Source of the DNA: Candidatus Cloacimonadales bacterium | GTDB taxonomy: Bacteria > Cloacimonadota > Cloacimonadia > Cloacimonadales > JAFGVF01 | Direction of reading: 5' to 3' | Assembly: GCA_963662585.1 (NCBI GenBank) | Contig: OY759729.1 | Span: 1,859,866-1,923,865 of the forward strand | Length of the DNA stretch: 64,000 bases | In this document: positions 1 through 64,000 of the stretch, one piece after another | Layout of the letters: each line of letters opens with the position of its first letter | Numbering within the stretch: the stretch's first letter is position 1 | Program-made: the position numbers and the translations under genes | Notes under the pieces: generated by a model | Databases searched by the model: none | Told to the model about the DNA's origin: nothing | What the model saw: only the letters and a program-made list of their open reading frames with translations

Positions 1-2
1 CA

Positions 3-635
3 ATCAACTTGTTAAAGGAAGTTCCTGTAACAAAATTTGATGAGACAGTAGAAATTCATATGAATCTTGGTGTCGATCCTAGAAAAGCTGATCAGCAAAT
101 TAGAAGCTCACTTGTTCTTCCTCATGGAACTGGAAAACAAGTAAGAGTTTTAGTTTTTGCTGAAGGAGAAAAAGCAGACCAAGCTAAAGCAGCTGGTGCA
201 GAATTCGTTGGTGTCGATGAATATATTGACAAAATAACCAAAGATAGCTGGATGGAATTTGATACTGTGATAGCTACTCCAAATTTAATGGGTAAAATTG
301 GTAGATTAGGTAGAGTTCTCGGACCAAGAGGTCTTATGCCTAACCCTAAAGTTGGAACCGTTACAATGGATGTAGAAACAGCAGTAAGAGAAGCAAAGTC
401 CGGTAAAGTCGTATATAGGGTTGATAAATTTTCAAACATACATGTTCCTGCAGGCAAATTAAGTTTTGAAATGGGTAACATTAAAGAAAATTTAATCACA
501 ATTATTGCAGCAATTTTGAAAGATAGACCTTCAACAGTGAAAGGAACATTTATCAAAAGCATGACATTGACCTCAACCATGGGACCAGGTGTTAAACTTG
601 ATGTTGCAGGTGTAACCTTAGAAGCTAAATCATAG
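3..635 (+). CDS. rplA: 50S ribosomal protein L1, 5' end cut by window edge
   Basis: The frame is open from base 3. The product carries L1-like strings ([37 protein letters not shown]). About 25-30 N-terminal residues are missing relative to E. coli L1. It is followed by rplJ-rplL-rpoBC. Confidence 0.95.
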
Positions 636-644
636 GAGAGGAAA

Positions 645-1154
645 ATGGTACAACCTTATAAAAAGAATTTAGTAAGTGAAATTAAAGAGCGACTTGACAG
701 TGCTAAAGCGATAGTCTTAGTAGATTATAAGGGAATTAATATTGAAGAAGTAGATCAACTTCGCAACAGATTTAGAAATAATGATGTTGATTATTTTGTT
801 CAGAAAAACACATTAGTTAAGATAGCACTTAATGAATTAGGAATCAAAGAATTAGATTCTTATTTAAAAGGACCAACCGGTGTAGCTGTCTGTAAAAGTG
901 ATGAAGTTTCTGCAGCAAGAGAAATGGCAACTTTCGTTAAAGAAGTTATGGAAGATAAGCCATTTCCAACATTCAAAGCTGGATTAGTTGATGGAGTATT
1001 ATATCTGAACGAAGATCTTAGTAAACTTTCTAAAATACCGTCTAGAGATGTATTGTTGGCTAAAATGTTTGGTAGCATGAAAGCCCCAATTTCAAGCTTC
1101 GTACGCTTAATTGATGCGATAGCTAAAAAAGACGAAGAAGCAAAAGCTGAATAA
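645..1154 (+). CDS. rplJ: 50S ribosomal protein L10
   Basis: 169-aa product with an L10-like N-terminus ([24 protein letters not shown]). AGGAGAGG RBS just upstream. Conserved position between rplA and rplL. Confidence 0.93.
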
Positions 1155-1177
1155 AAAATATAATCATGGAGGAATAC

Positions 1178-1543
1178 ATGTCCGATAAAAAACAGCAAAT
1201 TATTGATCTTGTAAAAGAGATGAGTGTAATGGAGTTATCCGAATTAGTTACTGAAATGGAAGAAATTTTTGGTGTATCAGCAGCAGCTGCTGTTGCTGTA
1301 GCTGCAGGACCTGCAGAAGCTGCAGAAGAACAAACAGAATTTGATGTTATTCTTGTAAGCGCAGGAGCCAAGAAAATTAATGTAATTAAAGCAGTAAGAG
1401 AAATCACCAAACTTGGTTTAAAAGAAGCTAAAGAAATGGTAGATACAGCTCCACAAAAAGTTGCTGAAGGCATTACTAAAGATGAAGCTGAAGCAATGAG
1501 AAAAACATTTGAAGACGCTGGTGCAACAGTAGAAGTCAAATAA
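1178..1543 (+). CDS. rplL: 50S ribosomal protein L7/L12
   Basis: Ala-rich hinge and a classic C-terminal domain ([42 protein letters not shown]). I start it at ATG 1178 (MSDKKQQ, GGAGG at 1168-1172) instead of the track ATG at 1166. Confidence 0.93.
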
Positions 1544-1570
1544 AACAATTAGAAACTAGTATAGATGGAA

Positions 1571-1604
1571 GTGAGCCGATAGGCTCATTTCCCTATTTTA
1601 TTTT
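1571..1604 (+). terminator. rplL-rpoB intergenic hairpin (attenuator or partial terminator)
   Basis: Stem TGAGCC (1572-1577) / GGCTCA (1582-1587) with loop GATA, followed by a T-rich tract TTTCCCTATTTTATTTT. An attenuator at this position is known from other bacteria. Confidence 0.55.
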
Positions 1605-1735
1605 AAGTTATTAGAAAACATAGTTTCGAAATCAATGCCTTGTTAAATGAGTTTAACTGATAAATGGTTTCGTTTTTTTGTTAAAAAAAACAACAGTCGA
1701 TCTTTAATCTATGAACATTATAAAGGAGTGGGCTT

Positions 1736-4700
1736 TTGAAAAAGTTCAAAAGTTATTCCAGAATATCCAAGAAATTTATCGAGTTGGGAATACCTCAAGT
1801 AGAAGTACCAAATCTTCTATCTATGCAGGTTGATTCTTTTGAAGATTTTATCCAAAAAGATGTTCATCCTCAACAGCGAAAGAATTTCGGATTACAAGCT
1901 GTTTTTGAGAATTTATTTCCCATAACAGACCCTAAAGAAAACTACGAGCTCGAATTTGTAGAATACCGAATCTTAAAAGAAAAATATTCAATTGATGAAT
2001 GTATAGAAAGAAATTTATCGTACCAAGTTCCCTTAAAAATTAAATTAAGATTAAAAGTCTATGAAGTTGAAGAAGATGAAAATTTTGATATCATAGTAGA
2101 GAGTGTCGGTAGTAATGTAAATGATGTAAAGCAGTTTTTGATAACAGGTTTGAATTGGGATGAAGTTTCAGCTACTAATATACTGGAAGCAGTAGAGACC
2201 AATGAAGATACAAACAGGATTATAAACTCTTGTGATGAAGCTGAAGATGCAAAACAAATTCTAAACACCTTAAAAACTTTCGGAGTAACAGGAAGAATCC
2301 AAAAGAGGATTGATAAAACAAGAACTCTGAGAGATATAATGGAACAAGAAGTTTTCTTAGGTGATATTCCTTTGATTACAGAGCAAGGTACTTTTGTAAT
2401 TAACGGAGCTGAAAGAGTTATTATATCACAATTACAACGCTCACCAGGTGTATATTTCTCAGAAGAGAAACACCCTAGTGGCAAGATGTTAATATCATCA
2501 AAAATAATTCCATATAATGGAAGCTGGTTGGAATTCCATATCGACATACATGATGTTGTTTATGTAAATATTGATAAAAGAAGAAAACTACCAGTATCAA
2601 TTCTCTTAAGATCTGTTGGCTATATTCCAGAAAACTATACTGAAATTCCGGAAGCAAGAGAGACCTTACGCCTTTCAGACGAGAAAGGAAATGTTTCTTT
2701 AAAAGCCAAAAACAGTTATTCTTACTTTGATATATATGACCCTCGTGAAGGTCATGAAGATAAACTGATAGTTTCAGCTAAAACTAAACTTAATAATGAA
2801 TTAGTAGAAGAATTATTAAGTGTGGGTATAATTGAGATTGATACTATTAGTAATAAGTACATATCTACAGACAGAGTTCTTAGAGATGTATTTTATGACA
2901 TCGAAGAGATGCCATTAGACAAAGCAGATAAGAGATTTACTGCTTATGAGATAATAGGTTCAGATGGTGTTTTACTTGCTGAAGCTAATACTCAGATTGA
3001 TAAAGATCTGATTACTGAGCTTACAGAAAAAGGTATTAAAACTGTTAAAGTAGTCTCTGAAGACAGTGACTTTAATCGTAAGATACTTGAAAAAACACTA
3101 TTAAAAGATCCTTCAAGGAATCAAGAAGAAGCTGCTCAAAAAATATATAGCTTAGTGAGACCTGGTGAAGATGAAGTTCCTATTGAAAATGCAATGGATC
3201 TAATTGATAAAATGTTCTTCAATTCTAAAAGATATAATCTTGGTAATGTTGGACGCCATAAGTTAAATGCTAAACTAGATTTTGAGCATGATTATGGTAC
3301 AAATGTCTTAACACAAAGAGATTTTACTGAAATTATTCAGTATATGATCAGTATCTTTAAAGACGAAAAAGATGTAGATGATATAGATCACCTTGCTAAC
3401 AGAAGAGTTAGAACAGTTGGTGAATTGTTAGAAGAACAATATAAAACAGGTCTTTCAATGATCGCAAGAATCGCCTTAGAAAGAATGGCTATAGCGAATC
3501 CTGATGAAGTTACAGTGCATGATTTAATTAATAGTAATGCTCTTATAACTGTCATTGATTCTTTCTTCTTAACAGGTCAGTTGTCGCAGTTCATGGACCA
3601 AACAAACCCACTTTCAGCCCTAACACACAAGAGAAGATTGTCTGCTTTAGGACCTGGTGGTTTAGCTCGTGATAGAGCAGGATTCGAAGTTCGTGATATT
3701 CATTATTCACATTATGGAAGAATCTGTCCTATCGAAACACCTGAAGGCCCAAGTATTGGACTTTTAAACTCACCTGCGATTTATTCTCGCATTAATGAGT
3801 TTGGTTTCTTAGAAACACCTTATATTAAGGTTGAAAATGGTGTGATTACGAGTAGAGTTGATTATTTAGATGCTCATGAAGAGGATAAATATATCATAGC
3901 TCAACATGTAAATATTGATGATAATTTAGTAATTACAGATAAATATGTATTTTGTCGTGAAAAAGATGAGTATGTCAATGTTACTCCTGAACAGATAGAT
4001 TACATTGATGTATCACCTCAACAAGTTGTATCAGTATCAGCAGCTCTAGTTCCTTTCTTGGAACATGATGATGCTAACCGTGCTTTGATGGGATCTAACA
4101 TGCAGAGACAGTCTGTGCCGTTATTGAATCCTCAAACTCCTATTATTGGTACAGGAATTGAGAAAATAGTAGCTCGTGAATCTGGTGCTGTTGTCTTGGC
4201 TCAATATGATGGGGAAGTTACTAGTGTGACTTCTGAATATATTGACATAAAGCCTGATTCAACAACAGATAATATTGATTTAATTGGAGATGAAAGAATT
4301 TATCTCAAGAAATATGTTAGATCAAACCAAGATACTTGTATTAACCAACGCCCAATCGTTAGTATTGGAGATAAGGTTAAAAAAGGACAACCAATATCTG
4401 ACGGACCTGGTGTCGAAGGCGATAGATTAGCCTTGGGTACAAATATGGTAGTTGCATTCATGCCTTGGTATGGATTCAACTATGAAGATGCTATTATTTT
4501 GAGTGAACATGTAGCTCGAAAAGATACACTTACTTCTATCTATATTGAAGAGTTAGAAGTTTTAGTTAGAGATTTAAAAAATGGTAAAGAAGAGTTAGCA
4601 AGTGATATTCCTAATGTCCCTGTTAATTCTTTAAGAAACTTAGATAAATCAGGTATTATCCGAGTTGGTTCAGTTATTACAGCAGGGGATATCATAGTTG

Positions 4701-5980
4701 GTAAAATTACACCAAAATCTGTGGAAATAGATCCTTCTCCTGAAGAGAATTTAATGCGTGCTTTATTCGGCGACAGAGCTGGAGATTATACTAATAGTTC
4801 ATTGAAAGCAAAACCTGGAATGGAAGGTGTTGTTCTTGATGTTAAAGTGTTCTCTCGTTATGAAGACATGATTGAATTTGAGGAAGACCATAAAGCTCAA
4901 ATAGCTAAACTCAAGAAAGATAATATTGAAAGAAAGAAAAAAATCGAAGCATTTAAGAAAGAAAAGCTTAGTGAACTCCTTATAGGTGAAGTAGCTAAGA
5001 ATATCGTTGATTCTAAAGATGGCAGATTTTATATTCTTTCCGGTAAGAAAATTACAGCATCTGATCTAGAAAAGATTAATTTTACTAGAGTTAATTTAGA
5101 TGTTGAAATGGTAGCAGATCCTGAGAAATATAGAGAAATTTACAGAACTGTAGCTTTAAAAGTTAATGAAGCTATGGAAGAGAGCGAAAATATCTATAAA
5201 AAATCAAGAGATAGAATTAAACATGGTGATGAACTTCCTTATGGTGTTCGCAAGATGGTTAAAGTCTATATTGCTAAGAAGAGAAAGATTCAAGTCGGCG
5301 ATAAGATGGCGGGACGACATGGTAACAAAGGTGTTATATCAATCGTAGCCCCAATTGAGGATATGCCATTCATGGGTGATGGTACTCCTGTGGATATCGT
5401 ATTAAACCCACTTGGTGTTCCTTCTCGTATGAATATTGGACAGATCATGGAGACTCACCTTGGTATGGCAGCAAAATCTTTAGGATTCCATGTGGAAACA
5501 CCTATTTTTGATGGTGCTAAAATTGAAGATATTGAAGCTGAACTTAGAGAAGCTAATTTACCTACTGATGGTAAACAAGTCTTATATGATGGAAAAACTG
5601 GTGAGCCTTTCAAAGAGAGAGTTACAGTTGGTGTTATGTATATGATGAAACTTAATCATTTGGTAGCAGATAAGATGCATGCCAGATCAACAGGACCATA
5701 TTCATTAATTACTCAACAACCTCTTGGCGGTAAAGCACAACATGGTGGACAGCGTCTCGGAGAGATGGAGGTATGGGCTTTAGAAGCTTATGGTGCCGCT
5801 CATCTTCTAGAAGAGATGTTAACTATCAAATCTGATGATGTTGATGGAAGAACTAATGCTTTTAAAGCAATAACAAATGGACAGAATCCACCTGCTCCAG
5901 GTACTCCTGAATCATTTAATGTCTTAATTAGTGAATTAAAGTCTCTTGCTTTTGATATAGAGTTCTTGAAAGATGAGTAG
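1736..5980 (+). CDS. rpoB: DNA-directed RNA polymerase subunit beta, with lineage-specific insertions
   Basis: 1414 aa. Contains the rifampicin-cluster sequence GQLSQFMDQTNPLSALTHKRRLSALGPGGL and the C-terminal GGQRLGEMEVWALEAYGAA. TTG start with AAGGAG 7 nt upstream. Confidence 0.98.
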   Translation: MKKFKSYSRISKKFIELGIPQVEVPNLLSMQVDSFEDFIQKDVHPQQRKNFGLQAVFENLFPITDPKENYELEFVEYRILKEKYSIDECIERNLSYQVPLKIKLRLKVYEVEEDENFDIIVESVGSNVNDVKQFLITGLNWDEVSATNILEAVETNEDTNRIINSCDEAEDAKQILNTLKTFGVTGRIQKRIDKTRTLRDIMEQEVFLGDIPLITEQGTFVINGAERVIISQLQRSPGVYFSEEKHPSGKMLISSKIIPYNGSWLEFHIDIHDVVYVNIDKRRKLPVSILLRSVGYIPENYTEIPEARETLRLSDEKGNVSLKAKNSYSYFDIYDPREGHEDKLIVSAKTKLNNELVEELLSVGIIEIDTISNKYISTDRVLRDVFYDIEEMPLDKADKRFTAYEIIGSDGVLLAEANTQIDKDLITELTEKGIKTVKVVSEDSDFNRKILEKTLLKDPSRNQEEAAQKIYSLVRPGEDEVPIENAMDLIDKMFFNSKRYNLGNVGRHKLNAKLDFEHDYGTNVLTQRDFTEIIQYMISIFKDEKDVDDIDHLANRRVRTVGELLEEQYKTGLSMIARIALERMAIANPDEVTVHDLINSNALITVIDSFFLTGQLSQFMDQTNPLSALTHKRRLSALGPGGLARDRAGFEVRDIHYSHYGRICPIETPEGPSIGLLNSPAIYSRINEFGFLETPYIKVENGVITSRVDYLDAHEEDKYIIAQHVNIDDNLVITDKYVFCREKDEYVNVTPEQIDYIDVSPQQVVSVSAALVPFLEHDDANRALMGSNMQRQSVPLLNPQTPIIGTGIEKIVARESGAVVLAQYDGEVTSVTSEYIDIKPDSTTDNIDLIGDERIYLKKYVRSNQDTCINQRPIVSIGDKVKKGQPISDGPGVEGDRLALGTNMVVAFMPWYGFNYEDAIILSEHVARKDTLTSIYIEELEVLVRDLKNGKEELASDIPNVPVNSLRNLDKSGIIRVGSVITAGDIIVGKITPKSVEIDPSPEENLMRALFGDRAGDYTNSSLKAKPGMEGVVLDVKVFSRYEDMIEFEEDHKAQIAKLKKDNIERKKKIEAFKKEKLSELLIGEVAKNIVDSKDGRFYILSGKKITASDLEKINFTRVNLDVEMVADPEKYREIYRTVALKVNEAMEESENIYKKSRDRIKHGDELPYGVRKMVKVYIAKKRKIQVGDKMAGRHGNKGVISIVAPIEDMPFMGDGTPVDIVLNPLGVPSRMNIGQIMETHLGMAAKSLGFHVETPIFDGAKIEDIEAELREANLPTDGKQVLYDGKTGEPFKERVTVGVMYMMKLNHLVADKMHARSTGPYSLITQQPLGGKAQHGGQRLGEMEVWALEAYGAAHLLEEMLTIKSDDVDGRTNAFKAITNGQNPPAPGTPESFNVLISELKSLAFDIEFLKDE

Positions 5981-6012
5981 AAATCGTTGGAACAGAAACG
6001 GAGGATTTCTCA

Positions 6013-9000
6013 GTGAATAGAAACATTAAACGAGAAAAAAAGATAGAAAATTATGATGCCGTTCGTATTCGTATTGCCTCTCCTGATGCAATAAGAAGTT
6101 GGTCTTATGGAGAAGTTGTCAAACCTGACACCTTAAACTACCGTACACTAAAACCGGAGAAAGATGGTCTTTTCTGTGAAAGAATATTTGGACCGGAAAA
6201 AGATTACGAATGCTCATGTGGAAAGTATAAGAAAAAAAGATTTGCCGGAACTATTTGTGACCGTTGTGGAGTTGAAGTAACTTCATCAAGAGTGAGAAGA
6301 ACAAGAATGGGACATATTGAATTAGCTGTTCCTGTTGCTCATATCTCTTTTGTTAAGAGTGCTCCAAGTAAAATTGGTACTCTCTTAGGGCTCACAATTA
6401 GTAATTTGGAGAAAATCTTAGTCTATGAATCTTATGTTGTCTTGAATCCAGGTGAACAAGATTATCAAGTAGGTGAGCTTATTGATACAGAAGAATTTTA
6501 TGAAGTTCGTGATCAAGTATCACGAGACACAGAATTCTCTGCAAAAATAGGTGCTGAAGCTGTTAAAGAGATGCTTCAAGCCTTAAATCTTGATGATATT
6601 GCTGCTGATTTAAGAACCCGTATCAAATGGGAAACATCTACTATGCGTAAGCAAAAGATGATTAAGCGTCTCAAAGTTGTAGAAGCTTTCAGACAATCAG
6701 GCAACAGACCTGAATGGATGATTTTAGAAGTATTACCAGTACTTCCTCCTACCTTAAGACCATTAGTTCCTCTTGATGGTGGAAGATTCGCCACAGCTGA
6801 CTTTAATGATTTATATAGAAGAGTTATAACAAGAAATAATAGATTAAAAGGTCTGATAGAAATCAGAGCCCCCGAGGTGATTCTTAGAAATGAAAAGAGA
6901 ATGCTTCAGGAAGCTGTTGATGCTTTAATAGATAACTCTAAAAAAGCTAGACCAGTTAAGGGTAGAGGAAACAGAGCTCTTAAGAGTCTTACTGATCAAC
7001 TTAAAGGTAAGCAAGGTCGTTTCCGTCAAAACCTTCTTGGTAAGCGTGTAGATTACTCTGGCCGTTCAGTTATTACAGTTGGACCACACTTAAAAATCTA
7101 CGAAATGGGTTTACCAAAAGAAATGGCTGTTGAATTATTCAAACCTTTCATTATTGAAAGATTAGAAAAAATGGGAACAGCAGAGAAGACCAAAACAGCT
7201 AAGAAGATGGTTGAGAAGAAACAACCTGAAATCTGGAAAATCTTAGAAGAAGTTGTTAGAGATTATCCAGTTATGCTTAATAGAGCTCCTACTCTTCATA
7301 GATTAGGTATTCAAGCTTTTATGCCAGTATTAACTGAAGGAAAGTCTTTACAATTGCATCCAATGGTTTGTACACCATTTAATGCTGACTTTGATGGTGA
7401 CCAGATGGGTTGCTATATCCCTCTATCTCAGGAAGCTAGAATGGAAGCTCGTGTCTTGATGTTATCTTCAAGAAACTTGTTACTTCCTGCCAGTGGACGC
7501 CTCGCTATGGCTCCTTCTCAAGATATCGTGCTTGGTTGCTTCTATTTAACAATGGAAGGAAGTCCTGAGCCCAAAGAAGAAGAAGCTGTAAGAAAACTCA
7601 AGTGGTTCGGAAGTGTAGAAGAGATGGTTAATCACTACGAACAAGAAGAAATGCTCTATGATCAAAAGAGAAATTCTGAAGAGAGAAGATTAGTAGACAT
7701 TGGCATGAGAACCTTAAATCTTCACACTTGGATTAGAATTAAAATTAAAGATAAATGGGTTGTAACTACAGTTGGTAGAGTGCTATTTAATTTAGCATTA
7801 CCTATAGAGATCCCATTCCAAAATAAAGTATTTGATAAAGGTTCATTGAATGACATCGCTATGGATTGCTTCCACAAAGTAGGACAATGGGAAACTGCTA
7901 TCTTCTTAGATAAGATGAAAGAAACAGGTTTCAAATATGCTACTCGGGCAGGAATTACCTTTAGTTTTGGTGATATCATTGTTCCTAAAAAGAAATACGA
8001 AATTATTGAAAATACTCAAAAAGTAGTTGATGAAATAAACGACACTTATAATATGGGTGTAATCACTGATAATGAGCGCTCTTCTCGTATCGTTGATAGC
8101 TGGAAGATTGCTACTGAAGAAGTTACTGATAGTCTAATGGATGAGTTGAAAATTAGTGAAGGTGGATATAACTCAATCTATATGATGTATCTATCCGGAG
8201 CTCGTGGTAGTAAGACTCAGATTAAACAGCTTGGTGGTATGCGTGGTCTAATGGACAAACCTTCTGCTAAGGGTGGTGGAAACGAAGTTATTGAAACACC
8301 AATTAAATCTAACTTTAAAGAAGGTTTAAGTGTGTTGGAATTCTTCATCTCTACTCATGGTTCTAGAAAAGGTCTTGCTGATACTGCCCTTAAAACTGCT
8401 GGTGCTGGTTACTTAACTAGAAGATTAGTTGATGTTGCTCAGAATGCTATGATTGTTGAAGATGACTGTGGTACCATTGATGGTATTATCATGTCAGCTT
8501 TGAAAGAAGGTAACGAAGTTATCGAATCCTTGAAAGATAGAATTGCTGGTAGAACTGCTGTTGATGATGTTGAAGATCCACGCACAGGACAAATTATTGT
8601 TCATGCTGGTGAAGAGATATCAACAGATATGGCAGAAGTAATTCAGAAACATGGTGTTTTAAGTGTTAGAGTTAGATCAGTGTTGACTTGTCAATCTGAG
8701 AAAGGTATTTGTGCTAAATGTTATGGTATAAATCTTTCAACTCACAAGCCGGTTGCAGCTGGAGAACCTGTTGGTATTATCGCTGCTCAATCAATCGGTG
8801 AACCAGGTACTCAGCTTACTCTAAGAACATTCCATATCGGTGGTACTGCTTCTACTGATGTTGACTCAGCTGCTGTTGAAGCTAAAAATGACGGTTATAT
8901 CAAATTTGAAAATGTTCAATTTGTTGTAAATAGCCAAGGTCAAATGATATCTTCATCTCACTTGGGTAAACTCTTCGTAGTTCCAGAACCTGATTCTGAG

Positions 9001-10758
9001 TTAATCTTAGAAGAGTATAAAGTTGAATATGCAGCAATTATAGAAATCAAAGATGGACAAAAAGTTGTTGCTAGTACAAAGTTATTTAGTTGGGATCAGT
9101 ATAATAATACTCTTATTTCAACTGTTAAAGGTGTTCTCTATTATGATAACTTCGTTAAGAATGTTACCTATAAAGAAGAATTTAACGATTTAACAGGAAG
9201 TAAAGAAATTACTATAATTGAATCCAAAGATAGAATTCAACCACAGTTTAAAATTGAGACTGATGATGGACAAACAGTGTTAGTTCCTCTGCAAACTGGT
9301 CTTAATGTCTTGGTTGATGACGGGGAAACTGTCCAAGTTGGTCAAAAAATCGGACAGACATCTCGTGTTACTATTAAGCAAGGTGATATTACTGGTGGTC
9401 TTCCTCGTGTTGAAGATCTCTTTGAAGCAAGAATTCCTAAAGAAAAAGCTGTTATCTCTGAAATTGAGGGAAGAATCTCAATCGGTAACTTAAAGCGTAA
9501 TGGTCGTGATATCTTTATCACTCCACCTACAGGAATCTTTGCCTTAGAAGACGGCGTAATGCAAGTTGTTGATGATCTACCAATGATTTCAACAAGCAAT
9601 ATTATTAAGTCTGGTAATGAAACTTTGTCTCCTGTTACTGGAAATATTATTTGCATAGAGATAGACGGTAAGTTAGCTAAAGTCTCTATAAAAGATGATG
9701 AAGGTAATATCAGTATAGTAGAATGCGAAGATGGTCAAGATATCGGATTAATAACCTATATTGGTCAAAGAATTCAACAGAATGACGCCATTGCTGGTTC
9801 TAAGGCTGTTGCACCTACTATAAGGATTATTCCTAGTTCAGGTGTTAAATCTAAGAGTGCTGGAAAAGTAACTAAAATTGAAAAAGTTGATGATGGCTAC
9901 CAAGTAACTGTTGAACCTAAATCTACCCGTAAAACAAGTGTAGATGTTTACACTATAAGTGATGGTCATAAGCCATTTAATCTTCTGGGAAACAATGTTA
10001 AAAAGGGCGATGTCCTTGGTGGATTCGTTCACTACATTGCATCTGGACAAGAGGCTATCTTACCAAGTGGAACAAAGATCACAAGTGGTCAGGCATTAGC
10101 AGGTAGAAACCATGTTATTCCTATCGGTAAGAGAATTATTATTCACGAAGGTGATAATGTTCATTCAGGTACTGCTCTTTGTGATGGTCCTATCGATCCT
10201 CACGATATTCTTAGAATTCGCGGTATTAAAGAATCTCAAAAACTTATCTTAGATGAAATTCAAGAAGTTTATCGTAAACAAGGTGTTAAAATCGATGATA
10301 AACACATCGGTGTGATTGTAAGACAGATGTTCAAGAAAGTAAAAATTCTTGATCCTGGTGATACTTATTTCCTTGAAGGAGATACTATTGACAAGCTTAT
10401 TGCTATGAAAGAAAATGCGAAACAAGAAGCTTTAGGTGGCAAAGGTGCTACATTCGAACAACTTCTTCTCGGCATTACTAAAACTTCTTTGTTGACAGAA
10501 TCATGGCTTTCAGCAGCTTCGTTCATGGAGACTACTAAGGTCCTCACTCAAGCTGCCGTAGAAGGCAAGGTAGATAACTTAGAAGGTCTTAAAGAAAGCA
10601 TTATTCTTGGTCACAAAATTCCTGTTGGTACTGGCTCAAAGTTCTATACCAGCAAGATCAAGGAACTAGAAAATAGCGGCAAAACGGTTGCCGAAATGGT
10701 TGAGCACTTAGCTCACGAAACTGATGACGAGTCTATGGAAGACTTGTTAGATTTTTAA
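6013..10758 (+). CDS. rpoC: DNA-directed RNA polymerase subunit beta-prime, with trigger-loop and jaw-region insertions
   Basis: 1581 aa. Zn-finger CSCGKYKKKRFAGTICDRCG, catalytic NADFDGDQM, trigger loop GEPGTQLTLRTFHIGG and ITGGLPRVEDLFEAR. GTG start preceded by GGAGG. Confidence 0.98.
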   Translation: MNRNIKREKKIENYDAVRIRIASPDAIRSWSYGEVVKPDTLNYRTLKPEKDGLFCERIFGPEKDYECSCGKYKKKRFAGTICDRCGVEVTSSRVRRTRMGHIELAVPVAHISFVKSAPSKIGTLLGLTISNLEKILVYESYVVLNPGEQDYQVGELIDTEEFYEVRDQVSRDTEFSAKIGAEAVKEMLQALNLDDIAADLRTRIKWETSTMRKQKMIKRLKVVEAFRQSGNRPEWMILEVLPVLPPTLRPLVPLDGGRFATADFNDLYRRVITRNNRLKGLIEIRAPEVILRNEKRMLQEAVDALIDNSKKARPVKGRGNRALKSLTDQLKGKQGRFRQNLLGKRVDYSGRSVITVGPHLKIYEMGLPKEMAVELFKPFIIERLEKMGTAEKTKTAKKMVEKKQPEIWKILEEVVRDYPVMLNRAPTLHRLGIQAFMPVLTEGKSLQLHPMVCTPFNADFDGDQMGCYIPLSQEARMEARVLMLSSRNLLLPASGRLAMAPSQDIVLGCFYLTMEGSPEPKEEEAVRKLKWFGSVEEMVNHYEQEEMLYDQKRNSEERRLVDIGMRTLNLHTWIRIKIKDKWVVTTVGRVLFNLALPIEIPFQNKVFDKGSLNDIAMDCFHKVGQWETAIFLDKMKETGFKYATRAGITFSFGDIIVPKKKYEIIENTQKVVDEINDTYNMGVITDNERSSRIVDSWKIATEEVTDSLMDELKISEGGYNSIYMMYLSGARGSKTQIKQLGGMRGLMDKPSAKGGGNEVIETPIKSNFKEGLSVLEFFISTHGSRKGLADTALKTAGAGYLTRRLVDVAQNAMIVEDDCGTIDGIIMSALKEGNEVIESLKDRIAGRTAVDDVEDPRTGQIIVHAGEEISTDMAEVIQKHGVLSVRVRSVLTCQSEKGICAKCYGINLSTHKPVAAGEPVGIIAAQSIGEPGTQLTLRTFHIGGTASTDVDSAAVEAKNDGYIKFENVQFVVNSQGQMISSSHLGKLFVVPEPDSELILEEYKVEYAAIIEIKDGQKVVASTKLFSWDQYNNTLISTVKGVLYYDNFVKNVTYKEEFNDLTGSKEITIIESKDRIQPQFKIETDDGQTVLVPLQTGLNVLVDDGETVQVGQKIGQTSRVTIKQGDITGGLPRVEDLFEARIPKEKAVISEIEGRISIGNLKRNGRDIFITPPTGIFALEDGVMQVVDDLPMISTSNIIKSGNETLSPVTGNIICIEIDGKLAKVSIKDDEGNISIVECEDGQDIGLITYIGQRIQQNDAIAGSKAVAPTIRIIPSSGVKSKSAGKVTKIEKVDDGYQVTVEPKSTRKTSVDVYTISDGHKPFNLLGNNVKKGDVLGGFVHYIASGQEAILPSGTKITSGQALAGRNHVIPIGKRIIIHEGDNVHSGTALCDGPIDPHDILRIRGIKESQKLILDEIQEVYRKQGVKIDDKHIGVIVRQMFKKVKILDPGDTYFLEGDTIDKLIAMKENAKQEALGGKGATFEQLLLGITKTSLLTESWLSAASFMETTKVLTQAAVEGKVDNLEGLKESIILGHKIPVGTGSKFYTSKIKELENSGKTVAEMVEHLAHETDDESMEDLLDF

Positions 10759-10777
10759 TAAAGGATGGAGGTAGATT

Positions 10778-11155
10778 GTGCCTACAATTAACCAGTTAAT
10801 TAGAAAAGGAAGAAAAACGGTTGAAAAAAGAAAAAACAACCGTGCATTAAATGAGTGCCCACAGAGAAGGGGTGTTTGTACAAGAGTGTACACAACAACA
10901 CCTAAGAAACCTAACTCAGCGTTGCGTAAAGTTGCTCGTGTTCGTTTATCAAATGGTATCGAAGTTACTGCTTATATACCAGGTGAAGGTCATAACTTAC
11001 AAGAGCATTCACTTGTATTAGTTCGTGGTGGTCGTGTAAAGGATTTACCTGGTGTGAGATATCACATCGTTCGTGGAACCTTAGACTGTTCAGGTGTTGA
11101 AAACAGAACTAACTCTCGTTCTAAATATGGAACAAGACGACCAAAGAAAAAATAG
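10778..11155 (+). CDS. rpsL: 30S ribosomal protein S12
   Basis: [30 protein letters not shown] and [17 protein letters not shown] start with a GGAGG RBS. Confidence 0.97.
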
Positions 11156-11164
11156 GAGTAAGAT

Positions 11165-11635
11165 ATGCCAAGAAAACGCAAAGCCATAGAAAGAACAGTA
11201 TTACCTGATCCAAAATATAATGATGTAATACTTAGTAAGTTCATCAACGGTGTTATGTCACATGGAAAGAAATCCATTGCAGAACAGATTGTTTATGGAG
11301 CATTTGAAATTATCGAAGCTAAATTGAAAAAAGATCCTCTAGAGGTATTTAGAGAAGCTTTAACAAACGCAAGACCTCTTGTAAAAGTTACTTCTCGTCG
11401 TGTTGGTGGTGCTAACTACCAAGTACCTGAAGAAGTTTCTGAAAAAGCAGGAAGAGCTATTGCTTTCAGATGGATTATCTCAGTTGCTCGTGGTCGTAAT
11501 GAGAAAAACATGAGAGATAAATTAGCTGCAGAGTTAATGGCTATCTATAAAAAAGAGGGTTCTACTATCAAGAAAAGAGAAGATACCCACAAAATGGCTG
11601 AAGCTAACAAAGCTTTTGCTCACTTAAGATTCTAA
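11165..11635 (+). CDS. rpsG: 30S ribosomal protein S7
   Basis: MPRKRKAIERTVLPDPKY, VGGANYQVP and a C-terminal AFAHLRF. Lies immediately after rpsL. Confidence 0.97.
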   Translation: MPRKRKAIERTVLPDPKYNDVILSKFINGVMSHGKKSIAEQIVYGAFEIIEAKLKKDPLEVFREALTNARPLVKVTSRRVGGANYQVPEEVSEKAGRAIAFRWIISVARGRNEKNMRDKLAAELMAIYKKEGSTIKKREDTHKMAEANKAFAHLRF

Positions 11636-11654
11636 TTTAATTTAGAAATATATT

Positions 11655-11688
11655 AAGCGGAAGAATTTATTCTTCCGCTTTTCTTTTT
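11655..11688 (+). terminator. Rho-independent terminator closing the rpoBC-rpsLG cluster
   Basis: Perfect 12-bp stem AAGCGGAAGAAT (11655-11666) / ATTCTTCCGCTT (11669-11680), followed by TTCTTTTT. Confidence 0.85.
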
Positions 11689-11933
11689 GGTCATTAATAT
11701 TTTAATAGACTTCTTTCCTTATAAGCTCACTTGGTTACTCTATGTTCCTTTACTGACAATTCGATGGAAAATCAAATATTTTTCGAAAAGGGTGTGAAAG
11801 AGCAGGCTGAGACAGGATGATGAGGAGACACTAAGGATATAATTATAACTTTAGTTTTGGGATAATACTATTTATCATTGACACAAAATCCTCTAGATTA
11901 ATGCTAGTAAAAAAAGAGAGTTAGGAGAATAAT

Positions 11934-12347
11934 ATGGCTAAAATAGAAGCAATTGACTTCAAGAGAAGACGAGCTATTCCTACTAAGTACAAAACCCTCT
12001 TAGTTCTATTCTGCATAATAGGAATACTAATTCACTCATACTGGAATAAAAAAAGAGTTGAAAGCTTAGTTGTTGATAATGAGACTATTATGTTTGAAGA
12101 GATTAATATGCAATCAGTAATAATAAATTTTGCTATTTATAATACTACTCAAATTGAAAAATCCGAAAAAGTAAAAATCGAGATTGTTGACCAAAATAAC
12201 TATCTTGTAACTTCGACAATAAGATATCTGGAATTTCATAGGGGACAGAATTTATTCACTGAACAGATAAAATTTAAAAGAAGATTCCCTGATATAGAAA
12301 AGCGAAGTTTAAGAGCTATAATTTCTATTCATCCTCGTCGATTATGA
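11934..12347 (+). CDS. Hypothetical membrane-anchored protein (single N-terminal TM helix)
   Basis: 137-aa ORF with AGGAG upstream. Hydrophobic segment TLLVLFCIIGILIHSYW followed by a beta-rich soluble part. I recognise no family. Confidence 0.55.
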   Translation: MAKIEAIDFKRRRAIPTKYKTLLVLFCIIGILIHSYWNKKRVESLVVDNETIMFEEINMQSVIINFAIYNTTQIEKSEKVKIEIVDQNNYLVTSTIRYLEFHRGQNLFTEQIKFKRRFPDIEKRSLRAIISIHPRRL

Positions 12348-12512
12348 TATCTAAAATCTTGCAATAGATTAACCTATGGAGCAGGACTAATAAAAGAGAA
12401 AAGAGATTCAAGACTAAAGTAAAGAAATATTCCAAAGAAAATGCCTATTATACCTATTAAGGAATATAATTTGCATTAGTATAAAACTAAAATATTACAT
12501 TAAGGGAAAAAA

Positions 12513-13694
12513 ATGTCATTTTTGATCTTAGCAACTATATTATTAATAGTTTATTGGGTTGTAGAGTACTATATGCATTTAAAAAATGTAAAAAAAGTAC
12601 CTATAAGGATTCATGTCAATGGAACACGAGGTAAATCTAGTGTAACTCGTTTAATAGCAGCTGGTTTTAGGGCTGGTGGTATAAGAACTGTAGCCAAAAC
12701 AACAGGTACTCTTCCTCGTATTATTCACCCTGATGGTAGGGAAAGTGCCATTGTTAGGTTAATGGGTGCTAATATTATTGAGCAAAAGTATATTTTCAGA
12801 AATACTGTTGCTATGAAACCAGAAGCTATTATCATCGAATGCATGGCGGTAAATCCAATTTATCAGTGGATTGTTGAAAGAAGATTAGTAAAAGCATCTA
12901 CAGGGGTGTTAACAAATGCCAGACTTGACCATACTGATTTAATGGGAGAGACTGTTGCTGATATTGCGAAAAGTTTATCTAACTTCTTCCCACCAAATAA
13001 AGTCTGTTTTACTGCCGAAAATAATGATAAAATATTTGCAGTTTTAAATAAGCGAGCAAAAAAATTTGGTACAGATCTACAACAAATTTTACCTAAAGAT
13101 GTTACTAAAGAAGAACTTCTGGGATTCTCTTATATTGAGCATGCTGATAATGTTCAATTGGCTCTTAAAGTTTGTGAAGCTCATGGGATTAAGAGGAGTG
13201 TCGCTCTCAAAGGTATGCAAAGTGCAATTCCTGACCCTGGTGCATTAACTCAACATAGAGTAGTCGAGGGAAACAAAACTTTGATGTTCTATAATGTTTT
13301 TGCAGCTAATGATCCAGCATCTACAGAGTTTTTATATCACAGAATTACCGATCATATTCACGAAGGAACAAAGTTTATTATCTTAAATTCTCGTTCTGAT
13401 AGGTTCTTCCGTACAGATCAACTTTTAGAAGTATGCAAAAATGTTGAGTTTGATTATTTATTACTTACTGGTGAATCACCTCAAAAAGCTTATGATCATG
13501 CTATTGATTTAGGTATTGAGAAGAAAAAAGTGATTAAGTTAGGTCAACCTTTGGTACATCAAATTTATGAGAAGATAGTTTCTTTAACAAATAAAGAAGC
13601 TCACATAGCAGGTATCGGTAATATTGCCGGTGAAGTTAAATATGGTGCTCAGATAGTAGCTCATTTTAAACATTTAGAACAGAAACAAAAATAA
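12513..13694 (+). CDS. pgsB: Poly-gamma-glutamate synthase PgsB/CapB (amide ligase)
   Basis: N-terminal TM helix, then a Mur-ligase-type P-loop (HVNGTRGKSSVTRLIAAG). Length (393 aa) and overall pattern match PgsB/CapB. It is followed directly by a PgsC-like gene. Confidence 0.85.
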   Translation: MSFLILATILLIVYWVVEYYMHLKNVKKVPIRIHVNGTRGKSSVTRLIAAGFRAGGIRTVAKTTGTLPRIIHPDGRESAIVRLMGANIIEQKYIFRNTVAMKPEAIIIECMAVNPIYQWIVERRLVKASTGVLTNARLDHTDLMGETVADIAKSLSNFFPPNKVCFTAENNDKIFAVLNKRAKKFGTDLQQILPKDVTKEELLGFSYIEHADNVQLALKVCEAHGIKRSVALKGMQSAIPDPGALTQHRVVEGNKTLMFYNVFAANDPASTEFLYHRITDHIHEGTKFIILNSRSDRFFRTDQLLEVCKNVEFDYLLLTGESPQKAYDHAIDLGIEKKKVIKLGQPLVHQIYEKIVSLTNKEAHIAGIGNIAGEVKYGAQIVAHFKHLEQKQK

Positions 13695-13719
13695 TTAATT
13701 ATATAATAAGGAGAAATTG

Positions 13720-14166
13720 ATGGTCGAGGCTGCCGTTGGTTTAGGTGTGATTGTAAGTTTAATCTTCACAGAATTATTAGGAGCTTCAGCCGGTGGAATA
13801 GTTGTTCCAGGCTACTTAGCTCTCTATTTAGATCGTCCAGTTCAGATTTTAACGACTTTATTAGTTGCTTTAGCAACTTGGTTGTTAATAAGATTTATTT
13901 CCTCTTTTACTATTCTCTATGGAAAAAGAAGAATGGCATTAAGTATCTTACTTGGCTTTATCTTAGGCTGGTTAGTTACAGGAATGAAACTCAATGTGTT
14001 AAGCTTTAATGTTGAATCAGTGGGATATATTATTCCTGGTTTGATAGCCAACTGGTTAGAAAGACAGGGAGTGGTAAAAACTATGTCAACAATGATTATT
14101 GCAGCTGTTTTAGTTAGAATAACTTTAATGGTATTATCAGGCGGAGAGGTGAATTTCCATGTTTAG
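13720..14166 (+). CDS. pgsC: Poly-gamma-glutamate synthesis membrane protein PgsC/CapC
   Basis: About 148-aa polytopic membrane protein with the characteristic N-terminus GLGVIVSLIFTELLGASAGGIVVPGYLALYLDRP. ATG 13720 is 6 nt after AAGGAG (the track starts at TTG 13717). Confidence 0.85.
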   Translation: MVEAAVGLGVIVSLIFTELLGASAGGIVVPGYLALYLDRPVQILTTLLVALATWLLIRFISSFTILYGKRRMALSILLGFILGWLVTGMKLNVLSFNVESVGYIIPGLIANWLERQGVVKTMSTMIIAAVLVRITLMVLSGGEVNFHV

Positions 14167-15238
14167 ACCATCATTAAGAACAAATTTATCATTAACTTTA
14201 TTAGCAGTTTTTGCCATATTACTTTTTATAATTATTGGTTTAAGTAAGGGTCCAGATTTTGAAGCACAAAAAAGTGCAGCAGAAAGAATGGAAAGATCTT
14301 TTGAGAAAATATCTCTTCAATTTAAAAAACTCGTGAAAGAAGATAAAGTAAATTGGGATAAGAAAATAGACCCAGACCAATTAGGTTTAATCGGACCAGA
14401 GACAAGTCCGATAATCACTAGTAGAGCTGTCTTAACAGAAAAACAAAGAGCTATAAATCCTAATTTAGCTGCAGTGTTTGTAAAATGGTTGAAAGAAGCT
14501 AAATTACAAGCTGGAGATTTTGTAGCTGTTGGTGTCAGTGGATCTAGTCCTTCTGTAAACATTGCCCTTTATTCAGCAATGAGAGAATTAGAATTAAAAC
14601 CAGTAATTATTACTGCTTTAAGTTCATCTCGTTATGGAGCTTCTAATGTTAATTTTACCTGGTTAGATATGGAAAAAGCTATTTATAGTGAAACTGGATT
14701 CTCAACTTATGCTGCTTCTCGTGGTGGAAATAGAGATATTGCTTCTGGTATGAATAGCGAAGGTAAAGAGATACTTGGTGATATTATTCACCAAAATGAA
14801 CTTCAGTTGATTGAAGGAAACAGAGCTCGTATTGTAATGTTTGAAAAAGCCTTACCTAAAGGAAAAGAATACAAAGCATTTATTAACATAGGTGCATCAG
14901 TTGGTAATGTAGGTTCAGTGGTTTCTGCTGGATTATTAAAAGAAGGTGTAAATAGAAGTTTACCTGAATTAGAAGCAAAGGGTGTTTTAGATTATTTCAA
15001 TGAGAAAAATATTCCGATAATCCATTTCTTCAGAGGACAAGATACTTTTGATGAATACTATTTGTCAGAAGTAAATGCAGATTCTCAAAAAATCGGTAAA
15101 GGTATTGTTTACGGATATAGTTGGACAGTAGCTTTAGTATCTTTGATATTATTAATTTTAGCAATTGCTTTAGTAATTATCTTTGATAGACATGATAGAC
15201 ATTTTATGGCTAATATTATTAGTCATCGAGAGGATTAA
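14159..15238 (+). CDS. PGA-system bitopic membrane protein, a non-canonical partner occupying the pgsA/capA position
   Basis: 359 aa with TM helices at both ends (LSLTLLAVFAILLFIIIGL; WTVALVSLILLILAIALVIIF). Overlaps the pgsC stop. It does not look like the CapA/PgsA metallophosphatase-type protein. I recall a TIGRFAMs family named poly-gamma-glutamate system protein for such partners, but this is unverified. Confidence 0.6.
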   Translation: MFRPSLRTNLSLTLLAVFAILLFIIIGLSKGPDFEAQKSAAERMERSFEKISLQFKKLVKEDKVNWDKKIDPDQLGLIGPETSPIITSRAVLTEKQRAINPNLAAVFVKWLKEAKLQAGDFVAVGVSGSSPSVNIALYSAMRELELKPVIITALSSSRYGASNVNFTWLDMEKAIYSETGFSTYAASRGGNRDIASGMNSEGKEILGDIIHQNELQLIEGNRARIVMFEKALPKGKEYKAFINIGASVGNVGSVVSAGLLKEGVNRSLPELEAKGVLDYFNEKNIPIIHFFRGQDTFDEYYLSEVNADSQKIGKGIVYGYSWTVALVSLILLILAIALVIIFDRHDRHFMANIISHRED

Positions 15239-15239
15239 A

Positions 15240-15746
15240 ATGAGAAAAATTCTGATTGTAGGATTTATATTATTAATTTCTAGCTTACTTTTTGCTGAAG
15301 GGGATGAGTTTAAATCTAGACACTTAACTCCCTTAAACAGTGAAGCAGTAATTCAAGTAATTAATAATGATAGTGAGAGTGGTAGAGATTATTTTATCTT
15401 TAGTGATACTCTCGCTTTAGAATATGAAGTTGAAGAAGGTTATGAAGTTTATGGCTTTGTCAGAACTGTAGCTTCAGATGGCTTAGAACCAGATTTAAAT
15501 ATCTATATTGATGAAACTTTATCAATGTTGCTATCAGTCTTGGTTGATAAATCAATTAAGTACACTTCAAAAGAGTATTCAGACTTATCTAGAGCCAAGA
15601 AATTATATATTTCTCCTCAAGATAAAGCATGTAAAATTCGCTTAACAACCTCAAGCAAGTTGCCTTTGATGATTAGAATGTACACAAAAAAAGCAACTTT
15701 GTTAAATAAATTAGAACTTAAAAATAATTGGGATTTGAGAATATGA
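15240..15746 (+). CDS. Secreted hypothetical protein
   Basis: I start it at ATG 15240 (MRKILIVGFILLISSLLFAEG signal peptide), 1 nt after the previous stop, rather than the track start at 15183. Confidence 0.6.
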   Translation: MRKILIVGFILLISSLLFAEGDEFKSRHLTPLNSEAVIQVINNDSESGRDYFIFSDTLALEYEVEEGYEVYGFVRTVASDGLEPDLNIYIDETLSMLLSVLVDKSIKYTSKEYSDLSRAKKLYISPQDKACKIRLTTSSKLPLMIRMYTKKATLLNKLELKNNWDLRI

Positions 15747-16738
15747 AGAAATTCTTAGTATTAGCTATTTCCTTGTTTGCAGTTATTAGTCTCTATTCAG
15801 AAATCTCTCTAACTTTTACTAATAGCTCATCTTATAGCGATAATGTTTTTCAGTTATCAGATAAAGATTTAGATGCTCATGATGCGGGAACTGCTTTCAG
15901 TTATATCGAAACCAGTGATGACTTGATAAATAACTCAAGTTTGAGTATTTATAGCAGAAATCAAATTGGTAAGGTTCGATATGACTTCTTTGTAAGAGGC
16001 GCTTATAATGCTTATCTTAAAAATACTGATAAAGCTAATGCTGCTATCTCAACAGGTTTTGGCATTGATAGTAGAAACTTTAATAGCTCTATTATGTATG
16101 GTTATTATCCTGATAACTATGTAAGAAAATATCAAGATAAAGATGGTTCAGGAGATTATGAAAAATTTGAGTATGATAAAAACTTATATAAATTCGATGC
16201 TGAATATAGATTTACTAGAAAGGCTTATCTTTTAGCTTATCTTAAGTATGAACAATACTATCATAATGAATATTTTACTGAATATGATGGTGATGCTATT
16301 ACTCCAGGTATCGGACTTAAATACTCCTTCTCTGAATTATATTTAGAAGGCTGGTACTACTATCGCAGTTATGAAACTCACGATGAGATAGTGCCTGATG
16401 ATGAAATCTCTGATCAATCATACGAAAGTAATACCTATTCAGTTCAATTAAAAATGAAGAAACTTAAAACAAGAAAATTCGAATATCGCCCTGTATTTGA
16501 TTTCAGATATGAAAAAAGATATTATGATGGATGGGATAAATATCATAATGGTAGAGAAGATGATACTATCACTATTAATCCTTCTGTTAAGTTCTATTTA
16601 ACCGATTATTTGAACATTACTCTTGACTATACTTCAAAAATAAGGAATGTGTCATCTGAGAGTCAAAGTGTAGAAGACAGCAAATCTTATCAAGAAAACC
16701 AGATGTCTATCGCCTTTGAGCTACCGATAAAATTATAA
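15743..16738 (+). CDS. Predicted outer-membrane beta-barrel protein
   Basis: ATG 15743 overlaps the previous stop (ATGA). Signal peptide MKKFLVLAISLFAVISLYS. Tyr/Asp/Asn-rich alternating pattern typical of OM barrels, similar to the barrels associated with exopolymer systems. Confidence 0.55.
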   Translation: MKKFLVLAISLFAVISLYSEISLTFTNSSSYSDNVFQLSDKDLDAHDAGTAFSYIETSDDLINNSSLSIYSRNQIGKVRYDFFVRGAYNAYLKNTDKANAAISTGFGIDSRNFNSSIMYGYYPDNYVRKYQDKDGSGDYEKFEYDKNLYKFDAEYRFTRKAYLLAYLKYEQYYHNEYFTEYDGDAITPGIGLKYSFSELYLEGWYYYRSYETHDEIVPDDEISDQSYESNTYSVQLKMKKLKTRKFEYRPVFDFRYEKRYYDGWDKYHNGREDDTITINPSVKFYLTDYLNITLDYTSKIRNVSSESQSVEDSKSYQENQMSIAFELPIKL

Positions 16739-16753
16739 CTTGAGGTGTACATT

Positions 16754-17029
16754 ATGTTTAAGAGTGAGTCAAACAGAGAGAAGATTAAAGAGTTTCTCTA
16801 TTTAATCGAGAATGAGAAAGTTGATTTAAAACGCTTCACTCGACCTGTGTTGGTTTGGACTATTAAAGATCAAAGAGTAGGCTATACTATTTGGGAAGAG
16901 GATTTACTCCATAGATTCGGATTGGAAAATGTTGATGGTTGGGATTATGATGAAGACATAAGCTTCGCTCCTGACTGGGTTTTAGATGACGACGATTTAT
17001 TATTCGATGATGATGATGACGATTTTTAA
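16754..17029 (+). CDS. Small cytoplasmic protein with a poly-Asp C-terminal tail
   Basis: ATG 16754 with GAGG 8 nt upstream. The product ends DWVLDDDDLLFDDDDDDF. It is followed by a terminator. Confidence 0.6.
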   Translation: MFKSESNREKIKEFLYLIENEKVDLKRFTRPVLVWTIKDQRVGYTIWEEDLLHRFGLENVDGWDYDEDISFAPDWVLDDDDLLFDDDDDDF

Positions 17030-17057
17030 AATTAAAAAGAAAAACTGAGATTATAAG

Positions 17058-17088
17058 CAAGAGTGTGTAAGAACACTCTTGTTTTATT
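17058..17088 (+). terminator. Rho-independent terminator after the PGA-associated cluster
   Basis: Stem CAAGAGTGT (17058-17066) / ACACTCTTG (17073-17081) with loop GTAAGA, followed by TTTTATT. Confidence 0.8.
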
Positions 17089-17109
17089 ATAGGACAAGAG
17101 AAGGAAAAT

Positions 17110-18120
17110 ATGAATATTGCAATAATTGGTGGTGGAAGCTGGGGATTAGCCCTCTCTAACCTACTTTTCGATAACGGACATCAAGTTAAGGTGTGGGAAT
17201 ATAATTCTGAATTCGTTAATTTAATCAAGAATACTGGAAAAAATGAGATTTTCTTACCAAACATTCTCATTGAAGCAGAAGTTAGCGACTCCTTAACAGA
17301 GGTAATTACTCCAGCATGTGAAATGGTAATTCTTGCAACTCCATCTTCTTTTCTCAAGCAAATTCTAAAAGAAATTTCCCCTATTTTAGATAAATTAAAC
17401 AATTTGAAATATATTATTAATGTTGCTAAAGGATTTGACCACTCTAATGGTGATATTCTCTCTGAAATGATAAGGAAAGAATTACCCCAAAAATATAGCA
17501 AACTAATCTGTGTACTCTCAGGCCCTAGTCATGCTGAAGAAGTTGCTACTAAAAAGCCAACCACTGTAACGATTGCAGGCGAAGATCTCTTATATCTCAA
17601 AGAGGCTCAAGAAGCTTTCAGTAATGACTATTTTCGCGTTTATAGCACAACAGACATCATAGGTGTAGAACTGGGGGGTGCTCTAAAAAATGTGATAGCC
17701 ATGGCTGCAGGAATTGTTGTAGGCTTAGGTTTTGGAGATAATACTCTAGGTGCTCTCCTTACCAGAGGTAATGTAGAAATTAAGAGACTCTCTGTAGCAT
17801 TAGGTGCTAAACCTGAAACACTAGACGGCTTAGCTGGTATCGGTGATTTAATAACCACAGCTATCTCTCCCCATAGTAGAAACAGATTCGTAGGAGTTGA
17901 ACTGGGTAAAGGCAGAGATTTACAGGATATTTTAGCCGGAATGAAGATGGTGGCTGAAGGTGTCTTAGCAACTAATACTGCTTATATGCTAGCTGAGAAA
18001 CTCAATATCGAAATGCCTATTGTGGAAGCTACTTACAAAATTCTACAAAGTGAAATATCTGCTCGAGATGCAATAAGACAATTGATGCTCAGAGACTTAA
18101 AAAGCGAAAGGTGGATGTAA
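17110..18120 (+). CDS. gpsA: NAD(P)H-dependent glycerol-3-phosphate dehydrogenase
   Basis: NIAIIGGGSWG dinucleotide fold, GALKNVIAMAAG, and a 336-aa length typical of GpsA. Confidence 0.92.
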   Translation: MNIAIIGGGSWGLALSNLLFDNGHQVKVWEYNSEFVNLIKNTGKNEIFLPNILIEAEVSDSLTEVITPACEMVILATPSSFLKQILKEISPILDKLNNLKYIINVAKGFDHSNGDILSEMIRKELPQKYSKLICVLSGPSHAEEVATKKPTTVTIAGEDLLYLKEAQEAFSNDYFRVYSTTDIIGVELGGALKNVIAMAAGIVVGLGFGDNTLGALLTRGNVEIKRLSVALGAKPETLDGLAGIGDLITTAISPHSRNRFVGVELGKGRDLQDILAGMKMVAEGVLATNTAYMLAEKLNIEMPIVEATYKILQSEISARDAIRQLMLRDLKSERWM

Positions 18121-18183
18121 GAGAATTGAGAATTGAGAATTGAGAATTCAGAATTGAGAATTGAGAATGGAGAATTTAGAATT
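18121..18183. repeat. Heptanucleotide tandem array, (GAGAATT)x9 with 3 variant units
   Basis: Read directly: gagaatt x4, cagaatt, gagaatt, gagaatg, gagaatt, tagaatt. It starts on the base after the gpsA TAA stop. Confidence 0.95.
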
Positions 18184-18187
18184 AAAA

Positions 18188-18278
18188 GATGAGGGGCTTC
18201 TTAACTGGGAATGTGGGCTTCCAGCCCGCATCATTGCGAGGCAATGATATATCTTCAAACCCCAAGGGATTAAATAAA
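18188..18278. repeat. ~90-bp three-hairpin module, copy 1 (second copy at 50808-50898)
   Basis: GATGAGGGGCTTCTTAACTGGGAATGTGGGCTTCCAGCCCGCATCATTGCGAGGCAATGATATATCTTCAAACCCCAAGGGATTAAATAAA. Contains GGGCT-tcc-AGCCC, CATTGC-gag-GCAATG and CCC-caa-GGG hairpins. About 94 percent identical to the second copy by eye. Confidence 0.9.
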
Positions 18279-18306
18279 AAAGCAGGTTGAAATACAGCCT
18301 GATGGC

Positions 18307-18860
18307 TTCACGGACTAAAGGTCCGTAACCCCAGTTAATCACTAAAGATGATAGCTTACAGCATGATAATCCCTCTTCTGCCGGATTGTGGACAACCTGA
18401 AGACCGGAGTTCCTCAGCCGTAGGCAAGGGACTTCGGACGAAGAAATTTGTCTGTCGGAAGTAGCTATTCCGTAAAATTGCTTAAAAATCTAGAAATCCC
18501 TGTATCTAATGTAGAAGCAGAAACGCTTCCACTTTATAGAAGAAAACACCCCCTGTATCCCCCTCGCGGAGGGGGATTTAAGATTCACGGACTAAAGGTC
18601 CGTAACCCCAGTTAATCACTAAAGATGATAGCTTACAGCATGATAATCCCTCTTCTGCCGGATTGTGGACAACCTGAAGACCGGAGTTCCTCAGCCGTAG
18701 GCAAGGGACTTCGGACGAAGAAATTTGTCTGTCGGAAGTAGCTATTCCGTAAAATTGCTTAAAAATCTAGAAATCCCTGTATCTAATGTAGAAGCAGAAA
18801 CGCTTCCACTTTATAGAAGAAAACACCCCCTGTATCCCCCTCACAGAGGGGGATTTAAAA
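18307..18860. repeat. 277-bp direct repeat x2
   Basis: TTCACGGACTAAAGGTCCGTAACCCCAGTTAATCACTAAAGATGATAGC... begins at 18307 and again at 18584. The two copies are near-identical until about 18845. Confidence 0.9.
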
Positions 18861-18928
18861 ACACCCCGTCTGCTTCGCAGCCACCCCTCTTTTATCGTGC
18901 CTTCAGCACTAAAGAGGGGAGTTTAAGA

Positions 18929-19075
18929 TTCACGGACTAAAGATCCGTAACCCCAGTTAATCACTAAAGAGGGGGATTTAAGATTCACGGACTAAAGATC
19001 AGTAACCCCAGTTAATCACTAAAGAGGGGGATTTAAGATTCACGGACTAAAGGTCCGTAACCCCAGTTATTAAAT
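18929..19075. repeat. 55-bp tandem repeat, 2.7 copies
   Basis: TTCACGGACTAAAGATCCGTAACCCCAGTTAATCACTAAAGAGGGGGATTTAAGA starts at 18929, 18984 and 19039. Contains the ACGGAC-taaag-GTCCGT hairpin. Confidence 0.9.
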
Positions 19076-19296
19076 TATTTAGGATGGACAATTAGCTTGC
19101 CCTTTTGATTTATTATGGAATGGGGGCTATTCAGTGTATTATCTTCTTCGTGAAATTCATGAAAATGTAAGCAAGGGGCTTATTTTCGTAGAGATAAATA
19201 ATAATACAAATATGTCTGTTAGCATTTTTTAGATTTATTCTTTGACAAAATATAGTCCTATAATAAACTTTTCCCAAAAGTACCAAAAGGATAATC

Positions 19297-20454
19297 ATGA
19301 TAAGTCATAATGTAGTTACAGAATATATATCAGTCTTTATTTTAGCCTTTGTTTTAGTGTATAGTATTACACCATGGATAATCAAATTAGCGCACAAAAT
19401 TAACTTTGTGGATAACCCTAATGCTAGGAAAATTCATAAAACAGCAATACCCTTGATGGGGGGATTAAGTGTTTTTATTGGATTTATTGCCTTAGTGGTC
19501 TATGATGTTGTTATTGTATCTGATAGAGTGTTTAATATGAGGTTGATAGGCTATTTATTAGGGGCTTTGGTCATAGTGATTGTTGGGGTAATTGATGATA
19601 AGCGTGGAATGAACCCAGTTGTTAAGCTAGGTGGTCAATTCTTAGCTTGTTCCTTATTCATCTTTACTAATTTCGGAACAGTTACTTACTTTAATTTACC
19701 GCTATTCAATGATGTTTCATTTCCTATGATATTATTGAGTAACGATATTATGTTCAACAATTATTTTTCAATACCTATATTGTATATTTGGATGATAGGT
19801 CTGATGAATGCTACCAACTTTTTGGATAATATGGATGGGATGATTACAGGTATTTCATCAATCATTGCCTTAGGTTTTTTTGCATTCAGTATGATCATTA
19901 ATCCTGATAATAGTAGTTCAGCTTTGTGGCTCAGTTTGATGGGATTACTTTCACTATCTTATGCTGGAGCTGTTCTAGGCTTCTTGCCTTATAATTTTAA
20001 TCCTGCCAAAATTTTCTTAGGAGATGCTGGTTCCATGTTTATAGGTTACTTTATCTCTTCTATGGGGATATTGATGGCCAACTTTGCTTCTTTGCAATTC
20101 CAGAGTAAATGGTTCTATCTTTTACCGGTTATTTTAATAAGTTACGCAATATTTGATATTTGCTTTGTTAGTATAACAAGGAAAAGGGATGGAAGGTTAG
20201 TTTGGCAAGGAGGAAAAGATCATACTACACATAGAATAAAGAACTTATTAGATTCTGTAAAAGTAACAGCTTTATTGATTTATGCAATTAATATTATTGT
20301 AGTTATTTTAACTATAATGGTTACTTTAATTGGAAGTTATGAGCTGTTATTAGCGATATTGGTTATCTGCTCAATATGCTATGTATTGCTAGGAAGAAGG
20401 CTGTATGCAGTAGAAGTAGAGATACCGGCTAATCAATTAAAGAAAAGAGTTTAA
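19297..20454 (+). CDS. Polyprenyl-phosphate sugar-1-phosphate transferase, MraY/WecA family (glycosyltransferase family 4)
   Basis: 385-aa polytopic membrane protein with family-like motifs DDKRGMNP, NATNFLDNMDG and FLGDAGSMFIGY. Confidence 0.8.
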   Translation: MISHNVVTEYISVFILAFVLVYSITPWIIKLAHKINFVDNPNARKIHKTAIPLMGGLSVFIGFIALVVYDVVIVSDRVFNMRLIGYLLGALVIVIVGVIDDKRGMNPVVKLGGQFLACSLFIFTNFGTVTYFNLPLFNDVSFPMILLSNDIMFNNYFSIPILYIWMIGLMNATNFLDNMDGMITGISSIIALGFFAFSMIINPDNSSSALWLSLMGLLSLSYAGAVLGFLPYNFNPAKIFLGDAGSMFIGYFISSMGILMANFASLQFQSKWFYLLPVILISYAIFDICFVSITRKRDGRLVWQGGKDHTTHRIKNLLDSVKVTALLIYAINIIVVILTIMVTLIGSYELLLAILVICSICYVLLGRRLYAVEVEIPANQLKKRV

Positions 20455-20455
20455 G

Positions 20456-21193
20456 ATGAAATTAACAATTCTTGGGACAGCCCCCGGAAAATCAATATTA
20501 GGTAAAAGTCATACTTCATATTTATTGGAAGATGATGAAAAGAAATTCCTAATTGATTGCGGAGAGGGAACAACTCAGAAATTGTTAGAAAAGAATCTTG
20601 CTGGGGATGAATTAGATTTGATAATAATATCTCATTTCCATCCAGATCATATTACAGGCTTATTTATTCTTTTACAAACTCTCTATTTAAATAAGAGAAG
20701 AAAAGATCTTTTCCTATTTTTACCTGAAAGTGTAGGGGAATTTGAAGCATTTTTAAAAACAGTATATATATTTAATGATAGATTTAGTTATAATATTAAT
20801 ATTCAGTTGTATGATGAGAATAGTTTTACTGATATTGGCATTTATCCTTTTAAGAATACACACTTAATTGGTTATAAGAGTATTGTAGATAAGTATAATT
20901 TGCCCAATAGGTTATTATCATACTCATTTATTATTGAAGGAGAGAGAAGAAGTTTATTATTATCTTCAGATATAAGATCCTTAGAAGATATTAATGAGCA
21001 AGTGCAGAGATGTGAGGTTTTGGTTTTAGATGGAATTCATCCTTCATCTCAATCAATAGAAGAGTTATTAAAAGAGAGCAACACAGAGGTTTATATTACA
21101 CATGGAGATTATTCAAATTTACAAGAAAAGTTTGCTGAACTACTCAGCGACCAAATTAAATTGGCAGAAGAAAATGATGAAATATTTCTATAA
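20456..21193 (+). CDS. MBL-fold metallo-hydrolase
   Basis: HxHxDH motif (ISHFHPDHITG) and a later HGD. 245 aa. Confidence 0.75.
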   Translation: MKLTILGTAPGKSILGKSHTSYLLEDDEKKFLIDCGEGTTQKLLEKNLAGDELDLIIISHFHPDHITGLFILLQTLYLNKRRKDLFLFLPESVGEFEAFLKTVYIFNDRFSYNINIQLYDENSFTDIGIYPFKNTHLIGYKSIVDKYNLPNRLLSYSFIIEGERRSLLLSSDIRSLEDINEQVQRCEVLVLDGIHPSSQSIEELLKESNTEVYITHGDYSNLQEKFAELLSDQIKLAEENDEIFL

Positions 21194-22691
21194 ATCATTG
21201 CTAATTTCAATTCTGTTAATTATTTTTAGTGGATGCGAATCTAATAGATATCGCAACGCTACTTCTTCCTATTATCAAGGTAGATACACAGTTTCTATAG
21301 AAGAGATTGATACTTATCTTAAAGAGGCAAGTAATGGAGCATATAAAACAAATGCTGAATTAATAAGAAGCAAGTCTTATTATAAGCTAGCCTTAAGAGC
21401 CTATGAATCAGATAATCTAGCTCTTGCTACTAGATTCGCTATTTTAGCAAACTCAGCAACTACTGATTCACTATTAGCCAGATGCTATTATGATTTTGCC
21501 AAAGTCTCTTTTTCTAAAAATGATAAGGAAAAAGGATTTGAGTTTTATAATCAGATTCTTTTAGAAATTCCTGAATCCCGTTTCACACCTGAAATTATTT
21601 ACACAAAAATGAAAGATAGCTATACTACTAATCCTAATAATTACTTAGAAGCATGGGAATATTATAAACAATTCTGCCCTAAGTACAGGGATAACAATTA
21701 TGAAAAAGAGGCTCGTAAAATAGTCCTCGAATTTTCACCTCAATATATTTCTGATGCTCTAAGTGCTGATTCTCAGGTTGGTTTAGAGAAGTTATTAGAG
21801 CTAGTTAAATATCCTGTTGGAAATACAAGAGAAACTAATGGTGCAATATCCCAGATATATATAAGAATGGCAGAAGAAAATATTACAGAGAATAACTTTA
21901 TTGAAGCAGATAATAACTTCAAGGCTGCTGTTTATTACGACTCTTCTGTAAAAGATTTTGTTAAAAAAAGATTATTAGATACGGCTGAACAATATATTAT
22001 TAGTGGTCAAGAGTATGTTCGACAAAGGGATTTTGAAAATGCCTTTCTTCTTTTCAATCGGACATTTGATGTTATTCCTGGTTATAAAAAAGCTCTTAAC
22101 GCTATTCAAGAAACCACAGAACTTCTCAGTAGAATTGAACAAGCTAAAGAATTATACGATGAAGGTCAAAAATTGGAAAAAGCTAATTTGAGAAATATCT
22201 TCCCTGGAGTGAAAGTGAAACTTTCAGTTACTGAAAGAAATAATTTCGAGATTAAAAGGTTCGAAAAAATACTAGCTATTTATCAAAAAGCCTATAATTT
22301 AGATCCACTACCACAATATAAACAACAAATTTCCTATACTACTAACATTATTAAATACTTTAAAAACCCTGATGAATTCGCTGTAGAAATATTAAAAGAG
22401 TATAAATCTTTTATAGTTGAAAAAGCCATTAATGAAGCGAGAGAATATCTGTTAACAAATATTACCTCTTCTGCATTGACAGATACAGGTTGGGAGGTTT
22501 TAGTCGCTTCAGGAAGTTACCAATATGAAGTTAGATATACATTGATAAGTTTATCTAAGAAATTCTATTTTAGATGGTTAGTTAACTTAAAGAACAAAGA
22601 GATTACTGCTCTTAACAGTCTGTCAGAAGAGGCACTGAAAGGTAAATTCGTAATAAATGAAGAGGAAAAAGAGAATGAAAATATCGACTAA
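21174..22691 (+). CDS. Lipoprotein with helical-repeat (TPR-like) character, function unknown
   Basis: I start it at ATG 21174 (MMKYFYKSLLISILLIIFSGCESN, lipobox FSGC), overlapping the previous gene end. The track start at 21102 lies inside the upstream gene. Confidence 0.6.
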   Translation: MMKYFYKSLLISILLIIFSGCESNRYRNATSSYYQGRYTVSIEEIDTYLKEASNGAYKTNAELIRSKSYYKLALRAYESDNLALATRFAILANSATTDSLLARCYYDFAKVSFSKNDKEKGFEFYNQILLEIPESRFTPEIIYTKMKDSYTTNPNNYLEAWEYYKQFCPKYRDNNYEKEARKIVLEFSPQYISDALSADSQVGLEKLLELVKYPVGNTRETNGAISQIYIRMAEENITENNFIEADNNFKAAVYYDSSVKDFVKKRLLDTAEQYIISGQEYVRQRDFENAFLLFNRTFDVIPGYKKALNAIQETTELLSRIEQAKELYDEGQKLEKANLRNIFPGVKVKLSVTERNNFEIKRFEKILAIYQKAYNLDPLPQYKQQISYTTNIIKYFKNPDEFAVEILKEYKSFIVEKAINEAREYLLTNITSSALTDTGWEVLVASGSYQYEVRYTLISLSKKFYFRWLVNLKNKEITALNSLSEEALKGKFVINEEEKENENID

Positions 22692-23265
22692 ATATTTTGC
22701 CCTAATTATCTGTTTAATGATAACTTTTCTTCAACTTCCTGCTCAAGGTTTTGATTTAAATAAATTTTCTAACCCTAAGAAATACGGTTGGGAAGATTAT
22801 AGTGATAGAAATGAATATCGACAAGATTTAATAGAGAGACAAGAGTTACTTCAGCTTTATGAAATTAAGGCAAAATCTATTTCATATACTATGGCTAAAT
22901 CTGCGATATTCCCTGGATGGGGACATTATAGTATTGAATCCTACTCTAAAGGTCATACCTTCTTAACAGGTGGAGTAATCCTTGCTGGAGCTGGATTATA
23001 CTTCTACTCTCGTTCCCAAGATTACTATAAGAATTACAAAAATGCTAGTCAAATTGATGTGATTAATAGTAATTATGATAAAGCTGAACAGAACTATAAT
23101 ACTTCAATGATTTTCTTAGCAGCTTATGCTATTTTATGGAGTTATAATCTTTACGATAGTTCCGAAAGTACCGAAAAATATAATGCCAACCTCTGGGAAG
23201 ATTTAATGAATAATAGATTTGATAATATTTCTTTAACTCCAGGTGGTTTAGAGGTGAGATTCTAA
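22657..23265 (+). CDS. Hypothetical membrane protein
   Basis: Signal/TM YFALIICLMITFLQLPAQG, then a FPGWGHY motif followed by TM helices. The start is ambiguous (ATG 22657 or 22675). Confidence 0.55.
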   Translation: MKRKKRMKISTKYFALIICLMITFLQLPAQGFDLNKFSNPKKYGWEDYSDRNEYRQDLIERQELLQLYEIKAKSISYTMAKSAIFPGWGHYSIESYSKGHTFLTGGVILAGAGLYFYSRSQDYYKNYKNASQIDVINSNYDKAEQNYNTSMIFLAAYAILWSYNLYDSSESTEKYNANLWEDLMNNRFDNISLTPGGLEVRF

Positions 23266-23705
23266 TGAAAAATATTCTAAAACTAATAGTAATTGTCTTC
23301 GTGATATCAATGATAGCTTGTGGACTTGATAGATCTAATCCTTTAGATCCTGAGAATGGAAATATAGATACGCCTAAGTTAGTTACTGGAATAGAGCTTA
23401 GCTGTAGTGGGCAAGGGGCAATTAATAAATTTGTGACTATCAATTGGGAACCACTCCAGTTTAATGAATCTAACGGATACTTTATTTACCGTTCTCAATC
23501 TTATGATGGTACCTATGATAGAATAACTGTTGTGAGAGATAATCAACAGTCTTCTTACACTGATAGTGATAAAATAATTCCTGGAGCATATTTTTACAAG
23601 ATGTCTTCCTTCGTTTATCTAAATCCAGCGAACCCTAATGATAATGAAAGACTTGAAGGACCTCTTAATAGACCAGGTGAGCCTGGTATTATGGTTCCCC
23701 AATAG
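23265..23705 (+). CDS. Small lipoprotein, probably with an Ig/FN3-like fold
   Basis: Lipobox ISMIACG and TAATG coupling to the previous gene. The string NWEPLQ...GYFIYRS...SYTD resembles FN3-type strands. Confidence 0.5.
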   Translation: MKNILKLIVIVFVISMIACGLDRSNPLDPENGNIDTPKLVTGIELSCSGQGAINKFVTINWEPLQFNESNGYFIYRSQSYDGTYDRITVVRDNQQSSYTDSDKIIPGAYFYKMSSFVYLNPANPNDNERLEGPLNRPGEPGIMVPQ

Positions 23706-23714
23706 GATATTAAT

Positions 23715-25880
23715 TTGTTAAATGAACTAAATAAAGAGCAACAGGAAGTAGTTGCAACAACAGAAGGGGCGGTATTAGTATTAGCTGGGGCTGGTAGTGG
23801 AAAGACTAGAACTATCATTTATCGGACAGCTTACTTAATCAACCAGAAAGGTGTGGATCCTTTCAATATCCTTATCGTCACTTTTACTAATAAAGCTTCT
23901 AGTGAGCTTAGGGAAAGGCTTCTTACTTATTTTGGAATAAATCCTTCTCGCTTATGGGTTGGGACTTTTCATTCTATTTGTTTGAGGATTCTAAGAAGTG
24001 AATACAAATTTACTAAGTTTAATTCTAATTTTACTATCTATGATAGTGATGACCAGAAGGCACTTCTCAAGAAGGTTTATAAACGATTGGGGATAGCTAA
24101 AGAGAACTTTCCACTTCCTCAAATGAAGGCTTCTATTAGCAAGCGAAAGAATGAGTTTTTGCTACCTGAAGATTTACAGTTTTTAAAAGATGAAGGTTTT
24201 TCTAATAGGATATATTTACAAGTTTACACTGAATATCAGAAAGAGTTAGTTAATAACAATTGCATGGATTTTGATGATATAATGGTTTATACCTTGAAGC
24301 TTTTTCATGAACATAAAGAGGTCTTACAAAGGTATCAAGAGATTTTCAAGTTCGTTATGATTGATGAATACCAAGATACAAATGTGATTCAGTATAAATT
24401 AACTTCGCTTTTAGCAGAACCAGATAATAATATTTGTGTGGTGGGTGATGATGATCAAGCTATATATTCTTGGCGTGGTGCAGATATTACTAATATCCTT
24501 AAATTTGATAAAATACACAAAGAAACTGCTGTTATTAGATTAGAACAAAATTATAGGTCTAGTCGACAAATCTTAGAGATTGCTAATCAGTTAATCAGTA
24601 ACAATGAAGAGAGACATCCTAAGAAGCTAAGAACAGAGATAGAATCTGTTCAACAGCCAGTTATGAAGAGATTAGAGACTGATGTTGATGAAGCAAGATA
24701 CATTGTAGAAGAAATTCAGAATATTCAGCAGGAATATGGATTAAGATTAAATGATATTGCTGTACTCTATCGAACTAATTCGCAATCTAGACTCTTAGAA
24801 ACAGAACTGATCAAGCAAAATCTTCCCTATAAAATCGTCGGGGGTATAAATTTCTACCAACGCAAAGAAATTAAGGATATTCTTTCTTATTTAAAATGTA
24901 TTATTAATCCTGCTGATAACGAGAGTTTTCAACGCATAATTAATAGTCCAACAAGGGGAATAGGCAAGACTACGATAAATGTTATTAGTAACTATGCTAT
25001 TGATCATAGTTTATCTTTAAGTGATGCGATAATGCATGTAGATAAGATAGATTCTTTATCTGCTAGAGCTAAAACTGCTGTTGGTAAGTTTGCTAAACTT
25101 CTGAAGAAATGGCGAGATAAAGCTAATTATATTAACTGTTTTGAAATAACTAATTTAGTGATTTCGGATATAGATATTGTTGCACTTCTCTCAAAATCAG
25201 ATGACCCTAAGCTCAATTCTCAAGCAGAGAATATTAAAGAGTTTATTAGCTCTACTTCACAATTTAGAGAAGAGTTTCTGCAGAATAATGATGTAGAACC
25301 TTATTTAGAAGATTTCCTTAATTCTGTTCAGTTACTAACCGATTTAGATAGATTTGATCGTGATTCAGATTCTGTAAATCTATTAACTATTCATAATGCT
25401 AAAGGTTTAGAATTTCAAGCAGTCTTTGTTGCAGGGATTGAAGAGGGGTTATTACCTCACAATCGTTCAATTTTTGAAGACAAGGGTATTGAAGAGGAGA
25501 GAAGATTATTATATGTTGCTATTACTCGAGCCAAAGAGTATCTTTATTTAACTTATGCTAATTATAGAAGAATTAATGGTTTAAATGATGCATCTGCACC
25601 AAGTAGGTTCTTATCAGAGATTGGAACAAAGACTACTAATAAGAGTAGTTTTGTTACTTATCCTCAAGCACCTAAAAGAAAAAGTTTGGCAGCAGTAAAG
25701 AAACCGAATAAAATATTGAATGACAGTAAGTTTAGGCCTGGTGATAAAGTGCACCATGAAATCTTTGGGAAGGGCATGGTCATTTCTTCTAATGGAGAGG
25801 GTGATAGTATGATTTTAACCATATCCTTCACAACAGGTCTGCTAAAAAAGATAAATGTTAAATATATTGAACTCGTTTAA
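23715..25880 (+). CDS. pcrA: ATP-dependent DNA helicase, UvrD/PcrA family
   Basis: Walker A AGAGSGKT plus DEYQDTN, QNYRSS, TIHNAKGLEF and VAITRAK motifs. TTG start. Confidence 0.92.
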   Translation: MLNELNKEQQEVVATTEGAVLVLAGAGSGKTRTIIYRTAYLINQKGVDPFNILIVTFTNKASSELRERLLTYFGINPSRLWVGTFHSICLRILRSEYKFTKFNSNFTIYDSDDQKALLKKVYKRLGIAKENFPLPQMKASISKRKNEFLLPEDLQFLKDEGFSNRIYLQVYTEYQKELVNNNCMDFDDIMVYTLKLFHEHKEVLQRYQEIFKFVMIDEYQDTNVIQYKLTSLLAEPDNNICVVGDDDQAIYSWRGADITNILKFDKIHKETAVIRLEQNYRSSRQILEIANQLISNNEERHPKKLRTEIESVQQPVMKRLETDVDEARYIVEEIQNIQQEYGLRLNDIAVLYRTNSQSRLLETELIKQNLPYKIVGGINFYQRKEIKDILSYLKCIINPADNESFQRIINSPTRGIGKTTINVISNYAIDHSLSLSDAIMHVDKIDSLSARAKTAVGKFAKLLKKWRDKANYINCFEITNLVISDIDIVALLSKSDDPKLNSQAENIKEFISSTSQFREEFLQNNDVEPYLEDFLNSVQLLTDLDRFDRDSDSVNLLTIHNAKGLEFQAVFVAGIEEGLLPHNRSIFEDKGIEEERRLLYVAITRAKEYLYLTYANYRRINGLNDASAPSRFLSEIGTKTTNKSSFVTYPQAPKRKSLAAVKKPNKILNDSKFRPGDKVHHEIFGKGMVISSNGEGDSMILTISFTTGLLKKINVKYIELV

Positions 25881-25889
25881 GGAGTTATA

Positions 25890-26846
25890 ATGAAAAGACT
25901 AGTCCTAGCAATTATGCTAATAAATATAATGACACTACTTGTAGCTTTTGATAAGTATGCTGGAGAAATTTATGAAATACCAGTAGGAGTAAGGAATATA
26001 GCTTTAGGAAATACAGGTTTAACCGATATTAATGGCTATTCTCCAGCCTTCTGGAACGCGGCTTTGCTACCTGAATTACAGAATTCAAGTATGGAACTTA
26101 TGCATGCTAATGAGTTTGATGGACTCTTCAAGTATGATAGTTTTTCCTTTTATTATCATGCTCAAAACTCAATTGCTATAAGTATGACTCGTATTGCTAT
26201 TAATGATATACCCTTAACAAAGCTTGAGAATGGTGATTTACCACTTTCCAATGATAATCGTCCTTATGCTTACAAGTATGTTGATAACAATGATTATCTG
26301 CTTAATATTGCTTTGGGTAGAAGAATTAATGATAAATTAAATTTGGGGATTACTCCTAAAATCACTTATAGGAAGTTGGCTGAAGAGTCTGCTTGGGCTT
26401 TAGGTGCTGATCTTGGAATGCTGTATAAGGTTAGTTCAAATTTTATGTTTGCTTCCAAAATCAGTAATGTTCTTGCAACTCATATCTTATGGGAAAATGG
26501 TGAGTATGAACTTGTTTCTCCTAAGGGGGAAGTTGAATTTCGCTATGAATTCTCATTCTGGGGTGATAAAATACCTCTGGAATTAATGATGAGAAGTGAT
26601 GTTTATCTCTTTGCAGATAAGAATATTGGCGATTATGATCTAAGTTTTACTTCCCTAAGTAATCATTATGGTTTGGCAGTTACTCCATTTCAGAATATCT
26701 CTTTGCTAGCTGGCTATGATGTAGATTCGATAACTGCTGGAGTAGATTTAAAATATCGTAATTTTGCTCTTTTCTATGCCTATAAAAATAATAACAATGG
26801 TGATCTTGGTAATTCTCAAAAAATATCTTTAGGATACAAATTTTAA
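25890..26846 (+). CDS. Predicted outer-membrane beta-barrel protein (N-terminal motif reminiscent of the PorV/PorQ type)
   Basis: Signal peptide, GVRNIALGNTGLTD near the N-terminus, alternating beta-strand pattern and a C-terminal LGYKF. The family assignment is tentative. Confidence 0.5.
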   Translation: MKRLVLAIMLINIMTLLVAFDKYAGEIYEIPVGVRNIALGNTGLTDINGYSPAFWNAALLPELQNSSMELMHANEFDGLFKYDSFSFYYHAQNSIAISMTRIAINDIPLTKLENGDLPLSNDNRPYAYKYVDNNDYLLNIALGRRINDKLNLGITPKITYRKLAEESAWALGADLGMLYKVSSNFMFASKISNVLATHILWENGEYELVSPKGEVEFRYEFSFWGDKIPLELMMRSDVYLFADKNIGDYDLSFTSLSNHYGLAVTPFQNISLLAGYDVDSITAGVDLKYRNFALFYAYKNNNNGDLGNSQKISLGYKF

Positions 26847-27976
26847 TGGAAAAAATAAAAGTAGCTATTTTAGGAATTACTGGTTCAATTGGTGATTCAT
26901 CTTGTGAAGTAATAAGAAAGAATAGAGATAGATTTGATATAGTTTTAGCTTCTGCTCATCGTAAATTTCCTAAACTTATGGAGATTCAAGAAGAGTTTAA
27001 TATTCCTAGCGTAGTTGTTACTGGCAAGGGTTATTATGCTACTAAAGATGATTATGGCTGTGATATTTACCTTAGTGAAGAATCTTTGTTGCATCTTCTT
27101 AGGGAGAGTGATTATGATATTGTTATTAATGCAATAACAGGTTCAGCAGGTTTAAGATCAACTATTGCTGTTTTAGAAAGAGGTAAGAAATTAGCTTTAG
27201 CCAATAAAGAATCCTTAGTAATGGCTGGTCATCTGATTCAGAAATATACTAAAGATAATCCCATATTACCTATTGATAGTGAGCACTCTGCCATTTTTCA
27301 GGCTTTAGGTAATCATTCTCAAGAGGAAGTAGCAGAGTTAATTATCACTGCTTCAGGTGGTTCTTTTCGGGATCGTAAGCTTGATACTTTTAATACTATC
27401 ACTCTTGCTGATGCTCTTAAACATCCAACCTGGGATATGGGGGCAAAAGTTACTATCGATTCAGCTACTATGATGAATAAAGGTTTAGAAGTCATTGAAG
27501 CTCATTGGTTATTCAATATGCCATTTAATAAAATCAAAGCTATTATCCACCCTCAATCTATTATTCATTCACTTGTGAAGTTTAAAGATGGTTCTTTAAT
27601 CTCTCAGATGAGTAATCCTAGTATGCAAATACCTATACTCTATGCTCTCACTCACCCTAAACACATTGAGTTTAATAATGTTGAGACTGATCTTTTAAAG
27701 ATTCCTGCTTTGACCTTCAGGGAGATAGACCCTAAGCGATATCCACTCTTCTTCTTAGCTTTAGAAGTTGGGGAAGAAGGCGGAATTATGCCAACTATTA
27801 TGAATTCTGCAAATGAGGCTTGTATTGAACTTTTTCTCAATAATAAAATAGAATTTAGGGATTTCTATTCTATTATTTCAGAGACTTTGCTAGCTTCTCA
27901 GCAAATACAAAACCCTAGTTTAGAAGAAATAATTGAGATTAATGAAAGTGTGTATAAGAAGATTGTAAGAAAGTGA
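26846..27976 (+). CDS. dxr: 1-deoxy-D-xylulose-5-phosphate reductoisomerase
   Basis: GITGSIGDSS NADPH site, LANKESLV, DSEHSAIFQ and HPTWDMGAKVTIDSATMMNKGLEVIEAH. Confidence 0.95.
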   Translation: MEKIKVAILGITGSIGDSSCEVIRKNRDRFDIVLASAHRKFPKLMEIQEEFNIPSVVVTGKGYYATKDDYGCDIYLSEESLLHLLRESDYDIVINAITGSAGLRSTIAVLERGKKLALANKESLVMAGHLIQKYTKDNPILPIDSEHSAIFQALGNHSQEEVAELIITASGGSFRDRKLDTFNTITLADALKHPTWDMGAKVTIDSATMMNKGLEVIEAHWLFNMPFNKIKAIIHPQSIIHSLVKFKDGSLISQMSNPSMQIPILYALTHPKHIEFNNVETDLLKIPALTFREIDPKRYPLFFLALEVGEEGGIMPTIMNSANEACIELFLNNKIEFRDFYSIISETLLASQQIQNPSLEEIIEINESVYKKIVRK

Positions 27977-28294
27977 GAATTTAAAATTTTCACATAAATT
28001 AAGGCGAGGAGTATTTCTTTAATCGTCTAGGGAGGACATTTAATAGGGAGTGTTGGCAAGATACTCCTAGAGAATCCCCCCGAAATTACTTGGCCTCGCT
28101 AGCGGACAGGGGATAAACTGAAGATAAATGTAAAATAATCTGTCAAATTATTTAGGACTGGATACACTCAGAGGATTGGCATCGAAGATAAGGGGAGAGT
28201 TTTCGTTAATCATTCTCCTTCTAGATGAATAGTAAATGCTTATAGCAAAATTTCCTTCAAAGCGTTTGAAATATTAAAAAAACAAGGATTTAGT

Positions 28295-30571
28295 ATGTTA
28301 AAGGTTATTCGAAGTCAGCTTCACACTCTCTTTATTCCCTTAATATTTTGGCTAATCGGAATTATCATTGCTACTAAATTTTCTTATCACTGGACTTTGA
28401 ACATCCTAGTTACTATTTCTTTTTTGATAATGCTTTTTTATCCAAAACTAAGAATCTATTTCATATTATTTATTTCGTTAATGCTAGGCTGGATGCATAC
28501 AAGTACTTATCTAAAAACAACAAGTAATGAAATTGGTTACTATCTTACCCCTGATAAATCTATCAATGAAGTATTTACTTATAAAGTTTTGGAAAGTAAG
28601 CTAACCTCAAAAGATAAAAGATATTATATCATAGAACTACGCCAGCTTAATGACTATTCTATGAAAGGGAAATTGCTTCTTTACAATGCTCCTGATTCTC
28701 TCAAAAATTATCACATATATCGAAGCCCTATCACTATTGAAAATATAGAAAAAGCACATAATCCTGCTGAATTTGATTTTCAGAGATATTATGCTTATCA
28801 AGGTATTCAGGGAAGAGCAAGCACCAATGGCTTAACCAGTTTTATTGGTAAGGAAGAGACTTTCTGGACGAGATTAAAATCTGCAGTAACTAGCAAAATA
28901 GAAGCCACCTTTAGGCAAAATAAATCTTTAGCTTTAGCTCTATTTTTGGGAGAGAAGGACTTACTCAAGATAGACCAAGAAAGACTAGCCAACTTAGGTC
29001 TCTTGCATCTTTTTGCAGTTAGTGGTTTGCATGTGGGAGTAATATATCTAACGGTTTTGATTATTCTTAATCTTATCTTAAATCTAAATTGGGCTAGACT
29101 AGGCACTTCAATAATCTTGATTTTTTATGGATATTTATGTGCATGGTCGCCATCAGTTTTTAGAACTGTTTTGATAATCTTTATCTATAATTTTACCTTA
29201 GTTTTTCAACGCAAAATATCCTTCTTGCAGTTACTTTCAATCACCCTTTTTATTATTACTATAACTAATCCTCTGCAAGTCTTTTCAGTAGGACTTCATT
29301 TATCTCTGACAGCTTTTATCTCTCTTTGGCTAGCTGATAGGAAATTCTTACCCTTGCTAGACAAATATAGGAGAAAATATAAGTTAAATAAATACATCTT
29401 GGGCGTAATTCAATATCTTATATACTCACTCTCAGTAGTTATCTTTATCGCCCCACTTTCAGCTTATTACTTCAATGTTGTTTCATTTAACTCCCTGATA
29501 ACAAACATCGTAGTAACTCCAATTGTTAGCCTGATGCTAAATGTTATTCTTTTGTCTCTCTTACTTCCCCAAGGATTTGTAGCCCAAGAATATCTAGCTA
29601 AGGCATTTAGTCTGCTAAAGGCTCTTTTTGAGAAGATTATTGAATATTCAGCTTCGCTTCCACTATTTACTCGAAGATTTGCTCTAACAGGATTCGAACT
29701 TTTGGCAATTATTCTGGTGACAATAGTTTTTCTCTTTCTCTATAAGAAAGATAAAGTTAAAGCCCTTATTCTGATAGCTTCAGCAGTAATCTTACTCTTT
29801 CTTACTCTCTCAGGTTTATTTGTTAACTACCAAAATCAAGTTATCTGTTTAGATGCCGGAAAAGCTGATTGCAGTTATTTAGAATTTGCTGATGGAAAAA
29901 ATCTCTTAATTGATACTGGATCCCAAGAACAGCCACCTAATATTATAAAAAACTCACTCTTGCCTTATCTAAGAAAAAGGCATATTCATAACTTGGATAT
30001 GGTTATTATTACTCATGCCCATGAAGATCACTATGGAGGACTTGCCTTGCTTGCTAAGAATATTGATATCAAGGAGTTAATTATTCATCAAACAGCTCTT
30101 GGTGATGAAACCTTCGCCCAAATAATTCAAGAATTAGAATCAGATATAATTATTACTATCCTCCAAGATACAACTTCAATTTGGGATAGAAGAATAAGAT
30201 TCTTGCATCCTGATGTTAACTATGAATCAATTAATATGAATAATAACTCTCTGGTTACTCAAGTTACTTATAATCACAATAAACTGCTATTTACTGGCGA
30301 TATTGAAGAAGAGGCTGAACAAAGATTAGTAAGGCAATATGGGGATGGGATAAAATCTAATTTTCTAAAGATACCCCATCACGGAAGTATTACCAGCTCT
30401 TCAGTAGAATTCTTAGATAGTGTTAATCCTGATAAATGTTTTATTCCTGCAGGGAATAGGGATAGAGATAAATTCCCTAATCCTATAGTCTTAAAAAGAT
30501 TGCAAGATATGAATATTGAAATTTTCATCGGAGGAGATGATGGTGCTATGAAAATGATAATCGATCGCTAG
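28295..30571 (+). CDS. comEC: DNA internalization-related competence protein ComEC/Rec2
   Basis: 758 aa. A polytopic competence domain is followed by a C-terminal MBL domain (VIITHAHEDHYGG, PHHGS). Confidence 0.88.
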   Translation: MLKVIRSQLHTLFIPLIFWLIGIIIATKFSYHWTLNILVTISFLIMLFYPKLRIYFILFISLMLGWMHTSTYLKTTSNEIGYYLTPDKSINEVFTYKVLESKLTSKDKRYYIIELRQLNDYSMKGKLLLYNAPDSLKNYHIYRSPITIENIEKAHNPAEFDFQRYYAYQGIQGRASTNGLTSFIGKEETFWTRLKSAVTSKIEATFRQNKSLALALFLGEKDLLKIDQERLANLGLLHLFAVSGLHVGVIYLTVLIILNLILNLNWARLGTSIILIFYGYLCAWSPSVFRTVLIIFIYNFTLVFQRKISFLQLLSITLFIITITNPLQVFSVGLHLSLTAFISLWLADRKFLPLLDKYRRKYKLNKYILGVIQYLIYSLSVVIFIAPLSAYYFNVVSFNSLITNIVVTPIVSLMLNVILLSLLLPQGFVAQEYLAKAFSLLKALFEKIIEYSASLPLFTRRFALTGFELLAIILVTIVFLFLYKKDKVKALILIASAVILLFLTLSGLFVNYQNQVICLDAGKADCSYLEFADGKNLLIDTGSQEQPPNIIKNSLLPYLRKRHIHNLDMVIITHAHEDHYGGLALLAKNIDIKELIIHQTALGDETFAQIIQELESDIIITILQDTTSIWDRRIRFLHPDVNYESINMNNNSLVTQVTYNHNKLLFTGDIEEEAEQRLVRQYGDGIKSNFLKIPHHGSITSSSVEFLDSVNPDKCFIPAGNRDRDKFPNPIVLKRLQDMNIEIFIGGDDGAMKMIIDR

Positions 30572-30818
30572 AGACCTATTCTAGTAATCAATTTGCTAGA
30601 TTACACTATCATCATCTCTTCCTCTTTAATTGCTCCTTCTCACTCATCATAGTGATTATTTGGATTTTTATTGAAATCAGTGAGAGAGTGAAGCGAAAGA
30701 GGAAAGGAAGAGCAAGGCACAAGCATTAAATATTGAGTTATTTTTTATTTTCAACTGGACAGAATAATCATCTTTTTATTATAAGAAAATAAATAATAAT
30801 TAAGAGAATGAGGTTGAA

Positions 30819-32021
30819 ATGAAGAAAATATATATAACTATTATAATCCTATTATTAAGCATAAATTTCCAAGTTTTACAGGCAATAGACTATACTGCTG
30901 GAATAGACTGGTTCAAGGAATATTACACTATTAGTGAAAAAGATACTCAGAAATTTATTCCTTTTGGCTTCTATATCAATGAAGCAGGATTTATGTTGGG
31001 AGCATTCTATTATAATACCAATGTTATGAATAGTGGTGCCAAAACCTCTTTAGTGGGGATGTATAGTCCTGAAACTAACATTTCTGCTGTGTGGATTGAT
31101 GTAGATAATGTTAAATTATCTGATAAAACAAATCTCTATAGCACTATCAACTTACTAAATTTTAATGATGTAAGAGTTTATTGGAAGGGGAATGATAGTC
31201 CTAATATAGAAGCTGCTTTTACGGTATTACCTGATAGTACATTAGTTCCTAAGAATAATGGATATCTGGTTAAAGAAGGCTGGGCAAATAACTTCAAAAT
31301 AGGAATCAAGCATAAAGTCTTTGAAAACAGTGCTATTTATGGGGAATATCGCTATAACATCTCTACCTCAAAGAATAGTGATGATTCCTTAACAGATGAG
31401 CTGATCGTTAGATTTGAATCTTCCTTCTTAGATAGTTATAACAATCCACAAAAAGGTAGTAAATTCATAGCTGATATTGCAAAAAGTATTGATATCTTAG
31501 GACATGATGAAAATAATAATTGGGATTATTACCGGCTATCTGCAGAAGTTATTCACTTCTTACCTCTAGCTGATAAAACTACTTTAGGTTTTAGATTATT
31601 TACTTCCCACTTAGGCGGGAAAAAAGTTGAGGATGAGAATAGGACATTAATAATGAATAATCTCTTAAATCAAGAAGGAAAATATACAGAATATGCCCCC
31701 TTTATGGCTCAACCATATTTAGGTGATTTTGATAACTTCCGAGGTTATTATATGTATAGATTCAGAGATAATAACTTACTCTTACTTCAAGCCGAAAATA
31801 GGTTTCCTATCACTGGTAACCGTTTGTACGGTGTCTTGTTTGGAGAAGTTGGTCGGGTAGCTCCAAAATATGATGTTAGTGAGTTTCTTCAAGATATGAA
31901 GTTATCTTATGGAGCTGGTGTAAGATTCTATTTTAATGAAGATGTAGCAGTGAGAGCAGATTTTGCTCATTCTAATGAAGAAAATTTACAAGTTAGAATA
32001 ATGTTTGGGCAGGCTTTTTAA
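30819..32021 (+). CDS. Omp85/surface-antigen (D15)-like outer-membrane barrel protein
   Basis: Signal peptide, barrel motif YGAGVRFYF..VRADFAHS, and a terminal QAF aromatic residue. Confidence 0.6.
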   Translation: MKKIYITIIILLLSINFQVLQAIDYTAGIDWFKEYYTISEKDTQKFIPFGFYINEAGFMLGAFYYNTNVMNSGAKTSLVGMYSPETNISAVWIDVDNVKLSDKTNLYSTINLLNFNDVRVYWKGNDSPNIEAAFTVLPDSTLVPKNNGYLVKEGWANNFKIGIKHKVFENSAIYGEYRYNISTSKNSDDSLTDELIVRFESSFLDSYNNPQKGSKFIADIAKSIDILGHDENNNWDYYRLSAEVIHFLPLADKTTLGFRLFTSHLGGKKVEDENRTLIMNNLLNQEGKYTEYAPFMAQPYLGDFDNFRGYYMYRFRDNNLLLLQAENRFPITGNRLYGVLFGEVGRVAPKYDVSEFLQDMKLSYGAGVRFYFNEDVAVRADFAHSNEENLQVRIMFGQAF

Positions 32022-32195
32022 ACCCAGGGTTGAATTATATAGGAATAAAGTAAAATGGTTAACTCTTTACTGCTATTGTGTTTAACTAATTCGAAGGAAA
32101 TATAAATACAAGTATTTTAAAATATTTCTTGACGGAAAATAACATCCATACCGTTTAGTATGTTTATGAAAATTATGAATACTAAAAGGTGAGGT

Positions 32196-32813
32196 ATGAC
32201 ACAAAGTAAAAGTGAAAATAAAGATACTCGCAAGACGATAATATTGTCTGCACTAAAATTGTTTTCTGAAAAGGGCTTTCAGGCCACTTCAATTTCAGAG
32301 ATTTGTAAAAATGCAAATGTTTCTAAAGGTGCCTTATATTGGCACTTCAAGGATAAGCAAGATTTGTATTTACAGCTTATGTATGATGTTATTAGAGAAA
32401 TTTTAGTAGAATCAATGTTTGAAGTTAACCAAGAGAAGAGTCCTTTATTGAGGTTAAAAAAACATTTAAACAATTATCTTACCCAACTTTCGACTAATGA
32501 GGTTTATCAAGAAGCTTATAGGTTGTTTGTTAGAGAAATGCAATTTGATCAATTTGCCGATATGGAAAGATTGAGCGCTCAAGTAAAAGAAGATTTTAAT
32601 TTTGAGAGTTATTTTCAAGATGCCGTTGCTCAGGGAGAGCTTCCTAAAGTCCTGACAGTAAATCAATATTATGAAATGTATACCCACATGTTTGATGGAA
32701 TAATTATAAATTGGTTAATGCGGGGCAAGGAGTTTGATTTAATCGAATTTGGTAATAAATTATTTGATTATGTATATAGAATAGACTTGTTAAGGAGAGA
32801 AAATGAAGTTTAA
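32196..32813 (+). CDS. TetR/AcrR family transcriptional regulator
   Basis: N-terminal HTH FQATSISEICKNANVSKGALYWHFKDKQDLY. It is the first gene of the efflux operon. Confidence 0.9.
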   Translation: MTQSKSENKDTRKTIILSALKLFSEKGFQATSISEICKNANVSKGALYWHFKDKQDLYLQLMYDVIREILVESMFEVNQEKSPLLRLKKHLNNYLTQLSTNEVYQEAYRLFVREMQFDQFADMERLSAQVKEDFNFESYFQDAVAQGELPKVLTVNQYYEMYTHMFDGIIINWLMRGKEFDLIEFGNKLFDYVYRIDLLRRENEV

Positions 32814-34083
32814 GTATGCAATACTATTATTGATATTTCCCTTATTTTTAAGTGGATTGACTTTAAAAGAGGCTGAGAATTATGCTCTAAGGAATAATAA
32901 AGAGATTCAGATTTCTCAATCAGATAAAGCAGGAACTAATGCTAATTATCTAAGCGTGAAAGGTTCAATATATCCCCAGTTGAGTTTAATGGGGTCTTAT
33001 GGAATAAAGAAGACAGATGTTCCGGAGATACTTCCTGCAGGAGTTATGGCAGAAGAAGAGATGCCTTTAAATACTGTCTTGTCAATGTCACAAATTTTGT
33101 TCTCTAGCGATGTATTCAATGGTTTAAGAGCTGCAAAGGTCTATACAAAAATTAATGATACAATGTTACGGGTTACAGAAACAGAGATATTATTCAAGAC
33201 TAAGGAATTGTTTAACACTTGTTTATTGACTGAGCAAGTGGTAAATATTCAGAGAGAAGCTTTACAGATTGCTCAATCTCATTTTGAGCAAATAAGTGTA
33301 ATGTTTGACCAAGGTTTAGTTTCAGAATATGATTTATTAAAAGCTGAATTGCAGGTGTCTCAACTAGAGCCACAGCTTCAAGAAGCAATAAACAATCATA
33401 GTATGTCAATAGAAGCTCTAAAGAATCATCTTGGGGGAAATATTGAAATTACTTCAATAGATGGCGAATTAGTTGAACCTGAGATTGCCGACTATGATTT
33501 AAATGAAGCTATTAGTGAAGGTAAAAATAATCGTCTAGAACTAAAAGCAACAAGTTTAAATGCTGATATTTTGAATATTCAATATAAGAATCAACAGAAG
33601 AGTTATTTACCTACTGTTGCATTGAATGCTTCAGTTACTAATTTCACTTCAACTTCAGATTATTCAGTAGAAGCAGATAATTTTGGTAATATTTATCAGT
33701 TATCAGTAGACTTTCAAGTACCGCTTTTTACTGGATTTACTAACAGGAGTAAGACTCGTAAATTTAAGCAAGAGTGGATATCTGCCCAAATTTCTAATGA
33801 TAAATTAGAAGATGATATTAGTTTAGAGATAACTAATTACTACCTAAAATTAGAGAAAGAAGTCAAAAATTTAACTGCAGTTAAAAAGAATAGGGCTCTC
33901 GCAACCAAAGGTTTAACTATAGCTGAACAGAGATATAGTAACCAATTAGCTACATACCTAGAAGTTCAAGATGCTCAATTGAGTTATAAACTGGCTCAAT
34001 TAGATTATATTTCTGCAATATATAATGTTATCAATACCAAAAATAGTTTAGTTAAAGCTATGGGAAAGAATTTAAAATCTTAA
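32803..34083 (+). CDS. TolC-type outer-membrane efflux duct
   Basis: 426 aa with a signal peptide and the two-repeat coiled-coil pattern of the OEP family. Overlaps the TetR stop. Confidence 0.85.
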   Translation: MKFKYAILLLIFPLFLSGLTLKEAENYALRNNKEIQISQSDKAGTNANYLSVKGSIYPQLSLMGSYGIKKTDVPEILPAGVMAEEEMPLNTVLSMSQILFSSDVFNGLRAAKVYTKINDTMLRVTETEILFKTKELFNTCLLTEQVVNIQREALQIAQSHFEQISVMFDQGLVSEYDLLKAELQVSQLEPQLQEAINNHSMSIEALKNHLGGNIEITSIDGELVEPEIADYDLNEAISEGKNNRLELKATSLNADILNIQYKNQQKSYLPTVALNASVTNFTSTSDYSVEADNFGNIYQLSVDFQVPLFTGFTNRSKTRKFKQEWISAQISNDKLEDDISLEITNYYLKLEKEVKNLTAVKKNRALATKGLTIAEQRYSNQLATYLEVQDAQLSYKLAQLDYISAIYNVINTKNSLVKAMGKNLKS

Positions 34084-34093
34084 GGAGAGATTA

Positions 34094-35122
34094 ATGATAA
34101 AAAGAGTTTTTTTATTAATGATTATTGCCTCCCTATTCTTAGTAGTAGGATGTCAGAAGAAAGGACCAATAGTTGAGGCAAAGAGTTTGGAAGCAATCTA
34201 TCGCGAGGAAGGAATTCCTGTAAAAGTAGAAACAGTAGTAGGACAAGATTTCAATAGATATCAAACTTACTACTCAGAAGTAATTCCTAGTAAAAGTACA
34301 GTAATTTTTGCTAAGTATGAAGACCGTATCTCCAAAATCCATGCAGAAGCTGGCGATTTCGTAAAGAAGGGAGATGTTATAATAGAATTTAATCCTAATA
34401 GCAGATTCGGGATAAAAGAGACCCAAGCTAATTATGATATTGCCTTAGCCACTTATAATAGAATGAAAGAAGTCTTCAAAAGTGGAGGAATAAGCCAACA
34501 GGATTTAGATCTTTATCAAACTCAATACATGGTAGCTCAAGCATCCTTAGAAAGCATTAATGATATGTTAAAAGTTACAGCACCTTATGATGGTTATATC
34601 ACAGAGTTACCTGTTTCGGAGAATGATTATATCTTCATAGATTCAGCACTTTTTACTATTTCCAACTTAAATACTTTGAAAGCTGTTTTATGGGTAAATG
34701 AGAATGATATTCAGTTTGTGAGAGAAGGGATGTTTGCTTCAGCTAAATGGAATAATCAAGAAATTACCGGTAAAGTAGAGAAAGTTGCTATGTCTATGGA
34801 TTTACATAGAAGAGCTTTTAGAGTAGAGGCTAACTTTGATAATTCAAAGAGATTAATAAAAGCTGGAGTAACTTCTGAGATAAATCTCCTTCTTTACAAG
34901 AAAACAGATGTTATCGGAGTTCCAACAGTTATGGTTAGAGAAATTCAAGCTAGTCCATATCTTTGGATTGTTGAAGATAATAAGGCAGTAAGAAGGAATG
35001 TGGTTCTTGGCCAGACAGGAAATGAGCTAATCGAAATCTTAAATGGACTAAATGCCGGCGATAAATTAATCACTGAGGGTTATCATTTAGTATCTGATAA
35101 CGACAAAGTAACTATTAAATAG
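34094..35122 (+). CDS. RND efflux periplasmic adaptor (membrane fusion protein)
   Basis: Lipobox LVVGC and a HlyD/MFP-like lipoyl/barrel pattern. Located between the TolC-type and RND genes. Confidence 0.85.
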   Translation: MIKRVFLLMIIASLFLVVGCQKKGPIVEAKSLEAIYREEGIPVKVETVVGQDFNRYQTYYSEVIPSKSTVIFAKYEDRISKIHAEAGDFVKKGDVIIEFNPNSRFGIKETQANYDIALATYNRMKEVFKSGGISQQDLDLYQTQYMVAQASLESINDMLKVTAPYDGYITELPVSENDYIFIDSALFTISNLNTLKAVLWVNENDIQFVREGMFASAKWNNQEITGKVEKVAMSMDLHRRAFRVEANFDNSKRLIKAGVTSEINLLLYKKTDVIGVPTVMVREIQASPYLWIVEDNKAVRRNVVLGQTGNELIEILNGLNAGDKLITEGYHLVSDNDKVTIK

Positions 35123-35141
35123 TTAATTAATTGGAGAAATA

Positions 35142-38100
35142 ATGTTTTTATCAAAAATGTCTATAAAAAGACCAGTTATGACCACAATGTTCATTCTGGT
35201 ATTCATTCTCTTTGGTCTTTTAGCTTTTACTAAGATGCCAATTGACCTCTTCCCATCAGTGAATATACCCTATGTTCTTGTAACAACGGTCTATCCTGGT
35301 GCAGGTCCTAGTGAAGTAGAAACTCAAGTTACTAATATTATCGAGGATGAAGTTGCCACTATCAGTGGATTAAACAATGTTCAGTCTTATTCAATGGATA
35401 ATGTTTCTACTATAGTTCTTCAGTTTGAGTTAAGTAAAGACCCAAAGGAAGCTAACCAAGAAGTTAAAGATAAAATAAATAAGATTATTAATAAATTACC
35501 TTCTGATGCAGAACAACCAACCATTGAAAAGATTGAAATGGATGCCTTTCCAGTTATCGATTTAGTCTTAACTTCTAATTCCAGAAGTGTTTCAGCGATT
35601 GAGTTATATGAATTAGCAGATAACACTCTGAAAGATAGATTTGCTAAGATTGAAGGTGTTGCTCGTGTTGAAATCAGTGGTGGAGAAGAGAGAGAGATTC
35701 GAGTTGAAACAAATAATAGGCTCTTAAAATCTAATAATATCTCCCTTGCAAGTATTAATAACATCATAACCATGAATAATTATAATATTGCAGCTGGATT
35801 CTTCACTAACAAGAATACTGAAATCTCTTTAACTACTAATGCTGAATTTACTTCCATAGAAGAATTAAAGAATTTAGAAATTCCTGTTGATGGTGGGACT
35901 AAGAAGCTCAAGGAAATTGCTAATGTTTTTGATGGTAAGAAAGAGATTAGGACTATTTCTCGTTTCTTTGATAATATCCAGAAAAGTGAATATAGTAAAA
36001 TGGTTAAGATTAGCTTGATTAAAAGTTCGGATGCCAATACTGTTGCATTGGCTCAAGAAGTAACAAAATCTCTTCCTGACTTAAAAGCTAATATCCCAAG
36101 CAATATAGAATTAAAACTTGCTTATGATAACTCTGTATTTATTCAATCATCTGTTAGTGATACGATTACTAACTTGATTCTGGGAGTATTATTAACAGGA
36201 CTTGTGCTATTCTTATTCCTTCATGATTTAAGATCTACTTTCATAGTTGCTCTTTCCATGCCGACCTCAATTATCTCATCCTTTATGGTAATGCAGGCTA
36301 TGGGTTTCTCATTCAATATGCTATCATTGATGGGACTCTCGACTGCTGTCGGGGTGCTGGTGTCTAATTCCATTGTGGTACTAGAGAATATATTCCGTCA
36401 TAAATATATGGGGAACAGTAACAAGGAAGCTGCTCTTTCAGGTTCAGCAGAAGTTACAACTGCTGTGATTGCCTCGACTGCAACTAACCTTGTGGTATTC
36501 CTGCCAATCGCGGCTATGTCCTCAATGGCTGGTCAGTTCTTTAAAGAGTTTGCTTTAACTGTTTCAATCGCAACCGTCTTTTCCTTAATAATGTCTTTCA
36601 CTCTTACCCCAATGTTGGCTTCTCTTATCTTACCTAAAGAAGAAAAGTTAGATTGGTTCGGAAGAATTATGGAGAAGAACTTCAAGTTCTTTGAAGGAAT
36701 TTACAAAAAGGCCCTTATTTCAATCTTAAGTAATAGAGTGAAACCTGTTTTATTTGCTGTATTTATGACTCTTTTACTCTTTGCAACCTTTATTTTTGTT
36801 GCACCAAAGTTAGGCTTTGAGTTTATGCCAGAATTTGACCAAGGTGATTTGGTGATTAATATCGAGCTTCCTGAAGGGGCAGATTTGACTCAAACTTCAC
36901 AAAAGTTAGCTGAGGTTGAAAAAATAGTATTAAATCACCCTGAAGTAAAACATATAATATCTTCTGTTGGTAGTAATAATAGAACTAATCTCGCTTCTGC
37001 TGAAATAAAATTAGTAGATCCTGAATTTAGAAATATTACAACTTCTCAGATGAATCAAGTCTTCATTAATGAAGTAACAAATATTACTAACGCTAAGATT
37101 TTCTGTCGCGGTAGTAGAGGTGAAGATGGACAGAGTCCGATTCAGTATTATCTGATTTCACCTGATAAAGACTATTTGGATTCTATTGTTCCAGAGCTTA
37201 ATGCTAAAATGAAGCAGATTCCAGGACTAATTAACTATAATGTATCTCTTAGAACAGGTAAACCTCAACTTACTCTTCTTCCTAAAAGAAAAGAAATTGC
37301 TGATGCTGGCTTAACTGCTTATGATATCGCAATGGTTGTAAGAGGAGCTACTGAAGGCTTGACAAGTGCTGTCTATCGTGAAGAAGGTGAAGAATATGAT
37401 ATCAGAGTAACGATGGATGATAACTTTGTGTCTAGTCCAGAAGAGATTGGAGCTTTGATTGTTAATTCTCCTTATGGTCAATATACTATTTCCCAACTTG
37501 CTACTGTGGAATTTACTCAAACAACTACACAAATTACTCATCGTGATAAGCTAGCTTCTTTGATTATTTCAGGAGAACCGGCAACTGGTTATCCTCTTGC
37601 TACAGTTACTAATAAAATTATGGAAGTCTTTGAAGACATGAATTTCAGTGAAGATGTTGATGTAAAAGCAGGTGGAAACGCCGAAATGATGGAAGAAACA
37701 AATAAGGATATGGCTCAGGCTTTCTTGCTGGCTATTATTCTTACTTATATGCTTCTTGCCTCAATCTTAGAGAATTTTACTCAACCTTTATTAATTCTTA
37801 CTACCCTGCCGATGGCTACTATAGGTGTATTTGTGCTGATGTATCTTACTGGTACAACCATGAATATGTTCTCTATGATGGCTATTATTATGTTGATAGG
37901 GCTAGTGGTTAATGATGCAATTTTGATTTTAGACTATACTAAACAGTTGATGGCCAGAGATAATTTATCTGCCAAAGAAGCTTTATTAATAGCTTGTCCT
38001 ATTAAGATGAAACCAATTCTTATGACAACTTCAGCTATTATCTTAGGAATGCTTCCAATGGCCCTAGGAATTGGATCTGCAGGTAAGGAGATGAGAATCC

Positions 38101-38207
38101 CTATGGCAATGGTTCAAATTGGTGGTATGGCAACTTCTACCTTCTTGACCCTGCTTTTGATTCCTTCCTTATTCTTCTTAACTCATTCTAAGAAAAAGAA
38201 ACAATAA
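35142..38207 (+). CDS. RND family efflux permease (AcrB/HAE1-like)
   Basis: 1021 aa with a 12-TM architecture and two large periplasmic loops. N-terminus MSIKRPVMTTMFILVFILFG. Confidence 0.92.
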   Translation: MFLSKMSIKRPVMTTMFILVFILFGLLAFTKMPIDLFPSVNIPYVLVTTVYPGAGPSEVETQVTNIIEDEVATISGLNNVQSYSMDNVSTIVLQFELSKDPKEANQEVKDKINKIINKLPSDAEQPTIEKIEMDAFPVIDLVLTSNSRSVSAIELYELADNTLKDRFAKIEGVARVEISGGEEREIRVETNNRLLKSNNISLASINNIITMNNYNIAAGFFTNKNTEISLTTNAEFTSIEELKNLEIPVDGGTKKLKEIANVFDGKKEIRTISRFFDNIQKSEYSKMVKISLIKSSDANTVALAQEVTKSLPDLKANIPSNIELKLAYDNSVFIQSSVSDTITNLILGVLLTGLVLFLFLHDLRSTFIVALSMPTSIISSFMVMQAMGFSFNMLSLMGLSTAVGVLVSNSIVVLENIFRHKYMGNSNKEAALSGSAEVTTAVIASTATNLVVFLPIAAMSSMAGQFFKEFALTVSIATVFSLIMSFTLTPMLASLILPKEEKLDWFGRIMEKNFKFFEGIYKKALISILSNRVKPVLFAVFMTLLLFATFIFVAPKLGFEFMPEFDQGDLVINIELPEGADLTQTSQKLAEVEKIVLNHPEVKHIISSVGSNNRTNLASAEIKLVDPEFRNITTSQMNQVFINEVTNITNAKIFCRGSRGEDGQSPIQYYLISPDKDYLDSIVPELNAKMKQIPGLINYNVSLRTGKPQLTLLPKRKEIADAGLTAYDIAMVVRGATEGLTSAVYREEGEEYDIRVTMDDNFVSSPEEIGALIVNSPYGQYTISQLATVEFTQTTTQITHRDKLASLIISGEPATGYPLATVTNKIMEVFEDMNFSEDVDVKAGGNAEMMEETNKDMAQAFLLAIILTYMLLASILENFTQPLLILTTLPMATIGVFVLMYLTGTTMNMFSMMAIIMLIGLVVNDAILILDYTKQLMARDNLSAKEALLIACPIKMKPILMTTSAIILGMLPMALGIGSAGKEMRIPMAMVQIGGMATSTFLTLLLIPSLFFLTHSKKKKQ

Positions 38208-38218
38208 CCTATAAACTA

Positions 38219-38250
38219 AGCTGGGTGAATTTCTTTCATCCAGCTCTTTT
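38219..38250 (+). terminator. Putative terminator after the RND operon
   Basis: Stem AGCTGGGTGAA (38219-38229) / TTCATCCAGCT (38235-38245) with one mismatch, followed by CTTTTC. Confidence 0.5.
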
Positions 38251-38258
38251 CAAATAAT

Positions 38259-39134
38259 ATGAAAAACTTAATATCATGCAATATCTGTCCACATAGATGT
38301 GGTGTTGACAGAGTTAACACTTTAGGCTTTTGCCAAGCTCCTGCTCAACTTAAGATGAATTTAGCTCAAATTCATTTTGGGGAAGAACCTTTTTTAGTTG
38401 GAAAAGGTGGTAGCGGTACTATCTTTTTCTCTCATTGTAATTTGCACTGTTGCTATTGTCAGAACTTTGAAATCTCTGCTCACGGACGAGGTGAGTTTAT
38501 CAGCGAAGATAAGCTGATTGAAACAATGTTTTCTCTCAAAGAAAAAGGTGCAGTCAATATTAACTTCGTTTCTCCTAGTCACTATTCCGAAATGCTGATT
38601 CCTGTAATAATGAAAGCTAAAGAAATGGGCTTAAACTTACCCATCGTCTGGAATACAAACTCTTATGAGTCAGTGGAGACCTTAAAGCAACTGGAAGGCT
38701 TAGTAGATATTTATCTGGCTGACTTCCGCTATTGGAATAATGAGAATGGTGTAAAGTATTCAGGAATAAAAAATTATCAAGAAGTAGCAACTTCGGCTAT
38801 TAAAGAAATGTTCAGACAAACTGGTTCAATTAAACTTGATGATGGACTTGCCTGGATGGGTACGCTAATCAGAATTTTAGTCCTGCCTAATAATCTAACA
38901 GGTACAGAATCTATTTTAGAGTGGATAGCCGATAATTTAGGCACACATATAAACATTAGCCTGATGTCGCAATATTATCCCACCTACAAGAGTAAGGACT
39001 TTCCAGAGCTTAATAGAAGTCTTACAAAAAGCGAATATGAAAGGACTGTTACTACTTTAGAAAGACTGGGATTTGATAACTACTTGCTACAAGAACTCAA
39101 TCCTTCAGCTGATTGGACTCCTAAATTTAGATAA
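38259..39134 (+). CDS. Radical SAM protein, PflX-like (pyruvate formate-lyase activase homolog)
   Basis: CxxxCxxC motif CNLHCCYCQN, plus an N-terminal Cys cluster CNICPHRCGV...FC. Confidence 0.75.
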   Translation: MKNLISCNICPHRCGVDRVNTLGFCQAPAQLKMNLAQIHFGEEPFLVGKGGSGTIFFSHCNLHCCYCQNFEISAHGRGEFISEDKLIETMFSLKEKGAVNINFVSPSHYSEMLIPVIMKAKEMGLNLPIVWNTNSYESVETLKQLEGLVDIYLADFRYWNNENGVKYSGIKNYQEVATSAIKEMFRQTGSIKLDDGLAWMGTLIRILVLPNNLTGTESILEWIADNLGTHINISLMSQYYPTYKSKDFPELNRSLTKSEYERTVTTLERLGFDNYLLQELNPSADWTPKFR

Positions 39135-39488
39135 TCCTTGTCTGTTTACACTTGTAAGTGATGTTTACAGGTGTGTTAATGATGTTGAGGAAGTAATCTA
39201 TAAGTTAGGTGTTTTGAACAATGTTTTTCATCTAGCGATATCTGCGTTTCACAGTACTTTATGAGTATTTCAGTATTTAAAAGAATAAAAATATAATTTT
39301 TGGAACTAACAATGCAATTATAAGAAATAACGATCTTTGAAAAACAGTTTAAATTTGAAAGTAAGGATTATAGCTCCTCTTCTAAATCTTCTGTCTCTTG
39401 TCAAACCGAGATTTAGATAATTTATATAGTTTGGAGAGCATTCTATGTAGTCTGTAGGGAAAAAAGGGCTAAACATAAATATAATCCG

Positions 39489-39626
39489 TATTGACGAAAC
39501 AATAATTGGGTATGTAACCTAAGTGAATAGTTTTGGAGAATTTATCACTCACGCTACCTCCTCATGACTGCCTAATCGCAATCTCACTTGCCAACCCAAG
39601 CATCCCAGTTATTGTTTTTGTCAATA
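39489..39626. repeat. Inverted repeat (22-bp arms) just downstream of the AEC transporter stop
   Basis: TATTGACGAAACAATAATTGGG (39489-39510) versus CCCAGTTATTGTTTTTGTCAATA (39604-39626). 20 of 22 positions are complementary. Confidence 0.7.
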
Positions 39627-39642
39627 TTTTTTTATCCGTTTT

Positions 39643-40542
39643 TTAGAGAATAAAATAGGAATACAATGAGACAAAGAGCAGTGAAAGTATTAAAGAAAAA
39701 GATACTATTGTAGCTGCAAACTCTCTATCTAAATCTTCTAATTCTGAGAATATCAGAGTGTTAAAACCTACTGGAGCACTGGCACAAATCAAGACAATAT
39801 CTGATATTGGTTGTGTTAAGTTAAGCAGATTAACAATTATTAATCCCAAGCCAAAACCTAAAGCCATTCTTAGACTTATCACTCCCATAGTTAATTTAAA
39901 ATTAGCAATTTTAGGGTGGAAATAGATTCCCAAGGAAAATATAATTAAGGGCATAGTTGGACTTCCCACATAATCAAGAATATCTAGATATATTTGACTT
40001 AGGGTAAAGGGCAGTAAATTAATTATTAAGCCAATAAAGATCCCCCAAATTGGAGGAAGTAACAACATCTTTTTAATAGGAAGTTGAGAATCTTCTCTGC
40101 TACTATAGCGGATTGCCTGATAATAGGCAAAGATATATATCATAAGAGAATTCCCTAAATCAAAGAGAGAGTAATATCCAAAAGCTGATTGCCCGAAAAA
40201 AGCATAGATAAAAGTAGAAACAAATCCGGTGTTAATTATTAAAGAACCAATTAAAAAAGTACCTTTTCTTTTTTGGGGAAGATTAAGTCTCTTGCAAATA
40301 AGGTTTGCTGGAATAAAAGTGATTAACACAATCAGTATTGGTAAAAGAATAAGATAAAGTAGTTCAACATTGATGATTAGGTTGGCCAAGGAAACTACAG
40401 TAAGAGCTGGAAGAGTAATATTAAGAACTAATTGCAAAAATCTATCAGCATCTTTAATGTTAAAAATACTTAATTTTTTGCTTAGAAATCCTAAGCTAAA
40501 CATAATTAAAACAGGTATAATCTTGACAAAATAAGGGGGCAT
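39643..40542 (-). CDS. AEC (auxin efflux carrier) family transporter
   Basis: 10-TM protein. I start it at ATG 40542 (MPPYFVKIIPVL, GGAG 6 nt upstream) rather than the track TTG at 40578. Confidence 0.8.
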   Translation of the reverse strand: MPPYFVKIIPVLIMFSLGFLSKKLSIFNIKDADRFLQLVLNITLPALTVVSLANLIINVELLYLILLPILIVLITFIPANLICKRLNLPQKRKGTFLIGSLIINTGFVSTFIYAFFGQSAFGYYSLFDLGNSLMIYIFAYYQAIRYSSREDSQLPIKKMLLLPPIWGIFIGLIINLLPFTLSQIYLDILDYVGSPTMPLIIFSLGIYFHPKIANFKLTMGVISLRMALGFGLGLIIVNLLNLTQPISDIVLICASAPVGFNTLIFSELEDLDREFAATIVSFSLILSLLFVSLYSYFIL

Positions 40543-40697
40543 AGATACTCCAACTAAAATATTGTTAATACCAAACAAATAGATATTTAGAATTAGTAAA
40601 GTTTTTTGTTTACAAAATTTCTAAGTTATTAATTTAGGTACTAGATAGAATATATTAAATTATTAAATAAATATAAAAACATTATCCCGGAGGATTA

Positions 40698-42248
40698 ATG
40701 AGCACAGAAAAACAGATTACTGAATTGCGACTTAAGAGAACCGAGGCTGAATTAGGTGGAGGGCAAAAAAGAATAGATGCCCAACATGCTAAAGGAAAGC
40801 TTACAGCTCGTGAAAGAGTCAATAATTTATTAGATCCAAATAGTTTTGAAGAGTTTGATCTATTCGTAGAGCACAATTGCCATGATTTTGGTATGGAAGA
40901 AAATATCATTCCTGGCGATGGAGTAATAACCGGTTGCGGAACTATTAACGGAAGATTAGTATATCTTTTCTCACAAGATTTCACCGTTTTGGGTGGGTCA
41001 TTATCAAAAACTTATGCAGAGAAAATCTGCAAAGTAATGGATATGGCTATAAAGGTCGGAGCTCCTGTTATCGGATTGAACGATTCCGGTGGAGCAAGAA
41101 TCCAAGAAGGTGTGGATGCTCTTGCAGGTTATGCTGAGATTTTCTACAGAAATGTTATGGCTTCTGGTGTAGTTCCTCAGATTTCTGCTATATTAGGACC
41201 ATGTGCAGGTGGAGCTGTTTACTCTCCTGCTATCACTGATTTTGTGATGATGGATAAGAAGAATAGTTATATGTTCGTTACTGGACCTAAAGTTGTTAAA
41301 TCTGTTCTTAATCAAGATGTTACAGTTGAACAACTTGGTGGAGCAATGGCTCATGCAACCAAGAGTGGTGTTACTCACTTCGTTACTGAAAATGAAGAAG
41401 AGACTTTACTCCTTATCAAGAAACTTCTTAGTTATTTACCATCCAACAATTTAGATGATCCTCCTTATATCCCAAATGCTGATCCAATTGACAGAGCTTG
41501 TGATAGACTTAATGATATTATTCCTGAAAATGCTAACAAACCTTATGATATGTTAGATGTTATTCATGAAATAGCTGATGAAAATGAATTTCTTGAAGTT
41601 TCAAGAAATTACGCTCAAAATATCATAGTTGGATTTGCTAGATTTAATGGCTATCCTGTAGGTATTGTTGCTAATCAACCAAAAGTTCTTGCAGGTGTTT
41701 TAGATATCAATGCTTCTTCAAAGGCAGCCAGATTTATCAGATTCTGTGATTCTTTCAATATTCCTTTATTAGTTTTAGAAGATGTTCCAGGATTCTTACC
41801 AGGACCAAATCAAGAGCATAATGGAATTATCAAACATGGAGCTAAGCTTCTTTATGCTTTTGCTGAAGCTACTGTTCCTAAAATCACTGTAATTCTTAGA
41901 AAAGCTTACGGTGGAGCTTATTGTGTGATGAATAGTCGTCACATGAGAGCAGACATGGTTTATGCTTGGCCTTCAGCTGAAATCGCTGTTATGGGACCTG
42001 GTGGAGCTGTGGAAGTTATCTTCCGTAAAGAAGCAATGGCTACTAAAGATCCAAAAGCTGCTCTTAAAAAGAAAGAAGATGAATATAGAGAAAAGTTTGC
42101 TAATCCTTATAATGCTGCTAAGAAAGGTTACATTGATGATATCATTGAACCAAGTAGAACTAGATTTAGGGTTATCAGAACTTTAGAGATGCTAGCCAAT
42201 AAGAAAGACTCTATACCACCTCGTAAACACGGCAATATTCCTTTATAG
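40698..42248 (+). CDS. mmdA: Methylmalonyl-CoA decarboxylase alpha subunit (carboxyltransferase)
   Basis: 516 aa with a propionyl-CoA carboxylase-beta/12S transcarboxylase-like sequence ([23 protein letters not shown]). GGAGG RBS. Followed by OadG-like, biotin-carrier and OadB-like genes. Confidence 0.85.
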
Positions 42249-42257
42249 GTGATAATA

Positions 42258-42971
42258 ATGAAAAAAAATAAATTAGTATTTTTTCTCATCCTGCTATTTG
42301 TTGGAGTAAATCTTTTTGCAGCTGAAGAAGCAAAGGTTACTTTTCAAAAGACAGGAAAAACAGTAGAATTTACTATTAGTGAAAATTACACTCTTAGAGC
42401 GGTAGCTGATAGTATAAACATGCCTGTAAAAAAGTTAAAGGCCATGTTACTCACTGAGCTTTCACTTTATGGAGAAACTCATCCTGATTATAAAGGAGTT
42501 AAGCCACAAAGTAGAGAGTGGGATGTAGTTCCTATCCATGAACTTAATATTACACCGGCAACAGTTGCTGAGAAATTTAATTCCTTTACTGATAATACTA
42601 TGAATTATGGTTATAGTGTTACTGTGGTAGGTATTATAGTTGTATTCTTGAGTTTACTCTTAATAAGTGTCTTAATTAATCAATTCCAACATCTAGAGAA
42701 AACAAAGGATATTAAAGTTAAAAAGAAAGCTAAATCTGCTTTAACTACAATCGAAACTCCAGCTGGGAAAGTTACAGGACCTACAGATGCTATTAGCTCA
42801 AATGCTATTGTTGCAGTCATTGCTGCTTTGCATAAACATAAGTTATCTGTGGAAGAGAGAGTTAAAATTCAAATGACTTTTAGCAGAACCCCGGTAAATA
42901 TGTGGAGTGCTTCTGCCAAGATGGATATGCCGAATAGAGTTTATAATAAACCTACTGATAGGAGTAAATAA
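42258..42971 (+). CDS. Decarboxylase small membrane subunit (OadG/MmdD-like) with an extra N-terminal exported domain
   Basis: ATG 42258 (AGGTGA RBS). Signal peptide, then a ~100-aa domain, then an OadG-like TM (VTVVGIIVVFLSLLLISVLI), then an Ala-rich tail (AIVAVIAALHKHK). Confidence 0.65.
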   Translation: MKKNKLVFFLILLFVGVNLFAAEEAKVTFQKTGKTVEFTISENYTLRAVADSINMPVKKLKAMLLTELSLYGETHPDYKGVKPQSREWDVVPIHELNITPATVAEKFNSFTDNTMNYGYSVTVVGIIVVFLSLLLISVLINQFQHLEKTKDIKVKKKAKSALTTIETPAGKVTGPTDAISSNAIVAVIAALHKHKLSVEERVKIQMTFSRTPVNMWSASAKMDMPNRVYNKPTDRSK

Positions 42972-43702
42972 TGAAATCATATAAAATGAAAATAAATGGC
43001 GAAAATTACGATGCAAAAATTATCTCATTTGACTCAGAACAAGCTAAAATTGATGTCAATGGAAATATATTCATAGTTGATTTTGAAGATGATAATCAAA
43101 ATTTAATACCAAAACTTACTAGAACTTATAAAGAAGTACCAGGTGCTCCTCAGTTGTCTGTTGATTATGCAGACGGAACTGTTAAAGCTCCAATTCCTGG
43201 TGTTATCGTAACAATTAAGAAAAAAGTTGGCGATAGAGTTGAGAAAGGCGAAGCTATTGTTATTCTTGAAGCTATGAAGATGGAATCAGAAATCGAAGCA
43301 CCAGGTTGTGGTGTGATTGAGGAAATCTTAGTTAAAGAAAAAGCTCCAGTTCATGAAGGAGATGCTTTAGTTAAAATCAAGTTTGATGCTATCGAAGAAG
43401 CTCCTGCTCCAAAAGCTAAAGCTCAAACTAAATCTCAACCTGCCAAAGCTACTCCAATGCCTGTAAGTGCTCCTGCACCAGCTGGTAATAACAGTATTAC
43501 TGCTCCAATTCCAGGTACTATCATAGATATTTTAGTTAAACCTGGTGATAAAATTACTTCTGAACAAGCAGTAATTATCTTAGAAGCTATGAAGATGGAA
43601 TCAGAAGTAACTGCTGACTATAGTGGAACTGTTAAAAAAGTCTTAGTCACAAAAGGTCAAGCTGTTCAAGAAGGCGAAGAGCTTATTCAGTTAGGAGATT
43701 AA
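42971..43702 (+). CDS. Biotin carboxyl carrier subunit with two biotinyl domains
   Basis: Two EAMKMESE biotinylation motifs (DNA 43268-43285 and 43583-43600), separated by an Ala/Pro-rich linker. Confidence 0.85.
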   Translation: MKSYKMKINGENYDAKIISFDSEQAKIDVNGNIFIVDFEDDNQNLIPKLTRTYKEVPGAPQLSVDYADGTVKAPIPGVIVTIKKKVGDRVEKGEAIVILEAMKMESEIEAPGCGVIEEILVKEKAPVHEGDALVKIKFDAIEEAPAPKAKAQTKSQPAKATPMPVSAPAPAGNNSITAPIPGTIIDILVKPGDKITSEQAVIILEAMKMESEVTADYSGTVKKVLVTKGQAVQEGEELIQLGD

Positions 43703-43704
43703 TA

Positions 43705-44832
43705 ATGGCTGAATTTATAAATTTCTTTGAAACTACCGGATTTTATAACATTAGTCTGGGCTATGCAATGATGATAGTTATAGGCTTAATCTTTATCTAT
43801 CTCGGTATCGCTAAACATTATGAACCCCTCTTGTTAGTTCCTATTGGATTTGGTATCTTAATAGGAAATATTCCGGGTGTCGGATTGCAAGGACAAGGTG
43901 TTTATGATGAAGGTTCTGTGCTCTATTACCTCTATCTTGGTGTTAGTAAAGGATATTATCCTCCGCTAATTTTCCTAGGAATTGGGGCGATGACAGACTT
44001 CTCAACCCTTATTGCTAATCCTAAATTAATTCTGATTGGTGCTGCTGCTCAAGCTGGTATCTTTATTACCTTTATTGGCTCACTTCTTTTAGGATTTAAT
44101 GTTATGGAAGCTGCCTCTATTGGTATTATCGGTGGTGCTGATGGTCCTACATCTATCTATATTTCTTCTAAGTTGGCTCCTCATCTTTTAGGTGCTATTG
44201 CTATCGCTGCCTATTCCTATATGGCTTTAGTTCCAGTGATTCAACCTCCTATTATGAAAATGCTTACTACTAAGAAAGAAAGACAGATTCACATGAAGAC
44301 TCCTCGCTTAGTTACTAAACAAGAAAAGATTATTTTCCCAATTGTTGGTTTGTTAGTAACATGTTTCATCGCTCCAGGTGGTATTGCTCTTCTTGCAATG
44401 CTTTTCTTTGGAAACTTACTCAAAGAGTGCGGTGTGGCTGAAAGATTAGCTGATACAGCTCGTAATGCCTTAATGAATATTATTACTATTCTGCTTGGTG
44501 TTACTGTTGGTGCAAGTACTGATGCAGGTAAATTCCTAAATTGGTCATCTGTAAAGATTTTCATCTTGGGTGCCTTCTCTTTCTGCGTTGCTACTGCTTT
44601 TGGTATTATCTTCACTAAGTTTATGAATCTCTTCCTTAAAGAAAAGATTAATCCACTTATCGGTAATGCTGGTGTTTCTGCTGTGCCAGATTCAGCTCGC
44701 GTTTCTCAAATTGAAGGTCAAAAGTATAATAAGCGCAATTTCTTACTTATGCATGCTATGGCTCCTAATGTAGCTGGTGTTATCGGTTCAGCTGTGGCTG
44801 CTGGTGTGATGCTTGGTATCTTAGGAAACTAA
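43705..44832 (+). CDS. mmdB: Na+-transporting decarboxylase beta subunit (OadB/MmdB family)
   Basis: 375-aa polytopic membrane protein with family-like strings (PIGFGILIGN, GIIGGADGPT, GNAGVSAVPDSAR). Confidence 0.88.
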   Translation: MAEFINFFETTGFYNISLGYAMMIVIGLIFIYLGIAKHYEPLLLVPIGFGILIGNIPGVGLQGQGVYDEGSVLYYLYLGVSKGYYPPLIFLGIGAMTDFSTLIANPKLILIGAAAQAGIFITFIGSLLLGFNVMEAASIGIIGGADGPTSIYISSKLAPHLLGAIAIAAYSYMALVPVIQPPIMKMLTTKKERQIHMKTPRLVTKQEKIIFPIVGLLVTCFIAPGGIALLAMLFFGNLLKECGVAERLADTARNALMNIITILLGVTVGASTDAGKFLNWSSVKIFILGAFSFCVATAFGIIFTKFMNLFLKEKINPLIGNAGVSAVPDSARVSQIEGQKYNKRNFLLMHAMAPNVAGVIGSAVAAGVMLGILGN

Positions 44833-44862
44833 TTATATAATATTAAAGAAAGAAGATATATA

Positions 44863-44887
44863 AAGCCCTGCTTGCAGGGCTTTTTTA
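44863..44887 (+). terminator. Rho-independent terminator of the decarboxylase operon
   Basis: AGCCCTGC-tt-GCAGGGCT followed by TTTTT. Confidence 0.85.
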
Positions 44888-44959
44888 GCATTTAAGCCTT
44901 TTGAGAATAAGCAAACGAAAAGCAGGAGATCAAGAGATTGAGTCATGAAAAGGCTCTTG

Positions 44960-45258
44960 TTCAAGTCTGGTAGAAATTATTAAGGATTTCCTTGCACCTT
45001 ATTATTGCATTACAGTAAGTTAGGCCTTATAGTGGACAAGAAATTGAAGTTTTTATGCTAAATAAATATGACTTAATCCTGACTTGTGAGGGCGTAGCTT
45101 TGCGAAGACTCAAAGGATGAGTTTATATCCCCAACGGGGATTAATAGTTTGTCCCAGGCTAATCTATTAATCCCTTTCAGGGATGTTTTAACCTTTACAT
45201 TATTAACTAAACTGTTTCGTTATAAATTTATCTTTCCACCAGACTTGAACTTGATCCT
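44960..45258. repeat. ~299-bp element bounded by 17-bp inverted repeats (MITE-like)
   Basis: TTCAAGTCTGGTAGAAA (44960-44976) versus TTTCCACCAGACTTGAA (45242-45258), 16 of 17 complementary. The interior holds small TCCC...GGGA hairpins (45129-45146 and 45167-45185). Confidence 0.6.
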
Positions 45259-45396
45259 ACTAAATTCATTAAACTTATTCCTTATAAGCAACCCCATCAA
45301 TCCAGGTTCTTTAGTCAAAATAATAAAATACTTGCCAAAGTTAACTACTTGATTAAATTTGACCATATAGTTAATGTTTAAGAAATGAGAGGTATT

Positions 45397-46008
45397 ATGA
45401 AACGCTATAATAAAGACACGGAAGAGAAGATTTTGTTGGTAGCACAGCGAATTTTTCGTGAGAAAGGATTTAATGGGACTAAGACTCAAGACATCGCTGA
45501 TGAAGCTGGGATTAATAAAGCACTATTGCATTATTATTTCACAAGTAAAAGTATCCTTTTTGAACGAGTATTTTTAAGCTCAATAGAAGAGGTATTCACA
45601 GCCTTAGCGATACATTTGAATAGTGATGAATCAATAATTGATAAGACTCCTAAAATGGTTTCATCTTATCTTAAATTTGTTAGTCAGAATGCGAATTTGT
45701 TTGTATTTGTTATTTCTGAAGCTTGGCAGAATCCAGAATTTACAGAGAAGTTTGTCAAAATAGTTTTAAGTAAAATTAATTATAACCAATATGTTACTTC
45801 CTTCAAGCGAGAAATAGAGCAAGGGATTATTAAAGATGTTGATCCAGTTCAATTCTTGATAAATTTAGTATCTCTATGTATCTTCCCTTTTCTTGGTTCT
45901 CCGATTATCCAGAATGTCTTTGCTAAGGTTGAGGTTGATAAAAAAGAATTCTTTCTCCAGCGCAAAGAAGTGATCACTAATACTATGTTATCAATGGTAA
46001 AAAAGTAG
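45397..46008 (+). CDS. TetR/AcrR family transcriptional regulator
   Basis: HTH FNGTKTQDIADEAGINKALLHYYFTSK. ATG 45397 with GAGAGG upstream (the track starts at 45385). Confidence 0.88.
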   Translation: MKRYNKDTEEKILLVAQRIFREKGFNGTKTQDIADEAGINKALLHYYFTSKSILFERVFLSSIEEVFTALAIHLNSDESIIDKTPKMVSSYLKFVSQNANLFVFVISEAWQNPEFTEKFVKIVLSKINYNQYVTSFKREIEQGIIKDVDPVQFLINLVSLCIFPFLGSPIIQNVFAKVEVDKKEFFLQRKEVITNTMLSMVKK

Positions 46009-46014
46009 GTAGAA

Positions 46015-46899
46015 ATGAGAAGAATATTCATATTTATGGCAATGTTAATTCTGCTAAACGCTTGTGGAAAATACGATAAAACTAGTGATGCTTATGGTAA
46101 TTTCGAGAGTGAAGAGATAATCGTAAGTTCGGAGACTATGGGGATTTTGCAGGATTTTAAAGTTATTGAAGGTAATAGTGTGTTAAAGAATGAGATTATT
46201 GCAGTGATAGATACTACTGAAATGAGTTTACAGAAGAGGGAATTGCAAGTACAGTTAGCTTTAATTAAGATAAAAGAGGCTAAAGTAAAATCTGAACGGG
46301 AAGTAATAGCAATAGAATTGGCTAAAGTGCAAAGAGATGTTGAAAAAAATAGAATTCTCCTTGATGCTGGGGCTTTGGCTTTGGATATTTTGGAGAATTA
46401 TCAGTATAAAGAAGATGTTTTACAGACACAATACTCGGGTTCTCTTTTAAATCTCTCTTCTTTAGATTCTGAAAGGAAGCAGTTAGAAATCAAGATTGAA
46501 AAGATTAATCATGAGATAAGCAAATCTTACATAAAGTCTCCTATTAGCGGAACAGTCTTAACTAAATTTGTTCAAGTTGGAGAGTTCGTTACCTTGGGAA
46601 AGCCTGTGATAAAAGTGGCGAACTTAGCAGATATTTATCTCAAGGCTTATGTTACTCAAACTCAGCTTGCTTCTATAGCCTTGAATCAGACTGTTACTAT
46701 TTTAATAGATGATAATGCAGGTTTACGGGAGTTAGAGGGGCGTATCAGTTTTATAAGCTCTAAATCGGAATTTACACCTAAGACTATTCAGACTAGAGAT
46801 GAAAGGGCTAATTTAGTCTATGCTATCAAAATTAAAGTTAAGTATGAGGAAGCTATAAAGATAGGCATGCCAGCAGAAGTTATTTTTAAGAGGAAGTAA
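46015..46899 (+). CDS. HlyD-family periplasmic adaptor lipoprotein (YbhG-like)
   Basis: Lipobox LLNACG, a coiled-coil middle region and a beta-barrel C-terminus. TAATG-coupled to the ABC ATPase. Confidence 0.8.
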   Translation: MRRIFIFMAMLILLNACGKYDKTSDAYGNFESEEIIVSSETMGILQDFKVIEGNSVLKNEIIAVIDTTEMSLQKRELQVQLALIKIKEAKVKSEREVIAIELAKVQRDVEKNRILLDAGALALDILENYQYKEDVLQTQYSGSLLNLSSLDSERKQLEIKIEKINHEISKSYIKSPISGTVLTKFVQVGEFVTLGKPVIKVANLADIYLKAYVTQTQLASIALNQTVTILIDDNAGLRELEGRISFISSKSEFTPKTIQTRDERANLVYAIKIKVKYEEAIKIGMPAEVIFKRK

Positions 46900-47834
46900 T
46901 GTCAGAATTAATCAAGCTTGAGAATCTTCTCTATTCTTATGGTTCAAAAGTAGCTGTTGATCTACCAATTTTGGAAGTAGAGGAAGGAGACTTATATGGA
47001 ATCATAGGAGCTGATGGTGCAGGAAAGACAACATTATTTAGACTTCTTGCTACCCTTTATAAACCTCAGCGAGGTAAGATTACTGTCTTTGGTCATGACA
47101 GCATGCCTGATTTTGCCAAGATTCGTAAGTTTACTGGCTATATGCCTGGTAAGTTTTCTCTCTATGAAGACTTAACTATCAAGGAAAATATGAACTTCTT
47201 TGCTTCTGTATTTGGTACTAGTGTAGAAGAAAACTATTCCCTTATTGAAGAGATTTATGTAATGTTAAAGCCCTTTGAGAACAGGAAGGCAGGCAAATTA
47301 TCTGGTGGAATGAAACAGAAACTAGCCTTGTGTTCTGCCTTAATTCATAAGCCTAGATTACTGCTATTGGATGAACCAACTACGGGTGTTGACCCTGCTT
47401 CAAGACAAGAGTTCTGGGAGATGCTACTTAAACTTCAAAAGAAAGGCATCACTATCATTGTCTCGACCCCCTATCTTGATGAGGCTCAAAAGTGTAAGAA
47501 ACTAGCCTTGATGCATAAATCCAAGATAATTGCTCATGGTAATACTTCTGATTTTATTACTAATTTTCCTTCTGCCCTTTTTCATATTAAAGGCTCAGAT
47601 ATGCGAGGCTTAATCCATCAATTAAGGGAATTTCCTCATTGCCATTCTGCTTATAGTTTTGGAGATAGTATTCATTATCAGGATAAAAGACCAAAGCCGG
47701 AAGACGAGATTCAGCAAGAAATAGAGACTTATTTAAAGAAATTAGGACAGGTCAAAACAAGTGTGATGAAGCAAACTCCTACAATTGAAGATGCCTTTAT
47801 AGAATATCTACATGGTGAAGAAAATGATAATTAA
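46899..47834 (+). CDS. ABC transporter ATP-binding protein
   Basis: Walker A GADGAGKTT, signature LSGGMKQK and Walker B LLLLDEPT. Confidence 0.92.
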   Translation: MSELIKLENLLYSYGSKVAVDLPILEVEEGDLYGIIGADGAGKTTLFRLLATLYKPQRGKITVFGHDSMPDFAKIRKFTGYMPGKFSLYEDLTIKENMNFFASVFGTSVEENYSLIEEIYVMLKPFENRKAGKLSGGMKQKLALCSALIHKPRLLLLDEPTTGVDPASRQEFWEMLLKLQKKGITIIVSTPYLDEAQKCKKLALMHKSKIIAHGNTSDFITNFPSALFHIKGSDMRGLIHQLREFPHCHSAYSFGDSIHYQDKRPKPEDEIQQEIETYLKKLGQVKTSVMKQTPTIEDAFIEYLHGEENDN

Positions 47835-48537
47835 AGTAGAAAATTTAGTTAAGAAGTTCGGTGACTTTACGGCAGTTGATAAGATTAGCTTCCAAGTCCC
47901 TAAAGGTGAAATATTTGGTTTTCTAGGAGCGAATGGAGCAGGTAAAACTACAGCAATTAAGATGCTTTGCGGACTATCCAAGCCAACTTCAGGTTCTGCT
48001 AACATTGCGGGTTATGATTTAGTGAGTCAATCAGAGCAAGTAAAGCTAAATATTGGTTATATGAGTCAGAAGTTTTCTCTTTATGATGACTTAACTATTG
48101 GGGAAAATATTGATTTTTATGGTGGATTGTATCGCCTAAAAGGTCTAGAGTTAAGGCAGAAGAAAGATGCTATCTTGCGAGAATTAGGCTTAGTAAAACA
48201 AAGAAAAGACTTGGTTAAGTCGCTTCCCTTAGGCTGGAAACAGAAATTAGCTTTTTCTGTAGCAACTATTCATGAACCTAAGATTCTTTTTTTAGATGAG
48301 CCTACAAGTGGGGTAGATCCTATTACTAGACGCAAGTTTTGGGAGATAATAATTGCTACTGCAAATCAAGGAATTACGATTTTTATTACTACTCACTATT
48401 TAGATGAAGCTGAGTATTGCGACAGAATTTCCATAATGGTTAATGGTAAAATTATAGCTCTTGATTCCCCAGCTAATCTAAAGGCTAAACTCAATGTCAA
48501 GACAACGGCAGAGATCTTTGCCAAATTAACAAGGTGA
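47824..48537 (+). CDS. ABC transporter ATP-binding protein (second ATPase)
   Basis: Walker A GANGAGKTT and Walker B ILFLDEPT. The start is probably ATG 47824 (MIIKVENL) rather than 47812. Overlaps the previous stop. Confidence 0.9.
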   Translation: MIIKVENLVKKFGDFTAVDKISFQVPKGEIFGFLGANGAGKTTAIKMLCGLSKPTSGSANIAGYDLVSQSEQVKLNIGYMSQKFSLYDDLTIGENIDFYGGLYRLKGLELRQKKDAILRELGLVKQRKDLVKSLPLGWKQKLAFSVATIHEPKILFLDEPTSGVDPITRRKFWEIIIATANQGITIFITTHYLDEAEYCDRISIMVNGKIIALDSPANLKAKLNVKTTAEIFAKLTR

Positions 48538-48541
48538 TGCT

Positions 48542-49645
48542 ATGAAAGAACTTATCTATTTTATCAAGAAAGAGTTTTTGCATATTTTTAGAGATTCCAA
48601 GAGCCTAATTATTCTCTTCGGCTTACCCATTATTCAGATAATACTATTCGGATTTGCTCTTACTAACGAGATTACCAATGTTGATTTTGCAGTATATGAT
48701 AATTCTAAGTCTCATACTTCCCAACGACTTATCAATAAAATTAATGCTACTGATTTCTTTACTTTGCAAGCATATATTACTAATCCTGACAAAATGGAAG
48801 AAGCTTTAATCAGTAATAGTGTTAAGTTTGTTTTGGTGATAGACTCTGATTTTGCTCAAAGCTATCCTCAAGGCAAGCAAGGTAAGATTCAGCTTTTGTT
48901 AGATGCTTCAGACCCTAACATAGCTACCAATATCCGAGCATATCTTAATAATATTATCACTGATTTTAGTCAGGAAGAATTTCCTAGTCTAGAAAAGAGT
49001 GATTTTATGACAGTAAAGATGTTCTATAATCCCCAAGTGAAAAGTGCTTATCTCTTTATTCCTGGACTCATGGCTTTCATTCTTACCCTTATTTCTGCCT
49101 TTATGACTTCTATTACTCTCACCCGCGAAAAAGAACTGGGGAATATGGAAATTCTGTTAATTTCACCCCTAAAACCCTATCAGATTATCGTGGGAAAAGT
49201 TATTCCTTATGCTATTCTATCTATTATCAATATAGCTAATATTCTCTTGTTAGGAAAGTTTGTCTTTGGAATGCCTCTTAATGGCTCACTTCTCTTGCTA
49301 AGTCTAGAATCTCTGCTATTCTTGCTTAATAGTTTAGCACTGGGAATTCTTATCTCATCATTTACTAATAGTCGACAAGTCGCTATGATGGTTGCTCTAG
49401 CTGGATTACTCCTTCCTACTATGCTTCTGTCAGGATTTATTTTCCCTGTCTCTAATATGCCTAAAGTGTTGCAATATTTCTCGCAAGTTATTCCTGCAAC
49501 TCATTTCATCACTATTCTCAAAGGAATTATGATTAAAGGTATCGGAATCAGCTATCTTATCAAAGAAACAAGCATTCTCGCCCTGCTTACCCTTCTATTT
49601 ATTAGTATTTCGATTAAAAAGTTCAATGTGAGGTTAGACAAATGA
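48542..49645 (+). CDS. ABC-2 type transporter permease
   Basis: 367 aa with an N-terminal TM, a large extracytoplasmic loop and a C-terminal 5-TM bundle (YbhS/YbhR-like). Confidence 0.85.
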   Translation: MKELIYFIKKEFLHIFRDSKSLIILFGLPIIQIILFGFALTNEITNVDFAVYDNSKSHTSQRLINKINATDFFTLQAYITNPDKMEEALISNSVKFVLVIDSDFAQSYPQGKQGKIQLLLDASDPNIATNIRAYLNNIITDFSQEEFPSLEKSDFMTVKMFYNPQVKSAYLFIPGLMAFILTLISAFMTSITLTREKELGNMEILLISPLKPYQIIVGKVIPYAILSIINIANILLLGKFVFGMPLNGSLLLLSLESLLFLLNSLALGILISSFTNSRQVAMMVALAGLLLPTMLLSGFIFPVSNMPKVLQYFSQVIPATHFITILKGIMIKGIGISYLIKETSILALLTLLFISISIKKFNVRLDK

Positions 49646-50730
49646 GAACTCTCTTTATCCTAATTAGAAAAGAACTGAAGCAAATATTCCGTAATAAAGG
49701 TATGCTCCCCATAATCTTTGCTATGCCTCTTATTCAATTGCTGATTCTAGCCAATGCTGCCAACTACGAAATTAAGAATATTAATGTCTCTATCTTAGAC
49801 TATGGTAAAAATGATTTTATTCCTGAGCTCTCTTCTCACTTAGAATATAATAGCTACTTTACGCTCAAAGGTGTGGATTATGATTATTCTAATGCTATTG
49901 CTCGCTTGGATAAAGGTCAAGTTGATGCTATTATCGTCCTTAACAATAACTTCGTACGACAATTTAATTCTGAAGAAGCCCAAATTCAACTGATTATTAA
50001 TACTATAGATGGTGCTTCGTCAGGTATCATTCTTAGCTATCTGTCTGACTTTATGGGGCAATATCTCTCGCAAAATAATAGTTCTTCTCCCTTGATTAAT
50101 ATGCAATATACCAATAAGTTTAATCTGAAGCTAGACTATAAGACTGTTATGGTGCCTGGTATTCTAGTGATTCTGATTTCAGTGATTAGTGTTTTCTTGA
50201 CTGCTATGAATGTTGTGAGAGAAAAGGAAATTGGAACCATAGATCAACTCAATGTTTCACCTATCACAAAACTTCAATTTATCGGTGGAAAACTCATTCC
50301 TATGGCTGTTATTGCTCTAGGTGAATTAATGTTTGGAATTGCTATAGGAAGATTAATTTATGGTATCCCTTTTATGGGTAATCCTATAACTATCATTATC
50401 TTCGCCCTTGCCTACCTCTGGGTTATGCTGTCATTCGGACTCATCATCTCTACTCGTGCCGAAACTCAACAACAAGCTATGCTAATCGCCTATGTTTTCT
50501 TAGTTATCTTCATTATGTTTTCAGGACTCTTCACCTCGGTCGAAAGTATGCCAACTTGGGCTAATTATATCTCCCAAGCTATTCCTGTCACTCACTTCAT
50601 CACTGTGATGCGTTCTGTGATGCTTAAGGCTACTCCCCTTCATTTATTATATAAAGAATTGATCATTTTACTAGCAAGTGGAGGCCTGCTCTTTACTCTT
50701 GCTACGCTTGGATATAAGAAGACAGAATAG
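49642..50730 (+). CDS. ABC-2 type transporter permease (paralog)
   Basis: Same architecture as the previous gene. ATGA overlap. Confidence 0.85.
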   Translation: MRTLFILIRKELKQIFRNKGMLPIIFAMPLIQLLILANAANYEIKNINVSILDYGKNDFIPELSSHLEYNSYFTLKGVDYDYSNAIARLDKGQVDAIIVLNNNFVRQFNSEEAQIQLIINTIDGASSGIILSYLSDFMGQYLSQNNSSSPLINMQYTNKFNLKLDYKTVMVPGILVILISVISVFLTAMNVVREKEIGTIDQLNVSPITKLQFIGGKLIPMAVIALGELMFGIAIGRLIYGIPFMGNPITIIIFALAYLWVMLSFGLIISTRAETQQQAMLIAYVFLVIFIMFSGLFTSVESMPTWANYISQAIPVTHFITVMRSVMLKATPLHLLYKELIILLASGGLLFTLATLGYKKTE

Positions 50731-50755
50731 AATTGAGAATTGAGAATTGAGAAGT
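50728..50755. repeat. Heptanucleotide array, second locus (TAGAATT GAGAATT GAGAATT GAGAAGT)
   Basis: The first unit contains the TAG stop of the permease gene. Same unit as at 18121-18183. Confidence 0.9.
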
Positions 50756-50807
50756 GATGAATCTATCCACTAATTTCACGAATTACACGAAGAAGATAGA
50801 GAAGACA

Positions 50808-50898
50808 AAGATGAGTGGCTTCTTAACTGGGAATGTGGGCTTCCAGCCCGCATCATTGCGAGGCAATGACATATCTTCAATCCCGAAGGGATTAAATA
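50808..50898. repeat. ~90-bp three-hairpin module, copy 2
   Basis: GATGAGTGGCTTCTTAACTGGGAATGTGGGCTTCCAGCCCGCATCATTGCGAGGCAATGACATATCTTCAATCCCGAAGGGATTAAATAAA. Confidence 0.9.
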
Positions 50899-50915
50899 AA
50901 TAAATACTGTCGGAC

Positions 50916-50934
50916 GGTGGAGATTCTCTCCGCC
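50916..50934. terminator. Possible bidirectional terminator hairpin between convergent genes
   Basis: GGTGGAGA-ttc-TCTCCGCC (8 bp with one G-U pair), lying between the permease and the MORN gene. Confidence 0.4.
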
Positions 50935-50964
50935 ACTTGTTTCATCTAAACTTGAACTTGCAAC

Positions 50965-51795
50965 TTAGAAACTAGATTCTACCAACTCCCCATTTTCGTA
51001 GGTTTCTTCATAATTAATGCTTCCGTTTTCATTATAATCGATGAACTTACCATGCAGTTTCCCATTTTTGTAGTAAATTTTACGAGAGATATTACCATTT
51101 ATATAATATGATAAATGCTCACCGACTTTTTTACCCATTACATAATAAGCTTTAGTTTTTAGATTCTTGTTGTGAAAATACTCTAAATACTCACCATCTT
51201 TTTTCCCATTTATATAGTTACACTTGCTATCTATATTCCCATTAGGATGGTACCATAAAACCTCTCCCTCTTCCTTTCCAACTTTATAATAACGCTCAAC
51301 TATTAAGCCCCCATTTTTATCATAACTTTTATACTCACCTTCTCTTTTCCCATCTATATAGTATGCTTTATCCCAGAGGGCTCCATTCTCATGATAACCA
51401 ATAGATTCACCTTCTTCTTTACCTTCTTTATAAGTAGCTTTTATCCATAAATTACCATTCTCATGATACTTGATAAGTTCTCCATCCTCTTTCCCATCTT
51501 TAAAATTAACTTTACTGCGTAAATCTCCATTTTTAAAATATCCTATGAACTCCCCAGTTTGCTTATCGTTAATATAGTTGCCTATATATGCCATAACTCC
51601 ATTTTCATAATACACAATAGACTGACCATTCTTTTTATCATCTTTATACTGGGATACTCGTTTGATTGCTCCGTTTTTATAATATTCCATGACTTGGCCA
51701 TTCTTTGTATCATTTTCATGATTAATAGCATTATTACTACAAGCAACGACTATTAAAAAGAGTAAAAATAGGAATAAGTACTTATTTAATTTCAT
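50965..51795 (-). CDS. MORN-repeat (YwqK-type) lipoprotein
   Basis: Lipobox VVACS, followed by about 10 repeats of the pattern G.....YY.NG....K..Y..GK..GE. Confidence 0.8.
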   Translation of the reverse strand: MKLNKYLFLFLLFLIVVACSNNAINHENDTKNGQVMEYYKNGAIKRVSQYKDDKKNGQSIVYYENGVMAYIGNYINDKQTGEFIGYFKNGDLRSKVNFKDGKEDGELIKYHENGNLWIKATYKEGKEEGESIGYHENGALWDKAYYIDGKREGEYKSYDKNGGLIVERYYKVGKEEGEVLWYHPNGNIDSKCNYINGKKDGEYLEYFHNKNLKTKAYYVMGKKVGEHLSYYINGNISRKIYYKNGKLHGKFIDYNENGSINYEETYENGELVESSF

Positions 51796-52250
51796 CTCCT
51801 CTCCTCTTATAAATTATTATTATCAAATTTATTACTCTTCATCTCCTTTGTCAAATTCTTAATTTATTAAGCTCTTAGGGACTATTAGATGGTCGTCTGT
51901 TGCTCTTTTGTTAGTTCTTGAGATAGCTCTTGAGGACCAGCAGAGGAAGTAAAGGAGAGAAGCTACTTCCCAAAATTAGTTAGGACGAAAAACAAAGAAA
52001 AAAAAGGAAGATAAGTAACCAGCTTAGATGAATATATAGAATCTGCTATATTATTACTTTAAAATAGAATATAGAACACAATTTTATTTATCAACACTCA
52101 TCTTTTATGATATTTATTTTATTAATATTTTTTTTCATTAACTCATAATAAGTATTGACAAATAAAATTGAGATAATTAATTTAGTTTATATATAATTTT
52201 CTAGTGACAGAAATAGGTTAACTAACTTTTGTAATGACTTTGGAGTTAAT

Positions 52251-54278
52251 ATGAAACAATATGTAAGATTTGTATGGCTATTACTGATATTGCTACTACT
52301 TGCTTGTGAAGAAAGAAGCACTAACCCTGACAATTACCCTAACATACTTTCTCAAAATACTTACCTGATATCTACTGCAGATATTAATCAAAATGCTATA
52401 ACTATCACAGAATCTACCCTTATTATAAAGCAGTCTGGTGCTCTAAAATATTTAGATACTGGAGATATATTAATAGTCGGACCAAATAACTTGTCCGACA
52501 AAGGTCTTTTTCTTAAAATTATAAGTAAAGAAACGACAAATGATGAAATTACTTTAACAATTGAAAAAGCAAGATTAACTGAAGCTTTTACTAATTTAGA
52601 TGTAGAAGAAAAGATACAACTTACTTCTGAAGATATCCGTGAGATTGAGCTTAATAATAGTAGCTATTCTAGCGATGATGAGAGACTTAATTTTAATGTG
52701 GATGGCATTGTTTATGATCGGGATAATGATATTACAACTACTGATGATCAAGTTAAATTTACAGGAACTTTATCTTTTGAATTAGCTTTTGAGCTAGAAC
52801 TTGAAATAGAAAAGAACCTACTAGAGGAGTATCAGCTTAACTGGGATATAGACAAGGATATTAATTTAAATCTAGTCACTGGTAGTACGGTTTATGAAGA
52901 GATGGATAACTTGATGCTTGATATAGCCTATATTTCTTATTCTCCTCAACTAATTCTGATAGATAACATTCCCTTAGTAATCACCCCTAAAGTGCATCTT
53001 TCTGTAGCTTTAGATGGTGAACTAATGGTAAAGTTCGCTTCTAATATTAGTTATTCTGAATCTTCAGAAAGTGGGTTGGAATATGATTCAGGATTATGGA
53101 ATAATATAAATTCTAACGATAATAGCTTTTCTCTTTCTGAGTTACCAGAGAATAACGAGTTAGATTTTACTCAAAAAACCTCAACCCTTCTTGCTTTAGA
53201 TTTGTTCAATTCAGAAATAGCTAGCATTCTTGTAGATAATAAGCTAAACTTTGAAGCTAAACATTATGCTACTCAAGATAATAGTAACAATCTAAAAACC
53301 CTTATAACTGCAAGTCAGCTGGTTAGCTCAGATTTCAGAATGCAAATAATCTCTCCTTTGCTTGCAGATAAATATTGTGAGTTCCTAGCCTATGAACAGA
53401 CTCTTACCGATGATTACAGTTCAATTGATACTCCAGCAGATATGGCATTTGTGCCAGGAGGAGCTTTTATCATGGGAAATACTAGAGGAGCTGAAGTAGA
53501 GGAAGAACTTACTCCTCATCAAGTTTTCCTTAGTCCTTTTTATATGTGTATCCATGAAGTTACTCAAGGTGAATATTCAGCTATCATGGGAGAAAATCCA
53601 AGCAGTCTTCTTAGTGAAGAATGGCCTGTGGAGAAAGTAAGTAGAGCTAAAGCTTATGCCTACTGCAATTTATTATCAATAGAGGAAAACAGGGAACCAG
53701 CTTACACCTATGATCAAGATGGGACAGACCCGAATACTTGGTCTGATGGCTGGACTGATTCTAATAATGTAGATAATTTTACTTGTGATTTTACAGCAAA
53801 TGGCTATAGACTTCCTACCGAAGCAGAATGGGAGTATGCAGCCAGAGGTGCTACAAATGAACCTGACTACATCTATTCAGGTTCAGACAACTTTTCTAAT
53901 GTTGTAGGTATCGGGCTTTGGGAATATTGGTGGGGACCAGGTGCTGTAGAAGGTTATTCTCTTATAGGATATAGCGCCGTATGTAGTAGAAATGCTAATT
54001 CCTTAGGTATTTATGATATGTCGGGAAGTGTCTGGGAAATGTGTTGGGATTACTATGCCCTTTATAATACAGACTTTCAAGTTAATCCTACTGGTCCTGA
54101 AAGCGGTATTAATCATGTGTTGAGAGGTGGGTCAGTGGAAAACATGACCGAGAACCGCCCTCAATGTCAAGTAATTTATCGTGGTCACTTTTCAGAAACT
54201 GTTCATCCTCCCCAGTGTATTGGTTTTAGGGTGGTTATGAATGCAGATCAAGATAATCTAGGAGGAAATAATGATTAG
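52251..54278 (+). CDS. Lipoprotein with an unknown ~400-aa N-terminal region and a C-terminal FGE-sulfatase (SUMF1/C-type-lectin-fold) domain
   Basis: Lipobox LLLLACE. The C-terminal domain carries FVPGGAFIMGN, EVTQGEYSAIMGENPS, YRLPTEAEWEYAARG, GIYDMSGSVWEMCWD, RGGS and GFRVV. Confidence 0.8.
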   Translation: MKQYVRFVWLLLILLLLACEERSTNPDNYPNILSQNTYLISTADINQNAITITESTLIIKQSGALKYLDTGDILIVGPNNLSDKGLFLKIISKETTNDEITLTIEKARLTEAFTNLDVEEKIQLTSEDIREIELNNSSYSSDDERLNFNVDGIVYDRDNDITTTDDQVKFTGTLSFELAFELELEIEKNLLEEYQLNWDIDKDINLNLVTGSTVYEEMDNLMLDIAYISYSPQLILIDNIPLVITPKVHLSVALDGELMVKFASNISYSESSESGLEYDSGLWNNINSNDNSFSLSELPENNELDFTQKTSTLLALDLFNSEIASILVDNKLNFEAKHYATQDNSNNLKTLITASQLVSSDFRMQIISPLLADKYCEFLAYEQTLTDDYSSIDTPADMAFVPGGAFIMGNTRGAEVEEELTPHQVFLSPFYMCIHEVTQGEYSAIMGENPSSLLSEEWPVEKVSRAKAYAYCNLLSIEENREPAYTYDQDGTDPNTWSDGWTDSNNVDNFTCDFTANGYRLPTEAEWEYAARGATNEPDYIYSGSDNFSNVVGIGLWEYWWGPGAVEGYSLIGYSAVCSRNANSLGIYDMSGSVWEMCWDYYALYNTDFQVNPTGPESGINHVLRGGSVENMTENRPQCQVIYRGHFSETVHPPQCIGFRVVMNADQDNLGGNND

Positions 54279-56940
54279 TAAAATTACCAAGCATATACTT
54301 ATAGCCCTCTTCTTATTATTTGTTTTAGTTAGCTGTGAAGATAAGGTTTCTAGTCCTACCCTAAAAGAAGCTTCACTTGCTAGCAATACTCATTTGAATC
54401 ATGATTATATTTTGAATATTTCAGACCAGCAAATTAGTGTAGATAAAGATAATTCTCTTAGTAAGGCAGAGCTTGGTGATATTATCATGTCTGCTTCAAG
54501 ACCTGAAGCCCCTGAAGGTTTCTTACGAAAAGTCCTTAGTAAAAATACTCAGGGAAATACAGTTGATTTTGGAACTACTAATGCTTCTTTTTTAGAGGCA
54601 TTTAGCAAACTTAATCTGCAAAGGACTATTTCACTTACCCCAGACCAAATAGTAGATTTTGAATTATTCAATGAGTGTCTTTATGACAGTGATGAAGATG
54701 TAGATGGTTATAATTTTGTTTTTAATTCAGCTCTCTATGATCAAGATAATGATAGAGGAACAGTTGATGACCAAATAGTAATTTCAGGAAATATGAAGAT
54801 TAATTTAGGAATGGAAGTTAATATCTCAATAGAAAATCAAGAATTGAATAACTTTTCCCTTGAAACAACCATGGAAAAAGAAGGAAGCTTGAATCTAAAT
54901 GTTAAAAATATTGATAATTTTGCTGATAATACTAAAATAGCTTTAGCAAGTATGAAGTTTTATCCTCAAACAATTCTTCTTGATAAGATTCCTATTGTAA
55001 TAACTCCAACTGTAGTTCTTAGCTTACAAATTCAGGGAAACTATGATTTTATTTGTGTTTCTGAAGTTGTCTTAGAAGAGAGTAGTAGAAATGGGGTAAG
55101 CTATGAAGCCGGCAGTTGGCAAGCTATCGGTTCCTCTCAGAAAGAGCTCAATTCAACAATAAGTGATGTAAATAAAGAGTATAATATTCAGTATGGTATG
55201 ACTAGTGAGAATCATTATAAGCTCTACGACCAAGATTTAATTTCTATTATTTCTGAAAATAGCTTTAATTTTCTTAAGGAACTATCTTATGATGATGCAA
55301 TACATGAATTAAATAATACTGTTGAAGCTTCCCTGGTAAATAATATAACACTAGAAGCAGGAGCTATTTCTTCTCAAATGACCAACTTAGTTTTTTCTGA
55401 TATTGTTTATTCAGAGCCTATTAATCAGGAAGAAACTGAAACAGAATTCTTAAACGAATTGATATACATTGCGGGAGGAGATTTTGTTCATGATGGAGTT
55501 ACTAAAAAAAGTACTGTGAATGATTTCTTTATTAGCAAATATGAAGTAACCCAAGCTCAATTTGAAGCAGTAATGGGCTATAATCCAAGCACTTTTACAG
55601 GTTGGAATAAGCCAGTTGAAACCGTCTCTTGGTATGAAGCAATAAGGTTCTGTAATAAGTTATCTATTCAAGAAGGTTACAGCCCCTGTTATGATTTTTC
55701 TGGCTATGGTACAGATCCTGATACATGGCCAGACGAATATGGATACATTTCTTGGGTTGACTACTCTTCTTCTTTAATTAATTCTGGATATGGAAATGGA
55801 TATAGTTTGCCTACTTCCTTACAGTGGAGGTTTGTAGCTGACCAAGGAATTTCCCATGCTAGCTTGCCTTATTCCGGCTCAAGTGATTGTAATGAAGTTG
55901 CCCACTATGCAGGAAATAATGACCCGTATGGCCCTAAAGTTGTAGGAACAAAAGAAGCTAACTCTTATGGTATTTATGATCTTAACGGTAATGTGGGTGA
56001 ACTAATGTGGACTCTAGATTATAGCAAAGCTAAAAGAGCTGACCGCATCCTTATTATGGTAAGGGGTGGTGGTTGGAATAGTGATGCAGAACAATGCAAA
56101 ATTAAACAGAGAAGATATCAACAAGAAAATGACAAAATGATTGATGTTGGCTTTAGAATAGTAAGACAAACTAATGATGCTTCTGCCTATACTGTGAATC
56201 AGCCAACTATTACTCGTACTGCGATGACTTACTATTTGCCTATCACTGTTAGTATTAGTACTATAACACCTGGGGCTGAAATAAGATACACTCTTGATGG
56301 GTCTGAGCCAACAGAAGAATCTACTCTCTACGAAGGCTCTTTTCTCATTGAAAGTACTTGTACCCTGACTACTAAAGGTTTTAAGGAAAACTGGACACCT
56401 AGTAGGAGTAAATCAGCTAATTTCTATATCTACCCTCTTCTTGCTCCAACAATAAGCCCTGCATCAGGATTTTATCCAGAGCCCATAGAGGTAGAAATTA
56501 CCAGTGAACATTGGGATAATCGTCTTAGATATCGTAAAAACTCCTCGACTATTTATTATTATTCTAATCCCTTCACTCTTGATGAGACTGCCGTTATATC
56601 AGCTTGGAGCCTGGTCTGGAATTATGAATTAGAGACATATACCAGTAGCGATACAGTTTATGCTGAATATCAAATACCTAGAGCTACTCTTATTAATCCT
56701 CCGATAATTTCTCCACCTACTGGAAGCTATTCAAGTCCTCAAAGAGTATCATTAAATCTCTCTGAAAGCGACTATCCTATCTATTATACTCTAGATGGAT
56801 CCTTGCCTACTCATAATTCTCTGAGATACACTAATCCTTTTGAAATTAGTAAATCATGTACTATAAGGTCATTTGCCTATAGGAGTGGAGACGGGCAAAG
56901 TAGAGTTTCAGAAGCAAACTTCATTATCGAAACAAAGTAA
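54271..56940 (+). CDS. Paralogous lipoprotein: same N-terminal region, an FGE-sulfatase domain and three C-terminal chitobiase/FN3-associated-like repeats
   Basis: AGGAGG RBS and lipobox LVSCE. FGE strings EVTQAQFEAVMGYNPS, VSWYEAIRFCNKLS, GIYDLNGNVGELMW, RGGGW and GFRIVR. The C-terminus has three ~80-aa repeats with IRYTLDGSEPT / IYYTLDGSLPT. Confidence 0.8.
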   Translation: MISKITKHILIALFLLFVLVSCEDKVSSPTLKEASLASNTHLNHDYILNISDQQISVDKDNSLSKAELGDIIMSASRPEAPEGFLRKVLSKNTQGNTVDFGTTNASFLEAFSKLNLQRTISLTPDQIVDFELFNECLYDSDEDVDGYNFVFNSALYDQDNDRGTVDDQIVISGNMKINLGMEVNISIENQELNNFSLETTMEKEGSLNLNVKNIDNFADNTKIALASMKFYPQTILLDKIPIVITPTVVLSLQIQGNYDFICVSEVVLEESSRNGVSYEAGSWQAIGSSQKELNSTISDVNKEYNIQYGMTSENHYKLYDQDLISIISENSFNFLKELSYDDAIHELNNTVEASLVNNITLEAGAISSQMTNLVFSDIVYSEPINQEETETEFLNELIYIAGGDFVHDGVTKKSTVNDFFISKYEVTQAQFEAVMGYNPSTFTGWNKPVETVSWYEAIRFCNKLSIQEGYSPCYDFSGYGTDPDTWPDEYGYISWVDYSSSLINSGYGNGYSLPTSLQWRFVADQGISHASLPYSGSSDCNEVAHYAGNNDPYGPKVVGTKEANSYGIYDLNGNVGELMWTLDYSKAKRADRILIMVRGGGWNSDAEQCKIKQRRYQQENDKMIDVGFRIVRQTNDASAYTVNQPTITRTAMTYYLPITVSISTITPGAEIRYTLDGSEPTEESTLYEGSFLIESTCTLTTKGFKENWTPSRSKSANFYIYPLLAPTISPASGFYPEPIEVEITSEHWDNRLRYRKNSSTIYYYSNPFTLDETAVISAWSLVWNYELETYTSSDTVYAEYQIPRATLINPPIISPPTGSYSSPQRVSLNLSESDYPIYYTLDGSLPTHNSLRYTNPFEISKSCTIRSFAYRSGDGQSRVSEANFIIETK

Positions 56941-57020
56941 TTTCCCAATACTTCAGTAAAGCTGATAAGAAGCTTGACACAATAGTTAGTTAATAAAAGG
57001 ATGAAAATCCAAACACCGAT

Positions 57021-57070
57021 AAAGAGACATTTTCAATTAATTTTGATTTTGTCTCTTTTCTTATTTTTGA
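57021..57070 (+). terminator. Possible terminator after the FGE-domain gene pair
   Basis: AAAGAGAC (57021-57028) / GTCTCTTT (57051-57058), followed by TCTTATTTTTG. The 22-nt loop is long, so this is weak. Confidence 0.3.
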
Positions 57071-57355
57071 AATTCTATTGTCACACCACCTGTATCCCCC
57101 TCATAGAAGGAGATTTAAGAGTTATTGTAGCACCCCCTGTGTCCCCCTCATAGGAGGGGGATTTAAGAAAACACCCCGTCTGCTGCGCAGCCACCCCTCT
57201 TTTAGCGTGCCTTCAGCATTAAAGCGGGGAATTTGAAGATGTTGTACCAGATTAAACTTCCATCTACACATCTTTTAGTCTGCCTTGAGCAATCAAGGGG
57301 GAATTGAATAGGTAAAGACTCTTGTTTTCTTCATCATTATAATAGTAATAGCAAT

Positions 57356-57789
57356 CTTAAATCCCGGAGGGATAACATATAATAGGGAGTGTTCGCAAGA
57401 CACTCCTAAGGACACGACTGGAAAATAGCCCTAGAAGGGCGACATACCCTAAATGTATGAAATCAAATTAATAATTTCTTTTATAATTGACCTTATGGTT
57501 TATAAACTTTATTCCTAGATATCAATGAAACAATATTTATTGAACTTGGCTTTATTACAAAACTAAACTATTTTGGTTTATATGAACCGAATAGCAGAGA
57601 ATGAGTATTTAAGAAATAGTGAAACTTAGCAAAAGATTAAGATAAAAAAACACAATGATGATTAGGGATATTATGATGATTCTGGCAGGTCAGAGGATAT
57701 ATCGCCCTTCCAGGGCTATCTTTTTGTCGCGACATCTAGGAGTGTCTTGCGAGCACTCCCTATTATATGGCATCCCTTAGGGATTTAAG
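57356..57789. mobile_element. 434-bp inverted-repeat (MITE-like) element, copy 1
   Basis: The ~94-bp left arm (57356-57449) is the imperfect reverse complement of the right arm (57695-57789). The ~245-bp core is AT-rich and has no conserved ORF. Confidence 0.55.
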
Positions 57790-57998
57790 AGGAATCACCC
57801 CCTGTATCCCCCTCATAGAAGGGGATTTAAGAGTTATTGTAGCACCCCCTGTGTCCCCCTCATAGGAGGGGGATTTAAGAAAACACCCCGTCTGCTGCGC
57901 AGCCACCCCTCTTTTAGCGTGCCTTCAGCACTAAAGTGGGGAATTTGAAGATGTTGTACCAGATTAAACTTCCATCTACACATCTTTTAGTCTGCCTT

Positions 57999-58353
57999 TT
58001 CAGATTTGCTCCAGAGGAGCAGTTTCTTGGTAGCCATGAATTTGTTAAAGAAATCCCATCGCTCCGTAGGTGCGAAGATATACAAATTATCATCATTAAA
58101 GCTTAAAATAAATAGGTTTTTTTATCATAATCTTCATTGCCATAACATAAAAAGCAATTCGCACCTACGGAGCGATTTCTTTGGGGATATGACATTTATG
58201 CTACCAAGAAATAGCTCCACTGGAGCTAGAAATTAGCACTTCAGACTTCAGTACCAAAAATGGCAGTTGAAGAGTGTGATAATCCCTCTTCTGTCGGATT
58301 GAGGACAGCTTGTCCGCTGTGAATTGATTAATAGCAGATGAATAGTCTATTAA
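57999..58353. mobile_element. 355-bp nested insertion flanked by 15-bp direct repeats, containing its own 230-bp inverted-repeat element
   Basis: CTTTTAGTCTGCCTT occurs at 57984-57998 and 58354-58368. Copies 1 and 3 of the macro-repeat are uninterrupted at this site. Internal IR arms lie at 58004-58076 and 58158-58233. Confidence 0.6.
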
Positions 58354-58437
58354 CTTTTAGTCTGCCTTGAGCAATCAAGGGGGAATTGAATAGGTAAAGA
58401 CTCTTGTTTTCTTCATCATTATAATAGTAATAGCAAT

Positions 58438-58872
58438 CTTAAATCCCGGAGGGATAACATATAATAGGGAGTGTTCGCAAGACACTCCTAAGGACACGAC
58501 CGGAAAATAGCCCTAGAAGGGCGACATACCCTAAAAGAATGAAGTCAAATTAATAATTTTTTTTATAATTGACCTTATGGTTTATAAACTTTATTCACTA
58601 GATCAATCAAACAATATTTATTGAACCTGGCTTTATTACAAAAACTAAACTATTTTGGTTTATATGAACCGAATAGCAGAGAATGAGTATTTAAGAAATA
58701 GTGAAACTTAGCAAAAGATTAAGATAAAAAAGCACAATAATGATTAGGGATATTATGATGATTCTGGCAGGTCAAAGGGATATATCGCCCTTCCAGGGCT
58801 ATCTTTTTGTCGCGACATCTAGGAGTGTCTTGCGAGCACTCCCTATTATATGGCATCCCTTAGGGATTTAAG
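58438..58872. mobile_element. 434-bp inverted-repeat (MITE-like) element, copy 2
   Basis: Same arms and core as 57356-57789, differing by a few substitutions and by 1-2-nt indels. Confidence 0.55.
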
Positions 58873-59150
58873 AGGAATCACCCCCTGTATCCCCCTCATA
58901 GAAGGGGATTTAAGGGATTATTGTAGCACCCCCTGTATCCCCCTCATAGAAGGGGATTTAAGAAAACACCCCGTCTGTTTCGCAGCCACCCCTCTTTTAG
59001 CGTGCCTTCAGCACTAAAGCGGGGAATTTGAAGATGTTGTACCAGATTAAACTTCCATCTACACATCTTTTAGTCTGCCTTGAGCAATCAAGGGGGAATT
59101 GAATAGGTAAAGACTCTTGTTTTCTTCATCATTATAATAGTAATAGCAAT

Positions 59151-59586
59151 CTTAAATCCCGGAGGGATAACATATAATAGGGAGTGTTCGCAAGACACTC
59201 CTAAGGACACGACCGGAAAATAGCCCTAGAAGGGCGGCATACCCTAAATGTATGAAATCAAATCAATAATTTCTTTTATAATTGACCTTATGGTTTATAA
59301 ACTTTATTCACTAGATATCAATGAAACAATATTTATTGAACCTGGCTTTATTACAAAACTAAACTATTTTGGTTTATATGAACCGAATAGCAGAGAATGA
59401 GTATTTAAGAAATAGTGAAACTTAGCAAAAGATTAAGATAAAAAAACACAATGATGATTAGGGATATTATGATGATTCTGGCAGGTCAAAGGGATATATC
59501 GCCCTTCCAGGGCTATCTTTTTGTCGCGACATCTAGGAGTGTCTTGCGAGCACTCCCTATTATATGGCATCCCTTAGGGATTTAAG
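59151..59586. mobile_element. 434-bp inverted-repeat (MITE-like) element, copy 3
   Basis: Same arms and core as 57356-57789. Confidence 0.55.
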
Positions 59587-59772
59587 AGGAATCACCCCCC
59601 TGTATCCCCCTCATAGAAGGGGATTTAAGGGATTATTGTAGCACCCCCTGTGTCCCCCTCATAGAAGGGGATTTAAGGGATTATTGTAGCACCCCCTGTA
59701 TCCCCCTCATAGAAGGGGATTAAGAAAAAAGGCAAGCTTTGCAGATTGCCTTCATGTTTATCTATATGTATA

Positions 59773-59813
59773 CTATTAGTCTTCAATACCTCTATTAGTC
59801 TTCAATACCTCTA
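59773..59813. repeat. 19-bp tandem duplication spanning the thiC stop codon
   Basis: CTATTAGTCTTCAATACCT occurs at 59773-59791 and 59792-59810, followed by CTA. The second copy encodes the last residues and stop of thiC on the minus strand. Confidence 0.9.
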
Positions 59814-61072
59814 TCAGTTCTGACAGCACAGAGTTTTCCACACATAGTGCAATAATCATCATCTTTTGATTCAGAGTTACTTTTTCTTGATTTAGCTAAT
59901 TCTGGGTCTAGGGAGTTAGCATAAATTGTTTCCCAATCAAATTCTCTACGAGCTTTAGATACTCTATGATCTTGTTCGATAGCCCCAGGAACTTTCTTCA
60001 CAATATCCCCAGCATGGGCAGCAATTTTAGTGGCGATAATACCTTGTTTAACATCTTCAGGAGTTGGTAAGCAGAGGTGTTCCGCAGGAGTAACATAGCA
60101 GAGGAAATCTACTCCGGCAGCAGCAGCAAGTGCTCCACCGATAGCTCCAGTGATATGGTCATAACCAGACGCGATATCTGTAACTAGTGGACCTAAGACA
60201 TAGAAAGGTGCTTCTTTACAGATAGATTTCATAATCTTAACATTCATTTCTACTTGATCTAAAGGAATATGGCCTGGTCCTTCAACCATGACTTGAACTC
60301 CTCTTTTTCTAGCTCTTTCTACTAATTCGCCTAATACTAAAAGCTCAGCAAATTGCCCTCTATCAGAAGCATCAAATTGGGAGCCAGGTCTCATTCCATC
60401 ACCGAGTGATAGTGTTACATCATATTTAGCACAAATCTCTAAAAGACGGTCGTAATGTTCATAGAGAGGATTTTCGCATTTATGATTCTTCATCCATTGT
60501 TTGATAAGTGAACCACCACGAGAAACTATGCCTAATAATCTTTCAGAAGTTTCATAAGTAGCAACACTTTGTCTGGTGATTCCACAATGAACGGTTACGA
60601 AATCCACACCTAGCTTAGCATGATTTTCTATCTCTTCAAAAAGGAGGTCAGGAGTCATATCATAGAAAGCTTTCTCTTCAGCTAATAGTCTGCTCATTAC
60701 GCTATAGATGGGCACAGTACCCACCATAATAGGAGAAGAATCAACTACTTGCTTGAGGATGGCAGCTAAATCTCCACCTGTTGATAAATCCATAATGCTA
60801 TCTGCACCATATTTTACTGAAACATTAAGTTTTTCTAATTCTTCTTCAATAACGCAATGTTTTTCTGAAGTACCGATGTTGGAATTAACCTTAGTTTTTA
60901 GTCCGTAGCCTATACCAACTGCGCTGAAGTTATGATTAATATTTTTAGGAATTACTATTCTTCCTTTGGCAACTTCTTCTCTAATGTATTCTCCATTTCT
61001 ATTTTCTTTTTGGGCTACAATCTCCATTTCTGGAGTGATAATGCCTTTTAAAGCTGATTCTAATTGTGTCAT
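59795..61072 (-). CDS. thiC: Phosphomethylpyrimidine synthase ThiC (short form)
   Basis: 425 aa with the C-terminal Fe-S motif CTMCGKLCAV and ThiC-like strings (GTVPIY, DFVTVHCG, GPGHIP). Confidence 0.93.
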   Translation of the reverse strand: MTQLESALKGIITPEMEIVAQKENRNGEYIREEVAKGRIVIPKNINHNFSAVGIGYGLKTKVNSNIGTSEKHCVIEEELEKLNVSVKYGADSIMDLSTGGDLAAILKQVVDSSPIMVGTVPIYSVMSRLLAEEKAFYDMTPDLLFEEIENHAKLGVDFVTVHCGITRQSVATYETSERLLGIVSRGGSLIKQWMKNHKCENPLYEHYDRLLEICAKYDVTLSLGDGMRPGSQFDASDRGQFAELLVLGELVERARKRGVQVMVEGPGHIPLDQVEMNVKIMKSICKEAPFYVLGPLVTDIASGYDHITGAIGGALAAAAGVDFLCYVTPAEHLCLPTPEDVKQGIIATKIAAHAGDIVKKVPGAIEQDHRVSKARREFDWETIYANSLDPELAKSRKSNSESKDDDYCTMCGKLCAVRTDRGIED

Positions 61073-61084
61073 ATTTTCCTCTAG

Positions 61085-61696
61085 TTATATGTGTAGTTTA
61101 CTGGTTATTTTCAATATTCTCTCTTCGAGATTTTCACTATTCATAAAGTATCTGACTAAACAGATGTTCTGAGCTCCCTTATAGATAACTTCTTCCGCAT
61201 TTGTTTCATCAATTCCACCGATAGCTACAACAGGTATAGGTGAAATCTCAACAACTTGTCTGATGTTAGATAAGCCTACTGCTGGGTCTGGTTTAGCCTT
61301 AGTAGGAGTGGGGAAGATAGGTCCATAACCTATATAATCAGGCTTCTGGGCTATTGCTATTCTAGCTTGTTCTAAAGAATGAGTGGAGAGTCCGTAAATT
61401 TTATCTTGGCCCAAGATGGACTTAGCTTCTTCTAAACTTAAATCATCTTGTCCTAAATGAAGACCATCAGCATTCACTATTTTAGCTATATCAGCACGGT
61501 CATTGATGATAAATTTAGTAGGGCTTGCTGAAGTTATTTTCAGAATCTCTCGACTTATAGAAATAAGCTCTCTATCAGACAGATCTTTCTCGCGAAGTTG
61601 CAGGTATTTGATATTATACTTAACTGCGATGCGAGCTATTTCTTGATAGCTGAGATGCGGTTTAGTGATTATCAGATATAAACCGAAATCAGTCAT
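61085..61696 (-). CDS. thiE: Thiamine-phosphate synthase
   Basis: LQLREKDL, GPIFPTPTK and VVAIGGI motifs. 203 aa. Confidence 0.9.
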   Translation of the reverse strand: MTDFGLYLIITKPHLSYQEIARIAVKYNIKYLQLREKDLSDRELISISREILKITSASPTKFIINDRADIAKIVNADGLHLGQDDLSLEEAKSILGQDKIYGLSTHSLEQARIAIAQKPDYIGYGPIFPTPTKAKPDPAVGLSNIRQVVEISPIPVVAIGGIDETNAEEVIYKGAQNICLVRYFMNSENLEERILKITSKLHI

Positions 61697-62469
61697 TATT
61701 TGCCTAAGCTTTCTATAATCAAGTGAGCTACTTTCTGTCCTGAGAGAAGCATTCCGCCAAAGATAGGACCCATTCTAAATGAACCACTTACACCATTAGC
61801 AGCCATTCCTGATACGAATAAACCAGGATATACTTCTTTGGTATTCACTACTGTAGCTTCCTCACCTTCTTCAACAGAGAGAGATCTTTCTCCTTGAACT
61901 TTTCCAGTTGGAGTATTAAGAGTGATATTATTCTTGTTAGCAACAGTCTTGGTTACTTCACAAGGATGACCTGTTCCATCTAAGACACATTTAGCCATAA
62001 TTACTAAAGGGTCAACATGAAGTCCTTCTCTGATAATAGTTGCCCAATTCACCACAACACCCGCTACTCTCTCTTTCTGGAAAACAACATCTTCTACTAT
62101 AAAACCATTATTAATAATAGCCCCAGCTTTGGTTGCTGCATAGATTAAAGCTGAAGTAGCATGAACAGAATCGCAAGTGACACAAGTATCATCATATCTT
62201 TCATACTTGATGTTAAATTCATCTAAGATATCAGTAGCAATATTCTGTACTACTATCTGATTGAAGAGCATAGCACCGCCCCACATTCCACCACCAGGAG
62301 CAAGCTTGGATTCAAAGACTCCAACTTTCTTACCAGCTCTGGCCAAATATGTTGCTGCCACTAAACCTGAAGGTCCAGCACCAACTATCGCAACATCCAA
62401 CTCTAAAATACTCTTCAACTTGTTAAAATAGGTATCAATAATACCTCGGGAAACTGTAAGTTCCATCAT
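61696..62469 (-). CDS. thi4: Thi4-family thiazole synthase
   Basis: VAIVGAGPSGL dinucleotide fold and a C-terminal FRMGPIFGGMLLSGQK. The true start is ATGATG at 62469/62466, after GGAGG. The track ORF extends upstream to 62643, running through the riboswitch. Confidence 0.85.
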   Translation of the reverse strand: MMELTVSRGIIDTYFNKLKSILELDVAIVGAGPSGLVAATYLARAGKKVGVFESKLAPGGGMWGGAMLFNQIVVQNIATDILDEFNIKYERYDDTCVTCDSVHATSALIYAATKAGAIINNGFIVEDVVFQKERVAGVVVNWATIIREGLHVDPLVIMAKCVLDGTGHPCEVTKTVANKNNITLNTPTGKVQGERSLSVEEGEEATVVNTKEVYPGLFVSGMAANGVSGSFRMGPIFGGMLLSGQKVAHLIIESLGK

Positions 62470-62549
62470 TCCTCCAATTAATTTTGTTTTGTTTTGGAGG
62501 ATAATGCCTTGTAGAAGGTCAAAAAAATGTAAGGTGTGTATAAAAAATC

Positions 62550-62626
62550 GCATCTCACTTCCTTCGCCGGCATTACCCGGATCAGGTTCTAAGGGTATAA
62601 TCTCAGCCTTTCGGCACCCCTGAATC
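62550..62626 (-). promoter_or_regulatory. TPP (THI-box) riboswitch aptamer
   Basis: The minus strand reads CAGGGGTGCCGAAAGGCTGAGATTATACCCTTAGAACCTGATCCGGGTAATGCCGGCGAAGGAAGTGAGATG. It contains the GGGGTGC, CTGAGA, ACCCTT, AACCTGATC..GG.TAAT.CC.GCG.AGGAA consensus blocks. Confidence 0.92.
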
Positions 62627-62676
62627 TGCATGATCTTAGCCAATAAAAAATACTAACTAAAAGTGTCAAGATTAAA

Positions 62677-62835
62677 CCCGAATGGTGCAGTAGATCTTTT
62701 AGAATAGCACTATATTCATTTGCTAAAGCATTTTACATAATTTCTCAGAGTATATATATTATACGCTGATAAATTCTGTAAAACCTTTATCTAAAAGAAT
62801 CTGCCTCTTCTGTAAAGCTCTACTGCACCATTCGG
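62677..62835. repeat. Inverted repeat with 16-17-bp arms upstream of the thi leader
   Basis: CCCGAATGGTGCAGTAG (62677-62693) versus CTACTGCACCATTCGG (62820-62835), with 16 bp perfectly complementary. The intervening 126 bp are AT-rich. Confidence 0.75.
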
Positions 62836-63061
62836 ATTAAAGCGAATATGACGAAAAAGACTGAGCGACAAAGAGGCAAAGTAAATACTCTGCACAAGAA
62901 TTAACACGAATTAAATCAAATTTCCACGAATGTAGGAGCGAAAGCTTGTAGATCGATTATTTACCACTAGAAGAAAAAAAAAAAAATAAAACTTGCCTAG
63001 ATAGACTTTTAAATTAAATTGACTTTGTATTTCAAAGTACAATGTTTGATAAGGAGTCAAG

Positions 63062-63667
63062 ATGAAGAATGCAGATGAAAGTTTAAAGTTTATAAAATCC
63101 TTAGTGGAGGATAATCGTAAGTTAGCTTTAGGAAGTGGAATGCCTTCAATAATTTGGGGTATGTTTGTAATAACAGCTCTTCTACTTACCTATTGGGGAA
63201 TACAGAAGCCAATGACTAATGGTTTGTATTATATGCTAGTTTGGATAATTGCTAGTGGTTTAGGTTGGATTGCCTCAACAATAGTTGAGAGGAAAAGAGA
63301 AAAGAGTAGTGTTTCGACATATTCTCAGCAAATACTGGGAGTGATTTGGATGTGTCACGGTATAACCATGATGATTTTAGCTTTTGTGGCAACTTCTGCA
63401 GGGGTTATAAATTATTATGCAGTATCGCCAATGATGGGTACCGTAGTTGCTTCTGCTTACTTTATTAATGGTTGGTTAAATCAATACAAGTGGTTGATGG
63501 GTATTGGAATTATTTGGTGGATTAGCTCAATAACTTTATTTTTTGTGGTTAGAATGGAAAATATTGGTGGAGCAAATACCCTTCTTTATTTTGCTGGTTT
63601 AATGTTTTTACTTCAGGTTCTTCCAGGAATTAAGTTAGAGTTGCTTTGGAGAAAGGAGAACAGATAA
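63062..63667 (+). CDS. Hypothetical polytopic membrane protein
   Basis: 201 aa with 5-6 hydrophobic helices and AAGGAG upstream. Immediately followed by the regulator gene. Confidence 0.6.
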   Translation: MKNADESLKFIKSLVEDNRKLALGSGMPSIIWGMFVITALLLTYWGIQKPMTNGLYYMLVWIIASGLGWIASTIVERKREKSSVSTYSQQILGVIWMCHGITMMILAFVATSAGVINYYAVSPMMGTVVASAYFINGWLNQYKWLMGIGIIWWISSITLFFVVRMENIGGANTLLYFAGLMFLLQVLPGIKLELLWRKENR

Positions 63668-63988
63668 ATGTCTAGTGATAATGAAGCTATATTTGATTAT
63701 AATGAGATAGATGATATAATTCACGCTCGCATCAGATTAGCTATAATGACAATTCTTTTGACTAGGGGAAAGACAGATTTTGCTACCTTAAAGAAGCAGA
63801 CTAAGACTTCAGATGGAAATTTAAGTACTCATTTGAGGAAGTTGGAAGATGCAGATTATATTGTGGTGGAAAAGAGTTTTATAGATAGAAAGCCAATTAC
63901 TATCTATTGGGTTAGTGATAATGGCAAAAAGGCTTATGCTAATTACATAGCAACAATAGAAAGATTAGTAAGTTCCAAGGAGGAATAA
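63668..63988 (+). CDS. Winged-helix transcriptional regulator (ArsR/MarR-like small wHTH)
   Basis: ARIRLAIMTILL...FATLKKQTKTSDGNLSTHLRKLEDADYIVVEK is a typical wHTH pattern. The ATG overlaps the previous stop (TAAATG). Confidence 0.7.
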   Translation: MSSDNEAIFDYNEIDDIIHARIRLAIMTILLTRGKTDFATLKKQTKTSDGNLSTHLRKLEDADYIVVEKSFIDRKPITIYWVSDNGKKAYANYIATIERLVSSKEE

Positions 63989-64000
63989 AAGTGAAAAAGA

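Follow-up and report, generated by a model that had tools for sequence, protein, structure and literature searches.

A narrow clade of Cloacimonadales carries an additional segment in RpoB, the β subunit of its RNA polymerase (RNAP). On balance, we moderately favor the reading in which a ClpS-like domain was gained in a loop of β1, was most likely copied from the C-terminal domain (CTD) of ribosomal protein L7/L12 (L12), encoded by rplL, and acts as a surface docking or steric module. The features of this locus are listed in Table 1, with positions counted in the window, that is, the whole 64,000-nt stretch of DNA that was analyzed.

Table 1. Coordinates of rplL, rpoB and the elements of the RpoB insertion
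Feature	RpoB residues	Position in the window (nt)	Strand	Basis or remark
rplL, ribosomal protein L7/L12, 125 aa		1166..1543	+	Pfam PF16320 E 1.3e-18, PF00542 E 3.7e-30
rplL C-terminal domain (EFDVIL...)		about 1337 to 1540	+	candidate donor of the inserted domain
rpoB, RNA polymerase β subunit, 1414 aa		1736..5980	+	all Rpb2 Pfam domains; host of the insertion
β1 β-strand 3 (LKIKLRLKVYEV) and acidic lead-in EEDE	100-111 (strand), 112-115 (lead-in)	2033..2080	+	alignment with E. coli LRVKLRLVIYE
Inserted segment, 79 aa	116-194	2081..2317	+	without counterpart in E. coli or other Cloacimonadota RpoBs
Folded ClpS-like/L12-CTD-like domain (predicted)	116-191	within 2081..2317	+	AF2 models, Foldseek
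Secondary structure of the domain (predicted)	b1 116-124, a1 127-139, a2 141-154, b2 160-166, a3 167-183, b3 184-191			AF2
Basic return linker KRIDKTRTLR	189-199	2300..2332	+	alignments; low pLDDT in model 1
β1 β-strand 4, DIMEQEVF	200-207	2333..2356	+	alignment with E. coli RpoB

The inserted segment and its site in β1

The original prediction had counted about 85 extra residues between positions ~110 and ~201 of RpoB. Aligned by MAFFT with the RpoBs of E. coli (NC_000913.3) and of two other Cloacimonadota, the protein proved to have 79 residues without a counterpart in any of these, residues 116-194, which run NFDIIVES...GRIQKRIDK; the stretch first proposed as the L12-like part, 2081-2305 (residues 116-190), agrees with the folded part of the insertion. 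The flanks were alignable on both sides (...LRLKVYE / DIMEQEVFLGDIPLIT, against ...LRLVIYE in E. coli). In the Pfam search, PF04563 (protrusion) matched RpoB in two stretches with a break at residue ~117. The reading frame of rpoB was kept through the insertion, and the return linker showed no variation across the aligned insertion-bearing sequences (11 of 11).

The insertion site is the loop between strands 3 and 4 of β1, in the N-terminal segment of β-uD1, at E. coli residues ~106-116. Our strand assignment follows the structure of Taq β1, in which L98 and L100 lie in strand 3, and the strand 3-strand 4 loop was reported to be flexible (PMC3001067). By alignment, I201-M202-E203 of this RpoB corresponds to I117-K118-E119 in E. 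coli and to I108-K109-E110 in Taq, and the edge strand that contains these Taq residues pairs with the Tudor-like RID of Mfd (PMC3001067).

Distribution and selection

The insertion was found in seven GTDB species genomes, three metagenome contigs, and two protein clusters, with an identity of 68-99% among the sequences that bear it; P0001 and P0002 carry it. Sixteen other Cloacimonadota RpoB N-termini lacked it and had only 9-15 residues at this place. Mapping its taxonomic distribution, as had been suggested at the outset, showed that it is confined to a narrow Cloacimonadales clade, at approximately the genus or family level. A metagenome scan gained just three close relatives and did not deepen the profile. 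The event is recent enough for the sister lineages to be without the insertion.

The dN/dS ratio was 0.015-0.17 in the insertion and 0.016-0.058 in its flanks, and the C-terminal third of the insertion was invariant. The insertion is under purifying selection, which indicates that the domain is used. Its GC content (0.333, compared with 0.341 for the remaining rpoB) is that of native DNA. The idea that the insertion is an artefact, whether of chimeric assembly, a frameshift, or wrong ORF calling, is refuted and keeps practically no probability: the same in-frame insertion occurs in all seven independently assembled species genomes, several of which are closed chromosomes, and in contigs of other projects, synonymous changes greatly exceed non-synonymous ones, and the base composition is native.

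Predicted fold

Structures were predicted with AF2 without templates, from input alignments of three near-identical sequences only. A 97-aa construct gave a pLDDT of 71.4, and a trimmed 82-aa construct gave a pLDDT of 86.4 and a pTM of 0.70, with four of its five models at 79 or above. The order β-α-α-β-α-β appeared in both AF2 models, in agreement with the order, that of the L12 CTD, which the original prediction had read from the sequence.

Searched against the PDB with Foldseek, the first model matched only ClpS or L7/L12 CTD chains at ranks 1-43 and the second at ranks 1-40; the first other fold in the list was a sub-domain of PBP2a. This modeling check had been named beforehand, and its hit lists are filled nearly exclusively by the expected fold. 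For 1ctf, the TM score normalized to the target was 0.83-0.86, with an rmsd of 1.7-2.1 Å; the match with a TM score of 0.86 and an rmsd of 1.7 Å covered 73 columns at a probability of 1.00. The TMt for 2zjq_5 was 0.83; over the L7/L12 CTDs (PF00542; 1ctf, 1dd3, 2zjq chain 5), TM was 0.83-0.86 and rmsd 1.7-2.8 Å. The Foldseek E-values against the PDB were 3e-3 at best, and none fell below 1e-3.

In SCOP, ClpS and the L12 CTD share a single superfamily, called "ClpS-like". Chains of ClpS, the N-degron adaptor of ClpAP (PF02617; 2w9r, 3o2h, 9b1p), have the same class of fold and scored on a par with L12, at rank 1 for the first model and rank 2 for the second. By its predicted structure, the insertion belongs to this superfamily, as its members were matched and no other fold stood in the top 40. 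We have good confidence, on the basis of these models, that the insertion folds as an L12-CTD/ClpS-like domain.

Sequence kinship with L12

The L12 CTD and the insertion have in common the start EExxxFD[VI]I, the S.G turn, ITGL, the pair E82-A83, and DEAE at the start of helix 3. The parallel with L12 had originally been drawn by eye; its motifs FD[VI]I..S.G, IT.L, and DEAE proved to be in register, but the pairwise similarity is weak. A Smith-Waterman comparison of the insertion with the L12 of the same genome scored 42 (shuffle mean 25 +/- 4.6), and the shuffle p was 0.006 for local and 0.0014 for semi-global alignment. From end to end, identity was 24%. Pairwise BLASTP of the same two sequences was not significant (E = 0.38).

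Searching 177,635 PDB sequences with a profile of the insertion placed T. maritima L12 at the top (E 0.012 and 0.0083), with 65 residues in register, ITGL included; the next PDB match had an E of at least 0.56. Against the six-frame ORFs of the window, the best non-self match of the profile was the window's own L12 (7.2 bits, P 3.5e-4). With the same profile, each of the 120 Cloacimonadota L12s reached between 4 and 14.6 bits. The L12 of the clade was not at the top, with 7 bits compared with 19 for that of T. maritima. In a profile-profile comparison, hhalign joined the insertion and L12 in an end-to-end alignment of 70 columns with 26% identity (global P 9e-4), and its probability was low (3.7-9%).

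Other searches gave no support. Neither PF00542 nor PF02617 matched the window sequence or any of the variants (nine in all) at E <= 1 or <= 10, and Pfam returned only noise for the insertion (DHQS, Synapsin_C), as did phmmer with the single insertion sequence against the PDB (ThiG, synapsin). A home-made L12-CTD HMM, run in the reverse direction against the ORFs of the window, ranked RpoB ninth with 2.3 bits, which is not significant. No L12 was found by phmmer among 1.84 billion representatives. Its sole matches there, the long repeat proteins P0121 and P0122, were rejected as homologues; each of their repeats reached at most 10 bits, the E-values were the sum of 11-14 weak matches, and what matched was a short helix-turn motif, E-E-x-K-x-[IL]-[IL]-N-T-L-K-x-F/L-G-[IV]-T. 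A homologue search with the insertion alignment came back empty; it missed even P0001 and P0002, which bear the insertion, and hence was not counted as evidence. Overall, the sequence resemblance to L12 is above chance yet not significant alone, and it is the predicted structure that makes it convincing.

Origin of the inserted domain

Three sources of the domain were weighed: L12, another member of the superfamily, and none at all. That it arose de novo or from an unrelated source, reaching a small α/β topology by convergence and resembling L12 through chance and the periodicity of secondary structure, would fit sequence statistics that are all marginal, the silence of Pfam, and the failure to find homologues outside the clade. 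We nevertheless regard it as unlikely, because the top PDB sequence match is the family that was the candidate a priori, and in register; independent structure prediction agrees on the fold, with no other among ~40 top hits; and the similarity sets in with the opening residue of the L12 CTD (EExxxFD[VI]I) and stops at its last strand.

Descent from ClpS, or from an unsampled member of the superfamily, with the adjacency of rplL a coincidence, is in our judgment quite unlikely. The structures do not separate the two families, as ClpS chains equal L12 CTDs in Foldseek score, and over a short stretch NWDEVSATNILEAV resembles SYDVERATQLMLAV. The sequences point the other way: with the insertion profile, E. 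coli ClpS obtained -0.0 bits, compared with 4-19 bits for every L12 tested, and no ClpS came up at E <= 10 when PDB sequences were searched. Residues N34, D35, D36, and H66 of E. coli ClpS presumably form the N-degron pocket. The position of H66 is occupied by Glu in the insertion in the HMMER alignment, and N34/D35/D36 correspond to S/V/G, the latter in a by-eye alignment anchored on secondary structure only. The N-terminal extension of ClpS is missing from the inserted domain, and in length and at both ends the domain is an exact match to the L12 CTD.

An L12 origin of the inserted domain is thus likely; the insertion matches the L12 CTD from end to end, and homology to L12 is more probable than homology to ClpS or convergence on the fold. 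The adjacent rplL is a plausible donor. It lies directly upstream of rpoB, and its end is ~540 nt before the insertion point; a normal full-length rplL with both Pfam L12 domains is retained in the genome. In this scenario, a narrow Cloacimonadales lineage would have gained a complete small α/β domain with a ClpS-like fold in the flexible strand 3-4 loop, the 3' half of rplL having been duplicated locally into rpoB and then having diverged rapidly. Donation by this particular gene is an inference: the domain has no special affinity to the L12 of the clade, and at the DNA level the similarity between the insertion and rplL is not significant, amounting to 13 matching nt where both have the DEAE codons (p ~0.05). 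By eye, the junction sequences showed no repeats on either side of the insertion.

The domain differs from an L12 CTD in several respects. It fails the Pfam PF00542 model, unlike the L12 CTD, and occurs in one Cloacimonadales clade only. Its folded length is ~76 residues, compared with ~68-72 in L12 CTDs; helix 1 has two residues fewer, and the a2-b2 loop has ~6 more. The CTD of L12 hangs by a hinge from a N-terminal domain that binds L10, whereas the inserted domain is embedded in RpoB, and beside it, between β1 strands 3 and 4, there is neither a PF16320 segment nor an Ala/Pro hinge.

Possible function

The inserted domain has a pI of 4.05, compared with 4.97 for the L12 CTD, five K+R residues compared with 12, and a net charge of about -11. 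It would form an acidic, solvent-exposed knob on an extended β-hairpin, only a few residues away from I201-M202-E203, the edge strand on which the RID of Mfd docks. From this location, the domain most likely acts sterically or through protein-protein interactions. It may tune the access of RID-type factors or present a surface to a partner specific to the clade, and it would leave catalysis untouched, like other lineage-specific RNAP inserts. CarD/CdnL docks at the same place on RNAP as the RID of Mfd. The site raises the question of an effect on transcription-coupled repair or on CarD-type control of initiation.

We also considered whether the domain keeps the function of the ribosomal stalk, recruiting EF-G, EF-Tu, or IF2 or tying RNAP to the translation machinery. 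This is very unlikely, even with an L12 CTD fold, a likely L12 ancestry, and the purifying selection that indicates use. The factor-binding face of E. coli L12, in helices 4/5, we take to consist of K65, V66, I69, K70, R73, L80, K81, E82, and K84. In the alignment, the insertion shows K65V, V66N, I69K, K70Q, a gap at R73, L80W, K81D, and K84T, so that E82 is the sole residue of this face that is kept; the lower pI of the domain compared with the L12 CTD points the same way. As all five of the basic residues that we presume to bind factors are lost, the sequence makes canonical recruitment of translational GTPases by the inserted domain unlikely. The stronger form of the idea, in which rpoB received a copy of the 3' half of rplL and the graft still contacts factors or the ribosome, leaving RNAP with an L12-like "arm", is highly improbable as well; if true, the arm would physically link transcription in this clade to translation factors or ribosomes. 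The term "stalk-type" accordingly describes fold and likely ancestry, not function.

Comparison with known RNAP insertions

Lineage-specific insertions in RNAP are a known phenomenon, to which this insertion adds a fold and a site that are new relative to a survey of 2024. That survey assigned almost every insertion in β to BEAN (BBM2) domains, with five sites located in β-uD2, uD3, uD4, or uD5, and the authors inferred that insertion into RNAP ended early in bacterial evolution (PMC11515920). Neither the fold nor the site described here is among those in that survey, with which our comparison for novelty was made. The suspicion that the insertion is absent from the catalogued ones is borne out to this extent, as the domains at the five β sites of the survey are BEAN (BBM2) and none of these sites is in this part of β-uD1. 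From the picture that it gives, the present case departs in its ClpS-like/L12 CTD fold, its strand 3-strand 4 site, its recent date, and its candidate donor 540 nt upstream.

The BEAN/BBM2 inserts (E. coli β-i4/SI1, Firmicutes SI1, Chloroflexi type) are likewise independently folding domains in surface loops of universal RpoB domains, and the insertion resembles them in being lineage-restricted and less conserved than the RpoB core. The BEAN fold consists of two antiparallel, bracket-like α+2β elements (CATH 3.90.105.10; PMC11515920). The insertion is of another kind, as both its order of secondary structure and its Foldseek matches differ, and BEAN/BBM2 inserts occupy other sites, whereas this one lies in β-uD1. 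In time, too, the recent insertion contrasts with those of the survey, which by its inference ceased after early bacterial evolution (PMC11515920).

For an insert that serves as a docking site there is a precedent in SI1 of β, to which the Tudor domain of PcrA binds (PMC8318588). The "helicase interaction motif" of PcrA (a TGE hairpin; PMC8318588) was rejected as a feature of the insertion, which has VTGRI there and not TGE.

A second precedent concerns the sharing of a domain type between the ribosomal stalk and RNAP: the BEAN domain is common to RNAP and to the archaeal ribosomal stalk protein uL10, which the authors tie to the conserved neighborhood of the genes for RNAP, NusG, uL1, uL11, and archaeal uL10, and they suggest, speculatively, that gene neighborhood shaped the acquisition of domains by RNAP (PMC11515920). 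That case is ancient, whereas here the event is recent, and the putative donor, rplL, and the recipient, rpoB, sit side by side in one genome. If the origin from rplL is true, it would be a concrete case in which a gene of the translation machinery gave a domain to a neighboring gene of the transcription machinery. As the clade is uncultured and narrow, the finding has limited practical weight.

As a side observation, residues 296-375 of the same RpoB, which BLASTP did not support as a tandem duplicate of the unit next to it (E = 8.7), are a second clade-specific insertion.

The insertion in RpoB and its gene cluster

Residues 116-194 of RpoB are unmatched in E. coli RpoB (NC_000913.3) and in two other Cloacimonadota RpoBs, and the flanks align cleanly; in Pfam, the protrusion model PF04563 is broken at residue ~117. 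The extra segment that had been claimed relative to E. coli was thus borne out, the range 2081-2305 being its folded part. The insertion was found in frame in seven Cloacimonadales genomes that represent GTDB species, with closed chromosomes among them, as well as in three metagenome contigs and two protein clusters, with 68-99% identity among carriers. Sixteen further Cloacimonadota RpoB N-termini had just 9-15 residues at this point. The taxonomic mapping proposed in the original prediction gave carriers in a narrow Cloacimonadales clade only. Pairwise dN/dS (Nei-Gojobori) was 0.015-0.17 in the insertion versus 0.016-0.058 in flanking RpoB, GC and GC3 were in line with those of the rest of rpoB, and the last third, AEDAKQILNTLKTFGV.GRIQKRID, was invariant among carriers. 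Its in-frame presence in independent sources, the dN/dS values and the native composition show that the insertion is a real, clade-specific part of RpoB under selection and no artefact.

An exhaustive phmmer search of 1.84 billion representatives revealed nothing similar beyond the carriers except two long repeat proteins, P0121 (1530 aa) and P0122 (1287 aa). Both were rejected as homologues, because their E-values were sums of many matches with each repeat at ≤10 bits; in P0122, helical repeats of ~34 aa (SSRKEEEIKSIINTLKxLGITEG...) mimic the EAEDAKQILNTLKTFGVTG of the insertion. A word-indexed protein search with a 9-sequence insertion alignment gave zero matches and was discounted, since it also missed the known carrier clusters P0001 and P0002.

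The nearest public genomes are Candidatus Cloacimonadales MAGs (OY829950.1 at 99% identity). The rpoB and rplA ORFs both open at TTG in the ORF listing. Homologous RpoBs start with M/L-RK-[IV]-KSYSRIS at the same position as the window RpoB, and its residue numbering is therefore probably correct. Within 11636-12513, no ORF of ≥80 aa starts between the end of rpsG and 11934, so neither fusA nor tufA lies there; the ORF that follows looks membrane-associated by eye and precedes a Mur-ligase-like gene.

Features of the window and of its RpoB
Feature	Position (nt)	Strand	Remarks
rplA	9-635		within first 12 kb
rplJ	645-1154		conserved cluster, first 12 kb
rplL (L12)	1166-1543		both L12 domains (Pfam)
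rpoB	1736-5980		1414 aa; all Rpb2 domains (Pfam)
beta1 (protrusion) strand 3			LKIKLRLKVYEV; flank before insertion
Insertion	2081-2317		residues 116-194
beta1 (protrusion) strand 4			DIMEQEVF; flank after insertion
Second RpoB insertion	2621-2860		residues 296-375
rpoC	6013-10758		1581 aa (ORF listing)
rpsL			downstream of rpoC, same cluster
rpsG	11165-11635		after rpsL, same cluster
ORF	11934-12347		137 aa; no Pfam match
PcrA/UvrD helicase	23715-25880	+	C-terminal Tudor domain (PF21196)

Predicted fold and probable ancestry

Template-free AlphaFold2 predictions were done for two constructs, with input alignments of just three close sequences. The 97-residue construct with flanks reached pLDDT 71.4, and a trimmed one of 82 residues, with the variant P0002 (83% identical) as its lead sequence, reached pLDDT 86.4 and pTM 0.70, with four of five models at ≥79. 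Both runs gave strand-helix-helix-strand-helix-strand, concordant with each other and with the hypothesis set before any structure was computed. In a Foldseek search of 350,542 PDB chains, ranks 1-43 and 1-40 of the two models were exclusively ClpS and L7/L12 C-terminal domains (CTDs), including the E. coli L7/L12 CTD 1ctf (target-normalised TM 0.83-0.86, rmsd 1.7-2.1 Å, 73 columns) as well as L7 of D. radiodurans from 2zjq (TM 0.83); the Foldseek probability was 1.00, with E-values of only 3e-3 to 1e-2. The modelling and structure search suggested beforehand thus agree with the proposed beta-alpha-alpha-beta-alpha-beta order of the L7/L12 CTD, and these models make a ClpS-like fold highly probable.

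With an HMM of the insertion against 177,635 distinct PDB sequences, T. maritima L12 came first (E 0.012; 0.0083 with a trimmed profile), matching over 65 residues in register (EExxxFD[VI][VI], S.G.N, ITGL, E-A, EAE); the runners-up began at E 0.56-1.0. Among all six-frame ORFs of the window, the best non-self match was the genome's own L12 (7.2 bits, P 3.5e-4). Descent from ClpS or another superfamily member would also fit the Foldseek ranks and is quite unlikely: E. coli ClpS scored 0 bits with this HMM, against 4-14.6 bits for Cloacimonadota L12s (120/120). An end-to-end hhalign alignment with the L12 CTD covered 70 columns at 26% identity (P 9e-4 global, 3.6e-3 local; hhalign probability just 4-9%), and shuffling gave p = 0.001-0.006.

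Direct sequence searches were negative: PF00542 had no match in the insertion, BLASTP against own L12 gave E = 0.38, and an L12-CTD HMM run against the window ORFs did not single out RpoB. The claimed parallel with own L12 therefore stands for the fold and probable ancestry, from Foldseek and the PDB profile, but not at the level of Pfam and BLASTP. Convergence on the L12 shape appears rather improbable, and homology to L12 is the reading we consider likely.

The insertion corresponds to the entire L12 CTD, beginning with the acidic lead-in EE..FD and running through the last strand (alignment, hhalign), and ~540 nt separate the end of rplL from the insertion point downstream. Gene neighbourhood has been proposed to have shaped RNAP domain gain (PMC11515920). 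This circumstantial case makes it plausible that a copy of the rplL CTD was donated to neighbouring rpoB; since an intact rplL is kept, duplication rather than relocation would apply. DNA similarity between insertion and rplL is gone except for 13 matching nt where both encode DEAE (p ~0.05), and the L12 scoring closest to the insertion HMM is not the clade's own.

Position on RpoB and possible role

Residues I201-M202-E203 occupy the alignment positions of I117-K118-E119 in E. coli and of I108-K109-E110 in Taq. CarD/CdnL engage the same beta1 surface as the RID domain of Mfd. In the Tth Mfd-RID/Taq beta1 crystal structure, that edge strand and the Tudor-like RID form an intermolecular beta-sheet, and the flexible strand3-strand4 loop takes up a register shift upon RID binding; Mfd RID and CarD share one Pfam family, PF02559 (PMC3001067). 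The insertion is strongly acidic (pI 4.05; 16 D+E vs 5 K+R), with a basic, invariant return linker, KRIDKTRTLR; composition and position between strands 3 and 4 suggest an acidic knob at the hairpin tip. We favour a surface docking or steric module, which could alter how readily the RID site is reached or engage a partner specific to this clade. The PcrA CTD on SI1 is a precedent for a beta insert as Tudor-domain docking site (PMC8318588).

Aligned with E. coli L12, the insertion has V at K65, Q at K70, a gap at R73, W at L80, D at K81 and T at K84. These residues, which we take to be the factor-binding face, are replaced, so a canonical L12 function seems unlikely from the sequence. The idea of a stalk-type domain grafted onto RpoB is thus retained for fold and probable ancestry, but hardly for canonical function, the basic residues having been lost.

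Comparison with known RNAP insertions

A 2024 survey placed lineage-specific domains of beta at five sites, in uD2, uD3, uD4 and uD5, nearly all of them BEAN (BBM2), and inferred that RNAP insertions stopped after early bacterial evolution (PMC11515920). There, Cloacimonetes are placed among the FCB phyla, and type 4 architecture is assigned to Gracilicutes (PMC11515920); we take Cloacimonetes/FCB phyla as having type 4. The window insertion differs from the surveyed ones in fold, site and age, in keeping with the earlier remark that it is not known among the catalogued lineage-specific RpoB insertions, mostly BBM2/SBHM folds. In the literature searched, which included the 2024 survey, RpoB was nowhere described with an L12- or ClpS-like domain. 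A lineage-specific RNAP insertion of a known general type, with a fold and site new relative to the 2024 survey, is supported; it bears mainly on RNAP evolution, in a narrow, uncultured host range.

Other RpoB observations

The second insertion, of ~80 residues, follows LLRSVG in the beta2/beta-i4 region and is missing from other Cloacimonadota RpoBs in the alignment; as both insertions are absent from relatives, the clade gained at least two RpoB segments. Its candidacy as a tandem copy of the adjacent unit was not supported (BLASTP E 8.7, not significant).

The PcrA/UvrD Tudor domain is bound by a hairpin motif, 'TGE', of RpoB SI1 in both B. subtilis and E. coli (PMC8318588). A related Cloacimonadota RpoB (P0024) reads IDPDTGEVI, and the aligned stretch of the window RpoB reads GSDGVLL; the motif thus looks degenerate in this clade.

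An Acidobacteriaceae MAG (CAZGSU010000022.1, locus L008, ~1950-2130) has a Cys-rich insertion of ~60 residues in the RpoB N-terminus, between LEFVDYAIG and LKYDVSECEERG, upstream of the site that holds the window insertion; its four CxxC pairs form two putative zinc ribbons.

Follow-up and report, generated by a model that had tools for sequence, protein, structure and literature searches.

A conserved cassette linking poly-gamma-glutamate synthase genes to a candidate outer-membrane export module in uncultured Cloacimonadales and other FCB bacteria

We describe a locus of six close-packed genes that is probably a diderm-type operon for the synthesis and export of poly-gamma-glutamate (PGA) in an uncultured Cloacimonadales bacterium, in which a PGA synthase (pgsB, pgsC), a third component (D) and an export mechanism involving a secreted protein (E) and an outer-membrane barrel (F) would act jointly. 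The locus lies within a window of 64,000 nt, read on one strand, from a Candidatus Cloacimonadales bacterium (GCA_963662585.1 OY759729.1:1859866-1923865). The genes pgsB, pgsC, D, E and F are conserved as a single cassette across the FCB superphylum. Among the novelties of the locus, only E and F appear undescribed, and our literature search found no paper describing either. These two genes represent the first concrete candidate for the passage of PGA over the outer membrane in double-membraned bacteria.

RESULTS

Operon structure and synthase genes

The plus strand of positions 12513-17029 carries pgsB, pgsC, D, E, F and G, and all six open reading frames (ORFs), including the four products downstream of pgsC, were present exactly where the first-pass annotation had placed them. 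Its proposal of a single operon agreed with the gene junctions: 22 nt separate pgsB from pgsC, pgsC and D overlap by 8 nt from position 14159 (ATGTTTAG), a single nucleotide lies between the TAA stop of D and the ATG of E, E and F share an ATGA overlap at 15743, and a gap of 15 nt separates F from G, the ATG of which is preceded by GAGGTG. The operon ends at an intrinsic terminator hairpin (positions 17055-17084, plus strand) with a 12-bp stem and a 6-nt loop, followed by UUUUAUUAU. A simple consensus scan did not report this hairpin; its free energy was -17.7 kcal/mol (z = -5.15), and equally stable folds appeared in 0 of 200 shuffles, as expected of the strong terminator originally proposed.

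The product of pgsB (12513-13694, plus strand) is an ATP-dependent PGA amide ligase with an N-terminal membrane anchor. It matched the equivalog model TIGR04012 (E = 6.7e-114; 380.6 bits against a cutoff of 222.7) and Mur_ligase_M (PF08245; E = 9.4e-07), and contains the Mur-ligase P-loop VNGTRGKSS in the context IHVNGTRGKSS. Its integral-membrane partner is encoded by pgsC (13717-14166, plus strand), which matched TIGR04011 (E = 5.7e-40; 136.7 bits against a cutoff of 96.45) and PF14102 (E = 2.1e-36; 125.4 bits). The listed start of pgsC is TTG at 13717, and an alternative in-frame ATG preceded by AAGGAG occurs at 13720. Both proteins exceeded the respective equivalog cutoffs, and the initial description of these two genes as clear was accordingly justified. 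Searches of Pfam and NCBIfam detected no CapD/GGT- or PgdS-type match (gamma-glutamyltranspeptidase, NlpC/P60) in any of the seven proteins that the locus encodes, and family searches revealed no PgsE/CapE-like peptide in the cassette; the earlier failure to recognise such genes was reproduced.

A curated third component

D (14159-15238, plus strand; 359 aa) is a predicted inner-membrane protein of the family TIGR04332, ‘poly-gamma-glutamate system protein’ (PgsF-type), which it matched at E = 1.4e-68 (231.4 bits against a cutoff of 100). Its AF2 model (pLDDT 89, pTM 0.86) contained helices at residues 9-28 and 322-353, corresponding to the transmembrane (TM) helices anticipated at both ends, around a parallel-sheet alpha/beta domain. 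This domain, with a TM helix at either end, is probably periplasmic, and the sequence FDRHDRHFMAN in the cytoplasmic tail is conserved. Although the model was confident, a Foldseek search against the PDB returned nothing at E ≤ 0.001 and no TM-score above 0.25, and a PDB sequence search also found no match.

The first-pass annotation had recognised no canonical pgsA/capA gene but had left room for D as a divergent CapA/PgsA. We rejected this assignment: a match to the Pfam model PGA_cap was absent even at E ≤ 1, the fold had no PDB counterpart and the score for TIGR04332 was well over its cutoff. Moreover, D has two TM helices, whereas PgsA/CapA combines a single N-terminal anchor with a PGA_cap metallophosphatase-like domain. 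D had also been called a non-canonical third component, which holds in the sense that it is not CapA/PgsA; however, TIGR04332 is already curated as a known Gram-negative-type third gene, and D in this role is therefore not new. Indeed, a 2025 preprint on Cloacimonadota named the third protein PgsF and gave CapB-CapC-PgsF as the typical organisation of Gram-negative PGA producers.

A secreted protein and an outer-membrane barrel

E (15240-15746, plus strand; 168 aa) is predicted to be periplasmic, and its N-terminus has the hydrophobic, signal-peptide-like segment MRKILIVGFILLISSLLFA expected of the secreted protein originally proposed. The E of the window is the one-domain form of a two-domain family of approximately 300 aa, members of which lie between D and F in almost every related locus, and aligns to family positions 161-300. 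The gap between D and F is filled by E almost everywhere: a jackhmmer search started from the window E recovered all 63 ORFs in D-F gaps and 15 others, namely 14 genes in the E position and one E-F fusion ORF, with zero off-target matches among 6228 ORFs. Pfam, NCBIfam and PDB searches with E gave no match. In several lineages, the barrel begins with a fused E domain that follows a signal peptide; examples are L075:9503-10969, the fusion recovered above, on a Gemmatimonadota chromosome, and P0260, P0305, P0335, P0351, P0360 and P0374. Since outer-membrane barrels with an even number of strands have their N-terminus in the periplasm, these fusions would position E at the periplasmic opening of F.

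F (15743-16738, plus strand; 331 aa) was modelled by AF2 (pLDDT 90, pTM 0.83) with a signal helix at residues 2-17 and 14 strands, and contains 39 Tyr and 51 Asp plus Glu in 312 mature residues; the earlier prediction of a Tyr/Asp-rich outer-membrane beta-barrel was therefore upheld, and together with the synteny this fold makes F a candidate PGA channel. The family signature is [YH]Nx[YFH]FTEYD, the conserved loop motifs are YSDNVFQLS, TSDD, YNEYFTEYD and GRxD, and a profile search found 576 representatives at E ≤ 1e-3. The best Foldseek matches were the 14-stranded OmpG and CymA (TM-score ≤ 0.69 normalised by target and ≤ 0.59 by query), and PgaA and BcsC matched more weakly. The window F had no match in Pfam or NCBIfam, including the generic models PF13505 (OMP_b-brl) and PF10082 (BBP2_2); among 51 relatives, weak matches were obtained for 14 to PF13505 (best E = 9.2e-07) and for nine to PF10082 (best E = 1.5e-05). 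Neither F nor its relatives matched the Pfam or NCBIfam models of AlgE, PgaA, BcsC or PelB, and a PDB sequence search with F was also empty. Neither E nor F has a significant match to a curated family. The interior and loops of F are unusually conserved. As a strand-parity estimate only, the conserved lumen-facing residues are mixed in charge (R128, K146, K168, R208, R259 and R301; E140, E170, E257, D273, D295 and E318), which would not be the clearly electropositive lining expected of a polyanion channel.

Linkage of E and F to the synthase genes

We fetched 80 loci of GTDB species by the F signature, 4 of which were cut by contig ends. D adjoined F in 72 of the 76 informative loci, mostly in the order pgsB-pgsC-D-E-F, and the other 4 were truly unlinked. 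The linked loci span Cloacimonadota, Bacteroidota (Bacteroidales), Ignavibacteriales/Melioribacteraceae/Chlorobi, Zixibacteria, Gemmatimonadota, LCP-89 and Tariuqbacter, and their flanking genes differ. From the opposite side, 80 metagenome loci were fetched by D, 15 of which ended less than 1.5 kb past D; F was found downstream in 64 of the 65 informative contigs, and one was without F. Because this gene order is repeated in dozens of independent genomes, it reflects more than chance. The first-pass annotation had reasoned that its proposal would fall if the barrel and secreted genes did not accompany pgsBC in other genomes, and the counts from both directions show that they do.

Several loci depart from this arrangement. 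The order is rearranged to F-LVIVD-pgsBCD-E in three of them (L062, L081 and L086), and at least three Cloacimonadales genomes (L064, L079 and L083) have an F-G pair that lacks E and lies away from pgsBCD. One Bacteroidota contig (L085) has F without pgs genes within 6-9 kb. A single genome has pgsBCD without adjacent E and F, and its F-G pair occurs on another contig.

Lineage-specific genes and flanking genes

G (16754-17029, plus strand) encodes an acidic 91-aa protein without a signal peptide, and its C-terminus is the poly-Asp tail DDDDLLFDDDDDDF. Its identity is 53-60% among Cloacimonadales loci L001-L008, i.e. it is more conserved than F, and family and PDB searches with it were empty. 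G occurs in only part of the Cloacimonadota, always after F, including where F has no link to pgsBCD; every one of the 58 homologs that have a source name was from this phylum, and among the F-fetched loci none from Bacteroidota or the other phyla examined carried G. Because G is confined in this way and lacks a signal peptide, it should not be counted in an outer-membrane export device. Of the four downstream products first described, D, E and F recur, whereas G, despite its genuine poly-Asp tail, is no general member of the module.

Upstream of the operon, 165 nt before pgsB, A137 (11934-12347, plus strand) encodes a single-pass membrane protein of 137 aa with no match in family searches. 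Homologs occur immediately 5' of pgsB in the clade of the window (L036, L041, L047, L049, L054 and L066; E = 1e-41 to 1e-69), and other Cloacimonadales (L006-8, L040, L065 and L092) have weaker ones immediately 3' of G; neither Cloacimonas nor other phyla have A137. It is possibly a lineage-specific accessory gene of the locus. G, which is small and apparently cytoplasmic, and A137 are Cloacimonadales-specific add-ons.

Genes for an LVIVD propeller and for a C25 peptidase carrying a type IX secretion system (T9SS) tail flank the cassette in other phyla. Many loci of Bacteroidales, Gemmatimonadota and Cloacimonadota have the C25 gene immediately 5' of pgsB, and the encoded tail matches the Por_Secre_tail (type A) model. 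The window has no C25 or LVIVD gene within its 64 kb.

DISCUSSION

The synteny, the fusions and the barrel fold suggest, as the best reading, that E and F provide a dedicated route for PGA from the periplasm across the outer membrane. PgsB, an ATP-dependent amide ligase at the cytoplasmic face, and its membrane partner PgsC would polymerise glutamate at the inner membrane. D would stand in for the PgsA/CapA of Bacillus and receive or guide the nascent chain on the periplasmic side; secreted E would then dock on the periplasmic face of F, through which the linear polyanion would cross the outer membrane. The idea that the barrel and a periplasmic protein might serve this step was already part of the first-pass annotation, and it gained support from the two-way synteny, the E-F fusions and the 14-strand fold.

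In its full form, the proposal is that E and F are an undescribed outer-membrane translocon for the polyamide PGA, kept with PgsB-PgsC-PgsF across the FCB superphylum, in which F is the barrel and E a docking domain, separate or fused, and that the C25/LVIVD partner in many lineages might process or attach the polymer; we give this an even chance. If true, the translocon would have no sequence kinship to polysaccharide porins, F would be the smallest polymer-secretion barrel known, and a surface C25 (gingipain/PorU-like) protease with the LVIVD propeller might fill the role of CapD in Bacillus anthracis. Some features fit the export model poorly, namely the mixed charge estimated for the F lumen, its 14 strands compared with 16-18 in known polymer-secretion porins, the F-G pairs away from pgsBCD, the F of L085 with no pgs genes nearby, and G, which the model leaves unexplained. 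The Francisella capBCA locus, never tied to detectable PGA, also speaks against it.

E and F might instead belong to the PGA system without exporting the polymer. F would then anchor or retain PGA at the cell surface, or be an uptake channel bringing in glutamate or gamma-glutamyl oligomers with which the polymer is fed or recycled. The nearest folds, OmpG and CymA, are oligosaccharide uptake channels, the conserved, mixed-charge and Tyr-rich interior of F is closer to a binding site than to a smooth polyanion conduit, and the surface C25 peptidase and LVIVD propeller elsewhere suggest processing or attachment at the cell surface. However, tight coupling to a synthase and a periplasmic partner fused to the barrel are the pattern of synthase-dependent secretion, and an exported polymer needs an outer-membrane route for which the cassette offers no other candidate; we consider such a role unlikely. 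PgsB and PgsC are far over their equivalog cutoffs, and Fusobacterium nucleatum, with a three-gene cluster, reportedly secretes PGA. Both points argue against a further alternative, in which the cassette makes no secreted PGA capsule or slime. Under it, the gamma-glutamyl product of PgsBC and D would be short or bound to the envelope, as is suspected for Francisella capBCA, and the role of E and F would lie in envelope biogenesis linked to that product. This is improbable, even though the cassette contains neither an anchoring enzyme nor a depolymerase of the capD/ggt type, every carrier is uncultured or uncharacterised, and no PGA has been detected in Francisella.

The position of C25 genes with a Por_Secre_tail directly 5' of pgsB in many loci could also mean that F is a PorP/SprF-like T9SS accessory barrel for this cargo, with a secondary linkage to pgs genes. 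A neighbouring PorP/SprF-like gene is known to be required only for type B tails, whereas the C25 tails match the type A model; PF11751 (PorP_SprF) was matched by just one of 51 F relatives, weakly (E = 0.0032), and T9SS barrels were absent among the 50 Foldseek matches listed for F. Furthermore, F always adjoins E and D, with three or four genes between it and the C25 gene, and the window and its clade keep pgsBCD-E-F while the window itself holds neither cargo nor propeller. We therefore disfavour this function as very improbable. That F is a general porin beside pgs genes by chance or phylogenetic inertia can scarcely be credited: F is unlinked in three or four genomes, but the linkage of 72/76 and 64/65 over six or more phylum-level groups, in which flanks and in places even the gene order are rearranged, together with the E-F fusions, effectively refutes chance adjacency.

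Compared with PgsBCAE/CapBCADE of Bacillus, the cassette shares equivalog-level PgsB and PgsC and the order B, C and then a membrane-anchored third protein with an extracytoplasmic domain. However, it contains no PgsA/CapA (PGA_cap), PgsE/CapE-like peptide, CapD/GGT or PgdS, its third protein combines a pair of TM helices with an unrelated alpha/beta fold, and it adds two envelope proteins, E and F, that only a diderm would need. D is of the TIGR04332/‘PgsF’ type shared by the Gram-negative three-gene PGA clusters (Fusobacterium nucleatum pgs and Francisella capBCA), and Francisella CapA (FTT_0807) has the same NCBI product name, ‘poly-gamma-glutamate system protein’. Descriptions of these clusters end at three genes, to which the FCB cassette adds E and F.

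OmpG and CymA have the same number of strands as F and are its best structural matches, but their sequence identity to F is only 9-11%, and they have neither its highly conserved loop motifs nor its fixed partnership with pgs genes. Synthase-dependent secretion systems such as those of PgaA, BcsC and PelB couple a synthase to a barrel and a periplasmic partner. The E/F system shares with AlgE/AlgK, PgaA, BcsC and PelB/PelC this common logic, in which an inner-membrane polymerase is genetically coupled to a dedicated barrel and the periplasmic partner is separate or N-terminally fused. It differs in having no TPR scaffold and no sequence relationship to them, and in the 14 strands of the AF2 model of F, compared with 16-18 in AlgE, PgaA, BcsC and PelB. 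Finally, those systems move polysaccharides, whereas the substrate here would be a polyamide, passing a pore lining that, by the strand-parity estimate, is apparently mixed in charge.

Operon structure and identity of the synthase genes

The six ORFs that the first-pass annotation had placed on the plus strand between positions 12513 and 17029 were all present: pgsB (12513–13694), pgsC (13717–14166), gene D for the 359-aa third component (14159–15238), gene E for a secreted protein (15240–15746), gene F for a 331-aa barrel protein (15743–16738) and gene G for an acidic protein (16754–17029). The first two are confirmed as poly-γ-glutamate (PGA) synthesis genes: PgsB (393 aa) carries the Mur-ligase P-loop VNGTRGKSS and matched TIGR04012 (E = 6.7e-114; 380.6 bits versus a cutoff of 222.7), and PgsC (149 aa) matched TIGR04011 (5.7e-40) and Pfam CapC (2.1e-36). 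All junctions are tight. Both overlaps claimed earlier were found, one of 8 nt between pgsC and D and an ATGA between E and F; a single base separates D from E, and G starts 15 nt after F, preceded by GAGGTG. The strong terminator reported 3΄ of G (17055–17084, plus strand) consists of a 12-bp stem followed by UUUUAUUAU; it was not picked up by a consensus terminator scan, but folding confirmed the hairpin (–17.7 kcal/mol, z = –5.15 versus shuffled sequences).

The locus lies directly 3΄ of rplA-rplJ-rpoB-rpoC-rpsL-rpsG and 5΄ of gpsA, and G+C content shows no break across it; it is part of the core chromosome and not a mobile island. Database homologs of its proteins that carried a source name all came from Candidatus Cloacimonadota, and the closest genomes were Cloacimonadales MAG chromosomes.

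Two further features of the window were recorded. Between gpsA and the gene that follows it, a non-coding region (18100–19120) has a G+C content of 0.40–0.45, versus about 0.32, and many direct repeats, including the heptamer GAGAATT about 10 times at 18107–18197, a 57-nt unit in five copies and a 275-nt tandem duplicate with 99% identity (18307–18581 and 18584–18858); no tRNA, tmRNA or Rfam match at E ≤ 1 was detected there. A TPP riboswitch (RF00059, 65.9 bits) occupies 62542–62631 on the minus strand, upstream of minus-strand thiamine-related ORFs.

Linkage of the barrel gene to PGA synthesis genes

A profile of F searched against 1.84 billion representative proteins retrieved 576 relatives at E ≤ 1e-3, of which 348 also passed E ≤ 1e-10. 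Using a 16-sequence F alignment and the signature [YH]Nx[YFH]FTEYD, we confirmed 142 F loci in one-genome-per-species GTDB contigs, kept 80 for analysis and annotated all of their ORFs by HMM. These loci belong to Cloacimonadota, Bacteroidales/Bacteroidota, Ignavibacteriales, Melioribacteraceae, Chlorobi, Zixibacteria, Gemmatimonadota, LCP-89 and Ca. Tariuqbacter. D adjoined F in 72 of the 80, nearly always in the order pgsB-pgsC-D-(gene of ~0.9 kb)-F, and a contig end truncated four others (L029, L050, L057 and L073). The remaining four were truly unlinked: three Cloacimonadales loci (L064, on the 3.89-Mb contig OY771587.1, which also gave L004; L079, which is the same as L001; and L083, on CAXXPU010000014.1) contained F-G alone, with neither E nor pgsBCD nearby, and a Bacteroidota contig (L085) contained F and a gene for an LVIVD-repeat protein, with no pgs genes within 6–9 kb. 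One of the three Cloacimonadales genomes has its pgsBCD on a different contig (L005). A rearranged order, F-LVIVD-pgsB-pgsC-D-E, was seen in three loci (L062, L081 and L086).

We also performed the reverse test on 80 metagenome loci fetched with D. F was found downstream of D in 64, whereas 15 contigs ended <1.5 kb past D. A single locus (L109) had space for F and lacked it; this locus is on the same contig as L005, and F-G is on another contig of that genome. Co-occurrence of the barrel with pgsBC, the decisive test of the annotated export module, is thus observed in both directions. Because the genes flanking the cassette vary among lineages, the linkage is not simply an inherited neighbourhood.

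The third component

The annotation had described D as non-canonical. Against NCBIfam TIGR04332, 'poly-gamma-glutamate system protein', it reached 231 bits (cutoff 100); NCBI also gives this product name to many Cloacimonadota homologs and to the Francisella tularensis 'CapA' FTT_0807. As D belongs to this family and had no Pfam match to PGA_cap at E ≤ 1, we rejected its assignment as CapA/PgsA. Candela and colleagues reportedly noted in 2009 that Gram-negative clusters contain a conserved third gene unrelated to its Gram-positive counterpart. A 2025 preprint on Cloacimonadota gives the PGA operon of the phylum as CapB, CapC and 'PgsF', and calls it typical of Gram-negative PGA producers. On these grounds, D is non-canonical only relative to Bacillus and belongs to a known family.

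In the AF2 model of D (pLDDT 89, pTM 0.86), an N-terminal transmembrane helix (9–28) and a long helix (34–60) precede a Rossmann-like α/β domain (~86–300) and a C-terminal transmembrane helix (322–353). According to the positive-inside rule, both termini would be cytoplasmic and the domain periplasmic. A Foldseek comparison with the PDB yielded neither a match at E ≤ 0.001 nor a TM-score >0.25, and a profile search of PDB sequences had no match. The short tail FDRHDRHFMAN (residues 342–352, after the second transmembrane helix) is strongly conserved and ranks with the best-conserved segments of the family, which hints at a contact in the cytoplasm, perhaps with PgsB or PgsC. In most relatives, it is followed by an acidic DPDEEL.

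Structure and conservation of the barrel

The outer-membrane β-barrel predicted for F was modelled with AF2 from a 51-sequence alignment (pLDDT 90, pTM 0.83). The model contains a signal-peptide helix (2–17) and 14 β-strands, in agreement with the prediction. Its best structural matches in Foldseek were the 14-stranded channels OmpG and CymA (TM-score ≤0.69 target-normalised and 0.59 query-normalised; 9–11% identity), and the polymer porins PgaA and BcsC ranked below them. F of the window had no Pfam or NCBIfam match and its profile had none among PDB sequences; among the 51 relatives, OMP_b-brl was weakly matched by 14 and BBP2_2 weakly by 9.

Conservation in F is highest in the predicted extracellular loops and at lumen-facing strand positions, an unusual pattern that is atypical of outer-membrane proteins. 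Among the conserved motifs are YSDNVFQLS, TSDD, NxDK, YGYYPxNYxRxYxDxDG, YNEYFTEYD, DxSYESN, GRxD and RNVxS. As estimated from strand parity, the lumen residues are Y122, Y126, R128, Y130, E140, Y144, K146, K168, E170, Y172, R208, Y227, S229, E257, R259, Y261, D273, D295, R301, Y316 and E318. Such an interior, conserved, rich in Tyr and of mixed charge, points to a specific substrate and is unlike a plain electropositive conduit.

The secreted protein and its fusions to the barrel

The N-terminus of E of the window (168 aa) resembles a signal peptide, and the protein had no significant Pfam or NCBIfam match. Three homologs from other phyla likewise lacked a Pfam match, and one homolog compared with PDB sequences had none. 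In direct phmmer comparisons, E of the window reached only ~13 bits against the 274–288-aa proteins at the same position in other Cloacimonadota. An iterative search seeded with just this protein and run on the 6228 ORFs of all fetched loci recovered every ORF in the gap between D and F (63/63) and 15 more, with no off-target match; these 15 were 14 genes at the E position and the E-F fusion ORF of L075. The family spans ~300 aa, in which a signal peptide is followed by one domain repeated in tandem. Of the two copies, the clade of the window keeps only the C-terminal one, which aligns to family positions 161–300. Just past the signal peptide is a motif that reads KSRHLTPLN in the window and KSRYLKPTN in Bacteroidales proteins.

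In several F relatives, the barrel is naturally fused behind a signal peptide and one or two E domains: P0260 (641 aa), P0305, P0335, P0351, P0360, P0374 and the ORF at 9503–10969 of L075, a Gemmatimonadota chromosome with a separate E gene alongside the fusion. Outer-membrane barrels with an even number of strands have their N-terminus in the periplasm, and these fusions therefore put E at the periplasmic entrance of F. PgaA, BcsC and PelB have the same architecture, in which a periplasmic domain precedes the porin.

Lineage-specific genes and neighbours in other phyla

G (91 aa), which the annotation had listed among the downstream products of the operon, has a conserved core of ~75 residues and a poly-Asp/Glu tail, lacks a signal peptide, and had no Pfam, NCBIfam or PDB-sequence match. 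Its identity across Cloacimonadales loci L001–L008 is 53–60%, exceeding the conservation of F, and it remains beside F even where F is unlinked from pgsBCD. It occurs only in part of Cloacimonadota, being absent from L009–L034 and from all other phyla, and is not a general export component. The idea that its acidic tail serves as a PGA primer at the C-terminus was rejected, as homolog C-termini are unconserved and often basic or neutral. A 137-aa single-pass membrane protein (11934–12347), with no significant Pfam or NCBIfam match, is encoded upstream of pgsB in the clade of the window, whereas a different Cloacimonadales clade has it downstream of G; it is likely a lineage-specific accessory gene of the locus.

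We clustered the flanking ORFs of the fetched loci and scanned them with Pfam. Directly upstream of pgsB in Bacteroidales, Gemmatimonadota and many Cloacimonadota was a Peptidase_C25 (gingipain/PorU-like) protein of 1250–1375 aa that carries a type IX secretion domain at its C-terminus (L043:2174–5947, L016:728–4855, L075:1996–5754 and about 40 other loci). In 28 loci from Bacteroidota, Ignavibacteria/Chlorobi, Gemmatimonadota and, once, Cloacimonadota, an LVIVD-repeat β-propeller of ~337 aa was encoded directly downstream of F (for example, L043:11035–12036, L075:11004–12041 and L026:4109–5125). Neither gene is present in the 64-kb window, where F is followed by G and then gpsA. By analogy with the transpeptidases CapD and PorU, one might speculate that these neighbours help to process the polymer at the cell surface or to attach it there.

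Discussion

PGA biosynthesis is known almost entirely from single-membraned Bacillus, and we know of no described route by which PGA, a large polyanion, crosses a diderm outer membrane. The gene identities, folds, operon structure, two-way synteny and fusions observed here best support a reading in four steps: PgsBC would polymerise glutamate at the inner membrane, D would handle the chain in the periplasm, E would bridge to F, and F would be the outer-membrane channel. In this scheme, where each product is located, which way transport runs and what F carries are inferred. The export step proposed in the first-pass annotation, a barrel with a periplasmic protein, is accordingly supported as a candidate, with two corrections: the family of D was already known, and G is not general.

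Among other explanations, we consider it improbable that E and F act in anchoring or in uptake instead of export. Somewhat less probable still is that the product is not secreted PGA; the same suspicion arose in Francisella, where PGA was not found. That F is an accessory barrel of type IX secretion resembling PorP/SprF is very unlikely and was rejected, since the window has no C25 cargo and the PorP/SprF family was touched by only one of the 51 F relatives. Chance adjacency of F and the pgs genes has a negligible probability given the co-occurrence in both sets of loci, and was also rejected.

The PGA model of the capsule-detection tool CapsuleFinder lists only CapABCDE and does not mention E or F (PMC5542703), nor does the 2025 preprint, which describes a three-gene operon. 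Full-text literature searches with TIGR04332, PgsF, and pgsB with outer membrane or β-barrel found no description of either. pgsB, pgsC and D are already known. No curated family covers E or F, which are 'hypothetical' in every source naming them. A conserved five-gene cassette with a barrel and a periplasmic partner makes diderm PGA export experimentally tractable, and E and F would add two marker genes for spotting such systems in genomes. The cassette may also be relevant to Cloacimonadota ecology in anaerobic digesters, since PGA has been proposed as a mediator of syntrophic contact there, and could aid engineered PGA secretion in Gram-negative hosts. Its logic is that of exopolysaccharide systems, in which a synthase is combined with a periplasmic partner and an outer-membrane barrel; what differs here are the proteins, the number of strands and the polymer.

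Follow-up and report, generated by a model that had tools for sequence, protein, structure and literature searches.

A tandemly triplicated hairpin-repeat array in a Cloacimonadales intergenic spacer: a probable REP/BIME-like cluster with gene-less REPtron shells

Known repeat systems and the place of the locus among them

REP sequences are short imperfect palindromes (20-50 nt), dispersed through extragenic DNA in high copy number, canonically with a GT[AG]G foot at their 5' side, and the REP/BIME/RAYT systems built on them have been worked out mainly in Proteobacteria. BIME periods in E. coli are roughly 80-100 bp, and REPINs, in which inverted arms with a short spacer fold into one long hairpin, are over-represented genome-wide and measure ~100 bp. 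BIMEs consist of REP/inverted-REP pairs with linkers, are mosaic, often occur as consecutive tandem copies and are typically found between convergent genes (PMC8266576). A REPtron combines a tnpA-REP/RAYT gene with inverted REPs. Among the Y1 transposases, subclass 1.2 of the TnpAY1 proteins is characterized by the motifs DH[IV]H, WQ and Y---Q--HH, a length of ~148 aa, a conserved C-terminal tail and low copy number (PMC6006769 Table 1); according to Quentin et al. 2018, this subclass, found in Cyanobacteria and Bacteroidetes, has no REP association (PMC6006769). TIRYT elements have the inverted-repeat consensus GGGG[AT][CG]A[CG] and subclass 2.1 proteins, and IS200/IS605 elements end in dissimilar subterminal hairpins, with no ~100-nt inverted arms (PMC6006769).

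The repeat array described here lies in the window, the whole 64-kb stretch of DNA that was analysed, and its host is Cloacimonadota-like rather than proteobacterial; no REP literature was found for Cloacimonadota. The array resembles the BIMEs of E. coli and other Proteobacteria in the way several loci reuse its modules as mosaics and in its tandem amplification, each of the three tandem units carrying inverted arms and an A-B composite being reused at 18.8 kb, but differs in its 713-bp period and its embedded 436-bp inverted-repeat element. Its modules are likewise short imperfect palindromes in extragenic DNA, with a 3' tag, GGGATTTAAGA, in place of the REP foot. As in REPINs, the element is non-autonomous and its inverted arms fold into one long hairpin, although these arms stand 243 bp apart. 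With MITEs and TIRYTs it shares small size, a non-coding sequence and terminal inverted repeats, and a nested 219-bp hairpin is also MITE-like; however, target-site duplications and dispersed same-core copies are missing, and neither the TIRYT consensus nor subclass 2.1 proteins apply. Related genomes show a REPtron-like arrangement of inverted arms around a low-copy, syntenic Y1 gene, whereas the copies in the window are gene-less, their arms are 97-nt composites of three hairpins, and the Y1 enzymes of the relatives fit subclass 1.2 (Y---Q--HH) rather than class 2 TnpA-REP (Y---NP). These relatives also recall IS200/IS605 in having an IS200-like Y1 HUH enzyme and short hairpins beside the gene that, by analogy, may serve as substrates, but differ in using long inverted repeats as ends, in lacking tnpB and in keeping the gene single-copy and syntenic. 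Taken as a whole, the locus is probably a REP/BIME-like cluster containing a gene-less REPtron shell, and unequal recombination between flanking 48-bp repeats would account for the triplication.

The tandem array and its setting

The spacer and the main parts of the array are as follows.

56941-59794 (no strand assigned), whole convergent intergenic spacer, 2854 bp, from the ORF list
56967-57068 (+), left flank conserved with the ortholog, 88% identity to L004 11722-11621
57076-57168 (+), head pair of module A repeats of 47/48 bp (TATTGTAGCACCCCCTGTATCCCCCTCATAGAAGGGGATTTAAG..), family D4; TRF period 47, 2.0 copies
57084-57795 (+), unit 1, 712 bp, in the order A-A-B-C-linker-inverted-repeat element
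57796-58878 (+), unit 2, 1083 bp (713 bp + 370 bp)
58879-59592 (+), unit 3, 714 bp
59593-59729 (+), tail of three module A copies with a 48-bp period, family D4
59729-59752 (-), hairpin AAGGCAA..TTGCCTT, then a T-run on the minus strand, kept in the ortholog

The spacer extends from the stop of an FGE-sulfatase-domain lipoprotein gene (56940, gene on the plus strand) to the stop of thiC (59795, gene on the minus strand), and its measured length bears out the gene-free convergent gap of ~2.85 kb that had been described between these two stops. ThiC of the window is 95% identical to protein P0001, and the orthologous gene pair is annotated with Pfam FGE-sulfatase and ThiC_Rad_SAM. Within the left flank, a hairpin read directly from the sequence (AAAGAGACA...TGTCTCTTT, 57021-57058) is followed by a T-run and would be the terminator of the FGE gene. 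On the other side, where positions 59691-59795 match L004 11359-11259 at 80%, the hairpin at 59729-59752 is the putative thiC terminator. The repeat block is placed exactly between these two predicted terminators of the convergent genes.

The array spans 57076-59729 and comprises three ~713-bp units, one of them with a private insertion, and a tail of 48-bp repeats. The start-to-start spacings of its direct-repeat families are 712, 1083 and 714-715 bp, and the anchor starts at 57084 (variant), 57796, 58879 and 59593/4; the periods (712, 1083 as 713 + 370, and 714) and anchor positions (57084, 57796, 58879 and 59593) of the original prediction were all reproduced. Without the insertion, the units measure 712, 713 and 714 bp, show pairwise identities of 97.2-97.6% and are separated, pair by pair, by 13-15 substitutions and 4-5 indel columns. 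They are mutually equidistant at ~97.4% identity, a star-like divergence, and every copy has private substitutions and indels. The 1-2-nt indels previously reported between near-identical copies are seen at alignment columns 433, 438-439, 478 and 615. Two details of that description are revised. The anchor at 57084 stands, but by TRF the array effectively begins at 57076, with two 47-bp copies at 57076-57168, and the tail sub-repeats, given as 46-47 bp, have a period of 48 bp (59596-59721, 2.6 copies, 97% matches). The first module A copy of the head pair is diverged, and the linker between the A pair of unit 3 is of the same type as in the tail; head pair and tail together form 48-bp direct repeats on either side of the amplified block. 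Chance can be excluded as a source of these repeats: the window contains 8 matches to the 24-nt anchor core, where 0.01 would be expected, and the other modules have 3 against 0.

Hairpin modules and their dispersal

The units are mosaics of short GC-rich hairpin modules with the common 3' tag and an inverted-repeat element, a composition recognized from the outset, with the element put at 434 bp where 436 bp is now measured.

57168-57238 (+), module B, hairpin CCCCTCTTTTAGCGTGC..GCACTAAAGCGGGG with tag AATTTGAAG; also at 57880-57950 and 58963-59033
57272-57308 (+), module C (CTTTTAGTCTGCCTTGAGCAATCAAGGGGGAATTGAA); also at 58354-58390 and 59067-59103; 3 exact matches against 0 expected
58262-58353 (+), module E (..ATCCCTCTTCTGTCGGATTG..), a dispersed repeat; also at 18364-18394 and 18641-18671
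18307-19080 (+), another mosaic cluster built from these tagged hairpin modules, including an A-B composite, module D and a tandem duplication of 277 bp

Modules A and B carry the conserved tag or close variants of it, module C is related to the module B hairpin but diverged from it, and the outer arm ends of the 436-bp element are tagged as well. The tag occurs 18 times against 0.31 expected, with 14 copies on the plus strand and 4 on the minus strand, three of the latter being left arms of inverted-repeat elements. Modules A-C, like the arm hairpins H1-H3 described below, fold into small hairpins, and every copy is intergenic. In the arm alignment, no GTAG or GTGG abuts H1, H2 or H3; a GTAG is present 5' of module A (TTGTAGCACCCCC), away from any stem foot.

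Members of the family occupy 3 of the 14 intergenic regions longer than 120 bp in the window. The A-B composite recurs at 18824-18920 with 92-93% identity over 99-100 nt, where it has different neighbours and module B is joined to unrelated modules. Module E matches within the window at 93.5% over 31 nt and is found in the ortholog spacer too. In the intergenic region 18121-19296, the modules are accompanied by the 277-bp tandem duplication, whose copies are 99% identical, and by 55-bp tandem repeats of module D (3-4 copies), which qualifies the initial view that such macro-repeats are unusual.

The extra sequence of unit 2 interrupts module C.

57999-58353 (+), private insertion inside module C of unit 2, 355 bp, absent from units 1 and 3
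58008-58226 (no strand assigned), 219-bp long-hairpin element in the insertion, MITE/REPIN-like (inverted repeat I16)

The 370 bp by which this unit had been found to exceed the others is real: 355 bases are new, and the remainder is a direct duplication of 15 bp, CTTTTAGTCTGCCTT, which bounds the insertion at 57984-57998 and 58354-58368. As DNA, the insertion folds at -66 kcal/mol (z = -8.7); no target-site duplication is seen around the 219-bp hairpin. The longest ORF of the spacer (76 aa) lies inside this insertion.

The 436-bp inverted-repeat element

Each unit contains one copy of the element, and a single related arm stands elsewhere in the window.

57355-57790 (no strand assigned), copy 1, left arm 57355-57452, AT-rich core 57453-57693, right arm 57694-57790 (inverted repeats I4 and I10)
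58437-58873 (no strand assigned), copy 2, arms 58437-58534 and 58778-58873 (I7 and I14)
59150-59587 (no strand assigned), copy 3, arms 59150-59247 and 59492-59587, core 59248-59491 (I9)
57427-57441 (+), 57703-57717 (-), 58509-58523 (+), 58786-58800 (-), 59222-59236 (+) and 59500-59514 (-), H3 (AGCCCTNNNAGGGCG), the innermost arm hairpin
28011-28136 (+), solitary diverged arm in another intergenic region; R1 40.8 bits, E = 2e-6; blastn 91% over 34 nt

The arms are ~97 nt long, with a 54-nt core that is 91% complementary and a 36-nt stretch at 81%. Every arm holds three conserved hairpins, namely H1 (ATCCC-N3-GGGAT), H2 (GGGAGTG-N7-CACTCC) and H3 (GCCCT-N3-AGGGC), the last of which has 6 matches in the window against 0.07 expected and is confined to the six arms. 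A covariance model, R1, built from 13 arms scores the two arms of copy 1 at 108.7 and 107.3 bits, those of copy 2 at 107.3 and 106.6 bits, and those of copy 3 at 105.6 and 106.6 bits. Among 18 consensus pairs of the arm hairpins, 4 show compensatory changes. Folded as single-stranded DNA, copy 3 reaches -83.9 kcal/mol (z = -10.8).

Between the arms lies only a 243-bp AT-rich, non-coding core, and for this reason the element is described as a gene-less REPtron shell. Searches by tblastn with four Y1 proteins detected no Y1 gene or remnant in the spacer or the 64-kb window; since the elements hold neither, the window contains shells and not REPtrons. A sensitive blastn comparison of the core with all fetched loci, the Y1 gene included, returned nothing significant, and with the core detectably akin neither to the Y1 gene nor to another of these loci, an origin of the element by deletion from a gene-bearing form is unproven. 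A conserved ORF in homologous copies had been named as the finding that would speak against a non-coding unit; in relatives, the arms alone adjoin such an ORF, and the core has no trace of it. No target-site duplication is found beside the element (57354/57791 or equivalent positions), and in the genome and metagenome scans and the fetched loci, elements with the 243-bp core occur solely as the three tandem copies.

Arms and Y1 transposase genes in related genomes

In related Cloacimonadales genomes, the same arms stand on either side of a 150-aa Y1 (IS200-like) transposase gene. This link was revealed by scans of genome and metagenome collections with the H2 arm hairpin, the first pattern of which matched left arms only; they yielded three loci each, a number too small for statistics. 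At locus L002, arms at 5510-5606 and 6165-6265 share 81-84% identity with those of the window and enclose an ORF (5688-6152) with matches to PF01797 (E = 1e-25) and NF033573 (67 bits). Inverted flanking hairpins are located directly beside the Y1 gene in L002, L011, L013, L015 and L019, and the H3 motif brackets the gene in L013, L014, L019 and L020. In Algoriphagus, a member of a different phylum, H3 brackets a homologous gene, 9 nt before its start codon and 12 nt after its stop. The arms of L003 surround a HaeIII-type restriction-modification cassette.

Arms next to the Y1 gene are often tandemly amplified in these relatives. L011 has a 69-bp arm array of three copies; in L013 the arms are inverted and the right arm is repeated five times in tandem (148 bp); and L015 carries 69-bp arm arrays on both sides of the gene, with a 123-nt inverted repeat at 89%. 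The gene itself is found at one place in a 3.07-Mb chromosome and keeps its syntenic slot (Disaggr_repeat protein - Y1 - rotamase - PgpA) even where the Y1 proteins are merely 71% identical. Judged by sequence, this conserved single location is suggestive of RAYT-like behaviour.

The relatives' proteins, 150 aa long, carry EDHIHIL (the HuH motif, DHIH), SWQEGYG (WQ) and YIEDQENHH, the last varying as YIENQKEHH (L011) and YIDKQKIHH; among the best 120 of 801 Y1 matches (E <= 1e-10), almost all are 150 aa. By their motifs and length, they belong to TnpAY1 subclass 1.2, and they are without the Y---NP motif that marks class 2 TnpA-REP/RAYT proteins (PMC6006769 Table 1). Their flanking arms contradict the published lack of REP association for this subclass (PMC6006769).

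Origin of the triplication and competing explanations

In the orthologous locus L004, whose ThiC is 95% identical, the spacer measures 867 bp and has only the two flanks in common with the window, so the array is lineage-specific; a degenerate arm occupies the same site (R1 31.9 bits, E = 2e-4). The three units derive from one composite block duplicated in tandem, as shown by their equal distances (~97.4% identity) and by the 48-bp direct repeats on both sides of the block. An origin as a pile-up of non-autonomous mobile elements had been among the initial suggestions. It holds for the kind of sequence involved, namely dispersed hairpin repeats and Y1-linked arms, but not for the copy number, the three copies not being three insertions, and it missed the REP/BIME/REPtron nature of the locus. 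Both the star-like divergence and the tail-type linker in unit 3 fit recombination within the A repeats, the likely route, although a Y1-catalysed or slippage event would look alike.

The proposed course of events begins with the hairpins, which a Y1 enzyme with its gene elsewhere in the genome would use as single-stranded-DNA substrates, a cognate enzyme being assumed for this host. That enzyme may have seeded modules at this spacer and at other intergenic sites. The composite block, A-A-B-C-[arm-core-arm], would have stood between 48-bp direct repeats of module A, and through unequal homologous recombination or replication slippage between these repeats one copy would have become three in quick succession, after which the copies would have diverged by ~2.5% and unit 2 gained its 355-bp mosaic insertion. 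Most probably, the array is selfish or neutral DNA that is tolerated where two convergent genes meet; incidentally, the outward-facing hairpin and T-tract motifs of its arms could contribute to transcription termination or insulation. As the array is probably neutral selfish DNA, the biological importance for the window itself is modest. The wider interest lies in the tagged hairpins, 97-nt arms and shells of a Cloacimonadales-like genome, which in relatives go together with a subclass 1.2 gene. If the REP/BIME-like reading is upheld, this subclass gains a candidate DNA substrate that is directly testable in vitro, and REP-type repeat biology reaches a poorly studied, uncultivated phylum. Neither distant blastn against plasmids and phages nor two pattern scans of viral contigs gave a match; at this sensitivity, a plasmid or phage origin was rejected.

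An unlikely alternative is that the inverted-repeat elements are ordinary MITEs, internal deletions of an active IS200-like IS, which inserted and were then carried along in a segmental duplication; the family would be a true selfish IS and not a domesticated REP/RAYT system. The Y1 protein scores above the cutoff of the NCBIfam IS200 equivalog (67 vs 55 bits), its closest PDB relatives are the IS608 and ISDra2 TnpA proteins, with E. coli TnpA-REP missing among the matches, and the element, at <500 bp, is non-coding with terminal inverted repeats. Such an IS, however, would be expected to show the dissimilar subterminal hairpins of IS200/IS605 and not ~100-nt inverted arms (PMC6006769). A gene that holds a syntenic slot at 71% protein identity and occurs at one place in a 3.07-Mb genome is not IS-like, and the element is neither flanked by a target-site duplication nor found as a dispersed same-core copy.

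A more speculative proposal, also held to be rather unlikely, sees in the three-hairpin arms an unrecognized class of cassette dependent on subclass 1.2 Y1, with exchangeable cargo (the Y1 gene, the HaeIII-type restriction-modification genes of L003, or nothing), tandem arrays (69, 148 and 713 bp) produced by Y1-catalysed cleavage and rejoining of single strands, and H3 as the cognate site. If this were true, the arrays would be made by Y1 at tagged hairpins and not by host recombination, the triplicated empty shell would be a snapshot of the amplification mechanism, and H3, conserved from Bacteroidota to Cloacimonadota, would be the site that the enzyme recognizes.

An assembly artefact, for instance strain variants of a single unit strung together when long metagenome reads were assembled, had also been considered at the outset and is improbable. 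The nearest relatives are metagenome-assembled genomes, a unit divergence of ~2.5% is plausible between strains and the nearest ortholog is without the array. Set against this are the private variants of each copy and the 370-bp insertion confined to one of them, flanked by a 15-bp duplication of its own, the regular junctions within 48-bp repeats that also bracket the array, the second tandem duplication at 18.3-18.9 kb, and the tandem arm arrays in independent assemblies from other samples (L011, 69 bp x3; L013, 148 bp x5; L015). Tandem repeats of 0.7 kb break short-read assemblies, and related contigs end inside arms; repeats of this kind can be mistaken for artefacts or for novel RNA genes.

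That the units are structured ncRNAs or cis-regulatory/terminator modules selected for a role in the host, for example the insulation of convergent transcription or the stabilization of mRNA, is very improbable, and the structured-RNA array proposed earlier is unsupported. The hairpins are conserved, with some compensatory changes, the array lies between convergent genes, and terminator-like hairpins are enriched (14 vs 2.6 expected); 12 of these 14 are arm H2/H3 hairpins, all outward-facing, and the remaining pair forms the two ends of the 219-bp hairpin element in the unit 2 insertion. However, Rfam 15 at gathering score has no family in 56.8-59.9 kb, sigma-70 promoter-like sites are rarer than by chance (3 vs 8.9 expected), the hairpins occur in both orientations like DNA palindromes, and the core gathers indels. 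The array is also missing from the 95%-related ortholog with the same gene pair and lies beyond both genes' own putative terminators. At E<=1, the region gives only sub-threshold, chance-level Rfam matches: MIR812 and MIR4416, microRNA-precursor models read as reflecting the long hairpin of unit 2, and Acido-Lenti-1 and BaMV_CRE, read as hairpin-driven too. A coding function was likewise rejected, in line with the earlier judgement that there is no credible ORF and that the indels argue against coding: no ORF of at least 40 aa is conserved across the three copies, and small ORFs differ between them because of the indels.

The idea that modules B and C, with 33 nt between them, form a degenerate or orphan CRISPR-like mini-array (repeat-spacer-repeat) has a close to negligible probability and was rejected: they do have a ~38-nt hairpin repeat in common (~78% identity, ~72 nt apart) and share the ending ..GGGGAATT(T)GAA, which resembles the 3' handles of crRNAs, but there are only two copies per unit, the B-C 'spacer' does not differ at all between the three units, the module A repeats abut without spacers, module B is joined to unrelated modules at 18.9 kb, and the window holds no variable-spacer array.

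Elsewhere in the window, Rfam returned a single match, a TPP riboswitch at 62542-62631.

Architecture of the thiC spacer

The convergent gap between the stop codon of the second FGE-domain lipoprotein gene (56940, plus strand) and that of thiC (59795, minus strand) measures 2854 bp. It combines tagged hairpin repeats, in mosaic fashion, with three gene-less copies of arms that flank Y1 genes in relatives; a single composite block, enclosed by 48-bp direct repeats, recurs here in tandem. The original prediction of a gene-free spacer built from a repeated unit was confirmed: direct-repeat families place the anchors at 57084, 57796, 58879 and 59593/4, with start-to-start spacings of 712, 1083 and 714-715 bp, and the ORF list of the region holds no ORF of at least 40 aa common to all three units. 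The additional 370 bp assigned to unit 2 are also real, consisting of 355 new bases (57999-58353) and a 15-bp direct duplication, CTTTTAGTCTGCCTT, that bounds them. With this DNA removed, the units measure 712, 713 and 714 bp and show pairwise identities of 97.2-97.6% (13-15 substitutions, 4-5 indel columns), the differences being roughly star-like, with private changes in every unit. Chance is excluded by the 8 occurrences of the anchor core (0.01 expected) and the 3 of other modules (0 expected). The sub-repeat of the tail, formerly put at 46-47 bp, has an actual period of 48 bp (59596-59721; 2.6 copies, 97% matches), and a diverged pair of it forms the array head at 57076-57168. Each unit is laid out as A-A-B-C-linker, followed by left arm, core and right arm.

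Repeat features (window coordinates unless a locus is named; bit scores from the arm covariance model)
In each unit: module A, 48-bp repeat, hairpin ATCCCC-N9-GGGGAT
In each unit: modules B and C, related hairpins of about 38 nt each
57355-57790, 58437-58873, 59150-59587: inverted-repeat element, one per unit
Six arms of these elements: 105-109 bits, E about 1e-20
58008-58226: long hairpin of the unit 2 insertion, 219 bp
18307-18858: 277-bp tandem duplication, second mosaic cluster
18914-19080: 55-bp repeats, second mosaic cluster
28011-28136: solitary arm, 40.8 bits, E = 2e-6
L004 (orthologous locus) 11546-11629, R-arm orientation: degenerate arm in the ortholog spacer, 31.9 bits, E = 2e-4
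L019 (Algoriphagus sp. NG3, CP139421.1) 2478-2492 and 2965-2979: H3 pair at a subclass 1.2 Y1 gene

Several of the parts end in one shared tag 3' of the hairpin, GGGATTTAAGA or a close variant: modules A and B, the module D repeats (18.9-19.0 kb) and each arm at its outer end. The tag has 18 occurrences in the window where 0.31 would be expected, 14 on the plus strand and four on the minus strand, where three are left arms. The private insertion of unit 2 is itself a mosaic of the long hairpin and module E, the latter recurring at 18364, at 18641 and in the ortholog spacer; folded as DNA, the whole 370 nt give z = -8.7. A non-coding macro-repeat had been considered unusual for a compact genome; the array is real, but it is not unique, as the intergenic region 18121-19296 contains the same modules, with the 277-bp duplication (99% identical) and the 55-bp repeats in tandem. 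The heptamer GAGAATT, in about ten copies (18121-18197), comes directly past the stop of the gene upstream and precedes this second cluster.

The inverted-repeat element and its Y1 genes

Each arm of the element is about 97 nt long and contains three small hairpins, H1 (ATCCC-N3-GGGAT), H2 (GGGAGTG-N7-CACTCC) and H3 (GCCCT-N3-AGGGC); between the arms lies a 243-bp core of about 27% G+C that gathers indels. An alternative fold of the entire element as single-stranded DNA is a single long hairpin (-83.9 kcal/mol, z = -10.8). The covariance model was built from an alignment of 13 arms that has 18 consensus pairs, four with compensatory changes. H3 is confined in the window to the six arms (6 occurrences, 0.07 expected). 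Of the 14 terminator-like sites (2.6 expected), 12 are H2 and H3 hairpins of the arms, all outward-facing, which could provide added transcription termination as a by-product.

A scan of representative genomes for the H2 hairpin gave matches limited to two Cloacimonadales MAGs. In one of them (L002, OY782831.1), arms 81-84% identical to those of the window lie on either side of a 154-aa ORF encoding a Y1 HUH transposase (PF01797, E = 1e-25; NCBIfam IS200 equivalog, 67 bits), whose closest solved structures are IS608 and ISDra2 TnpA. The metagenome scan matched one sample only, also the source of the window's closest relative, and the matches are at contig ends, where repeats that interrupt short-read assembly would be expected. 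In metagenome 3300028602, all three arm-bearing contigs (L009, L010 and L011, the last two being overlapping reverse complements) carry arms at most 250 nt from a contig end; the arm family fragments short-read assemblies. Arms surround the Y1 gene in L011, three of them in tandem upstream, at 69 bp; in L013, with one upstream and five tandem downstream at 148 bp; and in the TARA contig L015, with arrays on both sides and a 123-nt inverted repeat (89%). Variant arms in L012 show compensatory stem changes (GGCAGTG..CACTGC). The L012 Y1 gene (OY829950.1, 3001-3453) reads DDHIYIL at the HuH motif, and this replacement of the second histidine by tyrosine may leave the enzyme inactive.

The Y1 protein of the relatives, 150 aa long, carries the motifs EDHIHIL, SWQEGYG and YIEDQENHH (YIENQKEHH in L011), and by motifs and length is assigned to TnpAY1 subclass 1.2; class 2 TnpA-REP differs in its Y---NP motif. 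Subclass 1.2 was described as low-copy, without IS200 ends and without REP association (Quentin et al. 2018, PMC6006769). The arms flanking Y1 genes here contradict this last point. The position of the gene (Disaggr_repeat protein, Y1, rotamase, PgpA) is shared by JGI digester-type (L013/L014) and TARA marine (L015-L017) contigs despite just 71% identity between the Y1 proteins, which indicates long vertical inheritance, and the gene was found in one place in a 3.07-Mb chromosome. On both grounds, its behaviour is that of a domesticated RAYT and not of an IS. An ordinary IS200-derived MITE, consistent with the NCBIfam equivalog match and the PDB relatives, is an unlikely though still the most plausible alternative: the inverted arms, the synteny and the single-copy Y1 gene argue against it, as do the lack of a target-site duplication and of dispersed copies.

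The spacer repeats are best placed with the REP/BIME/REPtron family, from which they differ in the tag, the composite three-hairpin arms and the 713-bp macro-unit, and the Y1 subclass to which they are tied had been described as free of repeats. A literature search found no REP literature for the phylum Cloacimonadota. Two leads are of more interest than the array itself. Across phyla, H3 (AGCCCT-N3-AGGGCG) brackets a homologous Y1 gene in Algoriphagus (Bacteroidota), 9 nt ahead of the start codon and 12 nt beyond the stop. In L003 (OY829950.1, 4328-7518), arms with the same three hairpins (86-nt inverted repeat, 92%) enclose, in place of a Y1 gene, a 3-kb HaeIII-type restriction-modification cassette with a C5 methyltransferase of 408 aa and a HaeIII-family endonuclease of 323 aa (PF00145 and PF09556), a hint that the arms might exchange their cargo. 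Immediately upstream, at 3137-3922, is an IS3-like transposase ORF.

Origin of the array

A Y1 enzyme encoded at another site in the genome would act on the hairpins as single-stranded-DNA substrates. The units diverge in star-like fashion and the A-pair linker of unit 3 is of tail type, which suggests that unequal recombination or slippage between the flanking A repeats raised the block from one copy to three; about 2.5% divergence among the copies and the further insertion in unit 2 would have followed. Tandem arm arrays in three independent relatives (L011, L013 and L015) show amplification to be a property of the arm family, and tandem copies of REP/iREP pairs are a described property of BIMEs (PMC8266576). 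An assembly artefact could also produce a tandem array, and is improbable given the private variants, the private unit 2 insertion and the similar arrays in other assemblies.

In the closest relative (L004; ThiC 95% identical, same FGE-FGE/thiC synteny), the spacer is 867 bp long and has in common with the window solely 56967-57068 and 59691-59795; in place of 57069-59690 it has 261 bp with different small hairpins, the degenerate arm among them. The site has therefore long been occupied by the arm family, with the three-unit array specific to the window lineage. The array lies exactly between two hairpin-plus-T-run motifs, both kept in L004, which are putative terminators of the two convergent genes. 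A structured RNA or regulatory array, which the hairpins might suggest, is marginally less probable still than an artefact, as there is no Rfam match, promoters are not enriched, hairpins occur in both orientations and L004 lacks the array. A CRISPR-like mini-array is highly improbable, since its 'spacers' are identical and no array was found. The repeats probably have no function, as selfish or neutral DNA at a permissive convergent junction.

L004 also has its own repeat of about 105 bp (GAGACCTCTTTTATGGATTGCGGATCAGCTTGCCCGCGAAAG...), in two copies at 11890-12110, unrelated to the window units save for a module E-like core. Upstream of the thi4-thiE-thiC operon, whose end is at the spacer, there is a TPP riboswitch (RF00059, 65.9 bits; 62542-62631, minus strand). 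The thiC stop codon is spanned by a 19-bp tandem duplication, CTATTAGTCTTCAATACCT (2.4 copies, 59773-59818), which is recent, as L004 has a single copy.

Follow-up and report, generated by a model that had tools for sequence, protein, structure and literature searches.

In E. coli, BIMEs are intergenic mosaics of a few hairpin modules that alternate in orientation and are joined by recurring linkers; they lie 3' of genes, vary in copy number between strains, and bind gyrase, IHF, or Pol I. The Correia or NEMIS elements of Neisseria are MITEs of 100-155 bp with 26-bp repeats and a TA duplication, found in hundreds of dispersed copies, and upon co-transcription their repeats form RNA hairpins that are cut by RNase III. 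In Pseudomonas, inverted doublets of REP sequences form, together with the spacer between them, the hairpins known as REPINs, and REP singlets are more decayed than doublets (PMC3116915, Bertels & Rainey 2011). The commonest higher-order arrangement in P. fluorescens is that of tandem REPIN clusters "including the flanking sequences," and REPs also serve as insertion targets (PMC3116915). REPs are located downstream of genes, for the most part where the neighboring ORFs are convergent or unidirectional, and their hallmark is a GTAG or CGTC tag adjoining the stem (PMC3733652). Our literature search found neither Cloacimonadota among the phyla surveyed for REPs nor any report on repeats or MITEs in Cloacimonadota or Cloacimonas.

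The DNA analyzed here, a stretch of 64,000 nucleotides from a Candidatus Cloacimonadales bacterium (hereafter the window), carries an inverted-repeat element in three copies, at 57356-57789, 58438-58872, and 59151-59586 (the latter two on the + strand, supported by repeat finder, alignment, and covariance model). The copies measure 434-436 bp and share 96.6-98.4% pairwise identity. In copy 1, the left arm (57356-57449, + strand, covariance model score 105 bits) is a module of three hairpins, H1 (ATCCC/GGGAT), H2 (GGAGTGT/ACACTCC), and H3 (GCCCT/AGGGC), and the right arm (57695-57789, - strand, 96 bits) is the same module inverted. The arms, of ~94 nt, pair over 54 nt at 91% and a further 36 nt at 81% complementarity according to the repeat finder, corresponding to 79 matches over 95 aligned positions. 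Between them, the spacer or core (57450-57694) is AT-rich and non-palindromic and has no copy elsewhere; the GC content is 0.48 in the arms and 0.25 in this 245-bp core, against 0.34 for the window. The complete element is predicted to fold at -167.6 kcal/mol on the + strand (z -14.6 versus shuffles) and at -171.4 kcal/mol on the - strand (z -15.5), and the arm-core pattern occurs seven times within the window, with 0 expected by chance. The size, the inverted arms, the AT-rich core, and the three positions given in a preliminary description made from the sequence by eye were all confirmed, as was the lack of a conserved ORF in the core, where small ORFs (40-50 aa) are truncated or frame-shifted and differ in frame and length from copy to copy; a small protein encoded by the core was rejected on these grounds. 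We also rejected that the whole element is an ancient decayed palindrome, since complementarity between the core halves is no better than in shuffled sequences, and rejected a CRISPR, a type III toxI-like array, an integron attC site, a retron, and a DGR because spacers and associated genes are lacking and the geometry is wrong.

Alignment of the three stretches revealed that the true repeat unit is a larger block of ~713 bp, in tandem, of which each 434-bp copy is a part; this unit had been overlooked in the preliminary description. In order, it comprises two 47/48-nt hairpin modules, a module B of ~70 nt, a linker of ~120 nt, and the 434-bp element. The 47/48-nt modules are REP-like and have the form CACCCCCTGTATCCCCCTC-loop-GAAGGGGATTTAAG, and module B ends with GGGGAATTTGAAG. 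The array lies between two convergent genes, one encoding an 889-aa FGE-domain protein and the other being thiC, and fills the gap left by their intrinsic terminators. The terminator of the 889-aa gene (57018-57068, + strand, -15 kcal/mol, z -4.6), in which a U-run comes after the hairpin AAGAGACA.../...TGTCTCTT, closes this repeat-filled gap on the left, and that of thiC (59719-59753, - strand, AAGGCAA.../...TTGCCTT followed by UUUUUU), identified by terminator prediction and comparison with relatives, closes it on the right; both terminator sequences are kept in the related loci L002, L081, L082, and L084.

From left to right, all on the + strand, the array starts with two REP-like 47/48-nt modules (57084-57171), assigned by repeat family and alignment with relatives, which are the only type of module at the empty site of relatives. 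Alignment and folding then place the hairpin module B of unit 1 and a locus-specific linker with its own hairpin (CCTTGA-GCAA-TCAAGG) at 57166-57355. Module B is found a second time at 18858-18929, the unit 1 stretch being 90-92% identical to 18824-18929. Two 48-nt REP-like modules, again recognized by repeat family and alignment, mark the boundary between units 1 and 2 (57796-57883) and that between units 2 and 3 (58879-58966). Module B of unit 2 (57884-57997, by alignment) is followed by an additional 370 bp (57998-58367) that unit 2 alone of the three possesses; this block lies between 15-bp direct repeats, CTTTTAGTCTGCCTT, holds its own ~220-bp hairpin (58006-58228), is 99.2% identical to L081 12968-13338, and had, like the unit itself, escaped the preliminary description. 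The array ends with 2.6-3 tandem copies of the 48-nt REP-like module (59594-59729, by repeat family and comparison with relatives), the last of which is the counterpart of the single module at the empty site. A 36-nt form of the REP-like module, ATCCCCCTC.../...GAGGGGGATTTAAG, is found within 57084-59729, at 18547-18583 and 18824-18858, and in L002 and L005. Together with the CTTAA tip, H1 of the arm is a shortened version of this 36-nt module in inverted form, and the arm therefore shares its building vocabulary with the rest of the mosaic. Some of the 48-nt modules carry GTAG 10 nt upstream of the stem (TTATTGTAGCACCCCC) and others carry GTCA or GTCG, and the arms are without GTAG. Because the units are repeated in tandem together with their flanks, the three copies represent one amplified locus and not three insertions.

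Comparison with relatives supports this history of the site. ThiC assigns the window to Candidatus Cloacimonadales; on the basis of this protein, OY829950.1 (L002) is the closest genome in public databases, at 96% identity, and the 90% cluster of the 889-aa protein has four other members. L002 and L082, which share 93-96% identity with the window in the flanks, have no unit between the 889-aa gene and thiC, only one 36-nt REP-like module and then the thiC terminator. L081, which is 98.3-99.1% identical to the window overall, has exactly one unit, in the version with the 370-bp block, and its copy of the element is 97.7% identical to those of the window, which has three units at this site; flank identity across the compared sites is 93-98%. 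In the more distant L084 and L083 (78% protein identity), the site already has a REP-like module, in truncated form, alongside unrelated repeats and a degenerate arm. The empty and occupied sites that the preliminary description had proposed to look for thus exist, with 0, 1, or 3 units, and what varies is the entire mosaic, with the 36-48-nt module at either end, rather than the 434-bp element; an exact empty and filled pair for the element itself was not found among L002, L082, L081, and the window. These comparisons show that the mosaic block was gained in the lineage of the window and L081, closer and more distant relatives carrying a single 36-nt module. The array is the outcome of one gain of the mosaic followed by local tandem amplification, not of three transpositions.

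The arm has a wider distribution than the doublet. The arms were used to build a profile and a covariance model, with which 335 kb of Cloacimonadales DNA was scanned; in this DNA, arms are present at at least six distinct intergenic sites, singly at at least five of them besides the doublet locus, and paired at the thiC locus only. The single-arm fragment that the preliminary description had placed downstream of dxr is real (arm-core match at 28042-28069) and is a full module lying between dxr and comEC, sense to both (28013-28116, + strand, 63.7 bits, E 1.7e-10); it is not the lone case, being one of several solo arms. Its orthologue is L095 11168-11272, 9.5% diverged, and further solo arms occur at L001 140-246, at L082 7521-7628, which corresponds to L002 16395-16502, at L082 21300-21401, and at L084 1-101, with a degenerate arm at L084 6859-6938. 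The arms share the core TCTTAAATCCC-nnn-GGGAT..ATATAAT..GGGAGTGTTCGCAAGACACTCC and, farther on, GCCCT-nnn-AGGGC, which correspond to hairpins H1, H2, and H3. All five clear solo arms are intergenic and lie in the sense orientation between co-directional genes, and either arm of the doublet is sense to the closer of the two genes that run toward it. The adjoining genes have no common function (comEC, an FGE-sulfatase, a HAD hydrolase, a secreted protein). No gene was called on an arm in any relative locus, and the stretch conserved in the arm translation is only ~10 aa. The arm was also considered as a promoter and rejected, given that the -35 region is poor and that the ATATAAT box reads ATTTAAT, ATCTAAT, or AGTCGAT elsewhere, without conservation of A-11, a position important in sigma-70 promoters. 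By the distribution of solo arms, the dispersed unit is the ~100-nt arm with its three hairpins and not the 434-bp element.

Solo and paired arms differ in how they have diverged. In an alignment of the four doublet copies, variable columns number 3 of 193 in the arms and 17 of 247 in the core (Fisher p 0.01), and between the window and the L081 genome, differences are found at 1 of 189 positions in the doublet arms and 12 of 247 in the core. For the same pair of genomes (L081 and L095 belonging to one), the solo arm between dxr and comEC differs at 10 of 105 positions, which distinguishes it from the doublet arms (Fisher p 2e-4, for one solo locus only). The rate of change of this solo arm is ~10 times that of the surrounding sequence, H2 of the L095 copy is damaged, and L096, a third strain, carries another arm subtype at this site; solo arms would therefore decay or be overwritten fast, with the doublet arms remaining intact. 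Singlets more decayed than doublets are REPIN-like, although the pattern here comes from one solo locus only. The divergence of the doublet arms (0.5%) is not clearly lower than the genome background of 0.9-1.7%.

Based on its anatomy, the locus matches the REP/REPIN picture better than any other. As with REPINs, a predicted hairpin is made up of extragenic palindromic modules in inverted orientation and the spacer between them, singlets are more decayed than doublets, near-identical doublets are ordered in tandem clusters with their flanks included, and the repeats are insertion targets; the location between convergent or co-directional genes is shared as well. On the other hand, the arms have three hairpins and ~100 nt, compared with 20-40 nt for REPs, and the 245-nt spacer and 434-nt unit exceed the ~70-110 nt of REPINs, the unit being ~4 times the size of a typical one; moreover, no RAYT gene is known for the Cloacimonadales lineage, no GTAG or CGTC tag is adjacent to the stems, and the full doublet is confined to a single locus. 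The resemblance to BIMEs lies in the intergenic mosaic of a few hairpin modules that alternate in orientation, with recurring linkers, in the position after the 3' ends of genes, and in the strain-variable copy number, whereas the modules are unrelated in sequence to those of BIMEs and several-fold larger. With Correia/NEMIS the element shares small size, lack of coding capacity, terminal inverted repeats, and a presence that varies between strains, but it differs in its ~94-bp repeats, in showing no unambiguous duplication, and in having its full copies in tandem at one locus only.

We consider it probable that the 434-bp unit is a REPIN- or MITE-like inverted doublet of an extragenic ~100-nt repeat, tandemly amplified and representing selfish or neutral DNA. 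This places it in the broad kind of extragenic palindromic or miniature repeats, working like a REPIN or a MITE; membership of the RAYT-REPIN family is not claimed. The unit would consist of an inverted doublet of the three-hairpin arm, whose AT-rich spacer is specific to the locus, and would form part of a BIME-like mosaic of other short hairpin modules; the increase from one to three units may be due to replication slippage or unequal homologous recombination, acting between the direct REP-like modules on either side. As a family, the arms would spread or persist like REP/REPIN or MITE DNA. An enzyme with its gene elsewhere may recognize their hairpins, either in single-stranded DNA or in the role of terminal repeats, and their spread would be due either to a structure-recognizing transposase or to ectopic conversion. 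Solo arms would then be decaying remnants, and upon read-through the doublet could give rise to an RNA duplex of ~95 bp, a likely substrate of RNase III. We saw no evidence that the doublet is a gene, as it has no coding potential and belongs to no Rfam family. Several observations weigh against this reading: the full doublet is present at one locus only, so that mobility of the doublet itself is putative; the arms, at ~100 nt, and the spacer, at 245 nt, are on a far larger scale than a REP of 20-40 nt or a REPIN of ~100 nt; no GTAG tag adjoins the stems; the arms of the doublet have not diverged clearly less than the genome background; and the compensatory changes and sense-strand folding bias described below are equally compatible with a function at the RNA level.

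An alternative closer to the preliminary description, which had suggested a MITE-like non-autonomous element, is that of a classical MITE derived by deletion from an IS encoding a DDE transposase, with the arms as terminal repeats, mobilized in trans by a partner elsewhere in the genome with duplication of TTAA and amplified together with its flanks afterwards; we regard it as unlikely. The long terminal inverted repeats, small size, and absence of coding capacity by which MITEs are recognized are all present in the 434-bp element, as proposed, and the site is filled in some strains and empty in others, although there is no clean empty and filled pair for the 434-bp unit and it is the larger mosaic that varies. 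The termini, cTTAA-ATCCC...GGGAT-TTAAg, would allow for a TTAA duplication, and tips resembling these (TTAAA-CCC...) are found in a genuine MITE of the same genomes, which duplicates TTAAA. However, the palindromic TTAA, the sole candidate that the suggested search for target-site duplications brought up, lies itself within the inverted repeat and is indistinguishable from an extension of it, so that no duplication is unambiguous; because TCTTAA upstream of H1 is conserved in solo arms, TTAA is probably part of the module and not a target. The window contains no transposase, as had been stated, and neither an arm-flanked transposase, which the preliminary description had thought worth searching for, nor a full-length copy at a second site was present in 335 kb of related DNA, the copies being in tandem instead. 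No autonomous IS with arm-type terminal repeats was identified in the window or the relative loci, and no Y1_Tnp gene among the called genes of the latter; the only IS seen, an IS1182-like element (L095 173-1699), was rejected as autonomous partner since its ends, CAGACTGTGTG, are unrelated. In searches further afield, the exact arm-core pattern had 0 matches in genome contigs, partly because compensatory changes in relatives break it, 0 in viral contigs, and 1 in metagenomes (L001), a looser pattern had 8 matches in viral contigs, all by chance, and the 713-bp unit had no blastn match in phage and plasmid collections. Furthermore, the single orientation of solo arms relative to genes would be unexpected for random relics of terminal repeats.

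That orientation counts in favor of the arm being a functional cis-acting RNA, a three-hairpin module of 3'-UTRs or intergenic regions that stabilizes, processes, or insulates transcripts, in which case the doublet at thiC would be a by-product of two such elements facing convergent genes. REPs have themselves been thought to be RNA elements downstream of ORFs (PMC3733652). The local hairpins H2 and H3, already pointed out in the preliminary description, keep their pairing through compensatory changes, with 94% of cells paired on the given structure and double-sided changes at three pairs (G-C to C-G and to A-U in H2, C-G to U-A in H3), and none of 500 shuffles attained the observed covariation score or percentage paired. 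RNAalifold independently recovered H1 and H2, four of the five solo arms fold better on the sense than on the antisense strand, and G-U pairs outnumber A-C pairs on the sense strand by 16 to 3, although 10 of the 16 come from one column. Because the arms amount to seven distinct sequences with few independent events, the covariation support for H2 and H3 is real but thin. Against an RNA function of the arm also stand the functionally unrelated neighboring genes, the position of the doublet beyond the terminators of both of its neighbors, and the fast change of the dxr-comEC arm with its damaged H2 in L095, which indicates drift and not constraint, and we judge this reading to be very unlikely. 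Still more remote, and in our view extremely improbable, is the ~430-nt RNA with a ~90-bp closing helix that had been put forward as the alternative to a MITE, each unit being a stand-alone structured ncRNA in a tandem gene array. The predicted stability is extreme on both strands, the tandem layout recalls sRNA arrays, and pairing is preserved at position 59237, where an A-to-G change in copy 3 leaves a G-U pair on the + strand; the compensatory changes sought between the copies are nevertheless those of the local hairpins, the left-right helix having 3 variable arm columns among four copies, one of which gives a G-U pair, so that variants are few. The two strands fold equally well, as would those of a DNA inverted repeat, Rfam 15 gave no match at any threshold (no family at gathering score, chance-level matches only at E up to 10), a promoter scan found no sigma-70-like promoter in or before the unit, and A-11 is not kept in the ATATAAT box of the arm. 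In addition, the core is the most variable part of the unit, the array lies between two terminators, and the element is dispensable, being absent where the flanks are ~95% identical. A further proposal, quite unlikely in our opinion, is that the arm represents a previously undescribed large class of REP-like sequences in Cloacimonadota whose shape would be under selection, in view of the compensatory changes and the bias toward the sense strand, and which would be either mobilized by a structure-specific enzyme, making the doublet a "giant REPIN," or acting as a 3'-UTR RNA element.

The main value of reading the locus as a tandemly amplified REPIN- or MITE-like doublet is one of correction, what looked like insertions of a miniature transposon or an RNA array being one gain of a mosaic with subsequent local amplification. 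It also documents a modular family of extragenic hairpin repeats for an uncultured phylum for which we found no published repeat catalogue. These repeats turn over fast between strains that are 98-99% identical, mark hot spots of recombination and insertion, and will fragment assemblies from short reads and mislead annotation. Should the arms prove to have a dedicated mobilizing enzyme or a role in RNA, the REP/REPIN concept would come to include a new phylum and modules of much larger size. Separately from the 434-bp element, the window contains a mobile MITE of 175 bp (62668-62843) with a TTAAA duplication and with tips similar to those of the element. This MITE occupies TTAAA at the tip of the arm in L002, the orthologous arm in L082 being uninterrupted; repeats of the arm family are insertion targets.

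Between the TPP riboswitch and its thi operon, on one side, and the next gene, on the other, the window carries a MITE of ~175 bp (62668-62843) that is distinct from the 434-bp doublet and has terminal inverted repeats of ~19 nt (CCCGAATGGTGCAGTAGA...). The riboswitch itself (62542-62631, minus strand; Rfam RF00059, 65.9 bits) lies upstream of the thi4-thiE-thiC operon, where such a regulator is expected. Other copies of the MITE were found at 16491-16664 in the related locus L002, at 5-99 and 1738-1908 in L003, and at 11431-11601 in L005. In L082, a related locus, the empty site is preserved at 7519-7531 as CCTCTTAAATCCC with no interruption, and the orthologous site in L002 is filled, with TTAAA duplicated on both sides of the element and the insertion point coinciding precisely with the tip of a solo arm, i.e. 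a single copy of the ~100-nt three-hairpin module. The MITE is demonstrably mobile.

The tandem array at thiC also differs among units and strains. Among the tandem units of the window, only unit 2 contains a 370-bp block (57998-58367), which is bordered by a 15-bp direct repeat (CTTTTAGTCTGCCTT) and encloses a hairpin of ~220 bp (58006-58228) with weak matches to plant MITE-derived miRNA families. Since the relative L081 also has the block in its single unit, the absence of this block from units 1 and 3 may reflect a loss through deletion between the two 15-bp repeats. One half of the hairpin occurs alone in L002 (16818-16888) and L082 (7301-7371). A 19-bp tandem duplication (CTATTAGTCTTCAATACCT; 59773-59818) overlaps the stop codon and 3' end of thiC, with 2.4 copies in the window versus one copy in L081.

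The arm in the dxr-comEC intergenic region is present in all three strains (window 28013-28116; 11168-11272 in L095, a locus of the L081 genome; 11180-11320 in L096, from the third strain). Between the window and L095, this arm has diverged ~10 times more than its flanks, and in L096 a different arm subtype, GGGATTAAATAGGATAGCCnGGGGTAAA, which recurs in the more distant relative L084 (6859-6938), takes the place of the window's arm. This high divergence, together with the subtype replacement, suggests that arms undergo ectopic conversion or re-insert repeatedly at fixed sites. Another solo arm, in L082, lies ~190 nt downstream of a group II intron (21590-22565) with a reverse transcriptase/maturase ORF and a domain V-like hairpin, to which it has no evident connection.

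A second repeat mosaic occupies 18121-19069, downstream of a gene ending at 18120, and comprises (GAGAATT)x9, two copies of a 277-bp unit, and three of a 55-bp unit. Within it, 18824-18929 matches the thiC array at 90-92% identity and consists of the 36-nt REP-like module known from that array and the initial 70 nt of module B. In its counterpart of this mosaic, the L081 genome carries an inserted IS1182-like transposase gene (L095 173-1699, with CAGACTGTGTG as its ends). The module at 18119-18281 has an 81% identical copy at 50726-50903, made up of heptamer repeats and a hairpin with ATCCCGAAGGGATTAAAT at its end. Adjoining this copy is a MORN-repeat gene (50965-51795, minus strand), which is shared with L081 and absent from L082 and L002, where a solo arm and other modules are found instead.
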